NCBI GenBank assembly: GCA_016867715.1
Contig: VGIW01000006.1
Span: 233 to 64,232, forward strand
From: Candidatus Eiseniibacteriota bacterium
GTDB taxonomy: Bacteria > Orphanbacterota > Orphanbacteria > Orphanbacterales > Orphanbacteraceae
Reading direction: 5' to 3'
Length of the DNA: 64,000 nucleotides
Position numbers and translations under genes: made by a program. Within the stretch, counting starts at the first letter, position 1; each line of letters starts with the position of its first letter. The notes beneath the pieces are model-generated. The model ran no database searches, was not told the origin of the DNA, and worked only from the letters and a program-made list of their open reading frames with translations. This document shows positions 1 through 64,000 of the stretch, one piece after another.

Positions 1-1905
1 GGGTTCACGGCAACCCCCGGAACGGGGGCCGCCACTCTTTCGTGGACGAATCCCCTGAGCGGTGACTTCGCCCGTACGGTCATTCGGTTCTCGACCACGT
101 CCTACCCTGTCGGCCCGACCAACGGGAGCCCGGTTCCGAACGGTGCCGGCGGATCCTTCAGCGGGTCGCCGGGCTCGGCGGGCTCATTCACCCACAATGG
201 TCTCCAGGATGACCTCACCTACTACTACTCGGCCTTCGCCTACGACTCGGATGCAAAGCACTCGATCGCGGCAAACACGTTCGTGGTTATCCCCGATGTG
301 ACCCCTCCGGCGCCGGTGACGCAATTCACGGCTCACGCGGGAGACTCGACGATCACGTTGACCTGGCTGAATCCGGCCACGGCCGACTTCCAGGGTGTGT
401 ACATCGCCTACTCGACGAGCACGTATCCAAACACGATCCTTGATGGGATCCCTCTTCCGAACGGGAACAACGGTTTCATTCCCGGAGTTCCGGGGGAGCG
501 CGACACGGTCTACGGGTCAGGCCTTCCGAACGGGGTGACGCACTACTTCTCCGCCTTCGCTTATGACGAGGTCCCGAACTACTCCACGAAGGCGACAACG
601 TTCGGAACCCCTCAGGATGTCACGGCTCCGAGCCCCGTTCTCTCGTTCACGGCGGTGTCGGGAAACGGCCAGGCCACCCTTTCCTGGGCGAACCCGTCCG
701 ATCCGGACTTCACCGGAACCGTGGTCCGGTTTTCGACCAGTTCCTATCCCTCGACCCCGACCGCGGGGACGGCCGTTCCGAACGGCAGCAACGGGGACTT
801 CGCCGGGGCCCCCGGATCCAACGGGTCCTTCACCCACACCGGGCTCGCGAACGGGACCACTTACTACTACTCGGCCTTCGCGCATGACGAGGTCCCCAAC
901 TACTCCGCCGCGGCGAACGCTCAGGCTGTCCCGGGTGACGCGACCCCTCCGGACCCTGTGACCGCGTTCACGGCACGGAAGGGGGACAGGGAAGTACTGC
1001 TTTCCTGGACCAACCCCTCCACGGCGGATTTCAGCGCGACGACGATCCGGTTCTCGACGAGCGCCTATCCGTCCGGGCCGACCGATGGCACCGCCGCCCC
1101 GAACGGCAGCTCGGGAGTCTTCTCCGGCAGTCCCGGCTCGGCCGGGTCCTTCACCCATTCGGGGCTGACGAACGGAACAACGTACTACTACTCGGCGTTC
1201 GCCGCGGATGTATCGAACAACTACGCCTCCGCCGTCCAGGCGAGCGCGATCCCTGCGGACACGCTCGCGCCTTCTGTGGTCACGAACTTCCAGGCCCAAG
1301 CAGGCGACGGGCAGGTAGCGTTGAGCTGGAGGAACCCGAGCGACTCCGATTTCGCGGGGACCCTCGTTCGGTTCTCGACGACCTCGACTCCTGCAGGTCC
1401 GACGAGCGGACAGGCGGTCCCGAACGGGAACGAGGGAAGGTTCACTGGGTCGCCGGGCTCAAACGGCACCTACACGCATGCTGGGCTCACCAACGGAACG
1501 GTTTACTACTACGCGGCCTTCGCCTACGACGAGGTCCCTAACTACGCATCGGGCGCCTCGGGGACTGCGACACCGCAGGACGTGACCCCTCCAGGCGCCC
1601 CGACCTCCTTCACGGCTACAGCGGGAGAGGGAGAGGTCAAGCTCCGCTGGAATCACCCGGCCGACGCGGATGTCGCCGGAACCCTTATCCGCTTCTCGAC
1701 AGTCGGCACCCCCGCGAGCCCAACCTCCGGGTCCCCCGTGCCCAACGGAAGCGACGGGAAATTCACGGGCTCCCCGGCCGCCGCCGATTCGTTCGCCCAC
1801 ACGGGGCTCACGAACGGAACTACTTACTACTACGCCGCCTTTGCCTACGACGAAGTCCCGAACTACTCGACGGCCGCCACGGCCTCGGCTTTGCCCCAAG
1901 ACACC
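1..1905 (+). repeat. Tandem in-frame coding repeat, period 321 bp (107 aa), one partial and five full units
   Basis: Unit boundaries fall at nt 301, 622, 943, 1264, 1585 and 1905, each starting T(P/A)P..V..FTA. The units have diverged at DNA level but the protein motif order is conserved. Confidence 0.85.
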
Positions 1906-2859
1906 GTCGCGCCCACCCTCACCATTGGTGTTCTCCAGAACCCCTACTTCACGGCGAACCTGGATCTCTACCTGGTCGCTTCCGAGCCCCTGAACTCGGG
2001 GAGCGTGTCGATGACGGTGGGAGGCGCGCCGGTGGGCCTTCAGCTGAACGACTCGGAGGAGAACGTCTGGAAGGGGGACTACGCCATCTTGGGGAGTGGG
2101 GTGATCGCGCTGGCGGCAAGCGCCGAGGACCTGGCCGGCAATCAGGCGAGCGTGTCCGGCAGCTTCACGGCGAAGATGCTCCTCGCGCGGGTGGGGGGCA
2201 CGGTCACCAGCCCGGACGGGGTGATGGAGCTTAGGATCGGGCCGGGTGTTCTGGGGGCGGACGCCTGTTTCCTCATGATCCCGAGCGGGCTGACGGCCGG
2301 GGCTGGGAAGGCGACGATCCGTTCGCTGAGACCGGGATCGTACGAAGTCTATCCGAAGATCGAACTCCGGGGACGCGAAGCGGAGGTCGTGTTCCGCTAC
2401 CGTGTGGCGGGTCTTGCCAGCGAACAGGCGGATCGTCTGTATGTCCGGGATGATCAGACCGGACGCGCCCTCCCGTCCTTCGTCGACCTCACCGTGGGGA
2501 CGGTGTCCGCCGGCATCACCGAGATCAGCACGTACTCGCTGCAGATCGGCCAGCCCGGTTCGAGCGTGCCGGCAGACCCCTCCTACGCGCTTCTCGAGCA
2601 GAACCGGCCGAATCCGTTCAACCCGGTGACCACGATCGGCTTCGAGATCCGCGCGTCCCAACTCGTTCGTCTGGATATCTTCGGGATCACGGGCGACAAG
2701 ACCTGCACGCTCGTCGATTCCTACCTGCCAGCGGGCACTCACTCGGTGAGTTGGGACGGCACCGATGAGAGTGGGGAGGCGGTCCCGAGCGGTGTGTACT
2801 TCTATCGCTTGCGAACTCAACGAACCATGGACACCAAGAAGATGCTTCTGATCCGCTAG
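1..2859 (+). CDS. Surface/secreted repeat protein, 5'-truncated by the window edge: at least 6 tandem FN3-like modules, an Ig-like middle region, and a C-terminal FlgD-Ig/T9SS-type sorting tail
   Basis: Frame 1 is open from nt 1 (GFTATPGTGAATLSWTNP...) and continues into tracked ORF 283..2859. Each 107-aa unit carries LSWxNP..DFxGT..RFST..YP..PT.G..VPNG..G.PGS.GSFTH.GL.NGTTYYY.AFA.DEVPNYS. The last ~85 aa (NRPNPFNPVTTIGFEI...SGVYFYRL...KKMLLIR) resemble the tails of the proteins ending at 48815(-) and 58643(+). Confidence 0.8.
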   Translation, partial: GFTATPGTGAATLSWTNPLSGDFARTVIRFSTTSYPVGPTNGSPVPNGAGGSFSGSPGSAGSFTHNGLQDDLTYYYSAFAYDSDAKHSIAANTFVVIPDVTPPAPVTQFTAHAGDSTITLTWLNPATADFQGVYIAYSTSTYPNTILDGIPLPNGNNGFIPGVPGERDTVYGSGLPNGVTHYFSAFAYDEVPNYSTKATTFGTPQDVTAPSPVLSFTAVSGNGQATLSWANPSDPDFTGTVVRFSTSSYPSTPTAGTAVPNGSNGDFAGAPGSNGSFTHTGLANGTTYYYSAFAHDEVPNYSAAANAQAVPGDATPPDPVTAFTARKGDREVLLSWTNPSTADFSATTIRFSTSAYPSGPTDGTAAPNGSSGVFSGSPGSAGSFTHSGLTNGTTYYYSAFAADVSNNYASAVQASAIPADTLAPSVVTNFQAQAGDGQVALSWRNPSDSDFAGTLVRFSTTSTPAGPTSGQAVPNGNEGRFTGSPGSNGTYTHAGLTNGTVYYYAAFAYDEVPNYASGASGTATPQDVTPPGAPTSFTATAGEGEVKLRWNHPADADVAGTLIRFSTVGTPASPTSGSPVPNGSDGKFTGSPAAADSFAHTGLTNGTTYYYAAFAYDEVPNYSTAATASALPQDTVAPTLTIGVLQNPYFTANLDLYLVASEPLNSGSVSMTVGGAPVGLQLNDSEENVWKGDYAILGSGVIALAASAEDLAGNQASVSGSFTAKMLLARVGGTVTSPDGVMELRIGPGVLGADACFLMIPSGLTAGAGKATIRSLRPGSYEVYPKIELRGREAEVVFRYRVAGLASEQADRLYVRDDQTGRALPSFVDLTVGTVSAGITEISTYSLQIGQPGSSVPADPSYALLEQNRPNPFNPVTTIGFEIRASQLVRLDIFGITGDKTCTLVDSYLPAGTHSVSWDGTDESGEAVPSGVYFYRLRTQRTMDTKKMLLIR

Positions 2860-2885
2860 TACTGAGGATGGAGGGGGAGAAAGTC

Positions 2886-3533
2886 ATGAGGGGAACCGGA
2901 CTCAGGACGAGGGCCGCATGGTTCGGGGGCGCGACGACCGTGTTGGGCGTGCTCCTCACGCTTGGATGCGGCGGAGGGGGAGGAGGCGGTGGTGGAACCG
3001 GGCCGACGAACGAGGACTTGGCCGCAGAATACACAGCGGATGGATGGGATGCTTTTGAGCAGGGGAACTACGCGGCCGCTCGTGGGCACTTCGAGGACGC
3101 GCTCGAGAAGGTGGGTACTTACGGACAGGCTTATCTCGGGCTTGGGTGGTGCCAGGCGGCCGCTGGGGAGTACCTCTCGGCGAAGACGAGCTTCGATCAA
3201 GCCATCTCCAACGGTGTGACTGGAGCCGACCCCTATGCGGGGAAGGCGGCCGCTCTTCGCGACGCGAACCCTCCCGACTACTCGGGCACGATCTCGGCCG
3301 CGTCTGCGGCTCTCAGCGCCGCTCCGACCTACCAGTTCAGCCACGACACGTCCTTCGACTGGCGGGATCTTCGGCTGATCATGGCTCAGTGCTACTTCGC
3401 ACTCGGCGAATACGAATCGGCGAACGAGCAGGTCGGGCTCCTCGGCGGGGACGAACAGGACGAGCAGTCCCCGACGTTCGTGGAAAACCTACTGGCGGAG
3501 CTGGAGAATCTGGGGTCCGCGATCCGCTCGTAG
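2886..3533 (+). CDS. TPR-repeat lipoprotein
   Basis: A GGAGGGGGAG RBS lies 6 nt before the ATG at 2886, which is in frame with tracked ORF 2868. A signal peptide plus lipobox is present (VLLTLGC followed by a Gly run). TPR-like helices are visible (GNYAAARGHFEDALEK.., YFALGEYESANEQ). Confidence 0.7.
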   Translation: MRGTGLRTRAAWFGGATTVLGVLLTLGCGGGGGGGGGTGPTNEDLAAEYTADGWDAFEQGNYAAARGHFEDALEKVGTYGQAYLGLGWCQAAAGEYLSAKTSFDQAISNGVTGADPYAGKAAALRDANPPDYSGTISAASAALSAAPTYQFSHDTSFDWRDLRLIMAQCYFALGEYESANEQVGLLGGDEQDEQSPTFVENLLAELENLGSAIRS

Positions 3534-3638
3534 AGGCAGGGTGCGCTTTCGGTTGTTCCTCATTCTCGACCCGATCGAGAGGGACTCCGGGCTTTGGTGG
3601 GAGTCGCTGCGGATCGAGCTCAACGATCGAGAGCTCTG

Positions 3639-3656
3639 CCTGCCCGATCGGGCAGG
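3639..3656 (+). terminator. Perfect 18-nt palindrome (7-bp stem, GATC loop) about 105 nt after the TPR gene; weak terminator candidate
   Basis: The sequence is CCTGCCCGATCGGGCAGG followed by TCTTCGAT. The T-tract is poor. Confidence 0.3.
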
Positions 3657-3790
3657 TCTTCGATAGCACTTGAACCCACGCCGTTCTCCGCTCTGAACGA
3701 GATGCGGGCCTGGATCGAGACGACTCTGGATGCGGATTCCCCCGTTTCTCTACCCGGTCTTTGCTGCGCCCGGAGAGCACGTTTCGATCC

Positions 3791-3819
3791 TTGCCGCGCT
3801 CCGGACGCTTTGCTATACT
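3791..3819 (+). promoter_or_regulatory. Sigma-70-type promoter candidate for tRNA-Pro(GGG)
   Basis: TTGCCG-17 nt-TATACT with an extended -10 (TGcTATACT), about 55 nt upstream of the tRNA 5' end. Confidence 0.45.
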
Positions 3820-3879
3820 GCGCGCGAAGAGCACGCTCGGCCGCGTTCGCCGGCGTGAGAAACCCGCGTCCGTAACGGT

Positions 3880-3956
3880 CGGGGCGTGGGGCAGTCCGGT
3901 AGCCCACTAGCATGGGGCGCTAGGAGTCGCTGGTTCAAATCCAGTCGCCCCGACCA
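3880..3956 (+). tRNA. tRNA-Pro (anticodon GGG), CCA encoded
   Basis: Folded by hand as a cloverleaf. Acceptor CGGGGCG/CGCCCCG, anticodon stem CTAGC/GCTAG, loop AT-GGG-GC, T arm GCTGG-TTCAAAT-CCAGT, discriminator A followed by CCA. Confidence 0.9.
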
Positions 3957-4011
3957 TCTCCTCTCGCGCCTCCGCGGAAGCCGGGCCGCGGTCTCAAGGA
4001 ATCGAACCGCG

Positions 4012-4695
4012 ATGCGCCTTCTCGTTCTCATCCCCGCCTTCAACGTGGAACGATCGCTCGCCGGCGTGCTTCGCGAGGTTCGGCGAGCGGCGCCGGAGGC
4101 GGATGTTCTCGTCGTGGACGACGGATCGACCGACCGGACCGCCGCCGTCGCGAGCGAAGAGGGGACGCGCCTCCTCTCCCACGGGACGAACCGGGGGAAG
4201 GGAGCCGCGCTTCGAAGCGGGTTCGACGTCGCGATCCGCGAGGGGTACGATGCGGTCGCAACGCTCGACGGGGACGGGCAGCATCCTCCGGAGTGGATCC
4301 CGGGGTTCATCCGGAAGGTGGAGGAGACCGGAGCGGATCTCGTCGTCGGATCCCGCCGCGGCGATCACGAGCGGATGCCGCCCCTCCGGCGCCTCTCGAA
4401 CCGCCTCACGACGTGGCTCGCCTCCCGCGCGGCGGGCGCGCGTCTTCCGGACAGCCAGTCCGGGTATCGCCTGATCCGGACCGGCGTGCTCCGAGCGGTC
4501 CCTCTCCGGACCGCGCACTACGAGACCGAAACCGAGCTTCTCGTCGGCGCGGCCCGGAAGGGCTTCCGCATCGACTCAATCCCGATCCCCGCGGTCTACG
4601 CCGACGAGACGAGCCACATCTCCGTCTGGCGGGACACGATACGCTTCCTCAAGCTGCTCGCCTCGATGCGAAGGAGAGACGATTGGAAATCCTGA
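4012..4695 (+). CDS. Family-2 glycosyltransferase (DPM1/polyprenyl-phosphate glycosyltransferase-like)
   Basis: MRLLVLIPAFNVERSL...VVDDGSTDRT...NRGKGAALRSG...LDGDGQHPP matches the GT2 signature layout. Tracked ORF 3886 overlaps the tRNA, so the internal ATG at 4012 is used. Confidence 0.8.
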   Translation: MRLLVLIPAFNVERSLAGVLREVRRAAPEADVLVVDDGSTDRTAAVASEEGTRLLSHGTNRGKGAALRSGFDVAIREGYDAVATLDGDGQHPPEWIPGFIRKVEETGADLVVGSRRGDHERMPPLRRLSNRLTTWLASRAAGARLPDSQSGYRLIRTGVLRAVPLRTAHYETETELLVGAARKGFRIDSIPIPAVYADETSHISVWRDTIRFLKLLASMRRRDDWKS

Positions 4696-5441
4696 TCACG
4701 AACGACGACGGCCTCGATTCCGAAGGGCTCCAGGTCCTCGCGCGCGCGGCCGCGGCGCTTGGGAACGTCACCGTGGTCGCCCCCGAGAAGGAACAGAGCG
4801 CCTCGAGCCACGCGATCACGCTCGGCGCCCCGCTTCGCGCGCGAAGACGCCCCGACGGCCGGATCGGCGTGAGCGGCACGCCGACCGACTGCGTCTTTTT
4901 AGCGATGAACGGTCTCGTTTCGAATCGTCCTGATCTCGTTCTTTCAGGCATCAATCACGGCGCGAACATGGGGGACGACATCACTTACTCGGGGACCGTG
5001 GCCGCCGCCATCGAGGCAACCCTGATCGGCGTCCCCGCGATCGCCTTCTCGGTCGCCGCGCGGAGCGGGCATCTCTTCGAGGCGCCCGAGCGCCTCATCG
5101 GAGGGATCGTCGAGAAGATGATCGCCGATCCTCCTCCCCGAAGGACGTTTTGGAACGTGAACTTCCCGAACCTGCCGTTCGAAGAGATCCGCGGGATCCG
5201 CGTCACGGTGCTCGGGACCCATCGCTACCAGAACGCGCTCGTCCGCGAGCCCGCGTCGGCGGGCGAGGAGATCTACCGCGTCGGGGGCGGGGAGCTGATG
5301 TGGGAAGAGAACCCGGAGGCGGACTTCACGACCGTTCTCCGCAACCGCTCGGTCTCCGTGACCCCAGTTCATTTGGACCTCAATCATTACGAGATGATCC
5401 ACGAGATGCGCCGCTGGCGGTGGGACGGACCGGAACGATGA
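4683..5441 (+). CDS. surE: 5'/3'-nucleotidase SurE
   Basis: TTG start preceded by an AAGGAG RBS. (M)EILITNDDGLDSEGL...SGINHGANMGDDITYSGTVAAA is the canonical SurE N-terminus. The start overlaps the GT2 stop by 13 nt. Confidence 0.85.
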   Translation: MEILITNDDGLDSEGLQVLARAAAALGNVTVVAPEKEQSASSHAITLGAPLRARRRPDGRIGVSGTPTDCVFLAMNGLVSNRPDLVLSGINHGANMGDDITYSGTVAAAIEATLIGVPAIAFSVAARSGHLFEAPERLIGGIVEKMIADPPPRRTFWNVNFPNLPFEEIRGIRVTVLGTHRYQNALVREPASAGEEIYRVGGGELMWEENPEADFTTVLRNRSVSVTPVHLDLNHYEMIHEMRRWRWDGPER

Positions 5442-6238
5442 GGCCCTATCGGGGCGCGGAGGAATACCGGACCGCGCGCGAGCGGATGGTGCGAACCGAG
5501 GCGATCGAGAAGGGGATCCGGGATCCGCGGGTGCTCCGGGCGCTTCTCGAGGTCCCGCGCCATCTCTTCGCCGAAGAGGCGCTCGCCTCGCGCGCCTACG
5601 GGGCCCATGCGCTCCCGATCGGCCGCGGGCAGACCCTCAGCCAGCCCTATATGGTCGCGCGGATGACCGAGGCGCTCGAGCTCCGGGGAGGAGAGAAGGT
5701 CCTCGAGGTGGGGACGGGGAGCGGCTACCAGGCGGCGGTTCTCGCCCGAGCCGGCTGCCGCGTCTTCTCGGTCGAGCGGATTCCCGAGCTCGCGCAGCGC
5801 GCGCGAAAGATCCTCGACGCGATCGGGGCGGCGAACGTCGTCGTGCGGATCGGCGACGGGTCGGAAGGGTGGCCCGAGTTCGCTCCGTTCGATCGCATCC
5901 TTCTGACGGCGGGGGGGCGCGCGATTCCTACATCCCTCAAGGATCAACTGGGGGAGGGGGGCATCGTCGTGGCCCCGGTGGGAGAGCGCCGTCAGGAGCT
6001 CCTGCGCGTTCGGAAGGAGAGAGGAGGGGAGCGGGTCGAGACGCTCGGCCCCTGCCGGTTCGTTCCCCTCGTGACCGGAGAGGGCCGGCGGCGAAAGACG
6101 GATCGAGCGGAGCCGGCGGGGGAGACGGATTCTCCCCGGCGCCCGCAGGACCTCCCGGCGCCGAGAGGGGCGGCGGACTTCCGAGCGCGAAAAAAAGGGA
6201 AACTGGGGGGTTTTCACCCTCCCACGAACCCGCTATAA
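5438..6238 (+). CDS. pcm: Protein-L-isoaspartate O-methyltransferase with a ~55-aa basic low-complexity C-terminal tail
   Basis: ATGA overlap with the surE stop. Contains RHLF...YGAHALPIGRGQTLSQPYMVARMTE...VLEVGTGSGYQAAVLA...GDG..GWPE.APFDRILLTAG. Confidence 0.85.
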   Translation: MRPYRGAEEYRTARERMVRTEAIEKGIRDPRVLRALLEVPRHLFAEEALASRAYGAHALPIGRGQTLSQPYMVARMTEALELRGGEKVLEVGTGSGYQAAVLARAGCRVFSVERIPELAQRARKILDAIGAANVVVRIGDGSEGWPEFAPFDRILLTAGGRAIPTSLKDQLGEGGIVVAPVGERRQELLRVRKERGGERVETLGPCRFVPLVTGEGRRRKTDRAEPAGETDSPRRPQDLPAPRGAADFRARKKGKLGGFHPPTNPL

Positions 6239-6239
6239 T
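6211..6239 (+). promoter_or_regulatory. Sigma-70-type promoter candidate for tRNA-Pro(CGG), embedded in the pcm 3' end
   Basis: TTTTCA-17 nt-TATAAT with a perfect -10. The pcm stop codon TAA lies inside the -10 hexamer. Confidence 0.4.
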
Positions 6240-6362
6240 CCCTTCGCTCCCGGCTGTCCGCCGCCGGGACCTCGCGCGCCGGGCCATCGACCCGCCCGCG
6301 GAGGTCCGGGCGCGCGGAGCCTCCCCGAGGAGGCAGGCCGGCGACGACGCGAAAACTCGGGT

Positions 6363-6439
<77 letters not shown>

Positions 6440-6564
6440 CCTTTCCGTGCCCGAGAATGAAACGGGGTCGAGGAGGTTCCGTTCCGACAGGGGTCGATGG
6501 AGGGCCGAAGGCCCGACAGCGACTCGAATCGATTCGCCCCGCCGGAGCGGAAGCGGAGGCGGGG

Positions 6565-6587
6565 AAATCCTCTCGCCCCGACCACCT
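6565..6587 (+). repeat. 23-nt direct copy of the 3' end of tRNA-Pro(CGG) (copy of 6420..6442)
   Basis: AAATCCTCTCGCCCCGACCACCT occurs at 6420-6442 (T-arm 3' half, acceptor, CCA, plus 3 nt) and again at 6565-6587. In both copies a GGAGG lies just upstream. Confidence 0.85.
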
Positions 6588-6771
6588 CCACTCAACGATC
6601 GTTTCGACATCAAGAACTTGGTCGCGGCGGCCGGGATCGAGAATCGAGGAAGGCCGGGAGGAGTTTCGGCTCCCGCCGATCCGCCCGCCGCGAGCAGACA
6701 CTCCGCGCGAGCCGCTTCGCAGAACGAGCCCAGGCGGCGGACGTCCCGGGAGGCGAGGAGGCGGACGGACG

Positions 6772-7221
6772 ATGCAGGTCGGCGTGATCGGGGCGGGACG
6801 CTGCGATGCGGCGACCGCCGAGAAGGCGGAGAGGGTCGGGCGTCTCCTCGCGCGGAGAGGCGCCGTCCTCGTGTGCGGAGGGATGGGCGGGGTGATGGAA
6901 GCGGCGTCGAGAGGAGCGCGGGCGGAAGGGGGGATCGCGGTCGGCATCCTTCCCGGGCGGAATCCGGCCGAGGGGAACGCCCACCTCACGGTCCGCATCG
7001 CCACCGGGTTCGGGGACGGCCGGAACATCCTCATCCCGCAGTCGTGCGACGGGGTGATCGCGATCGCGGGCTCTTACGGCACCCTCTCCGAGATCGCTTT
7101 CGCGAGGAAGCTCGGGATCCCCCTGGTCGGGATCTCCACATGGGAACTAGACGGTTCCTTCCCCGTGACGGATGATCCGGAGGAGGCGGTCGAGCTCCTG
7201 CTCGGGAGGATCGGCGGATGA
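6772..7221 (+). CDS. LOG/TIGR00725-family Rossmann protein (lysine-decarboxylase-like)
   Basis: MQVGVIGAGRCD...VLVCGGMGGVMEAASRGA...GILPG...IATGFGDGRNILI...VIAIAGSYGTLSEIAFA. The upstream part of tracked ORF 6457 is treated as non-coding. Confidence 0.75.
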   Translation: MQVGVIGAGRCDAATAEKAERVGRLLARRGAVLVCGGMGGVMEAASRGARAEGGIAVGILPGRNPAEGNAHLTVRIATGFGDGRNILIPQSCDGVIAIAGSYGTLSEIAFARKLGIPLVGISTWELDGSFPVTDDPEEAVELLLGRIGG

Positions 7222-7502
7222 ACGAACGAGAAGTCCGCAAGCGCGTGATCGTCTCCGGGCGCGTCCAAGGGGTCGGTTTCCGCTACCACGCGAGGCGCGC
7301 GGCGGAGAACCACGACGTGTCCGGCTTCGTCCGCAACCTCGACGACGGATCGGTCGAGGTCGAGGCGCAGGGTCTCCCCGCGGAGGTGGATGCCTTCCTC
7401 GCGGAGGTGCGGAGAGGCCCGCATGGCTCGCGCGTGATCGACTTCCGAGCGGAGCCGGCGCCGCTCGAGCCTGAGGCTCGCGGGTTCCGAATCCGCTACT
7501 GA
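7218..7502 (+). CDS. acyP: Acylphosphatase
   Basis: A 94-aa protein with VSGRVQGVGFRYHARRAA...GFVRNLDDGSVEVEAQG. ATGA overlap with the preceding gene. Confidence 0.85.
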   Translation: MNEREVRKRVIVSGRVQGVGFRYHARRAAENHDVSGFVRNLDDGSVEVEAQGLPAEVDAFLAEVRRGPHGSRVIDFRAEPAPLEPEARGFRIRY

Positions 7503-7507
7503 TTCCG

Positions 7508-8563
7508 ATGACACGCATCTCGAAACGTAAGCACTTGGAAGGCCTCGCGAAGGAGAGCCGGAATCTCCTCCGCCGCGGGGCGGAGCGCGGCTTCCTCCGC
7601 TCCGAGGAGGTGGACGACCTGGCCTCCTCGGGGCGTCTGGAGGAAGGAGAGCTCGAGTCGTTCCTCGATGCGGTCGACACGCTCTCCATCCCGATCGAGG
7701 ATCAGGAGAAGGAGGAAGAGCGCGAGCTCCGCCCCAAGGCGGCCGCCGAACCGCTCCGCATCTATCTCGACGAGATCGGGAAGATCGCTCGGCTCACGCC
7801 GAGCGAAGAGGTGGTGCTCTCCGCGCGCGTACGCCAAGGAGACGATGAGGCGAGGAAGCGGATGATCCTCGCCAACCTCCGGCTCGTGGTGACGATCGCC
7901 CGCCACTACTGGAGCCGCGGCCACTCGTTTCTCGACCTCATCGAGGAAGGAAACATGGGGCTCATCCGCGCGGTGGAGAAATTTGACGGATCGAAAGGTT
8001 ATCGATTCAGCACCTATGGGTCGTGGTGGATCCGACAGGCGATCTCGCGCGCGATCGTGAACCACGGGCGGATCATCCGGATCCCGATCTACGTCATCCA
8101 GCTCGTCGGGCGATACGAGCAGGCGCGGCGCCGGCTCCTTCACGCGAAGAAGAGGGAGCCCGGAGTCCGGGCGGTCGCGCGGGAGCTCGGCATCTCCGAG
8201 AAGAAGGCGCGGATGATCGCTCACCTCATCGAGAACGTCCGCGCGCTCGATTCGGTGGCGAGCGTGGAGACGATGCAGCGGATCGTGCACCAGGTTCCGG
8301 ACCGGAGAGAGCCGTCGCCGTACGATCTCGTCGATCTCCATCTCGAGCACGAGCGCCTCGGCCGGCTGCTCCAGCGCCTCTCCTCGCGCGAGCAGGCGAT
8401 CCTCCGGATCCGCTTCGGGCTCGACACCGGCCTCCCGAAGTCGCTCTCGGAGACCGGGGACGAGTTCGGCCTCTCGCGGGAGAGGATTCGCCAGATCGAG
8501 AGGCGCGCCCTCGGGAAGCTCCGCCGACTTCTCGAGGTGGGAGGCGGGCGACCGCCCCAGTGA
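7508..8563 (+). CDS. Sigma-70 family sigma factor (RpoD/RpoS-like, regions 1.2-4)
   Basis: RIYLDEIGKIARLTPSEEV...ANLRLVVTIARHY..RGHSFLDLIEEGNMGLIRAVEKFD...YRFSTYGSWWIRQAISRAI...RIP...LSSREQAILRIRFGL...SLSETGDEFGLSRERIRQIERRAL. Confidence 0.85.
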   Translation: MTRISKRKHLEGLAKESRNLLRRGAERGFLRSEEVDDLASSGRLEEGELESFLDAVDTLSIPIEDQEKEEERELRPKAAAEPLRIYLDEIGKIARLTPSEEVVLSARVRQGDDEARKRMILANLRLVVTIARHYWSRGHSFLDLIEEGNMGLIRAVEKFDGSKGYRFSTYGSWWIRQAISRAIVNHGRIIRIPIYVIQLVGRYEQARRRLLHAKKREPGVRAVARELGISEKKARMIAHLIENVRALDSVASVETMQRIVHQVPDRREPSPYDLVDLHLEHERLGRLLQRLSSREQAILRIRFGLDTGLPKSLSETGDEFGLSRERIRQIERRALGKLRRLLEVGGGRPPQ

Positions 8564-8650
8564 CGCGGGCGCCGCCCCGCGCGGACCCCGGGCCGAACCC
8601 CTTGTCCCGGCGGCGGTCCGGTGCTATCGTCCCGCGGGGATGGGAGCTGG

Positions 8651-9172
8651 ATGGACCTCAAGAGCCGCATCCGAAACGTCCCGGACTTCCCCAAGCAGGG
8701 GATCGTCTTTCGGGACATTACCACGCTCCTCGAGGACGCCGAAGCGTTTCGGGCGGCGGTCGACGCGCTGGAGAAGCTCCTCGCGGGGCGGCCGGTCGAG
8801 AAGGTGGTCTGCGTCGAATCGAGGGGGTTCCTCTTCGGCGCGCCGCTCGCGCTTCGCCTCGGGTGCGGCCTTGTTCCGCTCCGGAAACCGGGCAAGCTCC
8901 CCGCGGAGACGATTCGCGAGACCTACTCACTCGAGTACGGAACGGACGCGATCGAGATGCACCGCGGCGCCGTGAAGAAGGGAGAGCGGGTCGTGATCGT
9001 GGACGACCTCCTCGCCACCGGCGGCACCGCGGCGGCGGCGGCTCGGCTTGTCGAGTCGGCCGGAGGCCGCGTCGCCTGCATGCTCTTTCTCGTCGAGCTC
9101 GCTTTCCTCGGAGGGAGAGAGAAGCTGAAAGACCGGGAGGTCCTCGCGGCGGTCCGTTATGATTCGGAATGA
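8651..9172 (+). CDS. apt: Adenine phosphoribosyltransferase
   Basis: MDLKSRIRNVPDFPKQGIVFRDITTLL...VVCVESRGFLFGAPLA...VIVDDLLATGGTA. Confidence 0.9.
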   Translation: MDLKSRIRNVPDFPKQGIVFRDITTLLEDAEAFRAAVDALEKLLAGRPVEKVVCVESRGFLFGAPLALRLGCGLVPLRKPGKLPAETIRETYSLEYGTDAIEMHRGAVKKGERVVIVDDLLATGGTAAAAARLVESAGGRVACMLFLVELAFLGGREKLKDREVLAAVRYDSE

Positions 9173-9179
9173 GGAACGA

Positions 9180-9253
9180 GCCCCCGTAGCTCAGTCAGGA
9201 TAGAGCGCCGGTTTCCTAAACCGGGAGCCCAAGTTCGAGTCTTGGCGGGGGCA
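9180..9253 (+). tRNA. tRNA-Arg (anticodon CCT), no encoded CCA
   Basis: Acceptor GCCCCCG/CGGGGGC, D arm GCTC-AGTCAGGATA-GAGC, anticodon arm CCGGT-TT-CCT-AA-ACCGG, T loop GTTCGAGTC. Confidence 0.85.
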
Positions 9254-9274
9254 TTCTCGATTGGAGGACGTTCG

Positions 9275-9637
9275 TTGAAGCTGAACCGGGGGGAGAGAGA
9301 CGGGGTCGTGATCCTCGACCTCGAGGGGAAGGTTCTCGGCGGGGAGGAGTCGGAGGTTCTACGCCAGGCGATCGACCGCGCGGTGAGGGAGAAGACGCCG
9401 GCGCTCCTTCTCGATCTTCGGGGGGTTCCCTGGCTCAACAGCTCGGGGCTCGGCATCCTGCTCTCCGGATATCTTCGCCTCAAGGAGGAGGGGGGAGAGC
9501 TGAAGTTCCTGCGCCCGGCGGAACGCGTCCAGGGGATTCTCGCCACGACCAAGCTCATCCATGTCCTCGAGGTGTTCGATGATGAGGAGAAGGCCGTTCG
9601 AAGCTTCATCCGAAGAGGATCCGAATCGGTCCCATAG
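9275..9637 (+). CDS. STAS-domain anti-sigma-factor antagonist (SpoIIAA/RsbV-like)
   Basis: VILDLEG.VLGG.ES..L...I......ALLLDLRGVPWLNSSGLGILLSGY.RLKEEGGELKFL.P...V..IL..TKL..VLEVF. The tracked ATG at 9242 lies inside the tRNA-Arg, so the TTG at 9275 was chosen. The start is uncertain. Confidence 0.7.
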   Translation: MKLNRGERDGVVILDLEGKVLGGEESEVLRQAIDRAVREKTPALLLDLRGVPWLNSSGLGILLSGYLRLKEEGGELKFLRPAERVQGILATTKLIHVLEVFDDEEKAVRSFIRRGSESVP

Positions 9638-9860
9638 ACCCTCCAGCCCGCTTGCGGCGTGGATCCGCCTCGTGCTCTTCCTCGCGGGGGCCGGCATGCT
9701 CGCCTACGCTCTTGTTTTATATGTTAAGGTGATTCACCCCCACCTCCCCAGGTCCCCGCTCCGCCCGCTTCTTCCCGGGGTGTTCCTCCTCGCGGCGATC
9801 TGGTTCCTCTGGGGGGCTTTCAAGGAGATCCGAAGAACGCGCGGAAACGCCGGCCGATGA
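9561..9860 (+). CDS. Possible small two-TM membrane protein (start uncertain; could begin at GTG 9672)
   Basis: Two hydrophobic spans are present (WIRLVLFLAGAGMLAYALVLYV and LLPGVFLLAAIWFLWGAF). The ORF contains an AT-rich patch with rare codons (GTT TTA TAT GTT AAG) and has no recognisable homology. Confidence 0.25.
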   Translation: MSSRCSMMRRRPFEASSEEDPNRSHRPSSPLAAWIRLVLFLAGAGMLAYALVLYVKVIHPHLPRSPLRPLLPGVFLLAAIWFLWGAFKEIRRTRGNAGR

Positions 9861-10076
9861 TCGGAGCCCGATCCGAGATCCGCGGCGCGCCGGTCGCCCC
9901 CGCCGTGCGCCCCGGGGGCGGGGGAGAGGGCGGCTCCAGAAGAGCGCCCGGCGAGTCGAGAAGAAGGGGTAGAAGATCCCGCGGGGCGCTGCGGCCGCGC
10001 GCGGAAGACCGCGGAGCGCGGGAAGCAAAAGGCGGAAAGGATGCGGCGCGGAGCCGCTCCCCCGTTAGGTGATGGT

Positions 10077-11372
10077 ATGACGCTCAAGGAAAAGCTGCAG
10101 GCTCGCGAGGCGAAGGTGGGCGTGATCGGCCTCGGGTATGTCGGCCTCCCGCTGGCGATCGAGTTCGCCCGCGCCGGCTTCTCGGTCACGGGGATCGACA
10201 CGAACGAGAAGAAGATCGCGCTCCTTCGCGAGGGACAATCGTACGTGCGCGACGTTCCGGACGCGGACGTGCGGGAGGCGGTCCGCGCGGGACGGCTCCA
10301 CGCGACGACCGATTTCGACCGGTTGTCCGATCTCGACAGCATCAACATCTGCGTTCCGACCCCCCTCAGCAAGACCGGCGACCCGGATATCTCCCACATC
10401 CACGCGGCGGTCCATGAGATTCAGTCGCGCCTCCGCGCGGATCGGCTCGTCATCCTCGACAGCACGACCTATCCGGGCACCACCGAGGAGGTGATCCTCC
10501 CGATCCTCTCCTCGGGGGGACTTCATGTCGGCAAGGACTTCTATCTGGCCTTCTCTCCCGAGCGGGTCGACCCGGGGAACCCGATCTACAAGACACGCAA
10601 CATCCCGAAGGTCGTCGGCGGGGTCACGCCGGCCTGCACCGAACACGCGATGGCGCTCTACGGCGCCTGCATGGAACGCCTCGTCCCGGTCTCCTCGACG
10701 AAGGTGGCCGAGATGGTCAAGCTTCTCGAGAACACCTTTCGAAGCGTGAACATTGGGCTCGTCAATGAAATCGCTCTGATGAGCCACACCCTAGGGGTCA
10801 ACGTCTGGGAGGTGATCGACGCCGCGAGCACGAAGCCGTTCGGCTTCATGCCGTTCTATCCGGGACCCGGCCTCGGCGGCCACTGCATCCCGATCGATCC
10901 GTTCTACCTCTCCTGGAAGGCGCGCCAATACGGGTTCGAAGCCCGGTTCATCGAGCTCGCCGGCCAAATCAACGGGTTCATGCCGCACTTCGTCGTCTCC
11001 CGCGTGAGCGACGTCCTGAATGACCGGGAGAAGAGCCTGCGAGGGTCGAGAGTTCTCGTTCTCGGGGTTACGTACAAAGCGGACACCGACGACATCCGGG
11101 AGTCCCCCGCCCTCGACGTCATCTCCCTTCTGCTCCGAAAGGGGGCCCGGGTGGAGGCGTGCGACCCGCACCTCCTTCCGGAGGACGAGGCGGCGGTCGG
11201 GTGCCCGATCCGGGAGTTCTCCGCGGAGGCGCTGCGCGAGGCCGACGTCGCGGTCGTCGTCACGAACCACGCGGTTTTCGACTACGCGACGATCCTCAAG
11301 GAAAGCGCGGAGATTGTCGATACGAGGAATGCGTTCAAAGGCTTCTCGTCCAAGAAGATACACCTCCTCTAG
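10077..11372 (+). CDS. Nucleotide-sugar dehydrogenase (UDP-N-acetylhexosamine 6-dehydrogenase family, WbpA/TviB/WecC-like)
   Basis: KVGVIGLGYVGLPLAIEFA..GF.V.GID....K...L..G.SY..D...INICVPTPL...PD.S...GPGLGGHCIP.DP.YL.WK. Confidence 0.85.
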   Translation: MTLKEKLQAREAKVGVIGLGYVGLPLAIEFARAGFSVTGIDTNEKKIALLREGQSYVRDVPDADVREAVRAGRLHATTDFDRLSDLDSINICVPTPLSKTGDPDISHIHAAVHEIQSRLRADRLVILDSTTYPGTTEEVILPILSSGGLHVGKDFYLAFSPERVDPGNPIYKTRNIPKVVGGVTPACTEHAMALYGACMERLVPVSSTKVAEMVKLLENTFRSVNIGLVNEIALMSHTLGVNVWEVIDAASTKPFGFMPFYPGPGLGGHCIPIDPFYLSWKARQYGFEARFIELAGQINGFMPHFVVSRVSDVLNDREKSLRGSRVLVLGVTYKADTDDIRESPALDVISLLLRKGARVEACDPHLLPEDEAAVGCPIREFSAEALREADVAVVVTNHAVFDYATILKESAEIVDTRNAFKGFSSKKIHLL

Positions 11373-11423
11373 GGCTCGCGCGGCCCCTGGAGGAACCCGC
11401 GGGGGCCCCGCGCCGGAGTGAGG

Positions 11424-12404
11424 ATGTCCAGATACCTGATCACGGGAGGGGCCGGGTTCATCGGGTCCCATCTCGTCCGGGCGTTCGCCCGAGACGCCGA
11501 ATGGGTCCGGGTTCTCGACGACTTCTCCACGGGCCGAATGGAAAACCTCCGGGGAGCGGGGGAGAGGGTCGAGATCGTCCGAGGGGATCTTCGGGACCTC
11601 GATACGGTCCGCCGCGCCGCCCGGGGGGCCGAGTACGTTCTTCATCACGCGGCGGTCGTCTCCGTCCCCCTCTCGATCGCCGACCCGATCCGGACGAACG
11701 ACGTGAACGTCGGCGGGACGATGAACGTCCTTCTCGCCGCGCGCGAGGAACGGGCGAAACGGGTCGTCTTCGCCTCCTCCACCGCCGTCTACGGCAACTC
11801 GGACCGCCTCCCGAAGCGCGAGGAGGATCCGTGCCACCCCTTCTCTCCCTACGCGGCCACCAAGCGGGTCGGCGAGGTGTACGGGGATCTCTTCCACCGT
11901 CTCTGGGACGTCCCGTTCGTCGCGCTCCGCTACTTCAACGTCTTCGGCCCGGGGCAGGACGAGAACTCCCCCTACGCCGCCGCGATCCCGCTCTTCATCC
12001 GGGCGCTCCTCCGCGGGGAGACGCCCGTGATCTACGGAGACGGCAGGCAGACGCGCGATTTCGTTTACATCGAAGATGTCATACAGGCGAACCGTCTCGC
12101 TCTGCATTGTCCAAATGCCGTCGGTCATGTATTCAATATTGCAAACGGCATCGAAATCGATCTCAATCATCTGGTCGCCGTGTTGGGCCGGTTGATCGGA
12201 TCCCTCCGGAAGCCCCGCTATGCCGAGCCGCGGCCGGGAGACATCCACCGCTCCCTCGCCGACATCCGGCTCGCCCGCGAGGTCCTCGGCTTCGCCCCGG
12301 CGGTCGGTCTCGAGGAGGGGCTTCTCCGCACGATCGAATGGTACCGGGAAGCGCGGAGCGAGGAGCCCGCGCGCTCCCCGCGGCGGGAGGAGGGACGCGG
12401 ATGA
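11424..12404 (+). CDS. NAD-dependent sugar-nucleotide 4-epimerase/dehydratase (SDR; WbpP/TviC-like)
   Basis: YLITGGAGFIGSHLV...ASSTAVYG....LPK.E......SPYAATK..GE.Y...RYFNVFGPGQD. GGAG RBS 5 nt before the ATG at 11424. Confidence 0.85.
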   Translation: MSRYLITGGAGFIGSHLVRAFARDAEWVRVLDDFSTGRMENLRGAGERVEIVRGDLRDLDTVRRAARGAEYVLHHAAVVSVPLSIADPIRTNDVNVGGTMNVLLAAREERAKRVVFASSTAVYGNSDRLPKREEDPCHPFSPYAATKRVGEVYGDLFHRLWDVPFVALRYFNVFGPGQDENSPYAAAIPLFIRALLRGETPVIYGDGRQTRDFVYIEDVIQANRLALHCPNAVGHVFNIANGIEIDLNHLVAVLGRLIGSLRKPRYAEPRPGDIHRSLADIRLAREVLGFAPAVGLEEGLLRTIEWYREARSEEPARSPRREEGRG

Positions 12405-13526
12405 GCCCTTCGCGCCGCCCAGCGCTCGCCGAGCGCGTCCGGACCGAGCCGCCGCTGATCGACGCCCTCCACGTGGGGATCCTCGTGTTCGACCCGAGCG
12501 GGCGGCTTCTCGACATCAACCGGCAGGCGGCCTCTCTCTTGGAGATCCCGCGGGAGGCCGAACCGGAGGCCGTTCGGTCCGGCGAGCTTCCGCCCGGGAG
12601 CGTCGTGACGCTCGTCGCCGAGAAGACCCTGCGCGACCGCCGTCCGGTGCCGGAGACGATCGGTCCTCTCCTCGGGGACGGAAGCAACCGTCTCGCGCGC
12701 TGCACGAGCTCCGCGGTCCGCGACGCCGCCGGAAAGATCCTGGCGTTCGTCCTGGAGTTCCAGGACGTCACCGCGGTCGTCCGAATGGAGCAGGAGGTTC
12801 GTCAGCTCGACCGTCTCGCGACCGTCGGACGCTTCGCGTCGGCGATCGCCCACGAAATCCGCAACCCGCTCACCGGAATCTACGCGGGCGTTCAGTTTCT
12901 CGAGAAGACGCTTCCCGAAGGAAACGAGCAGCAGAAGATGACCTTTCGGATCGTGCGCGAAGAGGTCGAGCGGCTGAACCGGATCGTCGAGGACATGCTC
13001 GGATCCGCGCGGCCTCCGGTCCCTCGCTTTGAGAATGCCGACCCGAACGCGCTCGCGCGGAAGGCGTGCCGTCTTCTGGAGGAAGAGGGGAGGAGGCGCT
13101 CCGTCCGCATCGTGTTCCGGTGCGATGAGACGCTCCCCCCGATCCGTCTCGATCCGGATCTCATCGAGCAGGTCCTCCTCAACCTGGGGCGGAACGCGAT
13201 CGAGGCGAGCCCGGACGGGGGAGAGGTTCTCCTGGAGACCTCCGCCTCGCAAGGATCGCCATTGAGGGGCGCGATTCCCTGCGTCGGCGGGCCCGGCGTC
13301 GAGTTCCGCGTGAGCGACCAGGGGCCGGGGGTCGCCCCGGGGGAGAGGGAAAGGATCTTCGAGCCGTTCCGGACCTCCAAGAAGCGCGGCACCGGGCTCG
13401 GGCTCTACATCTCGTTCCAGATCATGGAGAGGCACGGGGGAGCTCTCTGGCTTCGCACTGAGGGGGGGAAGGGGGCGGAGTTCTCCGCCTGGGTCCCCTA
13501 TCGGATCCCCGGGGAAGGACCGGCCA

Positions 13527-13546
<20 letters not shown>
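12401..13546 (+). CDS. PAS-sensor histidine kinase (NtrB/AtoS-like, cytoplasmic)
   Basis: ATGA overlap with the epimerase stop. A PAS-like N-terminus is followed by the H-box LATVGRFASAIAHEIRNPLTGI, an N-box (LLNLGRNAIEA), G1 (VSDQGPGV) and G2 (GTGLGLYIS). Confidence 0.85.
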
Positions 13547-14936
<1,390 letters not shown>

Positions 14937-15615
14937 TCCCGTTCCCCGCGTCCGCCGTTCTTCTCGCGGCTCTTCTCGCGACTCTTGCCTGCGGGTACGG
15001 GCTCTCCGCCCGAACGAACCCGCACATCCGCACGATCGCGGTCCCGCTCTTCCAGAACGACACGCTCGAAAAGGGGATCGAGGAGAAGCTGACCGCGGAC
15101 ATCATCGATGTCCTGCAGGAGAACCGGGCTCTCACCCTCACGAACGAGCGGAACGCCGACTCGGTCCTTCTCGGCAAGATCATCGAATACCAGCGCACGC
15201 CCTCGTCCTACGACCAGAGCGAGAACGTGCAGGAGTACAAGGTCACGATCATCCTCGCCGTCGACTACGAGGATCGCGTCAAGCGTCGCACGCTCTGGAG
15301 CGAGCCGCGCCTCCTCGGTTGGTCGACCTACTTCGTCGTCCCGACCCCCGGCCACGAGGCGGAGGAAGAGGAGGACGCTCAGGCCCGCGCGATCCGCAAG
15401 CTCGCCGAGGACATCAAGACCCGCACCGTCGAGGGCTGGTAGGCTCGCGCCCCCCGCACGTCATCTCTCCAGACGTCTTTCCCCGCGAGCGCTCCCGGCC
15501 TCCAGTACTATCGCCTCGCCGAAATCCGCTTCTCGTCCCGAGGCACCCCCTGGCATCCCCCGGCGGGGGGGAAGATCCTCTTGCCACCATCGGCCCCCGG
15601 GAGCCTATCCACCGT

Positions 15616-15688
15616 GTTTCCACACCACCCGCAGGTTTACATAATATCGATTATGCGACATACAAGATCGGGTCGATCCTGTGGATAA
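15616..15688. promoter_or_regulatory. AT-rich island flanked by one perfect and one near-consensus DnaA box in inverted orientation
   Basis: GTTTCCACA at 15616-15624 (8/9 to TTWTNCACA) and TGTGGATAA at 15680-15688 (reverse complement of TTATCCACA) bracket TTTACATAATATCGATTATGCGACATACAAG. They lie inside a 475-bp gene-free convergent spacer. Confidence 0.25.
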
Positions 15689-15917
15689 CCGAGGGCGAGC
15701 CAAACGCGCCGCGACGGCGGGAAAGCGCGCGTGCGTGGGCTCTCGCCAAGCGAATCGTTGGGTTCTCGTAATGGATCGGGGGAGCGGCGGGCCGGACCCT
15801 CGCGCCTCCCTCCGGATGGATCACGCGGGATGTTCTCTCGGCCGAGCGCGGCAGGGTACGCCCGATCGCTCGATCGGACCGCGCGGCGTGAACGATCGAC
15901 GGAACGTGATCGAGCGA

Positions 15918-16619
15918 TCAGTTGGGAGCGGCGACGCCGGCCCGCGCGAAGTCGATCGCGGTTTTCAGAACATCGAGGTTTGCCTGATCGATCGGATCGA
16001 GCAGGGACGGATCGAGGGTTTCGAGCATCTCCGCCGCCTTCTCGACCTCTCCACCCTGGCGGTACGCGCGAGCCGCGGAGAACGCCATGTGGGCTCGGGC
16101 CGCGGCGGGCTCCTGGATCTGGGCAAGCTCCTCGTATGCGCGAGCCGCCTCCAGGGGACGACCGAGCCCCTCGGCGACCGAAGCGAGACCGGCCCGGGCA
16201 GCGAACCAGACCTCGCTTCTTTCCTTCGACTTCTCCAGCGCGAGACGATAGTGTCGGCCCGCTTCCTCCCAGCGGCTCATGTAGAAGTGGGCGTCCCCGG
16301 CGAGAAGCGCGGCGTAGGCGGCGTCCTTGTGGCGGGGGTGCGACTCGACGAACGCGGAAAGCTGGAAGGCGGCCTCCGAATAGTTCCCCGCCTGAAACAT
16401 CCCGGCCCCTCGGCTCAGCTGAAGGTTCACGTCTCGGCGGGAGCCGGCTTGAAAGCGAGTGAAGAGCGCGACGACCGCGAAGAGGAAGAGAATGCCCGCG
16501 ACGACGAGGGTCGCCTGGTTCTTGTGCCGCTGAAAGAAACCCGCGATCTGAAACGTCCGCGTGACGAACTGGTCTTCCTTCAGCTGGTGTTTTTTGATTC
16601 TTCCCGTTTTCGTGGCCAC
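15918..16619 (-). CDS. Membrane-anchored TPR protein (YfgM/YbgF-like)
   Basis: GTG start at 16619 after an AAAGGAG RBS. One TM span (LVVAGILFLFAVVALF), then TPR-like helices (AGNYSEAAFQLSAFV..., RWEEAGRHYRLAL, GRPLEAARAYEEL). Confidence 0.6.
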   Translation of the reverse strand: MATKTGRIKKHQLKEDQFVTRTFQIAGFFQRHKNQATLVVAGILFLFAVVALFTRFQAGSRRDVNLQLSRGAGMFQAGNYSEAAFQLSAFVESHPRHKDAAYAALLAGDAHFYMSRWEEAGRHYRLALEKSKERSEVWFAARAGLASVAEGLGRPLEAARAYEELAQIQEPAAARAHMAFSAARAYRQGGEVEKAAEMLETLDPSLLDPIDQANLDVLKTAIDFARAGVAAPN

Positions 16620-16765
16620 CGCAGCGCTCGCTCCTTTCGGTTGTCGTGACTGGGGAACGCTATCACAGGAAGCCGAATCGGGCAACCCGATCTCTCGGGC
16701 GGGTGGCGGGACCGGGGAACGCCGGCACTCCTCCGAGGTCGCGGGAGGGCGCATCGCGATTCCGC

Positions 16766-16795
16766 TTGACATCTCGTCGTGCATCTCCTTAGCAT
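16766..16795 (+). promoter_or_regulatory. Sigma-70-type promoter candidate for the SpoIIE-type phosphatase gene
   Basis: TTGACA-18 nt-TAGCAT, about 75 nt upstream of the ATG at 16871. Confidence 0.45.
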
Positions 16796-16870
16796 TTCGA
16801 CACTTCGCCTGAGTGGGACGACGAGTGGGCTGCGGCCCGCGCGGGCCGCGAGCGGCGAAGGGAGGGGACT

Positions 16871-19399
16871 ATGGACGAAGTCCGCCGGCCCCGAGGCGGC
16901 ATCCTTCATCTTCTTCTCCTCCTTCTCTTCCCCCTTCTTCTCCTCTATGCCCTGCTCAGCTTCCTCGCGCTCGGACGCGCTCCCGACTTCGGGATGTCGC
17001 AGCGCCTTTTCGAGATCACGAAGATCGTCCCGAACGGTCCGGCCGCGCGCGCCGGCTTCCGTCTCGGAGACCGCGTCGAGAGCGTGAACGGCATCCCCGT
17101 GGGCGAGACGGTCCGTCTCTTCAAAGACCACGGGCGGATTCGTTCGGGACACACGGTCGCGTTCACGGTCCGACGAGGGAGCGAGACCCTCGACCTCTCC
17201 GTCACGGCCGGTGAGAAGCTCCGCGTGGAGAGGCTCCGCGATCTCGCCCGAACGGTCGTCGGTCTTTGCTTTCTTCTCGTCGGTCTCGTCGTCTACAGGA
17301 ACCGCGCGGACACGGCCGCGACCGCGTTCTACCTGGTGGGCGTTCTTTTCGCGTTCTCCCTCATCGAGCCCCCCGCGACCGGAGATGTCCGCGTGCAGGC
17401 GCTCATCAAGATTGCCCGAGACGCTTCGGTTCTCTTCCTCCCCCCTCTTTTCCTCCAGTTCGTTCTTCTTTTTCCCCACGAGAAGAAGATCCCGAGGCGG
17501 CTCTTCCTTCTCCGTCCGATCCGCATGCGGGGACGCACGCTTCTCCGCTTCCCCCTTCACGCGGTCAGCCTTGCGATCTTCGCGGCGACCGCGCTGATCA
17601 CCTTCCGGATCTACACGACCGGCCGGATGAACCCGGGGCTCCTCTCGCTCTTTCAGCTCCTCGCCGCGTTCTACCTCATGCTCTGCTTCGTCGGCGGCGT
17701 GGCCGCGTTCATCCATAGCTACGCGCACACCGCGAACCTCGAGATGCGGAAGAAGCTGCGCGGTGTTCTTCTCGGAACGACCGCGGCCCTCCTCCCGATC
17801 GGCGTGTACAGCGCGCTCCGCCAAGTAAACACCGGCTGGGAAGTCCGATGGGACCCGGTCCTCACGCTCCTCGTGGCTCTCCTCCCGCTCAGCTTCGGTC
17901 ACGCGATCATTCGGTATCGGCTGCTCGACTTCGAGCTGATTCTGAAGAGGGGGGTCTTCTACACGCTCCTTACGGCGTTTCTGGCGACCGTCTATCTCGT
18001 CCTGGTCGATCTCGCGAGCCGCGTCCTCCGGGGCCTCGTCGCGGGAAGCGACATCCCCGCCACCCTCCTCTCGCTCTTCTTCATCGCCCTTCTCTTCTCT
18101 CCGGCCCGAGACGCGATCCAGAAATGGGTCGATCGAACGTTTTATCGTGAAAAATACGAACATCGAAAGACCCTCCACGAGTTCAGCGCGGCCCTCACGA
18201 CGATTCTCGATCGGGAGACCTTGCTCCGGCTCCTCGTCGACCGGATCTCCTCCGCGCTTCATATTCCGAAGGTCGCCGTCTTCCTCCGCGATCCGAAATC
18301 GAAGGGGCTCCTCCTTCGGGCGGAGACCGGGCCGGGAGCGCTCGACGGGGGGAGCGCCCTCTTCGCGGGAGCCGAGGGACCGCGGCTTCCCGACTTCCTC
18401 CGCGAGCAAGCGGGCGTCCTTCCGATCGAGCGGATCGCGGCCGGAGGATCGGGGTGGCTCACGGACGCGGAGCGGGACGAGCTCCGGAGGCTGGACACCT
18501 CCCTCCTCCTCCCTCTCGTCTCGGGAGAGGAGACGGTCGGGATCATCTCCCTCGGGCGGAAGCGTTCCGGAGAGCTCTACTCGCACGAGGACCGGCAGCT
18601 TCTCAAGACGCTCGCGAACCAGGCGGCCCTCGCGATCGAGAACTCCGATCTCCACCACAGCGTGATCGAGAAGGAGAAGATGGAGCGGGAGCTCCGTCTC
18701 GCCCGCGAGATCCAGCTCGGGTTCCTTCCGCGCCGCGCGCCCGAGCTTGCGGAGGTCGCCATCGGCGCGCTCAACGCTCCCTGCCGCACGATCGGAGGAG
18801 ATTACTACGACTTCCTCGTCACGCGCCCGCGCGGACTCGGCATCGCGATCGCGGACGCCGCGGGGCACGGCGTCCCCGCCGCCCTCCTCATGGCGAACCT
18901 CCAGGCGACGTTTCGGGTCGAGGCGCTCACGCACTCCTCCCCCGCGGAGGTCCTCTGCCGCGTAAACGCCTTCGCCGCTCGCCAGAGCCAGGAATCCCAC
19001 TTCGTGACCTGCTTCTACGGCCTCATCGACCTTCGGAGCGGCATGTTCCGGTTCGCGAACGCGGGGCACATCCCGCCGCTCCTCGTCGGGGCGGACGGCT
19101 CCTGCCGCCGGCTCGAGGACTCGGATCTCCTCCTTGGCGTCGAGGACGGGATCGTCTACCGCGAGCACGCGGTCGACCTCTCGCCGGGAGATCTTCTCGT
19201 GCTGCACACGGACGGGGTGACGGACGAGCCGAACCGGAACGACGAGAGCTTCGGCTCGAAACGGTTCGAGGAGTGTGTCGTCGCGAACCGCCGTCTCGAC
19301 CCTTCGGATCTTTGCAGTCTCATTCTTCGAAACGTCATGGAGTTCATGGGGGGCGAGCCGGGCGACGACATCACGCTCGTCGCCGTCCGCTACTTGTAG
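16871..19399 (+). CDS. PDZ - multi-TM - GAF - PP2C (SpoIIE/RsbU-type) serine phosphatase
   Basis: N-terminal TM span, then PDZ (IVPNGPAARAGFRLGDRVESVNGIPV) and about 8 hydrophobic spans. A GAF-like segment follows (IPKVAVFLRDPKSKGLLL...GIISLGRKRSGELYSHEDRQLL). The PP2C domain reads LAREIQLGFLP...IGGDYYDF...IADAAGHGVPAALLMA...FANAGHIPPLL...HTDGVTDEPN.... Confidence 0.85.
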   Translation: MDEVRRPRGGILHLLLLLLFPLLLLYALLSFLALGRAPDFGMSQRLFEITKIVPNGPAARAGFRLGDRVESVNGIPVGETVRLFKDHGRIRSGHTVAFTVRRGSETLDLSVTAGEKLRVERLRDLARTVVGLCFLLVGLVVYRNRADTAATAFYLVGVLFAFSLIEPPATGDVRVQALIKIARDASVLFLPPLFLQFVLLFPHEKKIPRRLFLLRPIRMRGRTLLRFPLHAVSLAIFAATALITFRIYTTGRMNPGLLSLFQLLAAFYLMLCFVGGVAAFIHSYAHTANLEMRKKLRGVLLGTTAALLPIGVYSALRQVNTGWEVRWDPVLTLLVALLPLSFGHAIIRYRLLDFELILKRGVFYTLLTAFLATVYLVLVDLASRVLRGLVAGSDIPATLLSLFFIALLFSPARDAIQKWVDRTFYREKYEHRKTLHEFSAALTTILDRETLLRLLVDRISSALHIPKVAVFLRDPKSKGLLLRAETGPGALDGGSALFAGAEGPRLPDFLREQAGVLPIERIAAGGSGWLTDAERDELRRLDTSLLLPLVSGEETVGIISLGRKRSGELYSHEDRQLLKTLANQAALAIENSDLHHSVIEKEKMERELRLAREIQLGFLPRRAPELAEVAIGALNAPCRTIGGDYYDFLVTRPRGLGIAIADAAGHGVPAALLMANLQATFRVEALTHSSPAEVLCRVNAFAARQSQESHFVTCFYGLIDLRSGMFRFANAGHIPPLLVGADGSCRRLEDSDLLLGVEDGIVYREHAVDLSPGDLLVLHTDGVTDEPNRNDESFGSKRFEECVVANRRLDPSDLCSLILRNVMEFMGGEPGDDITLVAVRYL

Positions 19400-19558
19400 C
19401 GCGGCCGTCCCCCGCGCCTCCCCGCGACGACCGGGCGCCCAACCCAGGCGGGAAATCAACCGTTCGGTCAAGAAACGAGCATCTCGTCCACTTCTCTCCG
19501 CGCATCGCCTTCGACGTAATTCCCGCGTTTTCCGTCAGTTCGCGAGAATCACGCGGTT

Positions 19559-19574
19559 TGGCATCCAACATGCG
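19559..19574 (+). promoter_or_regulatory. Sigma-54 -24/-12-like element in an orphan spacer
   Basis: TGGCAT-CCAAC-ATGCG with correct GG-N10-GC spacing. It has the same TGGCAT..ATGC form as the element at 25440-25455 and lies ~180 nt upstream of a strongly RBS-preceded small ORF. Confidence 0.35.
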
Positions 19575-19750
19575 AAAGAAAGACCGCGCGGCGCAAGGCC
19601 TCTTACGAAAATCGGGATCCTGCCGATTCTTGGAGCGGACCGTGCCGCGGGCTTCGGGCCAGAGAACGATCGAAACCCCGAAGGGGGTGAGGCCTATGGA
19701 CAGCACGAGGCGATCCTCGATTCCCTGAGAAACGGGAAAGGAGGTGACCC

Positions 19751-19810
19751 GTGCTCCCGTTCCTGTTCACGTTCTGGGCGCTTTCGGACATTTTCTACTG
19801 GATGCACTAG
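19751..19810 (+). CDS. Candidate 19-aa hydrophobic/aromatic micro-protein
   Basis: AAAGGAGGTGA RBS 6 nt before the GTG. The peptide is (M)LPFLFTFWALSDIFYWMH and is followed by a GGTTCGG..CCGAACC hairpin. No homology recognised. Confidence 0.3.
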   Translation: MLPFLFTFWALSDIFYWMH

Positions 19811-19873
19811 GAAGGGTTCGGCGGAGCATCCGAACCCGCCTCAAGGGGGTCTCCGGTGAGATACTGGGCAGCC

Positions 19874-19975
19874 ATGATCGGAATCAGCATCCTCGGGTTG
19901 CTGAGCATGGGCTCCGGGCTGTGGCACTGGTTCGCACGAGGCTTTCCAGGGAACTCAGCCGGGCTTCTCTTCTAG
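19874..19975 (+). CDS. Candidate 33-aa single-TM micro-protein
   Basis: MIGISILGLLSMGSGLWHWFARGFPGNSAGLLF. The RBS is weak and the stop overlaps the stop of the convergent ORF (CTAG). Confidence 0.2.
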   Translation: MIGISILGLLSMGSGLWHWFARGFPGNSAGLLF

Positions 19976-20280
19976 TTCTTCGTACGGCCGGGGAGGCCGA
20001 AGTCGATCGAGCGATCGCGCCCCTTCCCGGCCGCATTTCTTTGCGGGCCGCTCCTGGGCCGGCCGCCCCGATCCTCTTCGTTCGCCCCGCGCGCGTCGAT
20101 GCGCGCAAGCACGAGAAAGAGACGCCGCACCGCCTCCTCCAAGGATTCCGACGCGAGGCGCGAGGCGGCGTCTAGCTCCCGGGCCGCCTCGTCCCACCGC
20201 CCCAGAAGGCGCAGCGTCCGATAGCGCCGGAGCCGGCCCTCCAGAAGGGACCCCATCTCGTCGATCGGTTCCGAATCCAT
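19972..20280 (-). CDS. Hypothetical protein (102 aa)
   Basis: MDSEPIDEMGSLLEGRLRRYRTLRLLGRWDEAARELDAA... sits in the same frame as the rejected 406-aa ORF. It lies downstream of the kinase-like gene, and only the helical N-terminal half looks protein-like. Confidence 0.25.
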   Translation of the reverse strand: MDSEPIDEMGSLLEGRLRRYRTLRLLGRWDEAARELDAASRLASESLEEAVRRLFLVLARIDARGANEEDRGGRPRSGPQRNAAGKGRDRSIDFGLPGRTKN

Positions 20281-20414
20281 CCGTTCGCCTGCGGGGGGCT
20301 CGACAGGTTGAACGCAAGGAACGGGCCGGAAGACGTTCCCACAAGTCGGGCTCGAACATGTTGATTCAAAAGGCGATGCGAGGCAAGGGCCCGCGTGTGG
20401 AGCCGTCGAGGGGG

Positions 20415-21167
20415 TCAAACCCCCCGGTCGGGCCGGGGATCTCCTCGATCGGTCGGGGCGGCGGGGAACAGGATCCGCCATTCTCCAAGGCCGACCGCGA
20501 GGTCGGCACCTTGACGGGCGAGGAGAGCGCGGGCGAGCGCGGCAGCCGCCTGTCGGCGCGTCGGTTCGCAGGCCCGCCCTCCCTCCCCCCGCACGCCGAT
20601 GCGAACGAAGGCGCCCCCCTCCGCATCTCCGCAGGAGATCTCGACCCGGCTTCCCGGACGGGCGGCGCGGAGGCGCTCGCGAAGGACGTACCGGAGCGTG
20701 GCGCGGGTGCGGCATCTCCCCCCGTGCACGCGGAGGGGGCGATCGGGCAGGGAGAGATCGAGGCCCACCCGCTTCCGTTTCGCGCGTCCGGCGAGCTCCT
20801 CCACGGCATCCCAAAGAGCGTACCGGACGTCGAACTCCTCGGTCGGGTCGCTCCTTCCCGCTTCTTCCCTCTCCGCGCAATGGAGGAGGGCGACGAGGGC
20901 GGAGAGGAACCCCGCCGCTTCCGAGGCGGCGGCCAACTCCTCGCGCTGAGGGTCGTCGAGGGGACCGCGGTCGCCGGCCAGCAGGCTTCCGATCCGCTCC
21001 TCCAGCTCGCGGGCGGGGCCGGCGAGATCCTCCGCCAGACCGCGCGCGGTCCCGTCGTCCGGCGCCGGAGAGGGGACCGGCCGCGGGCGGGGATTCCCCC
21101 ACCGGCTCTTGGGGCGTCCTCCCCCGTCGATCAGCCGAAGATCGCGAAAGCCGGGTTGCTCGTTCAC
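20415..21167 (-). CDS. Soluble histidine-kinase-like protein with degenerate catalytic boxes
   Basis: The start codon directly abuts the stop of the FliA-type gene. Layout is H-box-like FLSALVALLHCAERE, N-box-like LRYVLRERLRAA, G1-like VRIGVRGEGG (no Asp) and G2-like GADLAVGLGEW. No TM or sensor domain is present. Confidence 0.55.
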   Translation of the reverse strand: MNEQPGFRDLRLIDGGGRPKSRWGNPRPRPVPSPAPDDGTARGLAEDLAGPARELEERIGSLLAGDRGPLDDPQREELAAASEAAGFLSALVALLHCAEREEAGRSDPTEEFDVRYALWDAVEELAGRAKRKRVGLDLSLPDRPLRVHGGRCRTRATLRYVLRERLRAARPGSRVEISCGDAEGGAFVRIGVRGEGGRACEPTRRQAAAALARALLARQGADLAVGLGEWRILFPAAPTDRGDPRPDRGV

Positions 21168-22024
21168 ACGATCCCCAACGCGGCCCGTGCAAGCTCCCGC
21201 TTCTTCTCCTCGCGTTCGTTCGGCAGGCTGGCGAGCGCGTGCGGCTCGTCCTCCGCCGCCTCGAGAACCTCGGTCTCGTGCCGGAGACGCGCCCGGAGAC
21301 GCATGACCGCCTTCGTGTGGATTTGGGAGACGCGGGACTCGGAGACGCCGAGGATCGCGCCGATCTCCTTCAGCGTCATCTCTTCGTAGTAGTAGAGAAT
21401 GAGCACGAGGCGCTCGCGGTCCGGGAGGTGATCGAGCGATTCATCGAGGACCTTGCGCATCTTCTGAACTTCGAGAACCGCGATCGGATCGACGCAGTTC
21501 GTGTCTTGGACGGTCTCGTGGATCTCGCTTGCCGACTCCTCGTCCCCCGTCGAGCAGTGCTCGTTCAGCGAGAGAAGGGTCGCCCCGCGCACGTCCTCGA
21601 GGAGTTGGAAGTACTCGCGGAGCTCGATCGACATCTCGCTCGCGAGCTCATCGTCGCGTGCCGGGCGCCCCTGGACGCTCTCGATGCGCGCATGGGCATC
21701 CTCGAGCTGCCGGGCCTTGCGGCGGACCGAGCGGGGAACCCAATCCATCGCGCGAAGCTCGTCGAGCATCGCCCCGCGGATCCGCGAGATCGCGAAGGTC
21801 GAGAACTTGTTGTCGAGGCTCGGGTCGTAGCGCTCGACCGCGGACATCAGCCCGAGGGTGCCGGAACCGATCAGATCGTCGATTTGGACGCTGGACGGCA
21901 ACCCGACGGCCAGCCTCCCCGCCACATACTTGACAAGGGGCATGTACTCGAGAACGAGCCGGTCTCGGACCCTCTTCGTCCGGCGCTTCTGATACTTCCT
22001 CCACACGACCTCGATCGAATCCAT
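21164..22024 (-). CDS. fliA: FliA/WhiG-type (sigma-28 family) sigma factor
   Basis: AGGAGG RBS 7 nt before the ATG at 22024. LVLEYMPLVKYVAGRL....P..V.IDDLIGSGTLGLMSAVERYDP...KFSTFAISRIRGAMLDELR..DWVPRSVR...LPDRERLVLILYYYEEMTLKEIGAILGVSESRVSQIHTKAV.RLR. An alternative upstream ATG at 22165 is less likely. Confidence 0.85.
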   Translation of the reverse strand: MDSIEVVWRKYQKRRTKRVRDRLVLEYMPLVKYVAGRLAVGLPSSVQIDDLIGSGTLGLMSAVERYDPSLDNKFSTFAISRIRGAMLDELRAMDWVPRSVRRKARQLEDAHARIESVQGRPARDDELASEMSIELREYFQLLEDVRGATLLSLNEHCSTGDEESASEIHETVQDTNCVDPIAVLEVQKMRKVLDESLDHLPDRERLVLILYYYEEMTLKEIGAILGVSESRVSQIHTKAVMRLRARLRHETEVLEAAEDEPHALASLPNEREEKKRELARAALGIV

Positions 22025-22208
22025 CCGGTTTCCTCCTGGCCTCGCCCCCGACGCATCCGGGCTCCCCGCCTCCGCGGAGCGGCGCTCGGCGGACGCGAAG
22101 GAACGCTCCTTCGCCCCGGGATCCGGCTCGCTCGTACGAGGGGGGTTCTTCGTCGTCTTGGGCATGTTCTCCACCTGCTCCCCGGCCACGCGGGGCGGGA
22201 CAGGCAAG

Positions 22209-22224
22209 AGCAACGGGCATGCCA
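22209..22224 (-). promoter_or_regulatory. Sigma-54 (-24/-12) promoter upstream of the FliA-type sigma gene
   Basis: The minus strand reads TGGCAT-GCCCG-TTGCT, an exact GG-N10-GC with TGGCA and TTGC elements. It lies ~175 nt upstream of ATG 22024, and a sigma-54 activator gene ends 240 nt further upstream. Confidence 0.6.
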
Positions 22225-22463
22225 CGGATCGGACGCGGCAGGATCCGCACGAATCCGTTGTGAAATCGGAAGTTAAGCGAATTCCTCGTGGGGCCTCCCG
22301 GAGAGGAGGTTGGGAAGGACCGGAGCAGTCGATCGGAAGGAACTGAACAATTCGTTGCAATCGCAGAAGATACAGGGACAGATCGGGTTGATCAGTTTTC
22401 GACCAGCGGAAAGAAAGGAGCCGTGGCCCTCGCGCGGTCGGGCGGCCGCGGTCCGGAATCCGG

Positions 22464-23849
22464 TCAGCTCGAGGCCCGACCCGCTTCGTACTGGCGCAGC
22501 TTCTCCCGCAAAGTCTGCCTCGAGATCCCCAGCGTGCGGGCGGCCTTCGTCTTGTTCCCCCGGGCCCACTCGATCGTCTTCAGGATCTGGACCCTTTCCG
22601 CCTCGGAGAGCGGGACGGGGACGAAGTCCTCAGGCTCCTCCATCTCGAACGACTCGACCATCCCCGCGGAGATTTCCAGCGGCAGATGCTCGAGGAGGAT
22701 GAGGTCCTCGCTCTCGAGAAGGATCGCGCGCTCGATCACGTTGCGAAGCTCGCGCACGTTTCCCGGCCAGTTGTACTCCTGAAGCCGCGCCCGGGCGGAC
22801 GGGGAAAGGCCGCGGATATTCTTTGAAAGATCTTTATTAAAGACATCTATAAAATAACTCGCAAGAACCGGAAGATCCTCCGGGCGCTCTCGGAGGGGCG
22901 GGACGTGGATCGGCACGACGTTCAGGCGGTAGTAGAGATCCTTGCGAAACCGCTTCTCCGCGACCGCCTTTCGAAGATCCTGGTTCGTCGCCGCGATGAT
23001 GCGGAGGTTCACCTCGATATCCTCGGTTCCTCCGACGCGCTTGAACCGCTTGGTCTCGATCACGCGAAGAAGAACCGCCTGCAGCTCGATCGGCATCTCT
23101 CCGATCTCGTCGAGGAAAAGCGTCCCCCCCGTCGCCGTTTCGATCAGCCCCTTCTTCAAGGTCTTCGCGTCGGTGAAGGCTCCCTTCTCGTGCCCGAAGA
23201 GCTCGCTCTCGAGAAGGCTGGCGGGGAGCGAACCGCAGTTGATCTCCATGAACGGGCCGCTCCGCCCCGGCGTTCCATGGTGAATCGCCTTGGCGATCAT
23301 CTCCTTCCCCGTCCCGCTCTCCCCTTCGATCAGCACGGTGGCGCGCGGGCTCGCGGCGACTCGCTCGACGATCCGGTAGACCTCCTGCATCTTCTTGCTT
23401 CGGCCGAGGATGAGCCGGTCGCTCTGGCGGTTCCCGACGACGATCGGCTCGATCCGCTGCACTTCCTGCCGGATCTCGGTGTCGGCGAGAAGGTTCATCG
23501 CCATCGCGGCAAGCCTCTGCGGGTTGATCGGCTTTTCGAGAGAATGACAACCGCCGAGGCGCGACGCCTCGGAGACGGCCTCGCGAAGGCGCGGGGGAAC
23601 GAGAAGAAGGATGAGGACATTCGGATCCGCCTCGCGGATCCGCCGGACGCAGTCCATGACGGGAAGATCGGCGAGCTCCGCGTCGAGGACGACCAGGGCG
23701 GTTGAGCGATCACGGGCGGCGGCGATTCCCTCGCTCCCTTCCTGCGCCTCCTCCACCGAGTAGCCGGCCTCGATCAGGGCCGCCCCCACCCCCCACCGAA
23801 GCCTCTTCTCGCCGCCGATCAGAAGGACACGGGACGATACGCCGCTCAC
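22464..23849 (-). CDS. Sigma-54-dependent response regulator (REC-AAA+-Fis HTH)
   Basis: The GTG start overlaps the PilZ stop (GTGA). REC (VLLIGGE...ALVVLDAELADLP), AAA+ (LIEGESGTGKEMIA, ESELFGHEKGAFTDA, GGTLFLDEIGEM, RIIAATNQDL), HTH (NKTKAARTLGISRQTLREKL). The 159 aa upstream in tracked ORF 24326 are rejected. Confidence 0.9.
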   Translation of the reverse strand: MSGVSSRVLLIGGEKRLRWGVGAALIEAGYSVEEAQEGSEGIAAARDRSTALVVLDAELADLPVMDCVRRIREADPNVLILLLVPPRLREAVSEASRLGGCHSLEKPINPQRLAAMAMNLLADTEIRQEVQRIEPIVVGNRQSDRLILGRSKKMQEVYRIVERVAASPRATVLIEGESGTGKEMIAKAIHHGTPGRSGPFMEINCGSLPASLLESELFGHEKGAFTDAKTLKKGLIETATGGTLFLDEIGEMPIELQAVLLRVIETKRFKRVGGTEDIEVNLRIIAATNQDLRKAVAEKRFRKDLYYRLNVVPIHVPPLRERPEDLPVLASYFIDVFNKDLSKNIRGLSPSARARLQEYNWPGNVRELRNVIERAILLESEDLILLEHLPLEISAGMVESFEMEEPEDFVPVPLSEAERVQILKTIEWARGNKTKAARTLGISRQTLREKLRQYEAGRASS

Positions 23850-24514
23850 TCGGCCTCCCCGGGGCCGAGGCCCCCGCGCTCCTCGGCCTCGGCTCCGCGA
23901 GGGCTGAGCAGCGTGCGAAGAAGACGGCGCTCGGTCGCCCCATCCAGGTTCTCGATCCGAAAATCCAGGGCGTATCGCGACCCGTCCTCCGGATCGCGAC
24001 GCACATGCCGGACCCGTCCCTCGAGGGACAGAGGCTTCCCGTCGCAGTCCTCGATCTCGATCCGGAGGCACGTTCCCGGGTCGATCGGCTCGGGAACCCG
24101 AAAGAGCGCCAGGAGGCTCTCCCCGTTCCCCTCTTCCGCGTCGGCCGGGTGGATCGGCGGCGCCACCTTGAGAACGTAATTCGCCCGGAGCTCCGCGCGC
24201 ACGCGCGCACGCGCCTCCCTCCGAAGCGGCTCGAGACTCGAGGGATGGCGGATCACGAGATACGGAGAGGAATCCTTGAAATGCTCGGCCAGCTTCGATG
24301 CGCCGAGGTGCGGCTCGCCTTTCCATGTCGTGCGAAGCGTCACGCCGGTTCCCTTGAGGAGATCGACGAAGCCCAGCGGATCGAAACCCGGGACGTGAAG
24401 GACCAGATGATGATCGTCCACCTGCGCGACCTGGGCCCGATACAGCCGATTGTCGATTCGCTCCCCGACCGCGATCTCGAGGATTTGGCCGGTATGGAAC
24501 GGTTCCCGTTTCAT
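23846..24514 (-). CDS. YcgR-like PilZN-PilZ protein with a degenerate second c-di-GMP motif
   Basis: AGGAGA RBS directly before the ATG. The N-terminal beta-barrel-like half (GQILEIAVGERIDNRLYRAQV..VDDHHLVLHVP) is followed by RREARARVR (RxxxR). Where D/NxSxxG is expected the sequence reads IDPGTCLRI. Confidence 0.65.
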   Translation of the reverse strand: MKREPFHTGQILEIAVGERIDNRLYRAQVAQVDDHHLVLHVPGFDPLGFVDLLKGTGVTLRTTWKGEPHLGASKLAEHFKDSSPYLVIRHPSSLEPLRREARARVRAELRANYVLKVAPPIHPADAEEGNGESLLALFRVPEPIDPGTCLRIEIEDCDGKPLSLEGRVRHVRRDPEDGSRYALDFRIENLDGATERRLLRTLLSPRGAEAEERGGLGPGEAE

Positions 24515-24554
24515 TCTCCTACCGACCTCGTTCGGGGGGACGCTGTCTATCGGC

Positions 24555-24583
24555 ATTCTAGTGCCGGGCCATCCGCGGGTCAA
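24555..24583 (-). promoter_or_regulatory. Sigma-70-type promoter for the PilZ - sigma-54 activator operon
   Basis: The minus strand reads TTGACC-17 nt-TAGAAT, ending ~40 nt upstream of ATG 24514. Confidence 0.55.
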
Positions 24584-24595
24584 CGGGAATTCCGC

Positions 24596-24775
24596 CTAAG
24601 GCACTCGGCGGGGTCCGTTCCCGAGAAGCGCGTCCAAGATCGATTCGACGATCTCGGCGCGGATCTCCGGTCGGTCGTAGTAACCTTTGTCGATTCTTCG
24701 TTGGATTCGACGGATTCGCCAGAGGGTCTCTCTCGCCTTCCGGCTGCGGCTCAGCCGGGCTTCCGCTTCCGCCAT
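24596..24775 (-). CDS. Small FlgM-like anti-sigma-28 candidate (59 aa)
   Basis: MAEAEARLSRSRKARETLWRIRRIQRRIDKGYYDRPEIRAEIVESILDALL. The segment I..RI..G.Y.......IA/V..I/L resembles the C-terminal sigma-28-binding helix pattern of FlgM (..V..IK.AI..G.Y.VD...IA..LL). Confidence 0.45.
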   Translation of the reverse strand: MAEAEARLSRSRKARETLWRIRRIQRRIDKGYYDRPEIRAEIVESILDALLGNGPRRVP

Positions 24776-24947
24776 GATGTTCCCCTCGCGAGCTCGCGGA
24801 TTCGAGCGGGCCGCTCCGCCGCGCGCCGTCTCGTCCGTCCGCACAGCGGACGAAGAACAGGCGGAAAGCGGCGACGGCCTCCACCACCCGGGGAGAGCTA
24901 CCCCACCTGAGGATCGTCGGCGAACGGAAATGCTTGAGGCCGGCCGA

Positions 24948-25406
24948 TCAGCCCTCCGCCCCCTCGCAGAGTCGCATCACCCTCCGGACGCGACTCCTCA
25001 GGAGACGGCTTTCCGGACGGCAGGAGAGCGCGCGGATGTAGGCGTCGGCGGCGGACCAGAGGTAGCCCTGGCGAAGAAGGCAGTCCCCCATGCGGACGTA
25101 TCCGCGCGGGCTCGTGGGGCGTAGGGCTTGGTAGCGCTCGCAGAAGCGGACGGCGTCTTCGTGACGGCCGAGGATCGCGAGCCATTCGGCTGCACGGAGA
25201 AGGAGCGCCGGCTGGGCAGGATCGACCGTCAGGCTCTCGAAGACGCACTCCAGCGCTTCCTCGAAACGTCCCTCCGCCGCGAGGCACTTCGAGAGGCTCC
25301 TGAGCAGGCGGGGCGCCGAGCGGTACTCGATGAGCGCCCGCCGGAATCGGTCGTGCCGGTCCGGCGCGCGCAGCGAGTCGTCTCTTTGGTTCGTCTCGGC
25401 CGACAT
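24948..25406 (-). CDS. TPR-repeat protein (152 aa)
   Basis: GAAGGAGGAG RBS 8 nt before the ATG at 25406. TPR-like helices (AAEGRFEEALECVFESL..DP, LGRHEDAVRFCERY, GDCLLRQGYLWSAADAYIRAL). The tracked start at 25451 sits inside the sigma-54 promoter element and is rejected. Confidence 0.6.
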   Translation of the reverse strand: MSAETNQRDDSLRAPDRHDRFRRALIEYRSAPRLLRSLSKCLAAEGRFEEALECVFESLTVDPAQPALLLRAAEWLAILGRHEDAVRFCERYQALRPTSPRGYVRMGDCLLRQGYLWSAADAYIRALSCRPESRLLRSRVRRVMRLCEGAEG

Positions 25407-25439
25407 CGCCCCGACTCCTCCTTCTTGCCTTTGGTGCTT

Positions 25440-25455
25440 TGCATGGGGCATGCCA
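25440..25455 (-). promoter_or_regulatory. Sigma-54 (-24/-12) promoter candidate for the TPR (and possibly FlgM-like) genes
   Basis: The minus strand reads TGGCAT-GCCCC-ATGCA with correct spacing. The -12 GC lies ~35 nt upstream of ATG 25406, so the RBS would be on the transcript. Confidence 0.5.
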
Positions 25456-25752
25456 CCGACGGGCGCTCTGCTTCCCGCGCGCCGGGCCGCGCGCGTTCGC
25501 CCGAACCGAACCGGGTTTCCGCGCCTTGCGGCGGAACGATCCGCGTGTCCCCCGCGCGCACCCCGCGGGAGCCCGTCCGATTCCTAGCCGGCGAAACGGA
25601 ATCGGCCGCTCCTCGTCTGGATGGTGCATGCGTTTTCGTCGCGACAAGATCCAAGCGCGCCACGGGTCCCGGCTCGAGGAAGCGGCGAAGGAAGGAAGGA
25701 CTCTTGAGGCCGAGATCCAAGGCCGCAGTAGGAAACGCGCGCATCATCGAGA

Positions 25753-26622
25753 CTAGGAAGCGAGGTAACTCTTCAGGGCGTCTCCGCGGGCCGACTGCCG
25801 CAACCGGCGGATCGCCTGATCCTTGATCTGTCGTACTCTCTCACGCGAGAGCTTCATCTTCTTACCGATTTCCTCGAGCGTCTGCTTCCGATCCGAATCG
25901 AAGCCGAAGTACGAGCGGAGAACCGCCTCCTCGCGCGGCCCCAGGGAACGGAGCGCGCGCCCCACCTCCCTCCGGAGTCCCGTCTCGATCAGCTCCGTGT
26001 CCGGCGCCGGGCTCAGCGTGTCCTCCAAGAAGTCGCGCAGGGAGGACTCTCCGTCCGGCCCGTTCTCGGGGGCGTCGAGTGAGCGCATGCGGGAGGCCGC
26101 GTTCAGCGTCTCGCGGATCTCCGCCTCCGAGAGGGCGACCGCCTCGGCGACCTCGCGGTCGGTCGGCTCGCGGCCGAACGCCTGGCGGAGCTTCTCCGTC
26201 TCGCGAAGGATCCGCTGGACCGTTCCGGCGCGTCCGAGGGGAATGCGGATCATCCGCGCCTGCTCCGCGAGCGCCTTCAGGATCGACTGCTTGATCCACC
26301 AGACGGCGTACGAGATGAACCGGTTCCCCCTCCGCTCGTCGAAACGGCGCACCGCCTCCAAGAGCCCCAGGTTCCCCTCGTCGATCAGATCGGAAAACGA
26401 AAGCCCCTGGTTCCGATACCTCTTCGCGACGGAGACGACGAAGCGGAGGTTCGCGCGCACGAGCGCCTCGCGCGCCTCGGGATCCCCCTCTCGGCTCCTC
26501 CGCGCCAGATCGACCTCCTCCTCCCGATCGAGGAGCGGGACCTTCGCGATCTCGCGGAGGTACAGATGGAGGGATCGACCCTCGTCCATCCCGCCGATCG
26601 AACCTCCGGACCTTTCGTCCAT
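25753..26622 (-). CDS. Sigma-70 family sigma factor (group 2/3-like, 289 aa)
   Basis: AAGGAG RBS 5 nt before the ATG at 26622. LHLYLREIAKVPLLDREEEV...ANLRFVVSVAKRYRNQGLSFSDLIDEGNLGLLEAVRRFD...RFISYAVWWIKQSI...IRIP...LGPREEAVLRSYFG...TLEEIGKKMKLSRERVRQIKDQAIRRLR. Confidence 0.85.
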   Translation of the reverse strand: MDERSGGSIGGMDEGRSLHLYLREIAKVPLLDREEEVDLARRSREGDPEAREALVRANLRFVVSVAKRYRNQGLSFSDLIDEGNLGLLEAVRRFDERRGNRFISYAVWWIKQSILKALAEQARMIRIPLGRAGTVQRILRETEKLRQAFGREPTDREVAEAVALSEAEIRETLNAASRMRSLDAPENGPDGESSLRDFLEDTLSPAPDTELIETGLRREVGRALRSLGPREEAVLRSYFGFDSDRKQTLEEIGKKMKLSRERVRQIKDQAIRRLRQSARGDALKSYLAS

Positions 26623-26981
26623 CTCGTTCTCCTTGAACCCGATCCCCTCGCCGCCTTCGTCGGGTTCTCCTCTACCTCTCAAGACTCGTACCAACATCGA
26701 TCGAAAGAGGGGAGATTGTATCCGCTTGTCGCTCTTTGAGTTGCGCGTTCACCTCCGGGGTTCCTCCTTTCCGGGAACCCTGGGGGCGCCCTTTTCATGC
26801 CATTTTGGCGGATTGGTTCCCTCAGAGACGCCGCGAGGCCGGAGCGGAAAGCGGGAGCGAGGCCCGGAAACGGTGACAGACACCGTGCGACGCAAGGGGG
26901 ATCGACGCCATGTCCGCGGGGCACCGCCTTGCCCCGGGCCCCGACCGAGAACACACCCGTCGAGTTTCTGTCGACTTGAGC

Positions 26982-27374
26982 TTACACGCGCGCGCCCTGG
27001 CCGGCGTGGTTCAGGTAGCGTTGAAGAAGAAGCTTGCTCGGCTCTTCCAGGAAGAGAAAGGAACAGCCGATCTGATACGAACCGCAGCCGGGGATCTCCG
27101 ACTCGGGATCCGTCCAGACCACGATCATTTCCGTATCAAGGATCTCCTCGACCGGTGCGCCCCCTTCGGCGGGGGGGATCGGGAGGACGAGGGTTCCTTT
27201 CAGCTTGGTCATCACGGGGACGAAATGCGGGACTCGGCAGTAGATTCCCCCGAGGCTGATGTTGAGCCCTTCGGCGGCGATCGCGTCGCGCCCGGGGACT
27301 CCTTCCGCGCCGAGCCGGAGCCCGAACCGCGAGTCGGTCCGCCGGTGTCTTCTCCGCTCCTCATGTTTCGGCAT
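26982..27374 (-). CDS. Single-domain PilZ c-di-GMP receptor (canonical motifs)
   Basis: MPKHEERRRHRRTDSRF (RxxxR) ... GLNISLGGIYCRV (NxSxxG), 130 aa, GGAGGA RBS. The upstream 81 aa of tracked ORF 27617 are rejected. Confidence 0.8.
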   Translation of the reverse strand: MPKHEERRRHRRTDSRFGLRLGAEGVPGRDAIAAEGLNISLGGIYCRVPHFVPVMTKLKGTLVLPIPPAEGGAPVEEILDTEMIVVWTDPESEIPGCGSYQIGCSFLFLEEPSKLLLQRYLNHAGQGARV

Positions 27375-27491
27375 CGTGTCCTCCTGCGCTCGATCGACGC
27401 CTGTATTCTGCCATCTCGGCTCGCGCGGGTCCACTCTTTCTTTCGGCCCGCGGGATGAAGACCGGCCACCTCTGTTTCTTACCAAGAGAAT

Positions 27492-27516
27492 GAGCCCGCC
27501 GGCGTGCGGCGGGCTC
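27492..27516 (-). terminator. Intrinsic terminator after the Cys-rich secreted-protein gene
   Basis: GAGCCCGCCG-5 nt-CGGCGGGCTC (10-bp perfect stem), followed on the minus strand by ATTCTCTTGG. Confidence 0.55.
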
Positions 27517-27547
27517 GAGTCGTTCGTGTCCGTGCTCCGGTCGATCG

Positions 27548-28126
27548 CTAGCCGACGGCCGCCGTTAGGGAAACGGCGTCCAAGAGGCACTCCCCTTCCG
27601 GTGTCGCGAGGAGGCATCCCCCCTCCCCCTTCTTCGCGGTCTCCTGCCAGGAATGGACCATCTTCTTTGCGGTCTTCCCGTCGACGTCCATGTAGAGACC
27701 GTCGGTCGCCTCACCGATCCTGCTCTTCACGTGATGCTCGGCGTCGAGGATCCGGGCGCTCTTCTCGAGAAAGCCGCGCCCTGTCTCCTTGCACCCGAGC
27801 GCATAGAGGCGGAAGCCGGACTTCGTCTCGACCACCTGCACCGTCAGGAGGACCTTCCCCGAGGTCGGGCAGAGGATCGCCTGACCGGACTTCGCCTTCT
27901 CGCCGGTCGCGTGAAGACAGCCGGCCGAGGCGGCGGAGGCTCCCTTCATTCCCGCGCACCCGGGCGTGGCGCTCGCCTTCATCATCGAGGAGCAGCCGGA
28001 AGAGGCCTTCGCCTTCTGGACTCCGCTCTTGGCCCCCTCGCACGCTCCCGCGGGTCCCGCCCCCGCGACAAGCAGGAAAGCAAGCCCGACCGCCGACCAT
28101 GCCGCTCGAACCGCGAAATGCCTCAT
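27548..28126 (-). CDS. Secreted Cys/Met-rich protein of unknown function
   Basis: AAGGAG RBS and a signal peptide (MRHFAVRAAWSAVGLAFLLVAGAGPAGA). Four K/S/A/G-rich segments each carry a Cys (GACEGAKSG, SSGCSSMMKAS, TPGCAGMKGAS, SAGCLHATGEKAKSG), followed by a ~110-aa globular part with 4 more Cys. Confidence 0.5.
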   Translation of the reverse strand: MRHFAVRAAWSAVGLAFLLVAGAGPAGACEGAKSGVQKAKASSGCSSMMKASATPGCAGMKGASAASAGCLHATGEKAKSGQAILCPTSGKVLLTVQVVETKSGFRLYALGCKETGRGFLEKSARILDAEHHVKSRIGEATDGLYMDVDGKTAKKMVHSWQETAKKGEGGCLLATPEGECLLDAVSLTAAVG

Positions 28127-28206
28127 GAACTCAACTCCTTGTTGTCAGGGTTTCTTTCGTCCGCCGGCCAGGGGAGCAGGCCGCCGGATAGCGTAACGAC
28201 ACTCCG

Positions 28207-28235
28207 TTCTTAATAAGAGAATCAGCCGGAGTCAA
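28207..28235 (-). promoter_or_regulatory. Sigma-70-type promoter candidate for gene 27548..28126
   Basis: The minus strand reads TTGACT-17 nt-TAAGAA, inside an AT-richer patch. Confidence 0.4.
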
Positions 28236-28266
28236 GTCCACCGGCCGATTCTCCTTGCATCGACTC

Positions 28267-29271
28267 TCAGCGCCCTCTCGGCTGCTTCGCCCCCGCCGAA
28301 CCGGACGATCGGCTCGATGAAGGCGGCGCGGAGGATCGGGACGCGCTCGGCGCCGGCGAGGATCCCCTCGTCGCGTGCGACCGGCTCGGCGCGATTCGCT
28401 CCGAGGAACGCGTGCTCGAGGGAGCGGAGACCTGCGGCGAGGCGGCTTCGCTCCGAACCCGCTTCTTGGTCGGGGAGACCGTGCTCGCGCTCGGCGCGCG
28501 TGCCTCGCTTCCGTGAGGCGATCCGCGGGTCTTCTTCTGCGACACGGTCGACGCGGCCGGAGCGCGCTCGGCCCCTCGATACCGCGCGGAACGGTACGCC
28601 GGCGCATCGGCCTCCGCGGAACGCACCGTCGTCTTCTTCTTCCAGTAGCTCTCCCGAGCCGCGGCGGTGCTGTACGTATGGCGATAGTCCCAATAATGGT
28701 GCCCGCGATGGCCGCACCACCAATACCGGTCGTGCCAGTAGCCCCACGAGTACGGGCTGTGCCACGCCCACGCGAAATGCCAGCCGGGGCGATACCAAGG
28801 ATAGTAACGATAGGAAACGTAGAAATACGAATCCCACCACCACGGGTCCCAGAACCAGGGATCCGAATCGACGTACACGTACGCCATGCTCGGAACCGAC
28901 CACGGGACCATGCGCACTTGGACGTACCGGGGATGGCTGTAGCGCAGGAAACCGAGGTGCGAGGGGACGACCGCCGCAACGGCCCCCTCCTCCTCGTACC
29001 CCTCCTCGGTTTCGAGCGAACCGTACCCCGACCCGCTCCGAATCATCGCCTCGAGGATCCTCTCGCTCACGCCCATCTCCTCGAGACGGACGATCTCGGA
29101 GGTCGTGAGGCCGAAGTCGGAGCCGCTCTCCTCGATCTGGGCGAGGATCACTCGCTCGCTGACACCGGCCTCGAGAAGATCGAGGACATCGTCGACATCC
29201 ATCGGCGTCCCGGCGAACGCGACGGGCGCGAAAAGAACCAGCAACAGTGCGGGGAATCTCGCTCGGCCCAT
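28267..29271 (-). CDS. Secreted protein with an extreme Trp/Tyr-rich core (YxWGxW-type motif) and a basic Ser/Arg/Ala tail
   Basis: Signal peptide MGRARFPALLLVLFAPVAFAG, then two GVSER(V)ILAxI..SG repeats. The core reads DPWFWDPWWWDSYFYVSYRYYPWYRPGWHFAWAWHSPYSWGYWHDRYWWCGHRGHHYWDY (YSWGYW fits YxWGxW). The C-terminal ~130 aa are low-complexity and basic. Confidence 0.6.
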   Translation of the reverse strand: MGRARFPALLLVLFAPVAFAGTPMDVDDVLDLLEAGVSERVILAQIEESGSDFGLTTSEIVRLEEMGVSERILEAMIRSGSGYGSLETEEGYEEEGAVAAVVPSHLGFLRYSHPRYVQVRMVPWSVPSMAYVYVDSDPWFWDPWWWDSYFYVSYRYYPWYRPGWHFAWAWHSPYSWGYWHDRYWWCGHRGHHYWDYRHTYSTAAARESYWKKKTTVRSAEADAPAYRSARYRGAERAPAASTVSQKKTRGSPHGSEARAPSASTVSPTKKRVRSEAASPQVSAPSSTRSSERIAPSRSHATRGSSPAPSASRSSAPPSSSRSSGSAGAKQPRGR

Positions 29272-29328
29272 GACGCGATCCTTTCCTTGAGGGGAGAGGA
29301 GTCCCTTTCGAATACCCACTCCTCTCTT

Positions 29329-29357
29329 AGATTACCCCAGATCCGCATCCTTGACAA
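29329..29357 (-). promoter_or_regulatory. Sigma-70-type promoter candidate for the Trp-rich protein gene
   Basis: The minus strand reads TTGTCA-17 nt-TAATCT. Confidence 0.4.
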
Positions 29358-29539
29358 CCCGATCCGCTTCGTCCGGTTCCGGGGCGGCCGGCGCTTCCCG
29401 GCGAGGGGGACGCGCCTCCGACGGATCCAGAAACCCTTGCCCGACCGGCCGCCGGTGTGATACTTCTTATTCTATCGGGAACGGGCATTCTCGTCGAACT
29501 GTCAGGTCAGAGCATCATCTGCAAGGAAGGAGAACCGGC

Positions 29540-30586
29540 ATGGTAGGCGTGATCGGTTACGGTGCCTACATCCCTCGGTACCGGATTCGCGTGGAGGAGA
29601 TCGCGAAGACGTGGGGAGCGGACGCTCCGAGCTACAAGCGCGGCCTCCTCCTCAAGGAAAAATCCGTCCCTGCGCCCGACCAGGACACGATCACGATGTC
29701 CGTCGAGGCCTCCCGGTACGCCGTGCGGCGGGCCGGGATCGATCCGACGCGGATCGGCGCGGTCTACATCGGCTCGGAGTCGCACCCGTACGCGGTGAAG
29801 CCGAGCGGAACCGTCCTCGCGGAGGCGCTCGGCGCCACGCCGGAGGCGCACACGGCCGACTTCGAGTTCGCGTGCAAGGCCGGCTCTGAGGGGATGTTCG
29901 TCGCGATGGGTCTCGTGCGGGCCGGGCTCGTCGAGTACGGCCTGGGGGTCGGCGCCGACACCTCGCAAGGGGCGCCGGGGGATGCGCTCGAGTACTCCGC
30001 CTCGGCCGGCGCTGCCGCCTTCCTTTTCGGCACGGAGAAGGTCCTTGCGGAAGTCGAGGAGACCTACACGTACATGACCGACACTCCCGATTTCTGGCGG
30101 CGCGAGCACCAGTACTACCCGCAGCACGCCGGCCGCTTCACCGGCGAGCCGGCGTACTTCAAGCACACGCTCGGCGCGGCGAAGGGGATCTTGAAGAAGG
30201 CGGGCGCGACCGCGAAGGATTTCGCGTTCGCCGTCTTTCACCAACCGAACGGGAAGTTCCCGCAGAAGGTGGGCGAGATGCTCGGCTTCACCAAGCAACA
30301 GTTCGAGACGGGACTCCTCTCCCCCACGCTCGGGAACACCTACTCCGGCGCCTCTCCGATCGGGCTCACCGCGATCCTCGACGTCGCCAAGCCGGGCGAC
30401 CGGATCCTGATGGTCTCCTACGGATCGGGCGCGGGGAGCGACGCGTTCATCTTCCGCGCGACCGACCTCCTGCCGAAGGCCCAGGATCTCGCGCCGAAGA
30501 CGCGTCCCCAACTGGACGAGAACAAGTTCTACCTCGATTACGGCACCTACGCCAAGTTCCGCGGCAAGATCCGCAAGGCCGGATAG
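29540..30586 (+). CDS. Hydroxymethylglutaryl-CoA synthase, archaeal-type (348 aa)
   Basis: GAAGGAG RBS. MVGVIGYGAYIPRYRI..EEIA..WG......K.GL...EKSV...DQDTITM.VEA...A..RAGIDP..IGAVY.GSESHPYAVKP....LAEALG......ADFEFACKAG. The short length and N-terminus fit the archaeal/PksG-like HMGS class. Confidence 0.85.
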   Translation: MVGVIGYGAYIPRYRIRVEEIAKTWGADAPSYKRGLLLKEKSVPAPDQDTITMSVEASRYAVRRAGIDPTRIGAVYIGSESHPYAVKPSGTVLAEALGATPEAHTADFEFACKAGSEGMFVAMGLVRAGLVEYGLGVGADTSQGAPGDALEYSASAGAAAFLFGTEKVLAEVEETYTYMTDTPDFWRREHQYYPQHAGRFTGEPAYFKHTLGAAKGILKKAGATAKDFAFAVFHQPNGKFPQKVGEMLGFTKQQFETGLLSPTLGNTYSGASPIGLTAILDVAKPGDRILMVSYGSGAGSDAFIFRATDLLPKAQDLAPKTRPQLDENKFYLDYGTYAKFRGKIRKAG

Positions 30587-30595
30587 GAGGAAGCG

Positions 30596-31753
30596 ATGAG
30601 AGAAGTCGCAATCGTGGGCGTCGGCATGACGCGCTGGGGCGAGCTGTGGGAGAAATCCCTGCGCGACATCTACGTCGAAACCGCTCTTCTCGCGATGGAG
30701 GACGCCGGCGTCGACAGGATCGACTCGATGGTCGTCGGGTGCATGTCGAGCGGTCTCTTCGTCGGGCAAGAGCACCTCGGTTCGGTCCTCGCGGACTACC
30801 TCGGCCAGGCTCCGGTTCCGGCGACGCGCGTGGAGAGCGCGTGCGCCTCGGGCGGCCTCGCGATCCGGACTGGGTTCATGGAGGTCGCCTCGGGAATGAG
30901 CGACATCGTGCTCGTCTCCGGCGTCGAGAAAATGACCGACGTCGACGGAGGGGACGCGACCTACGCGCTCGGGACGGCGGCGGATCAGGAGTACGAGTGC
31001 TACCACGGGATCACGTTCCCGGGGCTCTACGCGATGATGGCGCGGGCGTACATGCATCAGTACGGCCTCACGCGCGAGGAGCTCGCCGCGGTCGCGGTGA
31101 AGAACCACGAGAACGGATCGAAGAACCCTCTCGCACAGTTCCCGATGCAGGTCACGATCGAGCAAGTGATCGGATCCGTACTGGTGGCCGATCCGCTTCG
31201 CATTCTCGACTGCTCGCCGATCACCGACGGCGCGGCGGCGATCATCCTCTGCCCCCTCGACCAGGCGAAGAAGATCTCGAAGAACCGTCCGGTGAAGATC
31301 ATCGGAAGCGGCCACGCGACCGACAGCATCGCGTACCACTCGCGCGAGGATCTCACCTCTCTCGAGGCGGTCGCGAAGGCGGCCGAGCGGGCGTACAAGA
31401 TGGCCGGCGTCGGCCCGGACGCGATCGACGCGGTCGAGGTCCACGACTGCTTCACGATCGCCGAGATCCTCGCGATCGAGGCGCTCGGTCTCGTGGAGCG
31501 CGGGAAGGGACGGACCGCCGCCTCCTCGGGGCTCACCGCGATCGGCGGAAAGATCCCCGTGAACCCGAGCGGCGGCCTCAAGTCGAAGGGACACCCGGTC
31601 GGCGCCACCGGCGTCGCCCAGGTGATCGAGCTCGTCAAGCAGCTTCGCGGCGAGTGCGGCGAGCGACAGGTGAAGAACGCGCGCCGCGCGCTCGCGCAGA
31701 ACATGGGCGGTTCCGGCGGATCCTCGATCGTGCACATCCTGGAGGTGGGCTAA
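30596..31753 (+). CDS. Thiolase-domain protein (acetyl-CoA C-acetyltransferase, archaeal-type)
   Basis: [16 protein letters not shown]......ESACASGG.A......VASGM.D.VLV.GVEKM...[11 protein letters not shown]...[10 protein letters not shown]....E.LG...[17 protein letters not shown]. Confidence 0.85.
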
Positions 31754-31754
31754 C

Positions 31755-32144
31755 ATGTTCTCGTCCCGATATTGGAGAGAGATCCCGCAGCGCTACCGAA
31801 TGGAAGCGGCGAAATGCTCAGGCTGCGGAACCGTTTCCTTCCCTCCCCGGCTCATCTGCCCGAAGTGCAAGGGGCGGACATTCGAGAAGGTTCGCCTTCC
31901 CGACCAAGGGAAGGTCCTCACGTACACGGTGATCCACGTCCCGGCGACCCCGTTCAAGGACGAGGTCCCCTTTGCGATCGCCGTGGTCGAGCTGGATGGA
32001 GGCGTCCGGATCACGTCGCAGGTCGTCGATTGCGACCCCGCGACGATCCGGATCGGCCAGCGCGTGCGGACCGAGTTCCGCAAGCTGCAAGAGGTCGGCG
32101 ACGCCGGGGTTCTCTGTTACGGATACAAGTGCGTTCCGGCTTAG
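31755..32144 (+). CDS. DUF35 Zn-ribbon/OB-fold protein (thiolase/HMGS scaffold subunit type)
   Basis: 129 aa with CSGCG..FPPR..CPKC (Zn ribbon) followed by an OB-fold-like G.V.TYTV......F......A.VEL.GG.R...QV. The start lies 1 nt after the thiolase stop. Confidence 0.8.
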
Positions 32145-32223
32145 CCTGGATCATGCACGCGTCTCCTGCTGCGGACGGACGCAGGACGCGTGGCCACGAG
32201 ACGGACGGAGGGGATGGAATCGC

Positions 32224-33834
32224 GTGTACAGAATCGAAAGCCGAGCGGACGTCAAGGGAGACGCCTTTCGTGAGAACCGCGAGTCGATGCTTCGCCTCGT
32301 GGAGCAGCTTCGATCCGTTCTCGCCGAAGCGAGGAAGGGAGGACCGCCCGAGGCGATCGAGCGCCACAAGAAGCGCGGCAAGCTGACCGCCCGCGAAAGG
32401 CTCGACCTCCTCTTCGATCGCAACACCCCGTTCCTCGAGCTGAACGCTCTGGCCGCGTGCGGCATGTATGACGACCAGGCGCCCGCCGCCGGCATGGTGA
32501 CGGGGGTCGGCGTGGTGCACGGCCGCGAGGTCGCCGTCGTGGCGAACGACGCGACCGTGAAGGGCGGGACCTACTTCCCGATGACGATCAAGAAGCACAT
32601 CCGCCTTCAGGAGGTGGCGCTTCAGAATCGCCTGCCGTGCATCTATCTCGTCGACTCGGGAGGCATCTTCCTCCCCGAGCAGGCGGGCACGTTCCCCGAC
32701 AAGGAGCATTTCGGGCGGATCTTCTACAACCAGGCGCGCCTCTCCGCCGAGGGGATCGCGCAGATCGCGATCGTGCAGGGATTCTGCACCGCGGGGGGCG
32801 CGTACGTTCCCGCGATGAGCGACGAGACGGTGATCGTGCGGAAACAGGGAACGATCTACATCGGCGGCCCTCCGCTCGTGAAGGCGGCGACCGGCGAGGT
32901 CGTGAGCGCGGAGGAGCTCGGCGGCGCGGATGTCCACTGCCGGATCTCCGGCGTCGCGGATCACTACGCGGTCGACGACAAGCACGCCCTCGGCATCGCC
33001 CGGAACATCATCGAGAACCTCGACCCGCCCCGGCGCTTCGCGCTCGAACGCCGCGAGCCGGAGGATCCTTACTACGACCCGGAGGAGATCTACGGCGTCG
33101 TGCCGAGCGATCTCCGCCGGCCGTACGACGCGCGCGAGGTGATCGCGCGTATCGTCGACGGGAGCCGCTTCCACGAGTTCAAGGAGCTCTACGGGACGAC
33201 GCTCGTCTGCGGCTTCGCGCACATCCTCGGCTATCCGGTCGGGATCCTCGCGAACAACGGGGTTCTCTTCTCGGAGTCGGCGCTGAAGGGCGCCCACTTC
33301 ATCGAGCTCGCGACGATCCGCAAGATCCCCCTCCTCTTTCTGCAGAACATCACCGGCTTCATCGTCGGAAAGCAGTACGAGCATGGCGGGATCGCGCGCG
33401 ACGGCGCGAAGATGGTGCACGCGGTCGCGAACGCGGACGTCCCCAAGTTCACGGTGGTCGTCGGCGGATCGTACGGCGCGGGGAACTACGCGATGTGCGG
33501 CCGCGCATACAACCCGCGCCTCCTCTGGATGTGGCCGAACGCGCGGATCTCGGTGATGGGGGGCGAGCAGGCGGCGAACGTCCTTCTTCAAGTCAAGATG
33601 GAGCAGATGGCGGCGAAGGGGGAAACCCCGATGGGCGAGAAGGACCAAGAGGAGTTCAAGAGGCCGACCCTCGAGAAGTACGAGCGGGAAGGGAGCCCCT
33701 ACTACAGCACGGCGCGCCTTTGGGACGACGGTATTCTCGACCCGCTCGACACCCGGAAGGCGCTCGCGCTCGCCATCGCCATGTCCTTGAACGCGCCGAT
33801 CCCGGACCAGAAGTACGGCGTGTTCCGCATGTAG
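32224..33834 (+). CDS. Methylcrotonyl-CoA carboxylase beta (carboxyltransferase) subunit
   Basis: GTG start gives 536 aa. [27 protein letters not shown]......[53 protein letters not shown]...[11 protein letters not shown]...V...GTI...[11 protein letters not shown]. Confidence 0.85.
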
Positions 33835-33862
33835 CCGATCGGTCGCGAAGCGGAGGGGGACG

Positions 33863-34654
33863 ATGACGAAGGAGTACAAGAACCTGACGCTTCACGCGGC
33901 GGACCGCGTCGCCACCCTGACGCTGAACCGCCCGGAAGTTCACAACGCGTTCGACGACGCCATGCTCGGCGAGCTTCAGGACGCCTTCGAACGGCTCGCC
34001 GGCGACGAGAGCGTGCGTGTGGTGGTTCTCACCGGCGCGGGGCGCTCTTTCTCCGCGGGGGCGGACCTCGGCTGGATGAAGCGGATGGTCCGCTACACGC
34101 TCGAGGAGAACCTCGCCGACGCGCGGCGTCTCGCCGACTGTCTCGACCGCCTCCACCGGCTGCCGAAGCCGACGATCGCCCGCGTAAACGGCGCCGCGAT
34201 CGGCGGCGGCATGGGGCTCGTGGCCGCCTGCGACCTCGCGATCGCGTCGGAAAAGGCGGTGCTCGGCCTCTCCGAGGTGAAGCTCGGGCTCGTCCCGGCG
34301 GTGATCTCGCCGTACGTCGTGCGGCGCGCGGGCGAGGGGAAGTGCCGCGAGTTCTTTCTCACGGGCGAGAGGCTCTCCGCAGCGAAAGCTCTCGAGGCGG
34401 GACTCGTTCACCGGTGCGTGCCGGAGGAGGAGCTCGACCGCGCGGTCGCCGAGACCGCCGCGTCTCTCCTCTCGAGCGGGCCTCGCGCGCTCGCGGCGTG
34501 CAAGACGCTCCTCGACACGGTGTCCGAGACGCCTCTCGATCGGGTGAACGAGATCACGCTCCGAATGATCGCGGAGATGCGCGTCGGAGAGGAAGCGCAA
34601 GAAGGGATGGCCGCGTTCTTCGAGAAGCGGAAGCCCTCTTGGAGCGGTTCCTGA
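33863..34654 (+). CDS. Enoyl-CoA hydratase/isomerase family, methylglutaconyl-CoA hydratase-like
   Basis: VATLTLNRPEVHNAFDD.M..EL......L......VRVVVLTGAGRSFSAGADL.WM...ARVNGAAIGGG.GL.AACD.AIA...A..GLSEVKLGL.PA.ISPY. Confidence 0.8.
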   Translation: MTKEYKNLTLHAADRVATLTLNRPEVHNAFDDAMLGELQDAFERLAGDESVRVVVLTGAGRSFSAGADLGWMKRMVRYTLEENLADARRLADCLDRLHRLPKPTIARVNGAAIGGGMGLVAACDLAIASEKAVLGLSEVKLGLVPAVISPYVVRRAGEGKCREFFLTGERLSAAKALEAGLVHRCVPEEELDRAVAETAASLLSSGPRALAACKTLLDTVSETPLDRVNEITLRMIAEMRVGEEAQEGMAAFFEKRKPSWSGS

Positions 34655-34681
34655 TACCCTATTTCGGAAATAGGGTATCAG
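34651..34681. repeat. Perfect 15-1-15 inverted repeat, AT-rich relative to its surroundings (operator or RNA hairpin candidate)
   Basis: CTGATACCCTATTTC-G-GAAATAGGGTATCAG overlaps the hydratase stop codon and ends 14 nt before the biotin carboxylase ATG. Confidence 0.9.
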
Positions 34682-34695
34682 GTACCGAAAGGGAG

Positions 34696-36192
34696 ATGAG
34701 CGTGTTTCGAAAGATCCTCGTCGCGAACCGGGGGGAGATCGCGATCCGCGTTCTCCGGGCGGCGCGGGAGCTCGGCATCCCCACCGTCGCGGTCTATTCG
34801 GAAGCGGACGCGGACGCCCCGCACGTCCGTTTCGCCGGCGAGTCGGTCTGCATCGGTCCCGCGGAGCCGTCGAAGAGTTACTTGAGCTTCGAACGGATCT
34901 TCGAGGCGGCGCGCACGACCGATGCCGACGCGGTGCATCCCGGCTACGGGTTCCTCGCGGAGAATCACGAGTTCGCCGCCGCGTGCGAGGAACGGAAGAT
35001 CGTCTTCATCGGATCGAACGCCGAATCGATCCGGCTCCTCGGATCGAAGACCGAATCGCGGCGAACGATGGCCGCCGCCGGAGTCCCCGTCATCGCGGGG
35101 ATGCAGATCGGCGGCGATTCGATCGAGACCTTCGCCGCCGAGGCGAAGAAGGTCGGGTATCCGGTCCTCATCAAGGCGTCGGGCGGAGGGGGCGGGAAGG
35201 GGATGCGGATCGTGCGCGGGCCCGAGACGCTCGTGGAATCGGTCGAAGCGGCCCGGCGCGAGGCGCTCTCCGCGTTCGGCAACGACTCGGTCTATCTCGA
35301 GAAGCTGATCGAGAAGCCGCGGCACGTCGAGTTCCAAGTGATCGGCGATCACGACGGGAACGTCGTTCATCTTTTCGAGCGCGAATGCTCGATCCAGCGA
35401 AGACATCAGAAGATCGTCGAGGAGAGCCCCTCGACCGCGCTCGATCCGGAGCTCCGGCGCCGGATGGGCGAGACGGCGATCCGGGTCGTCCGCGCCGCCG
35501 GCTACACGAACGCGGGAACGGTCGAGTTCCTCCTCGACGCGAGCGGCTCCTTCTACTTCCTCGAGGTGAACACGCGTATTCAGGTCGAGCACCCGGTCAC
35601 GGAGATGCTTGCCGGCGTCGATCTCGTGAAGACGCAGATCCGGGTCGCCGCCGGGGAGCGGCTCCCTTGGAAACAGGAGGACCTCTCCGCGCGCGGCCAC
35701 GCGATCGAATGCCGCGTCTATGCCGAGGATCCGGAGACCGGGTTCCTTCCCTCCGCCGGCACGATTCTCTTCACGCGCGAACCTTCCGGTCCCGGCGTGC
35801 GCGTCGATTCGGGGATCGAGTCGGGGTACTCCGTTCCGGTCCACTACGATCCGATCCTCTCCAAGGTGATCGTGTGGGCGGAGGACCGCCCCGCCGCGAT
35901 CCGGAAGATGCGCCTCGCCCTCGCCGATTACCCGATTCTCGGAATCCGGACGATCGTGCCGTTCCTTATCGCCGTGCTCGATCATCCGGAGTTCGCGGCG
36001 GGCCGGACGCACACCGGATTCATCGAGGAGCACCTTCCGGGTTGGAAGATGGCCGCGGATCCGTCCGATCTCGATGCGGCGCTTCTCGCGGCCGCCCTCG
36101 CGGCGGACCGACCGGCGCCCGAGGAGACGGGCCTCGCGGCGCGCGCCCCGACCCCCTGGCAAACCCTCGGCAAATGGGAGATCGCCACGTAG
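34696..36192 (+). CDS. Biotin carboxylase (acyl-CoA carboxylase alpha, BC domain plus the start of the BT linker)
   Basis: GGGAG RBS. MSVFRKILVANRGEIAIRVLRAARELGI.TVAVYSEAD..A.HV..A.E...IGPA....SYL.....HPGYGFL.EN..FA......FIGS...I...G.K...LIKAS.GGGGKGMR.V...FLEVNTRIQVEHPVTE. Ends at TAG 36190-36192. Confidence 0.9.
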   Translation: MSVFRKILVANRGEIAIRVLRAARELGIPTVAVYSEADADAPHVRFAGESVCIGPAEPSKSYLSFERIFEAARTTDADAVHPGYGFLAENHEFAAACEERKIVFIGSNAESIRLLGSKTESRRTMAAAGVPVIAGMQIGGDSIETFAAEAKKVGYPVLIKASGGGGGKGMRIVRGPETLVESVEAARREALSAFGNDSVYLEKLIEKPRHVEFQVIGDHDGNVVHLFERECSIQRRHQKIVEESPSTALDPELRRRMGETAIRVVRAAGYTNAGTVEFLLDASGSFYFLEVNTRIQVEHPVTEMLAGVDLVKTQIRVAAGERLPWKQEDLSARGHAIECRVYAEDPETGFLPSAGTILFTREPSGPGVRVDSGIESGYSVPVHYDPILSKVIVWAEDRPAAIRKMRLALADYPILGIRTIVPFLIAVLDHPEFAAGRTHTGFIEEHLPGWKMAADPSDLDAALLAAALAADRPAPEETGLAARAPTPWQTLGKWEIAT

Positions 36193-36201
36193 GACGGACC
36201 G

Positions 36202-36705
36202 ATGGAAATCGAGCTCATCTTTCGAGGAGAGACCTTCCGCGTTGAGGTCGAGCGCGCGAAGGAGAAGACCGAGGCCAGGATCAACGAGCGCGCGCTCGAG
36301 GTCCGCGTTTCGCGCGTCCTCGCGAACGAGAGCGTGATCGAAGCGAACGGCGCCCGCCGCACCGCGTACTTCGTCCGGCGCGACGGGAAGATCCACGTCC
36401 ATTTGGACGGCCGCGTGTTCGAGTTCGAGGAGGCCGGCGCCGGCGGCGAGGACGCGTTCTCCGGTGCGGCCCACGCGATCGGCGGCGACTCAGTCTCTTC
36501 ATCGATGCCGGGTCTTCTCGTCAAGGTCCTCGTGGAGATCGGGGAGGCGGTGGAGCGCGGCCGGCCGCTCGTCATTGTCGAGGCGATGAAGATGGAGACC
36601 CCCCTTCTCTCCCCCGCGGCAGGCCGAGTGAAGAAGATCCACTACTCCCCGGGAGATCTCGTCGAGGCGGGGAAGCCGATCATCGAGATCGACGAAGGCG
36701 CGTAA
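36202..36705 (+). CDS. BT-like plus biotinyl (BCCP) domain protein; second part of a split carboxylase alpha subunit
   Basis: The C-terminal biotinylation motif is IVEAMKMETPLLSP.AG.V. The N-terminal 90 aa resemble the BT beta-barrel of MCC/PCC alpha. The ORF is in the same reading frame as the BC ORF, separated only by TAG plus 3 codons. Confidence 0.85.
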   Translation: MEIELIFRGETFRVEVERAKEKTEARINERALEVRVSRVLANESVIEANGARRTAYFVRRDGKIHVHLDGRVFEFEEAGAGGEDAFSGAAHAIGGDSVSSSMPGLLVKVLVEIGEAVERGRPLVIVEAMKMETPLLSPAAGRVKKIHYSPGDLVEAGKPIIEIDEGA

Positions 36706-36839
36706 GCTCGAGCCGGGTTCCTAACCTCGCCCTTCTGCGATCGGATGCGACGCTCGCTCCGCGTCCTCGCGACGAAAACGCAGGCATCGTCTCGGCGACC
36801 GGTCCGGGAACAAGCACCTTCGCATGCGAGCGTTCGAAG

Positions 36840-36893
36840 CAGAAAGAAACGGCCCGGCGGAACCGAGGGATCGTATCCCCGCTCCGCCGGGCC
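36840..36893 (-). terminator. Intrinsic terminator downstream of the histone-fold gene
   Basis: GGCCCGGCGGA...TCCGCCGGGCC (11-bp stem with an inner GGGAT/ATCCC hairpin), followed on the minus strand by GTTTCTTTCTGCTT. Confidence 0.55.
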
Positions 36894-36922
36894 GGCGCGT
36901 CGATCGGAAGATAGTTGAGATC

Positions 36923-37114
36923 TTACAGATCGTTCGGCTTCAGGGTTTTCCTCTTGTTGCCCATCGCGCGCCGCTCGGCCTCGGCGATCATGTCGCGGAC
37001 CTTCTTGTCCAGCGCCCCGTAGAAATCGCTTGAAACGTTGCACTTCTTCGCCGCCGCCTTCGTGCGCGACTTGGAGATGATGAGCTCCACACCGGGTTTC
37101 TTCTTCGTGGCCAT
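36923..37114 (-). CDS. Histone-fold DNA-binding protein candidate (singlet bacterial histone type, 63 aa)
   Basis: MATKKKPGVELIISKSRTKAAAKKCNVSSDFYGALDKKVRDMIAEAERRAMGNKRKTLKPNDL. The RKTLKPNDL segment and the preceding helix pattern parallel archaeal HMfB (..AGRKTIKAEDI). GGAGGA RBS 9 nt before the ATG. The gene has its own promoter and terminator. Confidence 0.7.
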   Translation of the reverse strand: MATKKKPGVELIISKSRTKAAAKKCNVSSDFYGALDKKVRDMIAEAERRAMGNKRKTLKPNDL

Positions 37115-37172
37115 TCCCACATTCCTCCCAAACGTTCGTTTGTCTCTTCCGGGGCCTTCCCGTTTCGCGTGT

Positions 37173-37202
37173 AAAGTAGAGGATCCGAAGAAACGCTGTC
37201 AA
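37173..37202 (-). promoter_or_regulatory. Sigma-70-type promoter for the histone-fold gene
   Basis: The minus strand reads TTGACA-18 nt-TACTTT, giving a ~50-nt leader. Confidence 0.5.
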
Positions 37203-37205
37203 CCG

Positions 37206-37232
37206 AAAAAAGGCGCGAGGGGCTCTCTCGCG
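37206..37232 (-). terminator. Intrinsic terminator of the ABC/CPBP operon
   Basis: The minus strand reads CGCGAG-7 nt-CTCGCG-CC-TTTTTT. A T6 run is rare in this GC-rich DNA. Confidence 0.6.
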
Positions 37233-37326
37233 GCCGTTCTCGGCCGGTTCGGCCCGCTGTTGGTAGGCGGAAGAACACGGATCCGCTCCGGACGGGCGGT
37301 CGCGGAGCGCGCCGACCTCGTGCCCA

Positions 37327-39279
37327 TCATCCGTCTCCCCCTCCCCATTCCCTCTCCCTCAGGAGGAGGAGAGCTCCCGCCGCGAGAAGGACCGCCCCCG
37401 CGACCAACGGCGCGGAGAGGATCTCCCCTTCGAGGGCCCCCCCGGCGCCGCCCGCCCAAATGCCGATGCCGTTGTAGACCGCGTGCAGGAACATCGCCGG
37501 TACGATCGATCGGGTCCGCAGGACGAGCCACCCGGCGATAATCCCGAGCAGCGCGGTCGGCAGGAACCGGTAGATGCTGAGGTGGAAGAGCCCGAAGAGG
37601 AGCCCCCCCGCGAGGATGGCTCGGGCCGGCGAGAGAACCCTCCGGTACTGTCCGAGAAGAAGGCCCCGGAAGAGCATCTCCTCGCAGATCCCCGGGCTCA
37701 CCGCGACCGCAAACAGGACGAAGACGAGGCCCCCCTCTCCGCTGTCCAGCAGCCTCTCGAAGGTCTCCATCATTTCTTCCGGGACGGGAAGGAACCGGCT
37801 CTGCGCGTGGAAGAGCAGGTTCGCCGCGAGAAGCGATGCCGGCGCGAGAAGAACCCCCGCGAGGAGATGCCGCGGGCTCGGCAGCCGGAGGGAGAAATCA
37901 CGGCGGAAGTCGAGGCGAACCCATCGCGCGAAGACGAGCGTCGGGAGAAGGAGAAACCCCCACAGCGTGAGGATCACGCCCGAGAGAAGATCCCTCGACT
38001 GGACGAAAGACCCGAGATAGTAGAGAACGAGAATCTCGAACGCGAAGAAGACCGTCGCCTCGCGCGCCCTTGGGCGGTCGGCGGGGAGAACCCCCTGCTC
38101 TCTTCGCGCTTCTCCATAGACCGTCCGCTCGCTCGAGAGAAACGCGCGCGCCCATCGAAGGACCGCGTACGCCCCGATCGAGTTCGAGAGAACGACGAGC
38201 CCGAGAAAGAGGACCGGGTAGTTCCCGAGAAGCGCCTCCCGCACGGCCACGGCGACGTTCGCGATCGGCACGATCGCGACGATCGATTCGAGCCGCACGC
38301 CCGGGGCGACCGAGGCGGCTGCGGGGACCACGCCGAGAAGAAGCGAAGGAAGAAGGAGAGTCTGCGCTTCGCGGTAGGTCCGCGCGTGGCTCGAGATGAG
38401 GACGAGGACCGCGGAAAGAAGAAACGCGAGAGGGAGCGAGATCGCGAAGACGACCGCGGCGGAGAGGGGCGACACGGACCACGCGTCATGGAGTCCCTCT
38501 CCCCCCGCCCATCGCACGCGCGTGAAGAAAAAACTCGAGGCAAGAAAGAGGAGCGTGGCGATCACGGCCGAGACGGCGACCGCGAGGAACTTGCCGGCCA
38601 CGATCGAGGAGCGCGGAGCGAGCGACGTGAGAAGGGTCTCGATCGTCTTCCGTTCGCGCTCCCCCGCAAAGAGATCGACCGCCGCGAAGGAGGCTCCGTT
38701 CAGGAGGAGAAACACGATCAGGATCGGAAGGAGCTTCCCCAGCTTCCCCCCCGCCATCCGCTCCTCCGACGCGACGTTCTTCTCCTCCACCGGGAGAACG
38801 CGCTTCAGCTCCGCGGCGCCCAAGCTGTCGAGGCGCGCCTCGCGAACCTCCGTCTTCCATTCGTCCACGATCCGGGCGACCCTCTCCCTCGCCTCGCCGG
38901 AGAGACCGCTGGAAGCGTCGTAGAAGAGAACCGCTTCCGGCTCTCCGCCGGCGGTGATCGCGAGGTCTTCCGGAAGCCGAACGCCGACATCGGCGCGGCC
39001 GGAGCGAACCGCCTCGCCCGGATCGCGGGCGCGGAGCGGCCGGACGCCGGGCGAGGAGACGATTCGCTCGCGAAGATCCGGAAGGCCCCCCTCGACGACC
39101 GCCGTCACCGTCTCCTCCTTGAGCCGGTTCTCTCCGTACGACGAAAGGCGCGCGGAGCCGAAGATCAGGATCGGATGGATGAGAACGGGGAAGACGATCA
39201 TCGCCAGGACCGACCGGCGATCGCGGAGAAGGTCGATCATCTCCTTGCGGAAGACGAGTAGCGTGTCTCCGGCGCTCAT
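37327..39279 (-). CDS. ABC-2 (NatB-like) permease fused to a C-terminal CPBP/Abi intramembrane glutamic protease domain
   Basis: ATGA overlap with the ATPase stop. The N-terminal 400 aa have ABC-2 permease topology with a large extracytoplasmic loop. The C-terminal ~230 aa carry EEMLFRGLL, FGLFHL and FLHAVYN (CPBP motifs 1-3). Confidence 0.8.
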   Translation of the reverse strand: MSAGDTLLVFRKEMIDLLRDRRSVLAMIVFPVLIHPILIFGSARLSSYGENRLKEETVTAVVEGGLPDLRERIVSSPGVRPLRARDPGEAVRSGRADVGVRLPEDLAITAGGEPEAVLFYDASSGLSGEARERVARIVDEWKTEVREARLDSLGAAELKRVLPVEEKNVASEERMAGGKLGKLLPILIVFLLLNGASFAAVDLFAGERERKTIETLLTSLAPRSSIVAGKFLAVAVSAVIATLLFLASSFFFTRVRWAGGEGLHDAWSVSPLSAAVVFAISLPLAFLLSAVLVLISSHARTYREAQTLLLPSLLLGVVPAAASVAPGVRLESIVAIVPIANVAVAVREALLGNYPVLFLGLVVLSNSIGAYAVLRWARAFLSSERTVYGEARREQGVLPADRPRAREATVFFAFEILVLYYLGSFVQSRDLLSGVILTLWGFLLLPTLVFARWVRLDFRRDFSLRLPSPRHLLAGVLLAPASLLAANLLFHAQSRFLPVPEEMMETFERLLDSGEGGLVFVLFAVAVSPGICEEMLFRGLLLGQYRRVLSPARAILAGGLLFGLFHLSIYRFLPTALLGIIAGWLVLRTRSIVPAMFLHAVYNGIGIWAGGAGGALEGEILSAPLVAGAVLLAAGALLLLREREWGGGDG

Positions 39280-40028
39280 CCTTCCCCCCCGCCCCGAACG
39301 AGAGAGAGGAAGATCTTCTCGAGAAAGCGCTGCCCCGTCCGCGCGCGAAGCTCCTCGAGCGAGCCGACCGAGAGAATCCGGCCGCGGTGGATGACGGCGA
39401 TCCGGTCGCAGATCCGCTCCGCCTCGCTCATCACGTGGGTGGAGAAGACGACGCACTTCCCTTGGCCCCGGCACTGCTCGATGTAGGTGAGAAGCGCGTC
39501 CGCGACGAGAATATCGAGGCCGGCCGTCGGCTCGTCGAAGATGAGGATCGGAGGGTCGTGGACCACCGCGCGCGCGATCGATACCTTCTGGCGCATCCCC
39601 GTCGAGAGCTTCTCGCAGCGGACATCGGCGAACTCGTGCATGTCGAAGAGAGCAACGAGATCGCGGATGCGCTCCTCGAGCGCGTCTTTCGGGTAACGGT
39701 TGAGGAGGCCGAAGTAGCGGAGGATCTCGCGCGGGGTGAGGCGCGCGTAAAGGCCGGTCTCCCCCGAGAGGTAGCCGATCGAGCCGCGCACCTTCTCCGG
39801 CTCGCGGACGATGTCGTAGCCGTTGAGGAGTGCGCTTCCCGACGTCGGCCCGAGAATCGTCGCGAGCATACGGAGCGCCGTCGTCTTCCCCGCCCCGTTC
39901 GGCCCCAGGATCCCGAAGATCTCCCCCTCGACGCAATCGAACGAGATCGCATCGACCGCGACGACATCCCCACGCTTCGCGTCCGAATAGATCTTCTTCA
40001 GGCGGTCCGCGGCGATCATCTGCGCCAT
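39276..40028 (-). CDS. ABC transporter ATP-binding protein (NatA-like)
   Basis: GILGPNGAGKTT (Walker A), LSTGMRQKV (signature), ILIFDEPTAGLD (Walker B), FSTHVM (H-loop). Confidence 0.9.
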   Translation of the reverse strand: MAQMIAADRLKKIYSDAKRGDVVAVDAISFDCVEGEIFGILGPNGAGKTTALRMLATILGPTSGSALLNGYDIVREPEKVRGSIGYLSGETGLYARLTPREILRYFGLLNRYPKDALEERIRDLVALFDMHEFADVRCEKLSTGMRQKVSIARAVVHDPPILIFDEPTAGLDILVADALLTYIEQCRGQGKCVVFSTHVMSEAERICDRIAVIHRGRILSVGSLEELRARTGQRFLEKIFLSLVRGGGEG

Positions 40029-41275
40029 CGATCTCTCCTTCCGGCGATCGCCCGCGCCGGACGAAGCGCGAGCCGCAGCTGGCCGGTCCCCCGCACCCGC
40101 CCCTGGACGACCCCTTCCCGCCCGAGGATCTTCTCCGCAGCGAGGAGGACCGCGAACAGATAGAGGAGAAGCGAGAGGAGCGTGATCGCGGTCGGGAGCG
40201 GCGGGAAGCTCCCGACGAGCGCGCTCCGAAGGAGGAGAGTCGCGTTCGTCAGGGGGATGAGGGCGGTGAACGGCCCGAACTCGACTCCGGGGGAGGCGCC
40301 CGCGACCGCGGGAAGAAGGGAGAGGATGTAGAAGGGGGTGAGGTATCCCTGTCCTTCCTTGAAGGTCCGCGCCGGAGACGCGACGAGGATCATCGACGCG
40401 GAGAAGAACGCGCCGAGGAGGAGCCCGCCTCCGAGGATGACGGGGATCGCGCTCCAGGGAACCCCGATCGAGAACTCTCCCTCGCCTCCGAAAAGACCCG
40501 CTTGATGTCTCAAGGTGAGGATCATGCTCGCGAGGTTCACCAGAAGCGCCGCGAGCGAGGCGGCGAGCACCGAGAGGAACTTGCCGGCGACGAGGCTCGC
40601 GCGCGGCGCGCCCGACGCGAGTAGGCTCTCCAGGGTCCGCCTCTCCCTCTCGCCGACCAGGACGTCGATCGCGGGATACATCGCGCCCATCGAGAGCATG
40701 ATCACGAGGATCATCGGAAGAAGGAGAGACAGCACGTACCGCCCCATCGCTTCCGGCGAGGCGATGTTCTCCTCGCGCACGGCGAGGACGCTCAGAACCG
40801 CCTCGGTCGCCCCGTAGGCGGCCGCCCGCTCGCGGAGGAGGGCGCGCCTCGTCTCCTCCCATCGCTCCCGGAGACGCTCGCGCGCCGTGAGGGAGCGATC
40901 GCTCGAGAGGTCGAAGAACGCCTCGATCGCGGGGCCGCGATCATCGGCCGAATGGACGCGAAGAAACGCATCGAGCGTCCCCTCGGCGACCGCCTCCTCT
41001 CCGGATTCCTGGCGGACGATTTCGAAGCGCGGATCCTTCCGGAGCTCCGCGAAGAGACGCGTCGATGCCTCCTCGCCTTCCCAGGCGATCCGCGCGGTCT
41101 GACGCTCGAGAGCGCCGGCCCGATACTGCATCACCTGGCCGAACAACAAGAGCATGACCGGATAGAGGAAGATCGGAAGAACGAGCGAATAGACGACGAC
41201 GTGCCGGTCGCGAAGAGCGGAGCGGGTCTCCGTGCGAAACACCGCGGCGGTCAGGGAGAAATCCTTGAGGATCAA
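40016..41275 (-). CDS. ABC-2 family permease (NatB-like)
   Basis: TTG start after a GAGGAG RBS. N-terminal TM span, a ~150-aa external loop, then 5 C-terminal TM spans. 13-nt overlap with the ATPase gene. Confidence 0.75.
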   Translation of the reverse strand: MILKDFSLTAAVFRTETRSALRDRHVVVYSLVLPIFLYPVMLLLFGQVMQYRAGALERQTARIAWEGEEASTRLFAELRKDPRFEIVRQESGEEAVAEGTLDAFLRVHSADDRGPAIEAFFDLSSDRSLTARERLRERWEETRRALLRERAAAYGATEAVLSVLAVREENIASPEAMGRYVLSLLLPMILVIMLSMGAMYPAIDVLVGERERRTLESLLASGAPRASLVAGKFLSVLAASLAALLVNLASMILTLRHQAGLFGGEGEFSIGVPWSAIPVILGGGLLLGAFFSASMILVASPARTFKEGQGYLTPFYILSLLPAVAGASPGVEFGPFTALIPLTNATLLLRSALVGSFPPLPTAITLLSLLLYLFAVLLAAEKILGREGVVQGRVRGTGQLRLALRPARAIAGRRDRWRR

Positions 41276-41396
41276 AACATCTCCTCGGGGCGGCGCCCTC
41301 GTGCGGACGCGCGATCCCGCTTTCTCTCTCCCGCCGCGCCGAAACGCATCCCGCCTCTACGGCGAGAGGAGCCGAGTTTCGATCCTTCGGAGGGAG

Positions 41397-42617
41397 TCAT
41401 GGGCGGGAGTGGAAGAGATCGCCCATCCCTTCAAGGGAGAGAAGCTTCTTCTTCAGGGCCACGCCTCCCGAGAACCCTCCGAGGGAGCCGGTCCGGGCGA
41501 TCACGCGGTGGCAGGGAACAACGACCGGAAGCGGGTTCCGCGAGAGAGCGCCTCCGACCGCCCGCATCGCCCCGGGCCTTCCCACCGCTTCGGCGAGCTG
41601 CTTGTAGCATCGGACGGTGCCGTAGGGGATCCGCGCGCACGCGTCGAGAACCGCCGCGCGGAAAGAGCTCGCCCCCATCAGCCGGTAGGGGAACGTGAAG
41701 CGCTTGCGGCGCCCGGCGAAGTACTCCAAAAGCTCACGCCGCGCCGCGCGGAGAGCTCCGGGGTCGGTTCGCGCTCGGCGGACGCCGAGGGGCGCCGTCT
41801 CTCGGAGCCAATCCGACTCGTTCCGCTTTCCGAAGACCGTTCCGACCACGACCCCCTCGAGGGACGCGGCGCCGAACCAGCCGAGCGGGGTCTCGAACGA
41901 GTCGACGAGAAGGAGCCCGCCCCCGCGCGCGGGCGCCTCCCGGAGAACCCTCTTCTGCATCTTCTTCCATTCGGAGGCACGGAGAACCGCGCCGTGGAGC
42001 CGCCGAAAGGCGCGAACCGCTGAGAGCGTCTCCCTCGCCACGCGATCGCCGACCTCTCCCTCCTCGATTCCGGCCCCCTCCGGTGCCGCGAGGATCTTGC
42101 GGAGAGATTCTCCCCTCGCGCGGCCGCGCGGCGCGGCGGGGAGACGCTTCCTTCCCGCCCGCTCCCGTTCGAAGAGAAGAAGGCCGTGTTCCGCCGCCCC
42201 GATGGGATCCCCTGCCTTTTTACCGAGCGCCGCCGCGACCTCGGTCTCCGGCCGTTCGAAGCCGACGAGAAGGGCGATCGCGCATCGCTCGGCGAGCGGA
42301 ACGGAGCTCCACGCGCGGAGGAGCGCCGCTTCCTCCGAGCCCGCGCCTCGGACGCCGTCATCGACCTCGACCGGGCGGTAGTGGCTGCGGCCGAGCGCGC
42401 GGAGATGCCCCCTCGCCCGCACGAGAGCGGAGCGGAAAACCGCGGCCTCGGAGACATCCCCGGACGAGCGGTCCGCCGGAAGCCGAAGCACCTCGCCGTA
42501 GAAGAGATCCTCGGCATCGAGCGGGTCGGGAACCAAGAGGAGGAAGAGGCGCGCGAGGTCTTCCCCGAGCCGGTCGACGAAAGGAACGAGGTCGGGAGGG
42601 GTGTGAGCGCGTGCCAT
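41397..42617 (-). CDS. Fusion protein: ECF-sigma-like/helical N-terminal region (~230 aa) plus complete O6-methylguanine-DNA methyltransferase (Ogt/MGMT)
   Basis: C-terminus: LLLVDSFETPLGWFG (MGMT N-domain) ... IPYG.V..Y.QLA...G.P.A.RAVG.A...NPLPVVVPCHRVI...G.LGGF.GG...K..LL. N-terminus: region-2-like LARLFLLLVPDPLDAEDLF and region-4-like LPLAERCAIALLVGFERPETEVAAALGK. Codon third positions are G/C-rich throughout. Confidence 0.75.
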   Translation of the reverse strand: MARAHTPPDLVPFVDRLGEDLARLFLLLVPDPLDAEDLFYGEVLRLPADRSSGDVSEAAVFRSALVRARGHLRALGRSHYRPVEVDDGVRGAGSEEAALLRAWSSVPLAERCAIALLVGFERPETEVAAALGKKAGDPIGAAEHGLLLFERERAGRKRLPAAPRGRARGESLRKILAAPEGAGIEEGEVGDRVARETLSAVRAFRRLHGAVLRASEWKKMQKRVLREAPARGGGLLLVDSFETPLGWFGAASLEGVVVGTVFGKRNESDWLRETAPLGVRRARTDPGALRAARRELLEYFAGRRKRFTFPYRLMGASSFRAAVLDACARIPYGTVRCYKQLAEAVGRPGAMRAVGGALSRNPLPVVVPCHRVIARTGSLGGFSGGVALKKKLLSLEGMGDLFHSRP

Positions 42618-42996
42618 TGGAAGTTCCCCGCTTCGCCTTCGACTCTATCGAATCCCGAGGCGGCGGGGAAGAGAATCCTCGGAGCGACCGAGGTGCGGGA
42701 GTCGACGAAATCGCCTTCTCTGCATATAGTGGGAACAGAAGCTCCGGCTCGCCCCCTCCGCTCCCCCGAACCGGAAGGACGTCCTCTCCCCCGCCCGCGC
42801 GGTCTCCCAGAAAGGCGCGAAGCAAGCAAACCCGCAGTAGACGGATGTTCCGGCCGGCGGATCGGCCGTATCGCAGCGCCCCTGCGGCTGCCGTGAACCT
42901 CGATGCCCGACCCGAGTTGCTCGATGCTTACCCCCTGGTTGCGAGGTCGAGGGTCTCACGCTTCGCGCGGGGGCCTTCTTTCGTCCGATCGAGAGG

Positions 42997-44391
42997 TCAG
43001 GCGCCGAGGGGTCTCCCCTTCTCCTTCCGCCGCACCGAGTCCAAGCCGTGTTTCTTGAAGAGATGCCACATGCTCCGCTCGCTGATCCCGAGCTTGCGCG
43101 CGGCCTTCGCCTGCACCCATCCCGTTTCCTCGAGGGCGGAGACGAGAAGGTTCTTCTCATACTCCTCCGTCCGCCGGCGGAACGACGAGAAATCCTCACC
43201 GGTCCCCTCGTCGGATTCCGCCGCCTCGCGAATCGCGGCGGGAAGATCCTGGGGCCGGACCACGGCGCCGTCCCCGACGACCACCGCTCTCTCGATCGCG
43301 TTCTCCAGCTCGCGGATGTTGCCGGGCCAGCGGTAGCGAAGAAGAAGGTCGAGCGCCTTTCGGGAGATCCTCTTCGGCGGAAGCCCGTTCATGCGGCAGT
43401 AATGGTCGATGAAGTACTCGACGAGAGGCTCGATGTCCTCGACCCGCTCACGGAGCGGCGGGATCCGGATCGTGATCACGTTCAGGCGGTAGTAGAGGTC
43501 CTCCCGAAAGCGCTTCTCGCGGATCTCCCGATCGAGGTCCTTGTTCGTGGCCGCGATCACGCGAACCCGGACGCGGATCGGGCGCGTCCCCCCCACCCGT
43601 TCGAACTCCCTCTCCTGCAGGATCCGGAGGACCTTCGACTGCGTGAGGAGGCTCATGTCGCCGATCTCGTCGAGGAAGATCGTGCCGCCGTCGGCGAGCT
43701 CGAACTTCCCGATCCGCTTGTCCACGTTCGTCGCGATGTTCTTTTCGATCCCGAAGAGCTCGCTCTCGAGGAGGGTCTCGGGGATCGCCGCGCAGTTCAC
43801 CTTCACGAACGGCTTCTTGAGCCGAACGCTTTCGTGATGAACCATTGATGCGATGAGCTCCTTGCCGGTCCCGCTCTCCCCGACGATGAGGACCGAAGAG
43901 TTCACGTTGAGGACCTTGCGCGCGTTTCGAAGAACCTCGAAAATCCCTCGCGAGCGCCCGATGACCGGGCGCGCGAAGTTGCGCGCCTCCTCCCTCTCCT
44001 CGGCGGCGCGATCGGACGCGGCGCCCCCGAGCCACCCGTTTCTCCAGCACGCGAGCTCGATGAGGTAGAGGAGCGACGGAAGATCCTTCTCCGGAACGAC
44101 CGTGACGCTGCGGAGGAGATCCTCGTCCGGACTCCGGCCCGCGGTCTTGCGGATCCAGACGAGCGGGAGATCTCCCAGGCGCCGATTCCTCCAGCTCTGA
44201 AAGAACGGGTCCTCGAACAGGTCGCCGAGAACGACCACAAGGCTCGGGGTCGGGCGGGGGAGCACCTGCGGGAGCCGCTCCGGCTCCTCCGCCAGGCTGA
44301 AGCGGAGAGGGATGCGGGAGCGTTTCTCGACAAGCAGGCGGACTCTCTCCGCGCCCTCGCCGCAGATCAGGATTTGGGGAGTGCTCACCAT
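42997..44391 (-). CDS. Sigma-54-activator-family AAA+ regulator with a degenerate receiver and a degenerate GAFTGA loop
   Basis: VLIVGESGTGKELIA, GGTIFLDEIGDM, RVIAATNKDL, WPGNIRELEN, and a C-terminal HTH (AKAARKLGISERSMWHL). Where ESELFGHEKGAFTGA is expected it reads ESELFGIEKNIATNV. The N-terminal ~130 aa are REC-like but lack the acidic pocket pattern. Confidence 0.85.
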   Translation of the reverse strand: MVSTPQILICGEGAERVRLLVEKRSRIPLRFSLAEEPERLPQVLPRPTPSLVVVLGDLFEDPFFQSWRNRRLGDLPLVWIRKTAGRSPDEDLLRSVTVVPEKDLPSLLYLIELACWRNGWLGGAASDRAAEEREEARNFARPVIGRSRGIFEVLRNARKVLNVNSSVLIVGESGTGKELIASMVHHESVRLKKPFVKVNCAAIPETLLESELFGIEKNIATNVDKRIGKFELADGGTIFLDEIGDMSLLTQSKVLRILQEREFERVGGTRPIRVRVRVIAATNKDLDREIREKRFREDLYYRLNVITIRIPPLRERVEDIEPLVEYFIDHYCRMNGLPPKRISRKALDLLLRYRWPGNIRELENAIERAVVVGDGAVVRPQDLPAAIREAAESDEGTGEDFSSFRRRTEEYEKNLLVSALEETGWVQAKAARKLGISERSMWHLFKKHGLDSVRRKEKGRPLGA

Positions 44392-44492
44392 GATGCTCCG
44401 ATGCCCTTCGCATGAGGCATCCGCCGGAACCGCAGGATCTTACGATGGGGAGCTCGCGACCACGATCGGGTATCTCGCAGCGTTTCGCATAT

Positions 44493-44522
44493 AGTATAAG
44501 GGGTTCCGGCCGGGATTGTCAA
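44493..44522 (-). promoter_or_regulatory. Sigma-70-type promoter for the atypical activator gene
   Basis: The minus strand reads TTGACA-18 nt-TATACT, giving a ~95-nt leader. Confidence 0.5.
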
Positions 44523-44579
44523 CGAAGCACGCGGGCGGGTCGCGGCGGCTCGGGCAAGAGGGTCCATCGGGCGCGGCGG

Positions 44580-44608
44580 TTGACACCCCCCTCGGATTCC
44601 CCTATCTT
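44580..44608 (+). promoter_or_regulatory. Sigma-70-type promoter for tRNA-Glu
   Basis: TTGACA-17 nt-TATCTT, ~38 nt upstream of the tRNA 5' end. Confidence 0.5.
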
Positions 44609-44646
44609 CACCGGGAGCCCGCCTTTCCGAGGAAGGACCGGTCGGC

Positions 44647-44723
44647 GTCCCCATCGTCTAGCCAGGTCAGGACACCGCCCTTTCACGGCGGCAACACGGG
44701 TTCGAATCCCGTTGGGGACGCCA
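44647..44723 (+). tRNA. tRNA-Glu (anticodon TTC), CCA encoded
   Basis: GTCCCCA-TC-GTCTAGCCAGGTCAGGAC-A-CCGCC-CT-TTC-AC-GGCGG-...-CGGGTTCGAATCCCG-TGGGGAC-G-CCA. Confidence 0.9.
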
Positions 44724-44773
44724 AGCCAGGAGTGCCGACCGGCGTGGAGCTTCCCGAAACGAAGACGAAAAGT

Positions 44774-44807
44774 CGCCGGGGGAGCAGAATCCCCGGCGCC
44801 GATTTTT
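44774..44807 (+). terminator. Intrinsic (probably bidirectional) terminator between tRNA-Glu and pfk
   Basis: CGCCGGGG-9 nt-CCCCGGCG followed by CCGATTTTT on the plus strand. The minus strand also has a T-rich tail (ACTTTTCGTCTTCGTTT). Confidence 0.65.
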
Positions 44808-44833
44808 GATCTCTGAAGTTTCCAGCCGCGCCG

Positions 44834-45862
44834 CTATCCGAAGAAGACCTCCGCGACCTTGAAGAGAGTCTCGTCCACCCGCTTCGGCCCGCGAATCGCC
44901 TTCTCGAGCGGGACAAGCTCGATCGCCTCCCCCTTCAGCGCGACCATGCGGCCGAAGTCTCCATCGTGCACCGCCTCGACCGCGCGCACGCCGAACCGGG
45001 TGCCGAGGATCCTGTCGTACGCGGTCGGGGTTCCCCCCCGCTGGATGTAACCGAGCATCGTGACACGCGTCTGGATTCCGGTCCGCTCCTCGATCTGCCG
45101 GGCGAGGACCGAACCGATGCCGCCGAGATGGACGTGGCCGAACTCGTCCAGCTTGTGCGATTGGACGACCGGTTCGTCTTGCCCCCTCTCGAGAGCCCCC
45201 TCGGCGACGACCACGATCGAGAAGGGCTTCACCTCGTGGCGTTTCTTGAGAATGCCGCAGAGCTCGTCGATGTCGTAAGGATTCTCCGGGATGAGGATCG
45301 CGTCCGCGCCCCCCGCGAGGCCGCTCATCACGGCGATCCAGCCGGTGTGCCGGCCCATCACCTCAACGACCATGATCCGATGATGCGATTCGGCCGTCGT
45401 GTGAAGACGGTCGATCGCCTCGGTCACGATGTGCACCGCCGTGTGGAAACCGAACGTGTAGTCGGTCTCGGCGATGTCGTTGTCGATCGTCTTGGGAACG
45501 CCCACGACCTTCGCGCCGCTCCTGTAAAGCTCGTTACAGACGCGGAGCGTGTCGTCCCCGCCGATCGCGATGACCGCGTCGAGCTCCTGCCGCTTCATCG
45601 TCTCCAGGATCTTCTCCATCTGATCCGGCTTCCCGATCGGGTTCGTCCGGGACGTCCCAAGAATCGTCCCCCCGCGAGGGAGAATCCCCGAGACGCTCGC
45701 GAGCTTCAGCTCGATCGATTCGTTCTGAAGAAGACCCTTCCAACCGTTCCGTATCCCGATGACGGTGTCGCCGTACGATACGATCGCCTTGCGCGTCACT
45801 GCACGGATCACCGCGTTCAGACCGGGGCAATCGCCCCCGCCGGTGAGCATTCCGATCTTCAT
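44834..45862 (-). CDS. pfk: 6-phosphofructokinase (PfkA family; ATP versus PPi dependence not decidable here)
   Basis: MKIGMLTGGGDCPGLNAVIRAV...IGGDDTL...VGVPKTIDNDI..TD.TFGF.TA...EVMGR.TGWIA...GGAD..LIPE...GY.QRGG. Confidence 0.9.
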   Translation of the reverse strand: MKIGMLTGGGDCPGLNAVIRAVTRKAIVSYGDTVIGIRNGWKGLLQNESIELKLASVSGILPRGGTILGTSRTNPIGKPDQMEKILETMKRQELDAVIAIGGDDTLRVCNELYRSGAKVVGVPKTIDNDIAETDYTFGFHTAVHIVTEAIDRLHTTAESHHRIMVVEVMGRHTGWIAVMSGLAGGADAILIPENPYDIDELCGILKKRHEVKPFSIVVVAEGALERGQDEPVVQSHKLDEFGHVHLGGIGSVLARQIEERTGIQTRVTMLGYIQRGGTPTAYDRILGTRFGVRAVEAVHDGDFGRMVALKGEAIELVPLEKAIRGPKRVDETLFKVAEVFFG

Positions 45863-45999
45863 CTGCGCTCTTTCCTCCGTGCGCCCCTCCAGGCGCTCGC
45901 GCGTGTTTCCCTCTCCGTCGGTAGGGAGGAAAAGTAAACCAAAACGCCCGATGCGGCAACGGTTTATTTGCCCTTTGCGGACGTTCGTTCCGTTCCTCC

Positions 46000-46028
46000 T
46001 TGACGCTCGTCAACGGCCGGTCTACGTT
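46000..46028 (+). promoter_or_regulatory. Sigma-70-type promoter candidate for gene 46066
   Basis: TTGACG-17 nt-TACGTT. The -35 is part of a small palindrome, TTGACGctCGTCAA. Confidence 0.4.
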
Positions 46029-46065
46029 GAGGTTAGATTCTCTCTTCTTCGAGTGGGAGGTCGTC

Positions 46066-46761
46066 ATGGCGCATGTGAAGGCTCGTCCCGGCTCCGGCTT
46101 CTCCGCGGCCGCTCTCTTCCTGGCCCTCCACCTCTCTCCGAATCTCGCCGAGGCGGTCGAGCCGAAGGGAACCGTCCCCCCTCGTCTCACGACGCGGCCC
46201 GGCGCGAGCGAGCCGACCGTTTCGAGCCCGATCCGGGAGGCGGCGAATGTTTATGTGTTCGAGGACGACCGCCACCGGATCGAGTTCATGGAGGAGGGCT
46301 GGCTTCTCCGGTTCAAGCCGGACGAACGCTCCGCGGTCGCCTATTGGCTCGTGGAGGTCTACGGAGATCGAGGACCCGTCCTCTGGACGCGAGAGCGGGG
46401 TCTTCTCAGCTTCGGAACGAAGGAAGGGGCCGTGCGTTACGTGAGGACCCCGCTTCTCACGGAGGAGTACCAAGTCGACCGATACGGCATCCGCCAGGTC
46501 TGGCGCTTCTCCGACAACCCGGCGTGGGAAGGGGGCGACATCCTGATCGTGGGCGAGATGCTGACGCCGTTCGAGGTCCGCCTCATCGACGGGAAGATCC
46601 ACTTCTTCGATCGCGAAGGATGGGTCGGCTCCTTCTGCGCGTTCGAGGCGCAAGGCCCCGAGGGAGACGCTCTCCCTCTCGCACCGAAACTGGAAGGGAA
46701 GAAGATCACGCTGGCGGTTCCGGGGAGTTGGCTCTATCGCCTCGGGCGCCCGCGCATGTGA
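46066..46761 (+). CDS. Secreted hypothetical protein (231 aa)
   Basis: GGGAGG RBS and a signal peptide (SGFSAAALFLALHLSPNLAEA). The mature part is beta-rich-looking, with no motif I recognise. Confidence 0.55.
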   Translation: MAHVKARPGSGFSAAALFLALHLSPNLAEAVEPKGTVPPRLTTRPGASEPTVSSPIREAANVYVFEDDRHRIEFMEEGWLLRFKPDERSAVAYWLVEVYGDRGPVLWTRERGLLSFGTKEGAVRYVRTPLLTEEYQVDRYGIRQVWRFSDNPAWEGGDILIVGEMLTPFEVRLIDGKIHFFDREGWVGSFCAFEAQGPEGDALPLAPKLEGKKITLAVPGSWLYRLGRPRM

Positions 46762-46823
46762 CCCCTCGGCGCCGCGCTTCCCCCTGTGTCAGGTACATCC
46801 GCCGGACGCATCCGCACGCGGAC

Positions 46824-48158
46824 CTATCCGCCGTACGAGCCCTTGCCGGCCCCCTCGAGCGGACCTTCGCGCAGAATGCGGAAGAGATCGGCCGGGCCTT
46901 CCGCGAGGCAGAGGTGTTCCAGACCGCCCTCGCTCCGCACTCGTTCGGGAGTGTAGTCATCGATGAGGAGCCCGTTCGCGCGCGAAACCGCCTCCGCCGG
47001 GAGAACGCCGACCCCGCCCGCCCCCTCCCGCCGGAGCGCGCGGACGATGTCCGCCCCCGGAAGAAGCCCCGCGACCTCGACCGCCGTCCCGAGAAAGCGG
47101 TTCGTGACCGGGAGGAGCCGAATGCGAAGGGCGAGCTCCCGCTCGACCCGCCGGAGAAGGGGCGCGAGAACAGGAGCGAAGAGCGTCCCCGTCACGACCG
47201 TGAGATCATCGAGAACCGGCACCCGCCCTCTCTTCTTCCTTCTCTCGGCCTCGAAACCGTCGACGAAGCGGCGAACCATCCCGATGCCGTCCTCGATCAT
47301 TCCGAACTCCTCGTACTCCTCCGCCGGCGGGATCGGAAGCTCCGCCCGGAGAAAGAACTCGTCCGCGGCGAAGACGAAGCGGCTTCCGACGCGCGCGAGA
47401 AGCATGCGCTGATGCCGGGCGATCCGCTCGACGATCGCGCGGGCGATCTCGGCGGTCACGGGACGGAGAAGCGGATGCGGGCGAGCACGCTCCGAGAGGC
47501 TGACCGGAACGACGGCGAGCCCCCGGAAGCGCGGGTGGCGCCGCGCGAGCTCCTCGATCGTCTCGTCGAGCACGGTCCCGTCGTTCACGCCGGGACAAAG
47601 CACCACCTGCCCCCAGATCTCGATCCCCTCGGCGAGAAGGCGATCCATCGTTGGGAGAAGAGGCCGCCTCGGCCGCCGGCCGAGCAGCACGGCCCGCACC
47701 TCGTCATCGACGGCGTGCACGGAAACATAGAGCGGCGAAAGGCGCTGCTCGACGATGCGCTCGATCTCCCGTTCCCTGAGCGTGGAGAGCGTGATGTAGT
47801 TGCCGTGAAGAAAGGAGAGACGATAGTCCTCGTCCTTCACAAGAAGCGACGGGCGGACGCCGGGCGGAAGCTGATCGACGAAACAGAAGATACAGTCCGA
47901 GCCGCAGACCTTCGGGCGGATCTCCGCGAGGGTGACCCCCCGCAACGGGAATTCTTCGTCGGGAAGACGGGTTCGAATCCGCTCCCCCTCTCGATCGAGA
48001 AGAAGATCGATCTCTCCGATCGCCGCGTGGAAGCGGACGTCGAGATGGTCCTCCACCTCCCTCCCGTTCACCTCGAGAAGGCGGTCCCCGACTCGGACGC
48101 CGCTCCGCGCCGCCGGCGATTCCGCGTCGAGCCGCTCTACCCGCACGCCTCGCGCCAT
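46824..48158 (-). CDS. PDZ - radical-SAM-like - DUF512 protein
   Basis: PDZ (ESPAARSGVRVGDRLLEVNGREV), a Cys cluster (CGSDCIFCF), then ...LSFLHGNYITL...SPLYVSVHA.D...R..LL...P...LL.G.E...Q.VLCPG.NDG..L..T...L, typical of DUF512 proteins. Confidence 0.8.
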   Translation of the reverse strand: MARGVRVERLDAESPAARSGVRVGDRLLEVNGREVEDHLDVRFHAAIGEIDLLLDREGERIRTRLPDEEFPLRGVTLAEIRPKVCGSDCIFCFVDQLPPGVRPSLLVKDEDYRLSFLHGNYITLSTLREREIERIVEQRLSPLYVSVHAVDDEVRAVLLGRRPRRPLLPTMDRLLAEGIEIWGQVVLCPGVNDGTVLDETIEELARRHPRFRGLAVVPVSLSERARPHPLLRPVTAEIARAIVERIARHQRMLLARVGSRFVFAADEFFLRAELPIPPAEEYEEFGMIEDGIGMVRRFVDGFEAERRKKRGRVPVLDDLTVVTGTLFAPVLAPLLRRVERELALRIRLLPVTNRFLGTAVEVAGLLPGADIVRALRREGAGGVGVLPAEAVSRANGLLIDDYTPERVRSEGGLEHLCLAEGPADLFRILREGPLEGAGKGSYGG

Positions 48159-48399
48159 CGACTCTCCTCCGCTCCCCCGTAGTATAGCCGGGGAGGAACC
48201 CATGCGGCCCCCTCGCGTTCTGCAACCGCCTCGGTCTCATCTGCAACGAAACCCGAGGGCCGTTTGTTCAGGAATTCAACAAGCGGCCTCCCGGAGAACC
48301 GTCGGGCCGCCCTCCCCGCGCGGCCCGAGTCGGCGGAGATCCCGAAGAAGATTGGAGTTCCGCGCGCCCGCGTGCCGTGGCTTTTCCGAGCCCGGTCCC

Positions 48400-48414
48400 T
48401 GGCACATGCCTTGC
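48400..48414 (+). promoter_or_regulatory. Sigma-54 (-24/-12) promoter, near-perfect consensus
   Basis: cTGGCAC-ATGCC-TTGCc with exact spacing. It lies ~60 nt upstream of ATG 48475 and ~47 nt upstream of its AGGAGGGG RBS. Confidence 0.65.
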
Positions 48415-48474
48415 CATGGAACCGCCCGGACCTCAAACAACAGGCTCTGCATGCTCCATAAGGAGGGGTCGATC

Positions 48475-48711
48475 ATGAGATCACGGAAACGGCTGGTGGC
48501 GCTCGTCCTCGTTCTCGCTCTCCTCGTTCCGTACGCGGCTCTCGCCGGGGAGAGACCCGGGGCGCAGGTAACGAACACGCGCACGGACGATTCGGGAGTC
48601 ATCACCGGCCAGCAGGACATCCGCGGCCGGACCGCGATGGGCGGGCTCCTTTTCTGGTACCAGTACTTCCAGATGCTCCGTTGCTTCTCCCGCTGGGGGA
48701 TCGCGTTCTAG
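48475..48711 (+). CDS. Small secreted protein (78 aa) with an aromatic C-terminus
   Basis: AGGAGGGG RBS 6 nt before the ATG. MRSRKRLVALVLVLALLVPYAALAG (signal peptide) ...GGLLFWYQYFQMLRCFSRWGIAF. An in-frame ATG at 48451 is possible but lacks an RBS. Confidence 0.6.
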   Translation: MRSRKRLVALVLVLALLVPYAALAGERPGAQVTNTRTDDSGVITGQQDIRGRTAMGGLLFWYQYFQMLRCFSRWGIAF

Positions 48712-48761
48712 CGGGGAGTGCGAGCCCTCTCGGGCCCGGCGCCCGAGAGACGAAGGGGAAA

Positions 48762-48789
48762 GGCGGTGAGACCCGTGCGTCTCACCGCC
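48762..48789. terminator. Bidirectional terminator hairpin between the small ORF and the protease gene
   Basis: GGCGGTGAGAC-6 nt-GTCTCACCGCC (11-bp perfect stem). The flanks are pyrimidine/T-rich on both strands, and a second 8-bp hairpin lies at 48725-48745. Confidence 0.55.
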
Positions 48790-48814
48790 TCGACTTCTTC
48801 CCGGCCGCGCGGCT

Positions 48815-51751
48815 CTACCGAAGAAGCATGATCCGCCGGGTCTCGGCGGCATCGCCGCTCTTGAGACGGCAGAAGTAGAGTCCTGAAGCAACGGGCCGCC
48901 CGGATCGATCGGTCCCGTCCCACGCCGCCTGATGAACCCCCGCTTCCTGCACCCCGTCGACGAGCGAGCGGACGAGTCGGCCGCTCACGCTGAAGATATC
49001 CAACGAGACCCGCGCCTTGGCGGGAATCGTGTAGGAGAAGGTCGTGTGCGGGTTGAACGGGTTCGGACGGTTCTCCCCGAGGGCGAACACGAGCGGCGCG
49101 CCGCCCGTCTCAACCGCCTGGACCGACGTTGAAATGTCGCTCCAGACGAGGATCCGCATCTCGTCGATCGCCGCGTGGATTCGGGTCGCGCTTCCCGTGT
49201 CCTGGGCCGCGAAGCGGAACCGGACCTGATCCGGGAACGCGAAGAGGGAGTCGATCTCCACCTCGACTTCCACCCACGACTCGGTCCCCTCGTTCGTGTC
49301 CTCGACGCTCACCCAGGTTCCGCCGCCGTCGTTCGAGACATCGACCTTCCAGTAGTCGTCGCGGCCGACGAGCGGCCCCACCGCCTCGAAGTCGTTCGAA
49401 TACCAGCGCGCGTACCGGACCACGACTCCTTGCTTGCCGAAGAGGTCGTAGACCGGCGAGAAGAGCGTCGTCTTTCCGTTGTTCACATTGGCCGTGTTCC
49501 CCGTGACGAAGCAGTCTTCTCCGTCGCCCGAGGTCGCGTCGTATTCGGGCCGCGTCTCGTTTCCGATCGGCTCGGCGTTGATCCAAATGCCGGCAGTCGC
49601 GTTGTCGGTCGAGTCCCCGATCGTCCAGCTCCCCAAGCTCTCGCACGGATCGTAGTGGAACACGACGTCGTAGCGATGGAGCGCGACCGGAGCGTTCGTT
49701 GGGCTCCAATCGACGTGCGAGGCGGAATCGGCCGCCTCGATGTAATACTCGACGCGCGCGTTCCGGGAGACGGCCGGGATCTCCGCTTCGTACTCATCGG
49801 GAGATCCGGTCGGCGCCATCGGGATCTCGTCGAACGAGCCCCCGGAGACCCGAACCCAAAGCTTTACCGATGAAGGATCGATGCCGGTCGAGAGTCCCTC
49901 CACCGTCGCGACGACGTTTCGCGCGAGGAGTGTGTCGGTCGTCGAGGGGAGGCCGGCGTGCGTGATCCGCACCCCCTCGCTCACGACCGGCGCCGCGAAC
50001 CCTCGGCGAACCGCCGCGCTCGCGAGATCGGCGAAGTTCGGCGTGCCGTTGTCGAGGTTCCCGTCCGGATCGTCGTAGAGAAAGACCCAGGTCACCTGGT
50101 CCTGCATGTTTGCCGGGAGGCCTGCCTTCCGCGAGAAGTGCCAGAGATGCTTGAGGATCGAATCGGCAACTGCCGATCCGTAGTTCGTCACGAGGTTCGT
50201 GCGGGCCTCCCAGAAGAAGCCGCTGACGAGCTGCCCATCGTGGTGCCCCTGGCCGTTCTGATCGTCCGGGTACATCATCGAGTGGTTCGCGGTGCGGATC
50301 CCCAGGTGGCATTCACCGCTATAGAAGTTCGTTCCGAGCATCGCGTTTCGCAGCATGAGAAGCGGCAGGATGTCTGAGTTCCCCTCGCTCACCGCCCCGT
50401 CATACGAGTAGTTTCCGTAGAGCCGCTGGGTCACGCCGTGGCCGTACTCGTGATAGACAACGTCCCCGAGCCGGGCGGTGTTCGAGTAGTTCGATCCCTC
50501 CTTGCAGAAGTTCATGTGCTGGCCGTCCCACCAGGCGTTGCCCGGACAATAGCCGTCGGTGCGGTTCACACGGACGCGCATCCGGTAGTCGAGGCCGGTG
50601 AAGGACGGATCGAGCGTCTTCATGAAGTCGCGAACGATGTTCGCGTGGTGCCAGCCGTCCCTCTCGGCGATGTGCGAGTTCGCGTCGTCCCAATGGAAGG
50701 AGGCGGGAGAACCGGGCAGAACCCGGACCGTGTCCCGGGCGCTCGGGCCGTCGTAGTTCTCGACGAGGAAGCGCGGCCCGTAGAAGCGCGTCCAGATGTC
50801 CACCGAATCGGAACCGGCGTGGGCGATGAGGAACGATCCGTCCGCTCCCGACGTGGCGCTCGCCCCGCCGACGACCTGGACGCTCGCCTCTTTCACCGGG
50901 CGTGTCTCCGCAGACACGCAGGGGCTCGGATCATCGACCGTCGAGGTCAACATCCCGATCACGTCGACGAACTCGTAGAGGTTTCTCCTGCCGAAGATCT
51001 CTCCGGTGCGCGCGTCCACCCACGACTCCCAATTCCCGAGCGGCTCGACCATCTCGGTGCGGACGCGCCACGAGAGACGGTACTCGTATCGCGTCTCCCC
51101 GCGGATCGGGTAGATCCAGAGAGAAGCCTCGCGCGCGCCGTCCCTCCCCTCGACGTAGCCGAGCTCGAGCCCGGCGATCGCGACCGCTTCCTCGCGGCCG
51201 AGCGAGGGGACCGTGCTCATCTCGAGATCCGGGTGAAAATCGCTCCCCACCGCGTAGATCCTCCCCTCGCGCGTGAAGAGCACGTGCGCGCGCCCGCCGA
51301 GAACGGGGACCCCCTCATGGACTTCGGGGAAGAGCACTGCCCACCGATCCATCGCGAAGACTGCCGACGGCTCCCCGAACCGGCGCGGGTCCGCCCGAAG
51401 AAGATCCGCGTGCTCGGCGAGGAAGACCTCGGCGATCTCCGCCGCCCGCTCCTCAGTGTCGATCGCGCCGGCCGCGTACTCGATGCCGCTTCCAACGAGC
51501 TGATGGGGCGTCCCGAGAAGAGGGTCTCTCTGAACGGCCCAGGCGCCCCCGACCCGGCGCGCGAAGCGATCGAGATCCGCGTCGATCCCCTCCTCGCCGC
51601 GGACGAAGCGCCCGTAGGAGAGCGGCTCCGTCGCGGGGGCGAGGATCTCCCATTCCGCGCTCGGGCGCTCCGGCGGAAGAACGGCGAAGGCCTGGAAGGC
51701 CGAACATGCGAAGAACGAGACAAACAGCGCGGCGCGTGCAGAGCGCGACAT
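48815..51751 (-). CDS. Secreted zinc metalloprotease (fungalysin M36/thermolysin-like clan MA) with C-terminal beta-domains and a T9SS-type tail
   Basis: Signal peptide MSRSARAALFVSFFACSAFQAFA and an FTP/PepSY-like propeptide region. VVYHEYGHGV (HExxH) with a downstream SEGNSD (GEGWSD-like third ligand). The tail reads NRPNPFNPHTTFSYTI...SGLYFCRL...RRIMLLR. Confidence 0.85.
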   Translation of the reverse strand: MSRSARAALFVSFFACSAFQAFAVLPPERPSAEWEILAPATEPLSYGRFVRGEEGIDADLDRFARRVGGAWAVQRDPLLGTPHQLVGSGIEYAAGAIDTEERAAEIAEVFLAEHADLLRADPRRFGEPSAVFAMDRWAVLFPEVHEGVPVLGGRAHVLFTREGRIYAVGSDFHPDLEMSTVPSLGREEAVAIAGLELGYVEGRDGAREASLWIYPIRGETRYEYRLSWRVRTEMVEPLGNWESWVDARTGEIFGRRNLYEFVDVIGMLTSTVDDPSPCVSAETRPVKEASVQVVGGASATSGADGSFLIAHAGSDSVDIWTRFYGPRFLVENYDGPSARDTVRVLPGSPASFHWDDANSHIAERDGWHHANIVRDFMKTLDPSFTGLDYRMRVRVNRTDGYCPGNAWWDGQHMNFCKEGSNYSNTARLGDVVYHEYGHGVTQRLYGNYSYDGAVSEGNSDILPLLMLRNAMLGTNFYSGECHLGIRTANHSMMYPDDQNGQGHHDGQLVSGFFWEARTNLVTNYGSAVADSILKHLWHFSRKAGLPANMQDQVTWVFLYDDPDGNLDNGTPNFADLASAAVRRGFAAPVVSEGVRITHAGLPSTTDTLLARNVVATVEGLSTGIDPSSVKLWVRVSGGSFDEIPMAPTGSPDEYEAEIPAVSRNARVEYYIEAADSASHVDWSPTNAPVALHRYDVVFHYDPCESLGSWTIGDSTDNATAGIWINAEPIGNETRPEYDATSGDGEDCFVTGNTANVNNGKTTLFSPVYDLFGKQGVVVRYARWYSNDFEAVGPLVGRDDYWKVDVSNDGGGTWVSVEDTNEGTESWVEVEVEIDSLFAFPDQVRFRFAAQDTGSATRIHAAIDEMRILVWSDISTSVQAVETGGAPLVFALGENRPNPFNPHTTFSYTIPAKARVSLDIFSVSGRLVRSLVDGVQEAGVHQAAWDGTDRSGRPVASGLYFCRLKSGDAAETRRIMLLR

Positions 51752-51861
51752 GGCATCTCCTTCCCGGTTGTGCGTTCGGGGAGACTTCAGAGGACGCTCC
51801 TGCCGCAAGGACGGGCGTCCGCCCGCGGTGCGAATCGGGAGAACCCGCGGGTTCGCGTGCA

Positions 51862-51890
51862 ATTATAGCAAACGGAAGGCCGCGGGGCAA
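51862..51890 (-). promoter_or_regulatory. Strong sigma-70-type promoter for the metalloprotease gene
   Basis: The minus strand reads TTGCCC-17 nt-TATAAT with an extended -10 (TGcTATAAT). A GAACCCGCGGGTTC palindrome lies in the leader. Confidence 0.55.
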
Positions 51891-51896
51891 TTCGTT

Positions 51897-53705
51897 CTAG
51901 TATTCGACATACCCGAGCGCGCGGAGCCTCTCGCGGGTCGCCTCGTCGACCTCGATCGTGTCCACCCGCTCGGGAGCGTAGGTCGAGATCTCCTGGATGA
52001 GAGCAGCGAGCAGGTTGCGGTGGCGGATCGCCTCCTCGGGATGGGTGTCGAACGCGGTTCTCGTCTCGCCCGGATCGTCCTGGAGATCGAAGAAGGCGTC
52101 CCCGACGTCCGTGTTTCCTTTGGAGTTCAACGTCATCACGTACTTGAAACGCTCGGTGCGGAGGCCCCGGAGATCGTACGGGCCGTAGCGGGTGAGGATC
52201 TGCTCCAGATACGCCAGCCTCTCCGGCCCTTCGTCCTTCCGGCCGAACGCGGGAGCAAGAAGGCTCCGGCCCCGCGCGCGGGGATCGGGCGGGATCCGGA
52301 GGAACTCGAGGATCGTCGGGACAATGTCCACGCTCGAAGCGACCGGATCGACGACCCGCGAGGTCCGCTTGAGCGGGGGGAACCGGATCGGAAGCGGGAA
52401 CGAAAAGACAAGCGGGACACGGATCGACTCCTCATAGAGGGTCCGGTTGTGTCCCCACTTTCCGTGCTCCCAAAACTCCTCCCCGTGGTCCGCCGTGTAG
52501 ACGAACAGCGCGTTCTGGAAGAGCCTCCGTTCCTCGAGGACGCGCATGAGCTCGCGGAGCTCCGCGTCCCAATAGGCGATCGTTCCGTCGTACTGCGCGA
52601 GGAGATGAAAGAGGGTTCTCTCCTCCGGCTTATTGTTCGGCCCCTGATACCAATCGGTGATCGGCTCCCCCGGCCACTCGGGGTCGAAGAGCCGCTGGAA
52701 CGGAGGAGGGGACACGTACGGGTTGTGCGGATCGACATAGAAGAGAAATCCGAAAATGGGCGGCTCGTTCCCCTCGTCGATCCACATCAAGAGGCGGTCG
52801 TTCACCATCCCGGCGGGGGTGTGCGCCCAGCCCGGATCGAACTCGTATGCGTCGAAACCCTGCGCGAACCCGTTGTACGGCCCGAGATGCGGGTTCGTCG
52901 TGTAGCCGTAGGTCTTGTACCCGTGGTCGAGCAGGTATTCCGGGAGGAGCGCGAAGCGCTCCGACAACACATGATGGTAGTTCGTCATCCCGTGCTCGCT
53001 CGGGTAGCACGAGGCGAGGATGCACGGCGTCGTGACGATCGTGTGCGATCCTTGCGACATGGCATTCCGGAAGACGACCGACTCCCTTCCCATCTCCCGG
53101 AGGAAGGGGGTCGTGTCCCGCTCGTAGCCGTAGAGTGAGAGGTGGTCCGCGCGGGTCGCGTCGGTCACGAAGAGAAAGACGTTCGGTAAACCGCGGAGGT
53201 TCAGCGGAACGAAGACGGCGAAGAAGAGGACGGGGAGGGCCGCCCCGAGCACGAGGATCACCGAACGGCGCGCGCCCCGCGCCGCGAGAAGCGCATGGAA
53301 GAGCGCGCCCCCCGCCGCCGCGAGAAGCGCCCCGCACGCGAGGAAGAAGCCGAAGTAGGGGACCCTCTGGTCTCCTGCGATCTCTCCGAACCGGAGAAGA
53401 GCGATCTCAGCGACCGCGGCGGCAAGCCCGATCGCCGCGCCGAGAAGAAGTAGCGTGAGAAGGCTCGCCCGGGGGAACTCCTCCCGCGGGTGTTCGGCCT
53501 CGCCGGGTCCGTTCAGGTTCGTCAGGGTCGGAATCTCCTCTCGCCTCCGGGGAAGCGCCGTTTTTTCCCGTGAACGATACCACACGCGCCCCCGCCGGGC
53601 GGAAGAAAAGCCCCCCCTCGCTTGGGGGACCCGGGCACCTTCATGCTCCTCTCCTCCGGGCCGATCCTTGGAAGGTCCCCTCTCCTTGTGGCCCGCTCCC
53701 TGCAT
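51897..53705 (-). CDS. Membrane-anchored sulfatase-like (alkaline-phosphatase superfamily) hydrolase/transferase; start uncertain
   Basis: About 4 N-terminal TM spans, then PNVFLFVTDATRADHLSLYGYERDTTPFL......F.NA.SQGSHT..T.P.ILAS.YPSEHG...FLFYVDPHNPY...ADHGEEF.EHG..GH. Start candidates are ATG 53705 and GTG 53585. Confidence 0.7.
   Translation of the reverse strand: MQGAGHKERGPSKDRPGGEEHEGARVPQARGGFSSARRGRVWYRSREKTALPRRREEIPTLTNLNGPGEAEHPREEFPRASLLTLLLLGAAIGLAAAVAEIALLRFGEIAGDQRVPYFGFFLACGALLAAAGGALFHALLAARGARRSVILVLGAALPVLFFAVFVPLNLRGLPNVFLFVTDATRADHLSLYGYERDTTPFLREMGRESVVFRNAMSQGSHTIVTTPCILASCYPSEHGMTNYHHVLSERFALLPEYLLDHGYKTYGYTTNPHLGPYNGFAQGFDAYEFDPGWAHTPAGMVNDRLLMWIDEGNEPPIFGFLFYVDPHNPYVSPPPFQRLFDPEWPGEPITDWYQGPNNKPEERTLFHLLAQYDGTIAYWDAELRELMRVLEERRLFQNALFVYTADHGEEFWEHGKWGHNRTLYEESIRVPLVFSFPLPIRFPPLKRTSRVVDPVASSVDIVPTILEFLRIPPDPRARGRSLLAPAFGRKDEGPERLAYLEQILTRYGPYDLRGLRTERFKYVMTLNSKGNTDVGDAFFDLQDDPGETRTAFDTHPEEAIRHRNLLAALIQEISTYAPERVDTIEVDEATRERLRALGYVEY
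53689..53704 (+). promoter_or_regulatory. Weaker sigma-54-like element upstream of the 1593-aa gene
   Basis: TGGCCC-GCTCC-CTGCA has correct spacing but one mismatch in each element. It lies ~160 nt upstream of GTG 53862 and is intergenic only if the sulfatase-like gene starts at 53585. Confidence 0.3.
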
Positions 53706-53861
53706 GCGTTCTCGGGACGGGGAGAGGCCGGTCGGTCTCCGACCAAGACCATGCAAATGAAGGCCTTTCGGTCCCGGTACGTCGGGGGTCCCTCCCCGCT
53801 GTTCATTCCTTGCGCACGCTGACCCAAAGAAGGTCGGCTCGTCGAAAGGAAGTCGTCTCTC

Positions 53862-56800
53862 GTGCGTTGCCGGCGCGCTCTTCTCGCGGTCCTCCTCGCG
53901 CTTGCGCTTTCGTCGACCGGCGAAGCGGCCAGACGCCCCCCCGATGTCTACCCTCTCCTCTTCCAAACGATGCCCGGGAGGCTCGAGCCCTCCGACTTCC
54001 CGAAGCTCGCCCGGTACGACATCATCGAGCTCAACACCTACGCCACCGACACGGCGAACCGCAATCTCGATTCGCTCCGCGCCATCCGCGCTCGGAACCC
54101 CGATCTCATCGTGCTGGTCAACCTCAGCGGATCAATCACCTGCTCGAACTGGGGAAGCCGGGAGTTCCACAACCGGGACGCGTGGGCCGACGCGGTCGCG
54201 GCCCACGCCGACACGTGGCTCCTCCGCGACACGGACGGAGACCTCTACCTCATGAACGACCTAGACACGCTCTGCGAAGGAGGCCGTCTCAACTACTACA
54301 GCCTCGACATGGCGAGGGCGTTCGCCCGCTTCCTCGCCGAGGCGACTGTCCTCCGCTTCCCGAACGACATCGACGGAATCCGGATTGACGACATCGTCGA
54401 CAACATTTACTACATGAACAAATGGGCGTCGAGCCGCGCCCCGGGCGTCGACTCGATCGACGTGAACCAGGACGGGATCGCGGACACGAGCGAGGAGCTC
54501 GGGATCTGGTGGAGCGCCGGCGTGGACACATTTCTCGCCACGCTCCGCGGCCTTATCGGGCCGGAGAAGGTGCTCACCGTGAACGGTTACATTCCCCTGG
54601 AAGCGTACCGCTGGGTGAACGGACGCTTTCACGAAGGGTACCCGCACGAGCACGGGGACGGCTGGTGGGTGGGGATGACCCACAGGAAGAGGGGGTTCCT
54701 CGGCGGCGACACGCTCTACTCGAACACGCCGTTTCGGCTCTCGGGGCTCCCTACGTTCAACGCTTCGGACGGGTATGATTTCGATCCGAACCATCTCTCG
54801 ACGAAGGAGGCCCCGTTCCCGCACCCGGGCTTCCCCGGGTTCCTCCGCTTCACGCTCGCCTCGTGTCTCTTGGGCGAGGGATACTACGGAATGACCGGAT
54901 GGGGGACTGCGGTCGACTGGAAGGGCGACCCGGTCCCCTATCTCTATCAGACCCTCTGGTGGTTCCCTGTCTACGACACGCTCCGCACCTACCTCGGTAC
55001 GCCCGTGGAAAAGGCGGTCCGCGACACGGACCCGCACGGGCGCGAGCGGTGGCGGCGGACCTTCACCGGAGGGCGCACGCGCGTCTTCCCCACCTTGCGC
55101 CGCGGGATCCTCGACCTTCGGCCGATCCCCTCCTTCACCGCGGGAATACCGGCCGTGGTCCACGCCGGCACGACCGTTCCGGTTCGCGTCGGGTCCTTCG
55201 ATCCGAACGGGAGCGCCGAGGCGCTCGATCTCGAGCTTCGTCTCTCGCGGGACGGCGGCCTCACGTTTCCGGAGATCATCGCCACGGGAGGAATTCGGGA
55301 CTCGGTCTTCGAGTGGACCGCGGACGGCCCCGCGGAATCGTGCCTCTTCCGGCTCGCGGCGACCGACACGTCGGGGCTCACGGGGACGGCTCTCAGCGTC
55401 CCCTTCCGGATCGAGGCGCCTCCCGCGTCGGGCGGTCTCGCCGAGATCCGGCCGGACGCGTGGATCGCCCACAGCCCCTCGGTTCTCTGCACGCTCTCCG
55501 TCTGGACGCCGGACGAGGGGATCCCGGCCGCGGGTTGGGATCGAATCGCGGTTGCTCTTCCCGAGGGTGTGCACCTCCTCTCCTTCGCGGGAGCGGAGCG
55601 GAACGGCGTCCCGATCGCTGCGAGCGCACTGGAGGCTTCGGACACGCTCCGCATCGCCCTGGGGACACCGGCGGTTCCGCCGGCCCGTGTGCGCGCCCGC
55701 TTCTTCGTCAACGCGCCGGCCCCCTCGGACGGCGATTCGCTTCGCTTCGCGGTCCTCGTCGGCGGATCGGAGAGCGGCGCTCCCCTCGTCCTGCTCGTCG
55801 CGGGGGACGCGAACGGGAACCCGAACGACGCGAACGCGCTCGCGGTCACCTGCGCGTTCGGCCCTCCGGCGCGGCTCGCCGTCGAACCGGAGGAGGTCGC
55901 GCTCGCCGCGGGGGACACGGCTCGGTTCGTCCTTTCCGGATACGACGCCGCGGGGAACGCCCTCGACCTGGATCCCGTCTGGACCGCGAGCGACACGCTC
56001 GGGACGATCGACGCCTCCGGCCTCTTCCTGGCGATCCGCCCCGGCTCGCTCGAGGTCGTCGGCTCGGTCGGGGACCTGGACGTCGTCGCCCGCGTGTCGA
56101 TCGTTCCCGGTCCACCCGATTCCATTCAAGTGGTTCCTGAGAGTCTGAGCGTAACCACCGATGATACAGTCGGATATATCGCGCTCGTCTGGGACCATCT
56201 TCTGAACGTGATCCAAGACGCGCCGGTCGCGTGGTTTCTCGAGGACACGCTCGGCACGATCGACGCGGCCGGGCGCCTCGTCCCGAAGCGTCCCGGGACG
56301 ACGAGCGTGCGCGCGAAGTCCGGGGACGCGGTCGGCCGCTCTCTTCTTCGCGTCGAGACCGGCGCGCCCGATTCGGTCCGCGCCTCGCCGCGCCCCTCGT
56401 GGATCGCGGTCGGGGACACGGTCCGCTTCCGGGCGGAAATCCTTGACCGTTGGAAGAATGCGATCGCAATGGCTCCTGTATGGACCGTTACGGACTCGCT
56501 CGGCGTCATCGACTCCACGGGGCTCTTCCGCGCGACCGGGGTAGGGATCGGATGGGCGATCGCGCGCGCGGGGAGCGCGGCCGATTCGGTCGTTCTCGAT
56601 TGCGCCCCGGCCCCGCCGATCGCTTTCCTCATCGACCCGCGCGACCCGATCGCGACGGTCGACTCCCTCCTCTCCTTCACGCTCTTCGGGATCTCGGCCT
56701 TCGCGGACACCTTCCCGATCCTCGCGGAGTGGGCGGTCCGCGGAGACGCGGGGACGATCGAGAACGGGGTCTTCGTGCCGCGGCGCGCGGGGAGCGCGGT

Positions 56801-58643
56801 CGTCGTCGGCTCGTGCGCGGAAGGAAGCGACTCGACGAGCATCACCATTCTTCCGGGAGCCCCCGTCCTTCTCCGCATCGAGCCGGACTCCGCCTCGGTC
56901 GCCGCCGGCGAGACGCTCCAGGTCCGCGCGGCGCTCCTCGACCGGAACGGGGATCTCGCGGAGGGGAGGCCCGCCCTCCGCGCGGAAGGACCGTGCGAAG
57001 GAGCGATCGACTCGTTCTTCGTCTGCGAGCGAGTGGGGAGCGGGTGGATCCAGGGATCGTTCGGATCGCTCCGCGACTCGATCCCGCTCCGCGTGCGGGC
57101 GGCCGAGGCGCGCTCGCTGGTCGTCGCGCCCCGCTCCGTCGCCGCTCCGGTCGGGTCGACCGTCCTCTTCACGGCCGAGGCGGCCGACGCGTACGGCAAC
57201 GCGGTCGATTCCCTGGTCGTCTGGGAGAGCGCCGGCGGGATCGGCTCGATCGACGCGGCGGGGCTCTTCACGGCGCTCGCGCCGGGAAGCGGCCTCGTCG
57301 TCGCGCGCTCGGGAACCCTTGCCGACACCGCCCAGGTCGCCGTTCACGAACCGATCGGAGGTCCCGATCCCGAGGAGCCGCCCGCGTGTTCTCTCGTCGT
57401 TCGAGCCGTGGAGGAATCGTACGACGCATCCCTCTGGCCCGCCCCGATTGCGTTCCTCGGACTTCTTCTCGACGACAAGGGAAACCCGGTCGACCCGGGC
57501 GCGACGGATTCTTTCACCGTGCACCTTCGACTCCTCGAGGAAACGGCTGTCTCGTGCGACGCCTCTCACGCCTTCCCTCTCGCGGGGGATCTCCGCGACA
57601 TGATTCGCGTCCCGGTCGATCGAATCGGAGGCTGCGGGCTTCTCGACGTTCGCATGGAAGGGCCCGGCGGGCTCCTCTCCGCGCCGGACACGATCCTGTT
57701 CTCGAGCCCGGACGCGAACGCCGACCTTCGCGTCGATCTCGAGGACGTCGGCGCCCTTGTCGCCGCGTGGGGGACGGCGGGCGGCTTCTCGTGCCTGGAT
57801 CTCGACGGAGACGGTTTGGCAGGAGCCGGAGACCTCGCGGTCGCCGCGGGAAGCTACGACCGAGGATGCCGCGAGCCGGAGCCGCTCGGCTCGCTCGGCT
57901 CCGACGGCCCTGCATGGTACGCGCTCGGCGACGCCTCTCTTTCCTGCGCGGGGGAAACGCTTGCCGCGCGCTTCCGCCTCGACGCCGGAACTCTCGACTC
58001 GATCCGCGCGCTCGAGGTCTCCTTCCCGGCGCGCGGACAGTGGGCGCGCCCGATCGTCTGGATCCCGTCCTCCGCGTGGCGCGCGCCCCTCGTCCTCACC
58101 CTCTCCGACGGGCCGGACGGACCGCGCATCCTCATCGTCGAGACGGACGGGGCCGCGGTCCCCCGCGGCGACGGGCTTCTCGAGGCGCGCGTCTGCGGCG
58201 CGGCGACCGACGCGTTCGGAGGAGGATCGTCCTACGCGCGCATCGTGAAGGGGGACGGCGAGACGACCCCGGCGTTCGAAGCGCCGATCCGATTCCTGCT
58301 CGACCTCGAAGAAGAAGAGGACGAGGAGGAGATCGCGGACACGACGAGCGGCGCGGCCCCATCCGCCTACGCGGTTCTTCCGAACCTGCCCAACCCCTTC
58401 CGCGGGTCGACGACGATCCGCTTCGCCGTCCCGAATCCCGGAGGACCGATCCGCCTCGAGATCTTCAACGTGCAAGGGGAGCGGGTGCGCGTGCTCGAGG
58501 AGGGGACAGCAGACGCGGGAACGCACGCCCTCGAGTGGAACGGAACGTGCGCCCGCGGGCGGAGCCTTCCCCCCGGCGTCTACTTCGTGCGTCTCGAGGC
58601 GCCCCCGGCGATCGCCGTGAAGAAACTCTTGTTGCTTCCGTGA
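53862..58643 (+). CDS. Giant secreted protein: N-terminal GH-like TIM-barrel-type domain, many Big2/Ig-like repeats, a dockerin/EF-like acidic segment, and a T9SS-type tail
   Basis: GTG start and a signal peptide (MRCRRALLAVLLALALSSTGEAA). The N-terminal ~400 aa have a putative glycoside-hydrolase-like pattern (DIIELN..., IRIDDIVDN, HEGYPHEHGDGWW). At least 8 ~95-aa units have the form L.V.P....(A/V).G.T..F.......G........W...D.LG.ID..GLF.A...G. A DLDGDG segment follows. The tail reads LPNLPNPFRGSTTIRF...PGVYFVRL...KKLLLLP. Confidence 0.85.
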   Translation: MRCRRALLAVLLALALSSTGEAARRPPDVYPLLFQTMPGRLEPSDFPKLARYDIIELNTYATDTANRNLDSLRAIRARNPDLIVLVNLSGSITCSNWGSREFHNRDAWADAVAAHADTWLLRDTDGDLYLMNDLDTLCEGGRLNYYSLDMARAFARFLAEATVLRFPNDIDGIRIDDIVDNIYYMNKWASSRAPGVDSIDVNQDGIADTSEELGIWWSAGVDTFLATLRGLIGPEKVLTVNGYIPLEAYRWVNGRFHEGYPHEHGDGWWVGMTHRKRGFLGGDTLYSNTPFRLSGLPTFNASDGYDFDPNHLSTKEAPFPHPGFPGFLRFTLASCLLGEGYYGMTGWGTAVDWKGDPVPYLYQTLWWFPVYDTLRTYLGTPVEKAVRDTDPHGRERWRRTFTGGRTRVFPTLRRGILDLRPIPSFTAGIPAVVHAGTTVPVRVGSFDPNGSAEALDLELRLSRDGGLTFPEIIATGGIRDSVFEWTADGPAESCLFRLAATDTSGLTGTALSVPFRIEAPPASGGLAEIRPDAWIAHSPSVLCTLSVWTPDEGIPAAGWDRIAVALPEGVHLLSFAGAERNGVPIAASALEASDTLRIALGTPAVPPARVRARFFVNAPAPSDGDSLRFAVLVGGSESGAPLVLLVAGDANGNPNDANALAVTCAFGPPARLAVEPEEVALAAGDTARFVLSGYDAAGNALDLDPVWTASDTLGTIDASGLFLAIRPGSLEVVGSVGDLDVVARVSIVPGPPDSIQVVPESLSVTTDDTVGYIALVWDHLLNVIQDAPVAWFLEDTLGTIDAAGRLVPKRPGTTSVRAKSGDAVGRSLLRVETGAPDSVRASPRPSWIAVGDTVRFRAEILDRWKNAIAMAPVWTVTDSLGVIDSTGLFRATGVGIGWAIARAGSAADSVVLDCAPAPPIAFLIDPRDPIATVDSLLSFTLFGISAFADTFPILAEWAVRGDAGTIENGVFVPRRAGSAVVVGSCAEGSDSTSITILPGAPVLLRIEPDSASVAAGETLQVRAALLDRNGDLAEGRPALRAEGPCEGAIDSFFVCERVGSGWIQGSFGSLRDSIPLRVRAAEARSLVVAPRSVAAPVGSTVLFTAEAADAYGNAVDSLVVWESAGGIGSIDAAGLFTALAPGSGLVVARSGTLADTAQVAVHEPIGGPDPEEPPACSLVVRAVEESYDASLWPAPIAFLGLLLDDKGNPVDPGATDSFTVHLRLLEETAVSCDASHAFPLAGDLRDMIRVPVDRIGGCGLLDVRMEGPGGLLSAPDTILFSSPDANADLRVDLEDVGALVAAWGTAGGFSCLDLDGDGLAGAGDLAVAAGSYDRGCREPEPLGSLGSDGPAWYALGDASLSCAGETLAARFRLDAGTLDSIRALEVSFPARGQWARPIVWIPSSAWRAPLVLTLSDGPDGPRILIVETDGAAVPRGDGLLEARVCGAATDAFGGGSSYARIVKGDGETTPAFEAPIRFLLDLEEEEDEEEIADTTSGAAPSAYAVLPNLPNPFRGSTTIRFAVPNPGGPIRLEIFNVQGERVRVLEEGTADAGTHALEWNGTCARGRSLPPGVYFVRLEAPPAIAVKKLLLLP

Positions 58644-58680
58644 CACCCGCGCGCGGGGGCGCCGGCGTTCGGGCTCCCGC

Positions 58681-59490
58681 TCAGTACTGGCCGAGCGTGC
58701 CGTCGCGGCGGGCGCGGCGGATCGCGAAGCGCACGGCGCCGACCCCGATGACAAGCGAGAAGAAAGTGAAGAGAACGAGGGCGAGGAGTTCTCCCCGAAG
58801 CGACGCGATCCCTTGCCCGCTGAGAAGCGCCATCCGCATCCCCTCCAGCGAATACGTGAGCGGGATGATCTTCGCGACATGCTGCAGCCACTCGGGAAGG
58901 ATCGCCACGGGGAAGTAGACGCCTCCCAAGAGGCGCGAGAGAGAGGTGAAGAACCAGTTCACCGGGTTCCCCCTCTTGAGGACGAGGATGAAGGCGGCCG
59001 CCAGGAGACCCAAGCTGGAGAAGGCGATCACGGTAAGCGCGAGGAAGAGGGTCGCCGCCCCGAAGTTCGGGTTGTCGAGCTCGAGGTGAAAGAAGAACAC
59101 GCCGAGAAGGAGGTAGACAAGAACCTGGAACGAAGCCCACAGGAAGCTCCAGAGCGACGAAGAGAGAAGGTACGTGGAGAAGCGGGTCGGCGTGGCGAGC
59201 ACCGCCTCGAGCGTTCCGAGAACCTGCTCGTCCCGGATCCTCCCCGAAAAGGCGTTGAGCCCGGTTGAAAGGTAATTCGACACGGCGACCCCGATGAGGA
59301 CGAACGAGAAGTAATCCCCTCCGTATCGCCCGAGGTACGGGTTCATCGTCGCGTCGATGAGGCGCGAGAGAAAGAAGAAGAGAGCGAGCGTGAAGCCGAT
59401 CCCGAAGAGCTGAAGGAGAAAGGCGAGCCGGTAGCTCGTCGCGATCTGAAGATCCTTCTTCAAGAACGCGAGGGCTTTGTCGAGCCTCAT
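58681..59490 (-). CDS. ABC-2 type exporter permease
   Basis: MRLDKALAFLKKDLQIATSYRLAFLLQLFG... with 6 TM spans. 4-nt overlap with the ATPase gene. Confidence 0.8.
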   Translation of the reverse strand: MRLDKALAFLKKDLQIATSYRLAFLLQLFGIGFTLALFFFLSRLIDATMNPYLGRYGGDYFSFVLIGVAVSNYLSTGLNAFSGRIRDEQVLGTLEAVLATPTRFSTYLLSSSLWSFLWASFQVLVYLLLGVFFFHLELDNPNFGAATLFLALTVIAFSSLGLLAAAFILVLKRGNPVNWFFTSLSRLLGGVYFPVAILPEWLQHVAKIIPLTYSLEGMRMALLSGQGIASLRGELLALVLFTFFSLVIGVGAVRFAIRRARRDGTLGQY

Positions 59491-60488
59491 CGTTCGCTCT
59501 CCGCGAAGCGCCGGTAAAGCTCCTCGAGCGATCCGTGCCGCACCTCGAGACGGCGGAGGGGCCCGAAGCGTTCCCGCACCGCCCGGACGAAGTCCTCGAG
59601 GACGAAGCCTTCCTCGTGGACGCGCGCGAGGCATCTTCCGCGCGCCGCGAGGTCCTCGTCCGAGACGATCTCGAGGACGCCCGGGAGGCTCCCGATCCAC
59701 GCGCTCCATCCTTCCTTCGGGTCCCGCACCTCGATCTCGACCTCGCGCGGCGGGCGGAAGCGCCCGAGCACCTCTTCCGGACGCCCCTCGGCGAGAAGCT
59801 CCCCCCGATGGAGGAAGACAAGGCGGTCCGCGACCCGATGAACCGCCTCGAGATCGTGGCTCGCGAGGAGAACCGCTCTCCCCTCCTTCCGCGCGAGAAC
59901 ACGGATCCGATCGAGAAAGCGGGCGGACGTGTACGGATCGAGCCCGCGCGTCGGCTCGTCGAGAAGAAGAACCGGCCGCGCGCCGAGAAGGGCGCGGGCC
60001 ACGCAGAGCTTCTGCCTCGTTCCGGTCGAGTAGGTCATGAAGCGCGCGTCGATCTCGTCGATGCGAAGAAGCGCGACCGCCTCATCGATCTCCGCGGCCC
60101 GGCGTTCGGGAGGGACGTTCAGAAGACGTCCGAAGAAGTCGAGGTTCTGTCGTCCGGTGAGGCGGAAGTAGAAGCTTCTCTCCTCGCTCATGCAAAGGCC
60201 GATGCGATGCCGCGTTTCGAGCGAGCGGCGCTCGACGTCGATCCCTTCGATCGTCGCGCGCCCCTCGCTCGGGAGAACGAGCGAGGCGAGGATCTTGAGC
60301 AGCGTCGTCTTCCCCGAGCCGTTCGGCCCGAGCAGGGCGAGGACCTCACCGCGCGCGAGGGAGAAGGTGACGCCCGAAAGCGCGCGAAGGCTCTCCCCTC
60401 GAAAGGGATGCCGGATCACTTCGAGGAACCCCCCTCGAATCGGATACGACTTGGAAAGCCCCTCGACGCGGACCCCGTTCACGAGCAT
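59487..60488 (-). CDS. ABC transporter ATP-binding protein with a ~100-aa C-terminal extension
   Basis: GGGAGG RBS. LLGPNGSGKTTLL (Walker A), YSTGTRQKL (signature), VLLLDEPTRGLD (Walker B), ASHDL (H-loop). Confidence 0.9.
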   Translation of the reverse strand: MLVNGVRVEGLSKSYPIRGGFLEVIRHPFRGESLRALSGVTFSLARGEVLALLGPNGSGKTTLLKILASLVLPSEGRATIEGIDVERRSLETRHRIGLCMSEERSFYFRLTGRQNLDFFGRLLNVPPERRAAEIDEAVALLRIDEIDARFMTYSTGTRQKLCVARALLGARPVLLLDEPTRGLDPYTSARFLDRIRVLARKEGRAVLLASHDLEAVHRVADRLVFLHRGELLAEGRPEEVLGRFRPPREVEIEVRDPKEGWSAWIGSLPGVLEIVSDEDLAARGRCLARVHEEGFVLEDFVRAVRERFGPLRRLEVRHGSLEELYRRFAESER

Positions 60489-60493
60489 CCTCC

Positions 60494-61678
60494 CTATGGT
60501 CTCCTCCGGAACACGCTGAGCGTCCGGTGCGCGAGGAGATCGAGGATCCAGACGATCGCGGCGAGAAAGCGGCGCACGCGGCTCCTCGCGGAGGGGCAGC
60601 TCGCCTCCTCGAAGAAGATCGACGCGCGGAGGGTCTCGTCCCTCCAGAGAAGCCGCGCGAGAAACGAGAGCCTGGAGCGCCGCGCAAAGCAGTACCCCCA
60701 CCAGATCCGAAGACGAACCTCCCGGCCCGGCTCCAGACCGAAGAAGTCGGACCCGCGGATCCGCGAGGCGAACCGTCCGATGCGACTCGGAAACCGAATC
60801 CCCGTCCCCCCTTCTCCCCAGAAGCGATCGGCGAAGAAGAGCGCGGTTCGAACCTCCTCGCCGATCCCCCACTCCTCGCCGCGCGCGACGATTTCCTCCG
60901 CGGCGACCTCGTTCCGCACGGCGCGGAGAATTTTTTCGACATCAAGCAATCGCTTGATAGAGACGAAGAGCCCCATGCGCAGACTCGCAGAGAGGTGCGC
61001 CGCCTCGTCGACGGGAGAGAGAACGCGGATCCGGCTTCCGCGATAATCGTACGCACGGGACCCGCGGAAGAGGGAGCCCACGTCCACGTTCAGGTTCCAC
61101 GGGTGCGGGAGAAGATTCCAGTGAAGCTCCACGACGTCGATTCCGAGCCCTCGCCGCACGTACACGAGGTGGAAGTGGTGCCGCCGATAGTAGGCCCGGC
61201 TGTGAATCCCCTCGAAGAGAGCATAGCCGAGATCGCAGAGCGCGCGCTCGGCCCGGTCCATGAACTCCGGCGGGACGAGGAGGTCGATGTCGCGCACTTC
61301 CCGAAGCACGCTGTTGCCGTAGAAACGCTCCCCGAACGGCAGGCCCTTGAGCACGATCACCGGGATGCCCTCCGCCTCGAACGCGGTGACGAGCCCGGCC
61401 AGTTCTTGCTCCTTAAAGAGATTGCGCGCGGCGGTCTTCTCCCCCTCCTCCTCGATGCTGCGGACGAGCGTCCCCGGGAAGAGGTCTCGGAGCGCCTCCT
61501 CCGAGGAGAGACGCAGGGCGACGACCGGAACGACGCGCGAGCGGAAGACGATCCTCTCGAGCGAGTCCCAGTCGAACCAGCCTCCTTGCGTCCGCACAGC
61601 CAGATCGGCGACCGCGACCGGCGGATCGCGCAGCACCTCCCGGAGGAACTCGCCCTCTCGCGGGAGCCGGAACGACAT
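60494..61678 (-). CDS. Uncharacterised nucleotidyltransferase family protein (NTP_transf_5/PF14907-like)
   Basis: GIPVIVLKGLPFGERFYGNSVLREVRDIDLLVPPEFMDRAERALCDLGY...HFHLVY......VELHWNL has the layout typical of this family. Confidence 0.75.
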   Translation of the reverse strand: MSFRLPREGEFLREVLRDPPVAVADLAVRTQGGWFDWDSLERIVFRSRVVPVVALRLSSEEALRDLFPGTLVRSIEEEGEKTAARNLFKEQELAGLVTAFEAEGIPVIVLKGLPFGERFYGNSVLREVRDIDLLVPPEFMDRAERALCDLGYALFEGIHSRAYYRRHHFHLVYVRRGLGIDVVELHWNLLPHPWNLNVDVGSLFRGSRAYDYRGSRIRVLSPVDEAAHLSASLRMGLFVSIKRLLDVEKILRAVRNEVAAEEIVARGEEWGIGEEVRTALFFADRFWGEGGTGIRFPSRIGRFASRIRGSDFFGLEPGREVRLRIWWGYCFARRSRLSFLARLLWRDETLRASIFFEEASCPSARSRVRRFLAAIVWILDLLAHRTLSVFRRRP

Positions 61679-61683
61679 GTGCG

Positions 61684-62232
61684 CTACCTCCGAGCGCCCT
61701 CATCCTCGCGCGGGAGCGTGAAGATCAGGGCGTAGTCTCTCCAGGTTTCCTCCGTCTCGAGAAACGGCCTCCCCTCGCGGGCGAGCCACGCATGCCCCTC
61801 GAGGCTTCCGCCGCGCTCCCTTACCCCGAAGCAGATCGCGGTCTCGATCCCGCTCTCGCGGAGAAGATGGGCGAGAAGGAGGGATCGGCGCAAGCACGTT
61901 CTCCGGACCGGGAACAAGGGGGAGCGGAGGATCCGCTCGGTGAACGCGTGCGCGATCGCGGCTCTCTCGAGCTCCGCTTCCGCTCCGGGCGCGGCTCCTC
62001 GCGGCGGGAAGAGCGTCTCCACGCGATCGAGGGGCAGACGGACAAAGAGCAGGACCGCCTTTCCGAAACAGCGCGCGAGGAAGACGAGGTTGCGCGGCGC
62101 GGCGAGAACGCGCCACGGGAGCGGATACGAAAGGATCCGCCGTTCGAGCACCACGACGTCCGCGCTCCGCTCGGCGTTCGGAGACCCCGCCGACGAGGAG
62201 GAGAAATCGACCGAGAAACTGCGGGGCATCAT
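61684..62232 (-). CDS. Transglutaminase-core cysteine peptidase, lasso-peptide B2-type
   Basis: RRTCLRRSLLLAHLLRESGIETAICFGVRERGGSLEGHAWLAREGRPF is the Cys...His pattern of B2 leader peptidases. The ATG at 62232 lies 1 nt after the stop of the upstream gene. Confidence 0.75.
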   Translation of the reverse strand: MMPRSFSVDFSSSSAGSPNAERSADVVVLERRILSYPLPWRVLAAPRNLVFLARCFGKAVLLFVRLPLDRVETLFPPRGAAPGAEAELERAAIAHAFTERILRSPLFPVRRTCLRRSLLLAHLLRESGIETAICFGVRERGGSLEGHAWLAREGRPFLETEETWRDYALIFTLPREDEGARR

Positions 62233-62233
62233 C

Positions 62234-63202
62234 CTACTCGATCGCCGCGCCGGAGAGCTCGGCGATCCGCGCGGGCAGCTCCGCGACATCCCTCCCAAAG
62301 AGAAGATGGTACGCCGCCGCCTGTCGAACAAGGTCCGCGAGGAGATCGATGTGCGCCTCGATCTCTTCGCGGCCCGCGGGGAGCACCGACTGGGGGAGAA
62401 GCCGCGCCATCGCCTCGCCCCCGGAAAGGCGCTCGAACCGGCTCCGCTCCCGATCGACGATCGTGGGGAAGAGTAGGAGAGCCGGGCGCACCTCGGCGAT
62501 CCGCCCGGGCGGAGGGAGCGCCTCCTCCGGGAAGAGAAGCTTGCGCCCCTTTCGCACCCACCGGTCCCTGAGCTCCGGAAAGAACCGCGAGGTCCCCTCC
62601 CCCACCTTGAGCGGCTCGGGAAACGGCCGAAGGACGATCGAACCCTCGCGTCGGAGGGCGAAGAGCATGTCGTCCGCCACGAAGGGACACCCGCTCGCGA
62701 CCGCGGCGAGCGTGGCCGAGGACTTGCCGGCGCCGCTCGGACCGCAGACGACCACCCCTTGCCCTCCCGCCACGAAACAGGACCCGTGAAGCGGATAGCG
62801 TCCGCGATGCCGCATCCACACGATGAGCGGGAGAAAGAAGAGACGATGGCCGATCACCCACGGATCGCCGGCGTGGTCCGGATGGACGAAGACGGCGACG
62901 CGCCCTCGCTCGAGATCGAGCCGCGCCGCCGACCTATCGCCGACGACGAGCCACCGTTCGCCTTCCGACCTACAGAAGACGAAGTCCCCCTCCGCAGAAA
63001 CCGCCTCGCTCCGCCCGCGCGCCTGATCGGGGAAGGGGTCGGTGTCGGACCGCGCGCGGAAGGTGTAGACGAGATCCGCTTCGTCCGCGAAGGGCGAGCA
63101 CGCGAGGAGAGGGGCCGCCTCGAGGATCCCCTCTCGGATCGACGCCTCTCCGCATTCCACGAGGATCCGCTCGCCGATGAGATCCAGGTGGAGGCGTTCC
63201 AT
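62234..63202 (-). CDS. HPr-kinase-like P-loop protein (peptide kinase candidate)
   Basis: GGAGG RBS. ...LHGSCFVAGGQGVVVCGPSGAGKSSATLAAVASGCPFVADD... resembles the HprK C-terminal catalytic domain. The upstream 84 aa of tracked ORF 63454 are rejected. Confidence 0.75.
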   Translation of the reverse strand: MERLHLDLIGERILVECGEASIREGILEAAPLLACSPFADEADLVYTFRARSDTDPFPDQARGRSEAVSAEGDFVFCRSEGERWLVVGDRSAARLDLERGRVAVFVHPDHAGDPWVIGHRLFFLPLIVWMRHRGRYPLHGSCFVAGGQGVVVCGPSGAGKSSATLAAVASGCPFVADDMLFALRREGSIVLRPFPEPLKVGEGTSRFFPELRDRWVRKGRKLLFPEEALPPPGRIAEVRPALLLFPTIVDRERSRFERLSGGEAMARLLPQSVLPAGREEIEAHIDLLADLVRQAAAYHLLFGRDVAELPARIAELSGAAIE

Positions 63203-63216
63203 CCGCTCGACCTCCG

Positions 63217-63600
63217 CTAGACGGGAACGATGGCGGCGAGCTTCTCGTCGAGAAGACGCTTGGCCAGCTCGAGGCAGTCCGCGAGGGCGGTCGTCTCGTC
63301 CACATCGAACTCCTCGACCATTCGTTGCGCGATCTCCAGAAGGGTGCGGGCGCCGTCGAGCTGTCCCCAGATGTACTGACCGGAGCTGTTCAAGCTGAAG
63401 TAGTGTCCGCTCTCCATGTCCACGAGGATTCCCTTGCGGTCGATCGAACGCCAAGGGACGCTCGGAGAGCGTTTCAGCACGGAATCCGGACCCAGCGCCA
63501 CTTCGGTCTCCTCTCTCGGTGCGCCGCCGATCCGGCGCGGACCCTCGCGAGAGCCTCTCCTCCGCGCCCCCGGGGCGGCGCTGCTCTCTGCGCGCCCCAC
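63217..63600 (-). CDS. PqqD-family peptide-binding (RRE/B1-type) protein; start may be GTG 63501
   Basis: ...SVPWRSIDRKGILVDMESGHYFSLNSSGQYIWGQLDGARTLLEIAQRMVEEFDVDETTALADCLELAKRLLDEKL is the canonical PqqD pattern. The N-terminal 33 aa of the ORF are Arg/Gly-rich and doubtful. Confidence 0.75.
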   Translation of the reverse strand: MGRAESSAAPGARRRGSREGPRRIGGAPREETEVALGPDSVLKRSPSVPWRSIDRKGILVDMESGHYFSLNSSGQYIWGQLDGARTLLEIAQRMVEEFDVDETTALADCLELAKRLLDEKLAAIVPV

Positions 63601-63601
63601 T

Positions 63602-64000
63602 CTATTCGTTCAGGGAGGAAGCGTCAACCTCCGCGCGGTCGCCGCGGAGGCGCTCGTACCAGAAGAACGCGGCGACCACGAGCGCGTGCGTGATCTCCCC
63701 CTCGCGGAGCATCCGCCCGACTTCCGGTTCGTCCGCTTCGAAGACGTCGATCTCCTCGCCCGGTTCGAGTGCCTGCGCCCCGTCGGGAATGGCTCCGCGC
63801 GCGAGGAACGTGTGGCAGCGGTTCGTCTGAAACGCCGGGTTCGGCTCCACGGTACCGATGTGAGTGAAGCGCGCCGCCCGGTAGCCGGTCTCCTCGCGGA
63901 GCTCGCGCCGCGCCGCCGCCTCGGCGTCCTCGTCCCCCCGGTCGATCCCGCCGCCCGGAATCTCGATCGTGTAGCGGTCCGTCCCTGCGCGATACTGCCG
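63602..64000 (-). CDS. NUDIX hydrolase, 5'-truncated by the window edge
   Basis: The frame is open to nt 64000. ...IEIPGGGIDRGDEDAEAAARRELREETGY (NUDIX box GX5EX7REUXEEXGU) ...GTVEPNPAFQTN..HTFLA... The stop lies 1 nt from the PqqD ORF. Confidence 0.8.
   Translation of the reverse strand, partial: RQYRAGTDRYTIEIPGGGIDRGDEDAEAAARRELREETGYRAARFTHIGTVEPNPAFQTNRCHTFLARGAIPDGAQALEPGEEIDVFEADEPEVGRMLREGEITHALVVAAFFWYERLRGDRAEVDASSLNE

Follow-up and report, generated by a model that had tools for sequence, protein, structure and literature searches.

A minus-strand gene in the 64,000-nt stretch of DNA analyzed here (the window) encodes a 63-residue protein that is a genuine member of the histone-fold family. 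Its conserved residues and its ranking of solved histones point to the face-to-face (FtF) subclass of α3-truncated histones, rather than to the dimeric type known from Bdellovibrio. The gene probably encodes a chromosomal, nucleoid-associated histone whose tetramer would wrap DNA. The gene stands alone between its own promoter and its own terminator, and this layout is a trait of the family.

The histone gene and its fold

The open reading frame (ORF) occupies positions 36923..37114 on the minus strand and reads exactly as in the original prediction. Its translation, MATKKKPGVELIISKSRTKAAAKKCNVSSDFYGALDKKVRDMIAEAERRAMGNKRKTLKPNDL, is 63 aa long, with a mass of 7.0 kDa, a pI of 10.2 and a net charge of +10 (17 K+R versus 7 D+E). 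GC3 is 0.88, similar to that of neighboring genes, compared to a GC2 of 0.42 and an overall GC content of 66.7% for the window. Against 77 relatives, the median Nei-Gojobori dN/dS (ω) is ~0.15, in a comparison in which synonymous sites are near saturation. We also aligned the region with L009, a collinear relative locus that is ~91% identical overall. No other segment of the aligned 4.9 kb is as well conserved as the histone ORF, which is 98.4% identical to its L009 counterpart at the nucleotide level, compared to 89.5–93.9% for the flanking genes. Given the GC3 signal, the ω value and the extreme conservation relative to L009, this ORF is a real gene under purifying selection. It should also be noted that the submitter label of L009 is "Gemmatimonadetes bacterium"; Eisenbacteria and Gemmatimonadetes both belong to the FCB group.

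The protein consists of a Lys-rich N-terminal tail (residues 1–9), α1 (residues ~15–21), loop L1 (residues 22–28), a 24-residue α2 (residues 29–52), loop L2 (residues 53–59) and a one-turn α3 (residues 60–62). The original prediction had described a singlet with a basic N-tail, a truncated α3 and an R-K-T...D motif in loop 2, all of which were borne out.

Single-sequence scans of Pfam and NCBIfam returned nothing above threshold for the 63-aa protein, with no NCBIfam match of any kind. The match to Pfam DUF1931 (PF09123) was sub-threshold (14.9 bits, E 0.031; gathering cut-off 21.8 bits) and covered only model positions 23–53, which is 31 of the 138 positions of this two-histone-fold model. 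The protein is a singlet, not a pseudodimer, and falls outside DUF1931 as defined by Pfam. It likewise falls outside CBFD_NFYB_HMF (PF00808), to which it gave no match at E <= 10. Each of the two models weakly matched 24 of 38 relatives, with best E-values of 7.9e-5 (DUF1931) and 7.8e-4 (CBFD_NFYB_HMF), and the NCBI name "DUF1931 domain-containing" on relatives reflects remote similarity. Since these scans are too insensitive for a divergent 63-aa singlet, they were superseded by profile searches.

Used as a single phmmer query against the PDB, the protein matched HTkC (9F2C, E 1.4e-3) and HLp (9QT0, E 6.4e-3). A profile built from 41 close homologs (the close-clade profile) matched the same two structures at 9.5e-7 and 1.9e-4, respectively. 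A broader profile, built from 38 diverse singlets with identities as low as 41%, matched HTkC (E 1.4e-16), HLp (E 1.2e-13), HBb/Bd0055 (E 2.6e-10), HmvA (E 7.5e-5), NF-YB (E 0.013), HMfA (E 0.022) and H4 (E ~0.8).

Structure prediction gave the same picture. AlphaFold2 with the diverse alignment produced a model with a pLDDT of 83.1, with helices at residues 15–21 and 29–52 and a turn at residues 60–62. Foldseek searches of the PDB with this model ranked HTkC first, followed by HLp and HBb, and the top 50 matches were all histone-fold proteins. The model superposes on HLp with TM-scores of 0.76/0.84 and an RMSD of 1.7 Å over 56 columns, and on HBb with Foldseek TM-scores of 0.73–0.75. The significant profile matches to solved histones, together with the AlphaFold2 model and its superposition, establish the protein as a histone-fold member. 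Among the outcomes that the original prediction had named as speaking against a histone were the lack of a significant histone-fold hit and a predicted structure lacking the handshake dimer; the profile hits to solved histones are significant, and the single-chain model shows a confident histone fold. An earlier AlphaFold2 model, built from a shallow alignment of near-identical sequences, reached a pLDDT of only 66.7, as expected for the monomer of an obligate dimer. Foldseek matches of this earlier model to TetR (E ~7) were discarded as meaningless.

Subclass and predicted DNA binding

The α3-truncated histone family was defined by Schwab et al. 2024 (PMC11390915). In this family, α3 is 3–4 residues long and α2 is 4–5 residues shorter than in nucleosomal histones. 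The protein described here has the same build, ending one residue past D62, and aligns end-to-end with HLp, HTkC and HBb. Within the family, "bacterial dimer" histones cluster by sequence with HBb/Bd0055 and lack R48 and N52, whereas FtF histones have both residues (PMC11390915). R48 and N52 of the FtF logo are R49 and N53 in HLp numbering. Crystallography of HLp showed that R49, N53 and R55 build the dimer-dimer interface and that R55 and D62 form an "RD clamp" (Hu et al. 2025, PMC12701072).

Both FtF tetramerization residues, R49 and N53, are present in the 63-aa protein. Over 38 diverse relatives (to 41% identity), the only invariant columns are A46, R49, N53, R55, T57 and D62, and the full pattern R-x3-N-x-R-x-T-x4-D is carried by 113 of the 150 representatives of 50%-identity clusters. 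The residues of the RD-clamp motif R-x-T-x4-D (R55, T57 and D62) are invariant in the close-clade alignment as well as in the diverse one. Furthermore, HTkC and HLp ranked first and second with every query, and among sequence queries HBb was reached only by the diverse profile. Based on the signature R49, N53, R55, T57 and D62 and on the ranking of HTkC and HLp ahead of HBb, we assign the protein by its sequence to the FtF α3-truncated histones and not to the Bd0055-type dimers, bearing in mind that the FtF category is defined via predicted or solved quaternary structure.

The FtF signature therefore leads us to expect a tetramer that wraps DNA, rather than a dimer. A Bd0055/HBb-type protein would remain a dimer and would not wrap DNA; it would bend it, as HU/IHF do, or else form an end-on coat along straight DNA. 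The present protein does share the α3-truncated fold, the size and the RKT...D motif with HBb, which is matched by the diverse profile and by Foldseek, and the dimer is the basic unit of all histones. However, pairwise BLASTP between the 63-aa protein and HBb gave no alignment at E <= 100, the close-clade profile gave no match to HBb at E <= 10, and HBb has S and D at the positions of R49 and N53, which are invariant here. As bacterial dimers are defined by clustering with HBb and by the lack of R48/N52 (PMC11390915), the protein falls outside that group, and we consider a Bd0055-like behavior unlikely. The original prediction had taken Bd0055 as the type specimen. The Bd0055 sequence that it quoted does match PDB 8FVX/8CMP, but the choice of type did not survive these comparisons, with the FtF histones HTkC and HLp scoring 10^3 to 10^6 better.

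In Leptospira perolatii, the FtF histone is HLp (PDB 9QT0/9QT1/9QT2); it is a preformed tetramer and wraps ~60 bp non-specifically (Hu et al. 2025, PMC12701072). Its ortholog in L. interrogans is essential and highly abundant (Hocher et al. 2023, PMC10627809). HLp and the present protein are both 63-aa bacterial singlets of the same fold, with a basic α1 face and a short disordered N-tail, and R49, N53, R55, T57 and D62 are identical in the same numbering. Both also carry the "DUF1931" label at NCBI. However, the two proteins are only about 32–33% identical and belong to different host phyla, the L1 loop is 2 residues longer in HLp, and the present clade has a tail richer in Lys and, in L1, a Cys25 that is invariant. 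Some positions of the HLp dimer core differ, which counts against the FtF reading: E47, invariant in the clade, stands where HLp has L47, and T18/A22 replace the α1 hydrophobics V16/I20 of HLp.

The best sequence match among solved structures is HTkC (PDB 9F2C; Schwab et al. 2024, PMC11390915), a torus-shaped FtF tetramer from the archaeon Thermococcus kodakarensis. The start of its α2, VSxEFYDALE, is nearly identical to VSSDFYGALD here. HTkC differs in being archaeal, in having an L1 that is 4 residues longer and no basic N-tail, and in having E at the N53 position. Because HTkC nonetheless forms tetramers, the FtF signature is not a strict predictor. HBb/Bd0055 of Bdellovibrio bacteriovorus (PDB 8CMP, 8FVX), an abundant nucleoid-associated protein in that bacterium, is likewise an α3-truncated singlet with a short α2, the RKT...D motif and an RD clamp. 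Unlike the protein we predict, it is strictly dimeric, and it bends or coats DNA. More distant are the archaeal nucleosomal histones HMfA/HMfB and the eukaryotic NF-YB/H4, which have a histone fold too and carry the R-x-T...D motif in L2 (weak profile matches, E 0.013–0.8). These histones have a full-length α3 and a longer α2, and they tetramerize by a four-helix bundle (His49 in HMfB) to build hypernucleosomes or nucleosomes.

From its homology with HLp and HTkC, we predict that the present protein, too, forms tetramers, wraps DNA and is abundant; we infer the tetramer for the 63-aa chain from residue conservation. In the mechanism we propose, two chains would pair in a classical antiparallel histone-fold "handshake" dimer, and two dimers would join face-to-face via the C-terminal end of α2, loop L2 and the one-turn α3. 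R49, N53 and R55 would contact the C-terminal residues of the opposing chain, while the R55-D62 RD clamp would fix L2, giving a stable torus-shaped tetramer that would be preformed even without DNA. The basic perimeter of this tetramer would bind the phosphate backbone without sequence specificity and ~60 bp would be wrapped per tetramer, which would compact and protect the chromosome. The perimeter would be formed by α1 (K15/R17/K19/K23/K24), the "β-bridge" between L1 and L2 (S28/S29 and K56/T57) and the Lys-rich N-tail.

The DNA-contact positions of HLp were taken from PMC12701072. In the profile and MAFFT alignments, L1 of HLp carries an insertion of 2 residues, and we adopted this register for α1 and L1; the gapless α1 register given by phmmer was rejected. 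In the chosen register, HLp SKVK is aligned with SRTK and T18 falls on HLp V16. The HLp contacts A13/S14/K15 then correspond to K15/S16/R17 here, K17 to K19, K21 to K23, T27/G29 to V27/S29, and T56/T57 to K56/T57. Within the clade, K15, K19 and T57 never vary, and R17, K23 and K24 are close to invariant. Further electrostatic contacts would come from the Lys-rich N-tail, whose length in close homologs ranges from 0 to 39 residues (median 10).

A histone fold need not imply a role in chromatin, and the protein could instead serve as a scaffold for protein-protein contacts or as a specific regulator, roles that have been suggested for DUF1931 pseudodimers. Schwab et al. warn that some prokaryotic histone-fold proteins may not organize genomes (PMC11390915), and the NCBI name of the relatives and the weak Pfam match (E 0.031) both point towards DUF1931. 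However, that match is below the gathering score and spans a small part of the model, and the protein is a singlet. Its pI of 10.2 and the retention of the HLp DNA-contact lysines and the β-bridge threonine are features of a DNA binder, its closest characterized relatives are abundant DNA binders (PMC12701072, PMC10627809), and there is no conserved partner gene nearby. We therefore regard a role outside chromatin as quite improbable.

Promoter, terminators and genomic context

A σ70-type promoter lies upstream of the histone gene at 37173..37202 on the minus strand. It consists of a –35 hexamer TTGACA (37202..37197), an 18-nt spacer and a –10 hexamer TACTTT (37178..37173), and it predicts a 5′ UTR of ~50 nt. 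The –10 hexamer keeps the TAnnnT positions and matches at only 3/6, which is why a stricter σ70 promoter scan of the window did not list this promoter. As the –10 was too weak for the scan, we tested conservation of the promoter across homologous loci, using 69 non-redundant loci from many phyla that encode relatives of the protein. Of the 69 loci, 37 have an exact TTGACA on the sense strand within 127 nt upstream, compared to 1.3 in shuffled sequences (maximum 5) and 1 on the reverse complement. A –35/–10 pair was found in 30/69 loci (2.6 in shuffles) and a downstream hairpin with a T-tail in 56/69 (11.8 in shuffles). Both promoter hexamers are identical in L009.

The Shine-Dalgarno sequence GGAGGA is located at 37123..37128 (minus strand), with GGAGG (37128..37124) 9 nt before the ATG at 37114. 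This spacing favors the ATG start, and with it the 63-aa product, over a GTG at 37120, two codons upstream. The MA(x)K start shared by all homologs is in line with the ATG.

Downstream, an intrinsic terminator is present at 36841..36894 (minus strand). Its stem (36894..36850) contains a small inner hairpin and is followed by the T-rich tail TTTCTTTCT at 36849..36841. The stem is G+C-rich and 14 bp long, counting G-U pairs, with a folding energy of –42.3 kcal/mol (z = –3.1); equal stability was seen in 1 of 200 shuffles. The stem is conserved in L009. A second hairpin upstream of the gene (37232..37214), followed by T6 at 37211..37206, was found by the terminator scan at 37206..37232 on the minus strand. 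This element terminates the upstream ABC-2/CPBP operon and is identical in L009 (35/35 nt). This hairpin and T6 directly abut the –35 of the histone promoter, and the T6 possibly also serves the histone promoter as an UP-element-like T-tract. A T-run abutting the –35 recurs in 29 of 43 homologous loci from different phyla.

The histone gene is separated by 212 nt from the stop of the upstream gene (37327) and by 217 nt from the stop of the convergent gene (36705), so by geometry it is monocistronic. Transcription would cover this gene alone, running from a strong σ70-type promoter of its own to its own terminator, the arrangement one would expect for a structural protein made in large amounts. 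For the high expression that the original prediction suggested, support is indirect and comes from the conserved consensus –35 and from low synonymous divergence. These observations agree with the original prediction of a monocistronic promoter-to-terminator cassette with a TTGACA-18-TACTTT promoter, a GGAGGA ribosome binding site and the T6 terminator of the neighboring operon immediately 5′. The predicted terminator with its T-tract is present too, although its stem is 14 bp including G-U pairs rather than the 11 bp proposed. In a search of Rfam, the histone 5′ UTR matched no known RNA element, and 4 tRNAs were the only matches in the window.

The surroundings of the gene are those of a chromosomal housekeeping region. 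In the window, it is flanked by an operon encoding ABC-2, ABC-ATPase and ABC-2-CPBP proteins and by a convergent acyl-CoA carboxylase/enoyl-CoA hydratase operon. Eight independent assemblies and the diverged relative L009 show identical synteny. Elsewhere the neighbors change: thiS and thiG lie downstream of the histone gene in one Eisenbacteria contig, and topoisomerase VI and a helicase flank it in one Krumholzibacteria-type contig. We looked for a conserved operon partner, as HLp has in Leptospira, where it adjoins smc/map, and found none; neighbors differ in every lineage examined. Since promoter and terminator are conserved across phyla while neighbors vary, the own-promoter/own-terminator layout is a family trait, kept across lineages beyond chance. 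A search of the 64-kb window with HU and IHF sequences as probes found none and gave matches at chance level, the best being IhfA (E 0.034) at 19989–20120, in ORFs without HU-like features.

Distribution and significance

Homologs of the histone number 1639 at E <= 0.01 in a database clustered at 90%, and searches with the profile extend to 512 clusters at 50% identity. The very short length of the ORF and the lack of a Pfam or NCBIfam match above threshold might suggest a spurious ORF or a gene recently acquired from a phage or mobile element, but this is effectively refuted by the number of homologs, the ω of ~0.15, a GC3 (0.88) like that of neighboring genes, the synteny shared by 8 independent assemblies and L009, and the absence of viral relatives (a search of 2.9 million viral contigs gave none, and PHROG gave no match).

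Relatives with the clade motifs occur in at least 354 GTDB species representatives. The main carriers are Eisenbacteria, Methylomirabilota/NC10, Latescibacterota, Krumholzibacteriia, Myxococcota and Planctomycetota. In published surveys, the main bacterial carriers of histones are Spirochaetota, Planctomycetota, Bdellovibrionota and Myxococcota (PMC11390915, PMC12701072). We searched the literature and its supplements and found no histone paper for Eisenbacteria, Methylomirabilota/NC10, Latescibacterota or Krumholzibacteriia. The gene is thus a member of a very large and extremely conserved FtF sub-clade, found in phyla outside the main-carrier lists of those surveys.

The original prediction stated that bacterial histones had been characterized in few lineages. 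This holds for experimental work; bioinformatically, the histones are catalogued and the family is large. The family has already been described in this way, with one bacterial member characterized, and the present gene is a new member of it. To our knowledge, HBb and HLp are the only bacterial histones characterized both structurally and functionally, and their DNA-binding modes differ. At 7 kDa and easily expressed, the clade protein offers a route to testing the generality of tetrameric wrapping among bacterial FtF histones, and to asking why the sequence is so constrained. For annotation, hundreds of genes in metagenome-assembled genomes now labelled "DUF1931 domain-containing protein" or "hypothetical protein" should be renamed "FtF (α3-truncated) histone".

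Identity across phyla is 70–97% for the histone clade, far above the ~65% seen for phosphofructokinase. We tentatively raise a broader and rather doubtful possibility: that this near-invariant clade is the principal chromatin protein of several large uncultured phyla, under a constraint like that on eukaryotic histones and expressed from a shared strong promoter of the "T-tract + TTGACA" type. If so, bacteria of those phyla would use histone chromatin as a mainstream solution, which would make it more than a curiosity of Bdellovibrio and Leptospira. Alternatively, the similarity across phyla could reflect recent horizontal spread of a self-contained histone cassette. For the phosphofructokinase encoded in the window, the nearest proteins come from "Candidatus Eisenbacteria bacterium" (93% and 75% identity).

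T-run at the histone promoter and neighbouring genes

A comparison of 43 homologous loci over the 20 nt preceding the -35 element showed a T-run (TTTT-T) immediately 5' of TTGACA in 29 of them, in different phyla, giving the consensus ...TTTTcCt TTGACA. In the window this run lies at 37206-37211, and the same bases form the tail of the neighbouring operon's terminator. The recurrence of the T-run suggests that it is an UP-element-like part of a strong-promoter design common to these loci, or that the loci are systematically insulated from transcription arriving from upstream.

The gene upstream of the histone gene appears in a mechanical ORF list as an 869-aa ORF with a TTG start (37327-39936, reverse strand). 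Gene calls on identical contigs place the start at about 39279 and give a 650-aa fusion of an ABC-2 membrane protein and an Rce1-like (CPBP) protein. The gene for this fusion shares 4 nt with the stop end of the ABC ATPase gene (39276-40028) that precedes it. A long antisense ORF on the forward strand (37483-39261) is an artefact of high GC. Four tRNA genes, all on the forward strand, are present in the window: Pro-GGG (3880-3956), Pro-CGG (6363-6439), Arg-CCT (9180-9253) and Glu-TTC (44647-44723). Beyond these, the whole window has neither rRNA genes nor members of any other Rfam family.

Conservation of the histone gene

Only 3 of the 192 nt of the histone ORF (36923-37114) differ from the collinear relative L009, whose flanking genes have diverged by 6-10%. 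The histone gene shows unusually little synonymous divergence (pS 0.03 in the core). This fits strong constraint at the codon or mRNA level, although with so small a sample it is only suggestive.

At the protein level, Cys25 and Glu47 are both invariant in the alignment of close-clade homologs. Cys25 (codon 37040-37042) is located in loop L1, inside 'KKCNVSSDFYGALD', at a position that is mostly hydrophobic (F/M/L) in other face-to-face (FtF) histones. It could be structural, buried as F25 is in HLp, the solved FtF histone of Leptospira perolatii, or it could be redox-sensitive. At the position of Glu47 (codon 36974-36976), HLp has a core Leu.

Tandem doublets in the family, and topoisomerase VI genes near one homolog

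Some homologs are naturally occurring tandem doublets, about 97-130 aa long (P0159, P0171, P0173, P0176, P0179, P0185, P0203, P0206, P0215, P0217, P0218, P0225, P0231, P0237 and P0261). Each half of these proteins carries the FtF signature (N-x-R-x-T-x4-D), and the doublets are therefore FtF-type pseudodimers. This sets them apart from the pseudodimers that the publications consulted describe, which are of the DUF1931 and HstA types. Two further proteins, P0192 (260 aa) and P0161 (160 aa), have additional domains or extensions.

In Krumholzibacteria-type contigs that encode homolog P0039, genes for both subunits of an archaeal-type topoisomerase VI (Top6A/Spo11-Toprim and Top6B) are located 1.2-4.5 kb from the histone gene. 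The topoisomerase VI region spans 1523-4494 in L089 and 1523-4812 in L090, and the histone gene lies at 6001-6210 in each. The proximity of an 'archaeal-like' DNA-topology toolkit to a bacterial histone may be coincidence. In these contigs a DEAD/Helicase_C/MZB helicase gene also adjoins the histone gene.

Follow-up and report, generated by a model that had tools for sequence, protein, structure and literature searches.

Linear phosphorylated peptides were described only in 2026, in Bacillota and with a leader protease other than the one discussed here. These linear polyphosphorylated peptides (LPP) derive from the lppA-K-B-S-D-N cluster of Paenibacillus alginolyticus DSM5050, carry the leader motif YxxPxVLxHQxIxFETxxS, the Ser of which is polyphosphorylated, and were reported to be confined to Bacillota (Popov et al., Nat Commun 2026, PMC13381572). 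Deletion of lppN caused no change in the heterologous host (PMC13381572). The phosphorylated lasso clusters suited for comparison are those of paeninodin (padeCAKB1B2D), pseudomycoidin (psm, with PsmK and PsmN) and a true lasso cluster of Paenibacillus doosanensis (L081) with the order C-A-K-B1-B2-N-D. Here, we analyze a 64,000-nt stretch of a Candidatus Eiseniibacteriota genome (the window), one end of which holds an operon related to both types. We propose, with a probability of roughly 0.7, that this operon serves the maturation and export of a linear (non-lasso) ribosomal phosphopeptide. It would use machinery derived from phosphorylated lasso pathways without a macrolactam cyclase and resemble LPP, with a B2 peptidase replacing the SpI-like peptidase and an ABC-2 transporter replacing the MsbA-like exporter.

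The operon covers positions 58681..63501 on the minus strand and encodes, in this order, a PqqD-type RRE, a kinase, a B2 peptidase, a nucleotidyltransferase (NTase), an ABC ATPase and an ABC-2 permease; all ORFs are intact. Profile searches (Pfam, NCBIfam) confirm the positions and domain calls of the six tightly packed minus-strand genes in the preliminary description, and its motifs GPSGAGKS, CLRRS...GHAWL and VLKG...RDIDLLV are all found. With the best-supported starts, the junctions measure 14 nt (PqqD-kinase), 5 nt (B2-NTase) and 5 nt (NTase-ABC ATPase); kinase and B2 genes lie 1 nt apart provided that B2 starts at 62232, and the ABC ATPase and permease genes share 4 nt. The GTG start of PqqD at 63501 is kept in two congeneric genomes, is preceded by the ribosome-binding site GAGAGAGGAG and yields a protein of 94 aa, the length seen in all relatives. 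Because this conserved start, and not GTG 63600, begins the gene, PqqD is separated from the upstream NUDIX gene by 100 nt; the distance of 1 nt given earlier rested on the longest PqqD ORF and has to be corrected. A consensus scan places a sigma-70-like promoter for the six-gene operon, TTGACG-17-TAGAGT, at 63599..63627 on the minus strand (1 site vs 0.1 expected), overlapping with the stop codon of NUDIX. An alignment with two congeneric genomes (G008, G009) shows both hexamers to be conserved.

The RRE (63217..63501, minus strand) is lasso B1-like. It matches PF05402 with 64.7 bits, its best NCBIfam matches are lasso PqqD chaperones with scores under their cut-offs, and its best PDB sequence matches are TbiB1 and TfuB1. 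An Asn (YFSLN) and an Asp (DCLELA) typical of YxxP-leader-binding RREs are present and invariant across six Eisenbacteria RREs. The adjacent protein of 322 aa (62234..63202, minus strand) is an HprK/PEPCK-fold P-loop kinase (ScmC-like) with GPSGAGKS as its Walker A motif. Its match to PF07475 (Hpr_kinase_C; E 3.8e-6, 27 bits) is below the gathering score of 33.3, and it also stays under every NCBIfam cut-off. An AlphaFold2 model (pLDDT 92.5) has ATP-PEPCK and HprK/P as top Foldseek PDB matches, and BLASTP relates the protein to its kinase counterparts in two true lasso clusters (E 1e-10 to 1e-11). The locus had been likened to the HPr-rel-A system, a membership that the kinase scores contradict (TIGR04352, 24.5 bits; TIGR04355, 25.8 bits; cut-offs 200); the score with the SynChlorMet ScmC model is likewise far under its cut-off (16.2 vs 125). 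HPr-rel-A (HprK-related kinase A and B cassettes) and SynChlorMet (ScmC/ScmD) share with this locus the combination of an HprK-fold kinase and a PqqD-family protein, and PF27840 (ScmC) is a precomputed annotation of the kinase's orthologues; however, the operon lacks a radical SAM/SPASM partner and possesses a B2 peptidase and an exporter. Distant homologues of the kinase accompany PqqD and PF14907 proteins in glycan loci that have neither B2 nor a transporter.

The predicted leader peptidase (61684..62232, minus strand) is a lasso B2-type transglutaminase-core cysteine peptidase (NF033537 lasso_biosyn_B2, 64.4 bits with a cut-off of 33; PF13471, 61 bits). Its Cys (TCLRRS) and His (GHAWL) are conserved in the B2 peptidases from two true lasso clusters. 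Translation may begin at 62232 or, as relatives suggest, later, e.g., at 62154. The NTase of 394 aa (60494..61678, minus strand) belongs to PF14907 (147 bits) and corresponds to PsmN and LppN. VLKG...RDIDLLV is its G-x-D-x-D-type motif; K111, G112, D130, and D132 are invariant (alignment A4), and the NTase from the P. doosanensis lasso cluster is matched with a BLASTP E of 1.4e-18. The exporter consists of a DrrA-like ATPase of 333 aa (59487..60488, minus strand; PF00005 ABC_tran, 102 bits), whose best NCBIfam match is TIGR01188 drrA at 182 bits, below the cut-off, and a DrrB-like ABC-2 permease of 269 aa (58681..59490, minus strand; PF01061 ABC2_membrane, 73 bits; PF12698, 56 bits) with dN/dS values of 0.10-0.12.

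The precursor, MEARKKSPYEKPELVRHGNLKEITMISFAPPPPGEPGRVDKPHEAGWV, has 48 aa and is encoded on a different contig (C41:5214-5360), in a single copy and with a promoter-like site of its own. Its leader passes the lasso leader model NF033521 lasso_leader_L3 (23.2 bits, cut-off 19). The Y..P pair together with a Thr at +15 and a Ser at +18 from the Tyr is invariant in 14/14 local precursors and retained in 107 of 120 related database precursors. In the source genus, the precursor gene lies apart from the operon and the in-cluster precursor cassette is missing, so that the pairing of precursor and operon here rests on family-wide co-occurrence. In four of the six Eisenbacteria genera and in a Krumholzibacteriota metagenome-assembled genome (MAG), the precursor gene directly precedes PqqD, and the distal precursor occupies the same syntenic slot in eight genomes. 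Precursor matches occur in 8/9 cluster-bearing genomes, the exception being the fragmentary G002, and none is found in the one phylum genome without the cluster. Among 117 cores, 94 open with xSF, and the first residue in the family is Leu, Thr, Val or Ile rather than Gly, Ala, Ser or Cys. Cores of at most 10 aa, such as LSFTPPGS, account for 57 of the 117, with many of 7-10 residues. Neither Asp nor Glu occurs in 42 cores, which therefore cannot form a lasso ring, and 80 cores are without Asp/Glu at positions 7-9. Thus, many cores of the family are unable to form a lasso ring.

The likeness to LPP extends over several features. Both systems combine a discrete Tyr-binding (Asn/Asp) PqqD-type RRE with an HprK-like kinase, an NTP-transferase and a dedicated exporter, both are without a macrolactam cyclase, and both lie in glycan-gene-rich surroundings. 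Furthermore, the spacing of Tyr, Pro, His, Thr and Ser in the precursor, YEKPELVRHGNLKEITMIS, is identical to that in the LPP motif, the Ser of which is the phospho-acceptor. In contrast, the leader peptidase here is the lasso B2 cysteine peptidase (NF033537), whereas LPP are defined by a SipW-like SpI serine peptidase, and a two-gene ABC-2 exporter (DrrAB-like) is present instead of the MsbA-like one. The cores (xSFxPP...) are rich in Pro and, at 7-26 aa, short compared to the 45 aa of LppA, the hosts are Eisenbacteria and Krumholzibacteriota rather than Bacillota, and the precursor of the source genus is unlinked to its operon. With the phosphorylated lasso clusters, the operon shares B1, B2, the HprK-like kinase, the PF14907 NTase and the exporter, arranged almost alike (B1-K-B2-N-ABC compared to K-B1-B2-N-D). 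The P. doosanensis cluster has the genes of the source operon and additionally a cyclase and a neighboring precursor, with BLASTP E values of 1e-10 (kinase) and 1.4e-18 (NTase). However, the genome is without any Asn-synthase-like lasso cyclase, the leader has YxxP where Bacillota lasso leaders have WxxP, and the RRE has Asn and Asp where Paenibacillus B1 has Gly and Gln. The cores lack an N-terminal Gly/Ala/Ser/Cys and, in most cases, Asp/Glu at 7-9, and a C-terminal Ser, the site of phosphorylation in paeninodin, is not conserved.

We infer all chemical steps of the pathway and their order from paeninodin, pseudomycoidin and LPP as homologous systems. The YxxPxL leader of the 48-aa precursor would bind the PqqD-type RRE. 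The HprK-fold kinase would then transfer phosphate to the invariant core Ser (Tyr+18), possibly several times; this residue, the putative counterpart of LPP core Ser3, was assigned as phospho-acceptor purely from its conservation and the analogy to LPP. As a counterpoint, paeninodin-type kinases act on a C-terminal Ser, and only 21/117 cores end in Ser. The NTase might decorate the phosphate; the pseudomycoidin NTase homologue adds a hexose. B2, with the leader presented by the RRE, would cut beside the invariant Thr, either after it or one residue on, leaving a core that starts (I/L/T)-S-F-x-P-P, and the DrrAB-like ABC-2 pump would export the product. With no ring-closing enzyme in the genome, the product is most likely a short, linear and phosphorylated peptide.

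Two alternatives had been offered for the locus, and the evidence favors the second, a cyclase-less system for peptide phosphorylation/nucleotidylation and export. The first, a lasso cluster with parts elsewhere, proved right for the precursor but found no support for the cyclase: there is no candidate genome-wide, and most cores are not ring-capable. That an ordinary phosphorylated lasso pathway makes a threaded lasso, with a cyclase encoded elsewhere or of a type missed by the models, is very unlikely, even though B1, B2, kinase, NTase and exporter make up exactly the accessory set of paeninodin/pseudomycoidin-type clusters and the leader passes a lasso model. As previously described, no cyclase and no precursor are in view, and the 13 kb of contig inspected past nt 64000 contain neither. 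Profile searches and tblastn with two real lasso cyclases gave no lasso-cyclase candidate in the whole genome, which is estimated to be 100% complete with 0.83% contamination. Just one Asn-synthase homologue is intact (contig C49), and the real cyclases match nothing else. It is a glutamine-hydrolysing AsnB that starts MCGIAG, bears Cys2 and scores 417.6 bits with TIGR01536 (cut-off 267) and 191 with the lasso-cyclase model (cut-off 525). The AsnB copies on C58 and C1 are broken. A relative that is 96% complete (G005) has a single Asn-synthase match, of AsnB strength, and in the phylum genomes compared such matches never share a contig with the cluster or the precursor. The Krumholzibacteriota MAG has the same gene set and precursor with no cyclase within 10 kb; its divergent Asn-synthase-like gene without Cys2, which would suit a lasso pathway, is 190 kb away from the cluster. 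Ring formation by an unrecognised enzyme is conceivable for the 37/117 cores with Asp/Glu at 7-9, but the genome's only core begins with Ile and reaches an acidic residue only at position 10.

Modification of glycans or the cell envelope, e.g., a module that phosphorylates or nucleotidylates a polysaccharide or another protein, is an unlikely reading, in which the C41-type peptides would be unrelated or regulatory. It draws on the adjoining GT4 glycosyltransferase, NUDIX hydrolases and sulfotransferase, on the glycan loci of the distant kinase homologues and on the unlinked precursor of the source genus. LPP and paeninodin clusters, too, are embedded in capsule loci (PMC13381572). Yet, RRE and B2 are peptide-handling parts, the RRE with its YxxP-binding Asn/Asp pair, and the precursor both adjoins PqqD in most genera and follows the presence of the cluster. 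That a lasso cluster has lost cyclase and precursor and now decays without function appears highly improbable. The cyclase and the in-cluster cassette are indeed missing, and one relative (L017) has lost its ABC genes; apart from this locus and two contigs that end inside the cluster, relatives show the full gene set in synteny. However, the genes are intact and under purifying selection, with dN/dS of 0.10-0.36 in 14/15 gene comparisons at dS up to 1.5 (the exception is PqqD vs G008 with 0.53 on 93 codons). The kinase is present in 9/10 phylum genomes examined, corresponding to 9/9 of the family, and all nine family genomes, which span six genera, retain the cluster, with protein identities of 39-90%. 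Conservation extends to the promoter, the ribosome-binding site, the start codon and the slot of the distal precursor.

The NUDIX hydrolase preceding the six-gene operon is NudE/ADP-ribose-pyrophosphatase-like (PF00293; the full ORF scores 60.9 bits). Its 3' part lies at 63602..64000 on the minus strand, and the ORF of 192 aa extends 180 nt beyond the window end. It is found directly upstream of the cluster in 9/9 family genomes, and in four genera a precursor cassette that has a promoter and a terminator of its own sits between NUDIX and PqqD. NUDIX is a conserved neighbor but probably a separate transcription unit, and its membership in the pathway is putative. Further upstream, a divergent GT4 gene is followed by genes for LexA, a DnaE2-like polymerase and a sulfotransferase.

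The six minus-strand genes at 58681-63501 point to a real and conserved pathway, of a kind that was first described in 2026. The preliminary description had assigned an RRE, a kinase, a leader peptidase, a nucleotidyltransferase (NTase) and an ABC pair to this operon, and family models together with the fold of the kinase bear this out. All on the minus strand, the genes encode a PqqD-type RRE (63217-63501; PF05402, 64.7 bits), a P-loop kinase (62234-63202; PF07475, E 3.8e-6, 27 bits, which is below the gathering score of 33.3), a B2 peptidase (61684-62232; NF033537, 64.4 bits vs. a cut-off of 33), an NTase (60494-61678; PF14907, 147 bits), an ABC ATPase of the DrrA type (59487-60488) and an ABC-2 permease of the DrrB type (58681-59490). 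The junctions measure, in order, 14, 1, 5, and 5 nt, followed by a 4-nt overlap. Modelled with AlphaFold2 (pLDDT 92.5), the kinase has ATP-dependent PEP carboxykinases and HprK/P as its PDB matches, the fold family to be expected of an HprK-like enzyme. In the B2 peptidase, the Cys and the His of the B2 proteins from two true lasso clusters are kept. Second copies of the RRE (B1), B2, kinase or NTase were not found in the genome, the assembly of which (3.5 Mb, 172 contigs) is estimated to be 100 % complete with 0.83 % contamination; the window spans positions 233-64232 of its contig C6. Homologues are named Candidatus Eisenbacteria at NCBI.

A NUDIX hydrolase gene had been placed 1 nt from PqqD. 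The PqqD start, conserved in the two congeneric genomes, is the GTG at 63501 behind a GAGAGAGGAG ribosome-binding site, whereas the alternative GTG at 63600 is not conserved there. Hence, the true NUDIX-PqqD distance is 100 nt. Because a conserved promoter-like site (TTGACG-17-TAGAGT) lies within this gap, the operon is probably transcribed as a separate unit of six genes. An Rfam scan of the locus and of the surroundings of the precursor gene returned no RNA family.

Leader recognition and cleavage by B1 and B2 have so far been viewed as parts of the lasso pathway. The preliminary description left two readings of the operon, namely a lasso cluster with its cyclase and precursor beyond the window edge or elsewhere, or a cyclase-less system for peptide phosphorylation or nucleotidylation and export. 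We fetched contig C6 to its end, and the 13.4 kb beyond the window argue against a cyclase past the edge: next to NUDIX follow a divergent GT4 glycosyltransferase, LexA, a DnaE2-like polymerase, a sulfotransferase and secreted proteins; this part of the contig lacks any Asn-synthase homologue. The absence of a cyclase from view thus holds for the window plus the rest of the contig.

Scanning all of G000, the genome studied here, with PF00733 identified three AsnB-type loci on contigs C49, C58, and C1, of which only the one on C49 is intact. Its product, which starts with MCGIAG, reaches 417.6 bits on TIGR01536 (cut-off 267) and 191 on the lasso-cyclase model NF033535 (cut-off 525). The paralogue at G000:C58:6155-7384 has a broken C-terminal half, with the frame lost after the glutaminase domain, and that at G000:C1:116301-117097 is an internally deleted remnant without residues ~100-450, the synthetase core; the damage in both could be assembly error or real decay. 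Weaker PF00733 matches on C33, C38, and C39 look, judged by sequence, like NAD+ synthetase, GMP synthase, and QueC. Two real lasso cyclases, recovered from the C-A-K-B1-B2-N-D cluster of Paenibacillus doosanensis and from a soil metagenome cluster, lack Cys2 (starts MSAIAG and VGGIFG), and a tblastn search with both against G000 reached only C49 and C58 at 26-28 % identity. PF00733 scanning, NCBIfam typing and tblastn with the genome's own AsnB and the two lasso cyclases yielded AsnB-type genes only; a macrolactam cyclase without the N-terminal Cys nucleophile, as a lasso pathway has, is absent from G000 by these searches. Moreover, among nine related genomes no Asn-synthase match lies on the contig of the cluster or of the precursor, and the single match in one that is 96 % complete (G005) is of AsnB strength. 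The idea of a cyclase and precursor lying elsewhere is therefore supported in its second half only, since a precursor gene is present on contig C41.

Near the operon no precursor ORF is in view, as had been stated: neither the NUDIX-PqqD gap nor the region upstream of NUDIX contains an ORF with a lasso-type leader. A 51-aa ORF at 5510-5665 of L010 (contig C6 beyond the window end) was rejected as a precursor, since it has no leader motif and overlaps the start of the opposite-strand GT4 gene. The in-cluster peptides of relatives led to a single homologue in G000 at C41:5214-5360, MEARKKSPYEKPELVRHGNLKEITMISFAPPPPGEPGRVDKPHEAGWV, which has a promoter-like site and scores 23.2 bits on NF033521 lasso_leader_L3 (cut-off 19). 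Its YxxPxL leader with a conserved Thr near the cleavage site is a feature of lasso clusters, as are the B1 RRE and B2.

This distal precursor type (core xSFxPP...) occupies one syntenic slot in eight genomes of six genera, between a 1375-aa surface protein upstream and a secreted protein with Gly-rich repeats downstream, which have a C-terminal tail of ~80 aa in common. Because the same slot is kept throughout these genomes, the distal precursor is ancestral and not recently relocated. The repeated GGGVYRS.DGG.SW motifs of the downstream protein look like BNR/Asp-box repeats. Comparable tails elsewhere on contig C6 match Pfam FlgD_ig, and a giant protein with the shared tail also adjoins the operon itself.

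In four genera, the loci of relatives share this synteny and contain, in addition, one or two genes of 40-49 aa between NUDIX and PqqD; this in-cluster cassette is found neither in the genus studied here nor in one other. Each cassette has its own TTGACA-type promoter and intrinsic terminator. In three relatives (L011, 9189-9730; L012, 9052-9741; L013, 6942-7660), the order is TTGACA-17/18-TAGAnT, a 5' UTR of roughly 130-190 nt and the precursor gene (two in L012), with a strong intrinsic terminator just ahead of PqqD. The layout resembles an attenuator, which would provide much precursor and little enzyme. The cassette copy scanned (L011) had no match in Rfam.

The precursor family speaks against a lasso peptide. 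A profile from 15 precursors retrieved at least 120 cluster representatives, and 107 of 120 retain Y..P together with Thr at +15 and Ser at +18. A lasso core begins with Gly/Ala/Ser/Cys and carries, for the isopeptide ring, Asp/Glu at position 7, 8 or 9. Here, 105 of 120 cores begin with L, T, V or I, and 94 of 117 cores start with xSF. Asp/Glu is missing from positions 7-9 in 80 of 117 database cores and 9 of 14 local cores, and from the entire core in 42 of 117. In the only core of G000, ISFAPPPPGEPGRV..., the first acidic residue is at position 10. Almost half of the cores (57/117) have 10 residues or fewer, e.g., LSFTPPGS, and judging from their sequences many of these short cores could not be lasso peptides. 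Nine related precursors from metagenomes (among P0172-P0188) combine the same leader with a Cys-rich core, ...KEITF-ECPNWQCSV..PP. In this subfamily Cys takes the place of the Ser that is invariant in the others, which points to a different modification, possibly a disulfide or thioether.

The kinase is present in nine of the ten genomes examined of the phylum, which equals all nine of the family, and the other operon genes are present in the relatives' loci examined, apart from the ABC genes missing in L017 and two loci cut off by a contig end. Against three relatives, 14 of 15 gene comparisons give a dN/dS of 0.10-0.36; only PqqD (93 codons) in the closest pair is higher, at 0.53. The same seven parts, split into two convergent halves, are found in a Krumholzibacteriota MAG (GCA_034520215.1; L083, JAXHNR010000001.1, 93324-113458), where precursor-PqqD-kinase faces B2-NTase-ABC-ABC2. 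No Asn-synthase lies within 10 kb of that cluster. The only Asn-synthase-like gene of this MAG is 190 kb off, lacks Cys2 and scores below every NCBIfam cut-off; it could conceivably act as a cyclase in that genome. On HprK_rel_A (cut-off 200) the kinase of this cluster reaches 51 bits, more than the G000 kinase and yet too little to pass. Genes for a HIT-family protein and a C1 peptidase are located upstream.

Which known system does the operon resemble? Lasso clusters of the paeninodin/pseudomycoidin type are known to carry kinase and NTase genes for tailoring (PMC8498205). Membership in the HPr-rel-A system, the name under which such cassettes are catalogued, is contradicted by the kinase scores of 24.5 bits on TIGR04352 and 25.8 bits on TIGR04355 (equivalog cut-off 200). 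The SynChlorMet cassette fits no better, as the scores are 16.2 bits on ScmC (TIGR04249, cut-off 125) and 30.9 on ScmD (TIGR04248, cut-off 100), and the operon has no radical SAM gene, whereas the SCM cassette has radical SAM/SPASM maturases. By NCBIfam cut-offs, the kinase thus falls outside HprK_rel_A, HprK_rel_B, and ScmC.

The closest likeness is to the linear polyphosphorylated peptides (LPP), a cyclase-free family of Bacillota (Popov et al., 2026; PMC13381572). In LPP the RRE is discrete, LppK is an HprK-like kinase, LppN an NTP-transferase, LppD an MsbA-like exporter and LppS a SipW-like leader peptidase (PMC13381572). LppK adds several phosphates to core Ser3, and cleavage occurs after Thr-1 (PMC13381572). 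The operon likewise has an RRE that is discrete, a kinase resembling HprK and an NTP-transferase without a macrolactam cyclase. The Eisenbacteria leaders, YEKPELVRHGNLKEITMIS, and the published LPP motif, YxxPxVLxHQxIxFETxxS (PMC13381572), have Y, P, the hydrophobic pair, H, I/L, T, and S spaced identically. In LppB, N33 and D70 hold the YxxP motif (PMC13381572), and the operon RRE has an Asn (YFSLN) and an Asp (DCLELA) that are also 37 residues apart; the Trp-type B1 of Paenibacillus has Gly and Gln at these positions. However, LPP was discovered and delimited by the LppS gene, a signal peptidase I (SpI) of the archaeal type, and is said to be restricted to Bacillota (PMC13381572). Here, the host is outside Bacillota, the leader-peptidase role falls to the B2 cysteine peptidase, and the exporter consists of a separate ATPase and ABC-2 permease in place of the fused MsbA-like protein. 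An S26-family gene is present neither in the operon nor in eight related loci. From the shared gene set, leader spacing and RRE residues, the locus would work like LPP, short of two defining features, the SpI peptidase and the MsbA-like exporter, in place of which B2 and ABC-2 are found. Our literature search on B2-type cyclase-less clusters or Eisenbacteria lasso-like clusters found nothing besides the LPP paper, so that LPP is the only published cyclase-free relative found, with B2 replaced there by a signal-peptidase-like enzyme.

Gene content, conservation and core properties can be read directly from the genomes, while the steps of the mechanism would follow those of the homologues. Tentatively, at a probability of about 0.35, the Eisenbacteria and Krumholzibacteriota clusters might represent a second class of linear phosphorylated RiPPs that could have arisen independently, from a lasso pathway that lost its cyclase and retained B1 and B2. 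The product would be a very short, near-invariant, Pro-rich (L/T/I)-pSer-Phe-x-Pro-Pro... peptide with a phosphate-linked nucleotide or sugar, made family-wide from a fixed locus that two giant, secreted surface proteins flank. Since this peptide locus is fixed and kept across the family, a housekeeping signal or cell-surface factor would fit better than a sporadically inherited antibiotic. The B1/B2/kinase/NTase/exporter set is a stable unit without a cyclase in two uncultured phyla, with a precursor family of at least 120 representatives, which adds another type of protease, another type of exporter and further phyla to the linear phosphopeptide class. Genome-mining tools and PGAP, under the name 'lasso RiPP family leader peptide-containing protein', will misassign such peptides as lasso. 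For LppN, the LPP authors could not settle the NTP-transferase chemistry and suspected a partner from outside (PMC13381572). A very small substrate such as LSFTPPGS could make the chemistry of the PF14907 transferase tractable.

Several neighbours recur around the cluster. A second NUDIX gene (232-256 aa), co-directional with GT4, lies between GT4 and the operon's NUDIX in most genera (L011, L012, L013, L015, L017), not in G000 nor in its close relative G009. At 7217-10557 of L010, a short DnaE2-like polymerase (PHP, finger, HHH; about 860-970 aa) has LexA directly after it; all relatives keep this pair in synteny with the cluster, and no ImuA/ImuB was seen beside it. The sulfotransferase (L010, 10742-11650; Sulfotransfer_3/Sulfotransfer_1) is encoded ~6 kb upstream of the operon, and several relatives (L011, L016, L017) keep it at the corresponding position. 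In Firmicute lasso clusters of the kinase type, sulfotransferase genes have been noted at the start. A link to the operon is doubtful because LexA, the DnaE2-like gene and GT4 intervene. In a metagenome contig (L078; SRR19744812, contig 8298), PqqD, a ScmC-like kinase and a PF14907 NTase, without B2 peptidase, cyclase or transporter, are embedded in a sugar-nucleotide/glycosyltransferase locus, which represents another context for the kinase/RRE/NTase trio.
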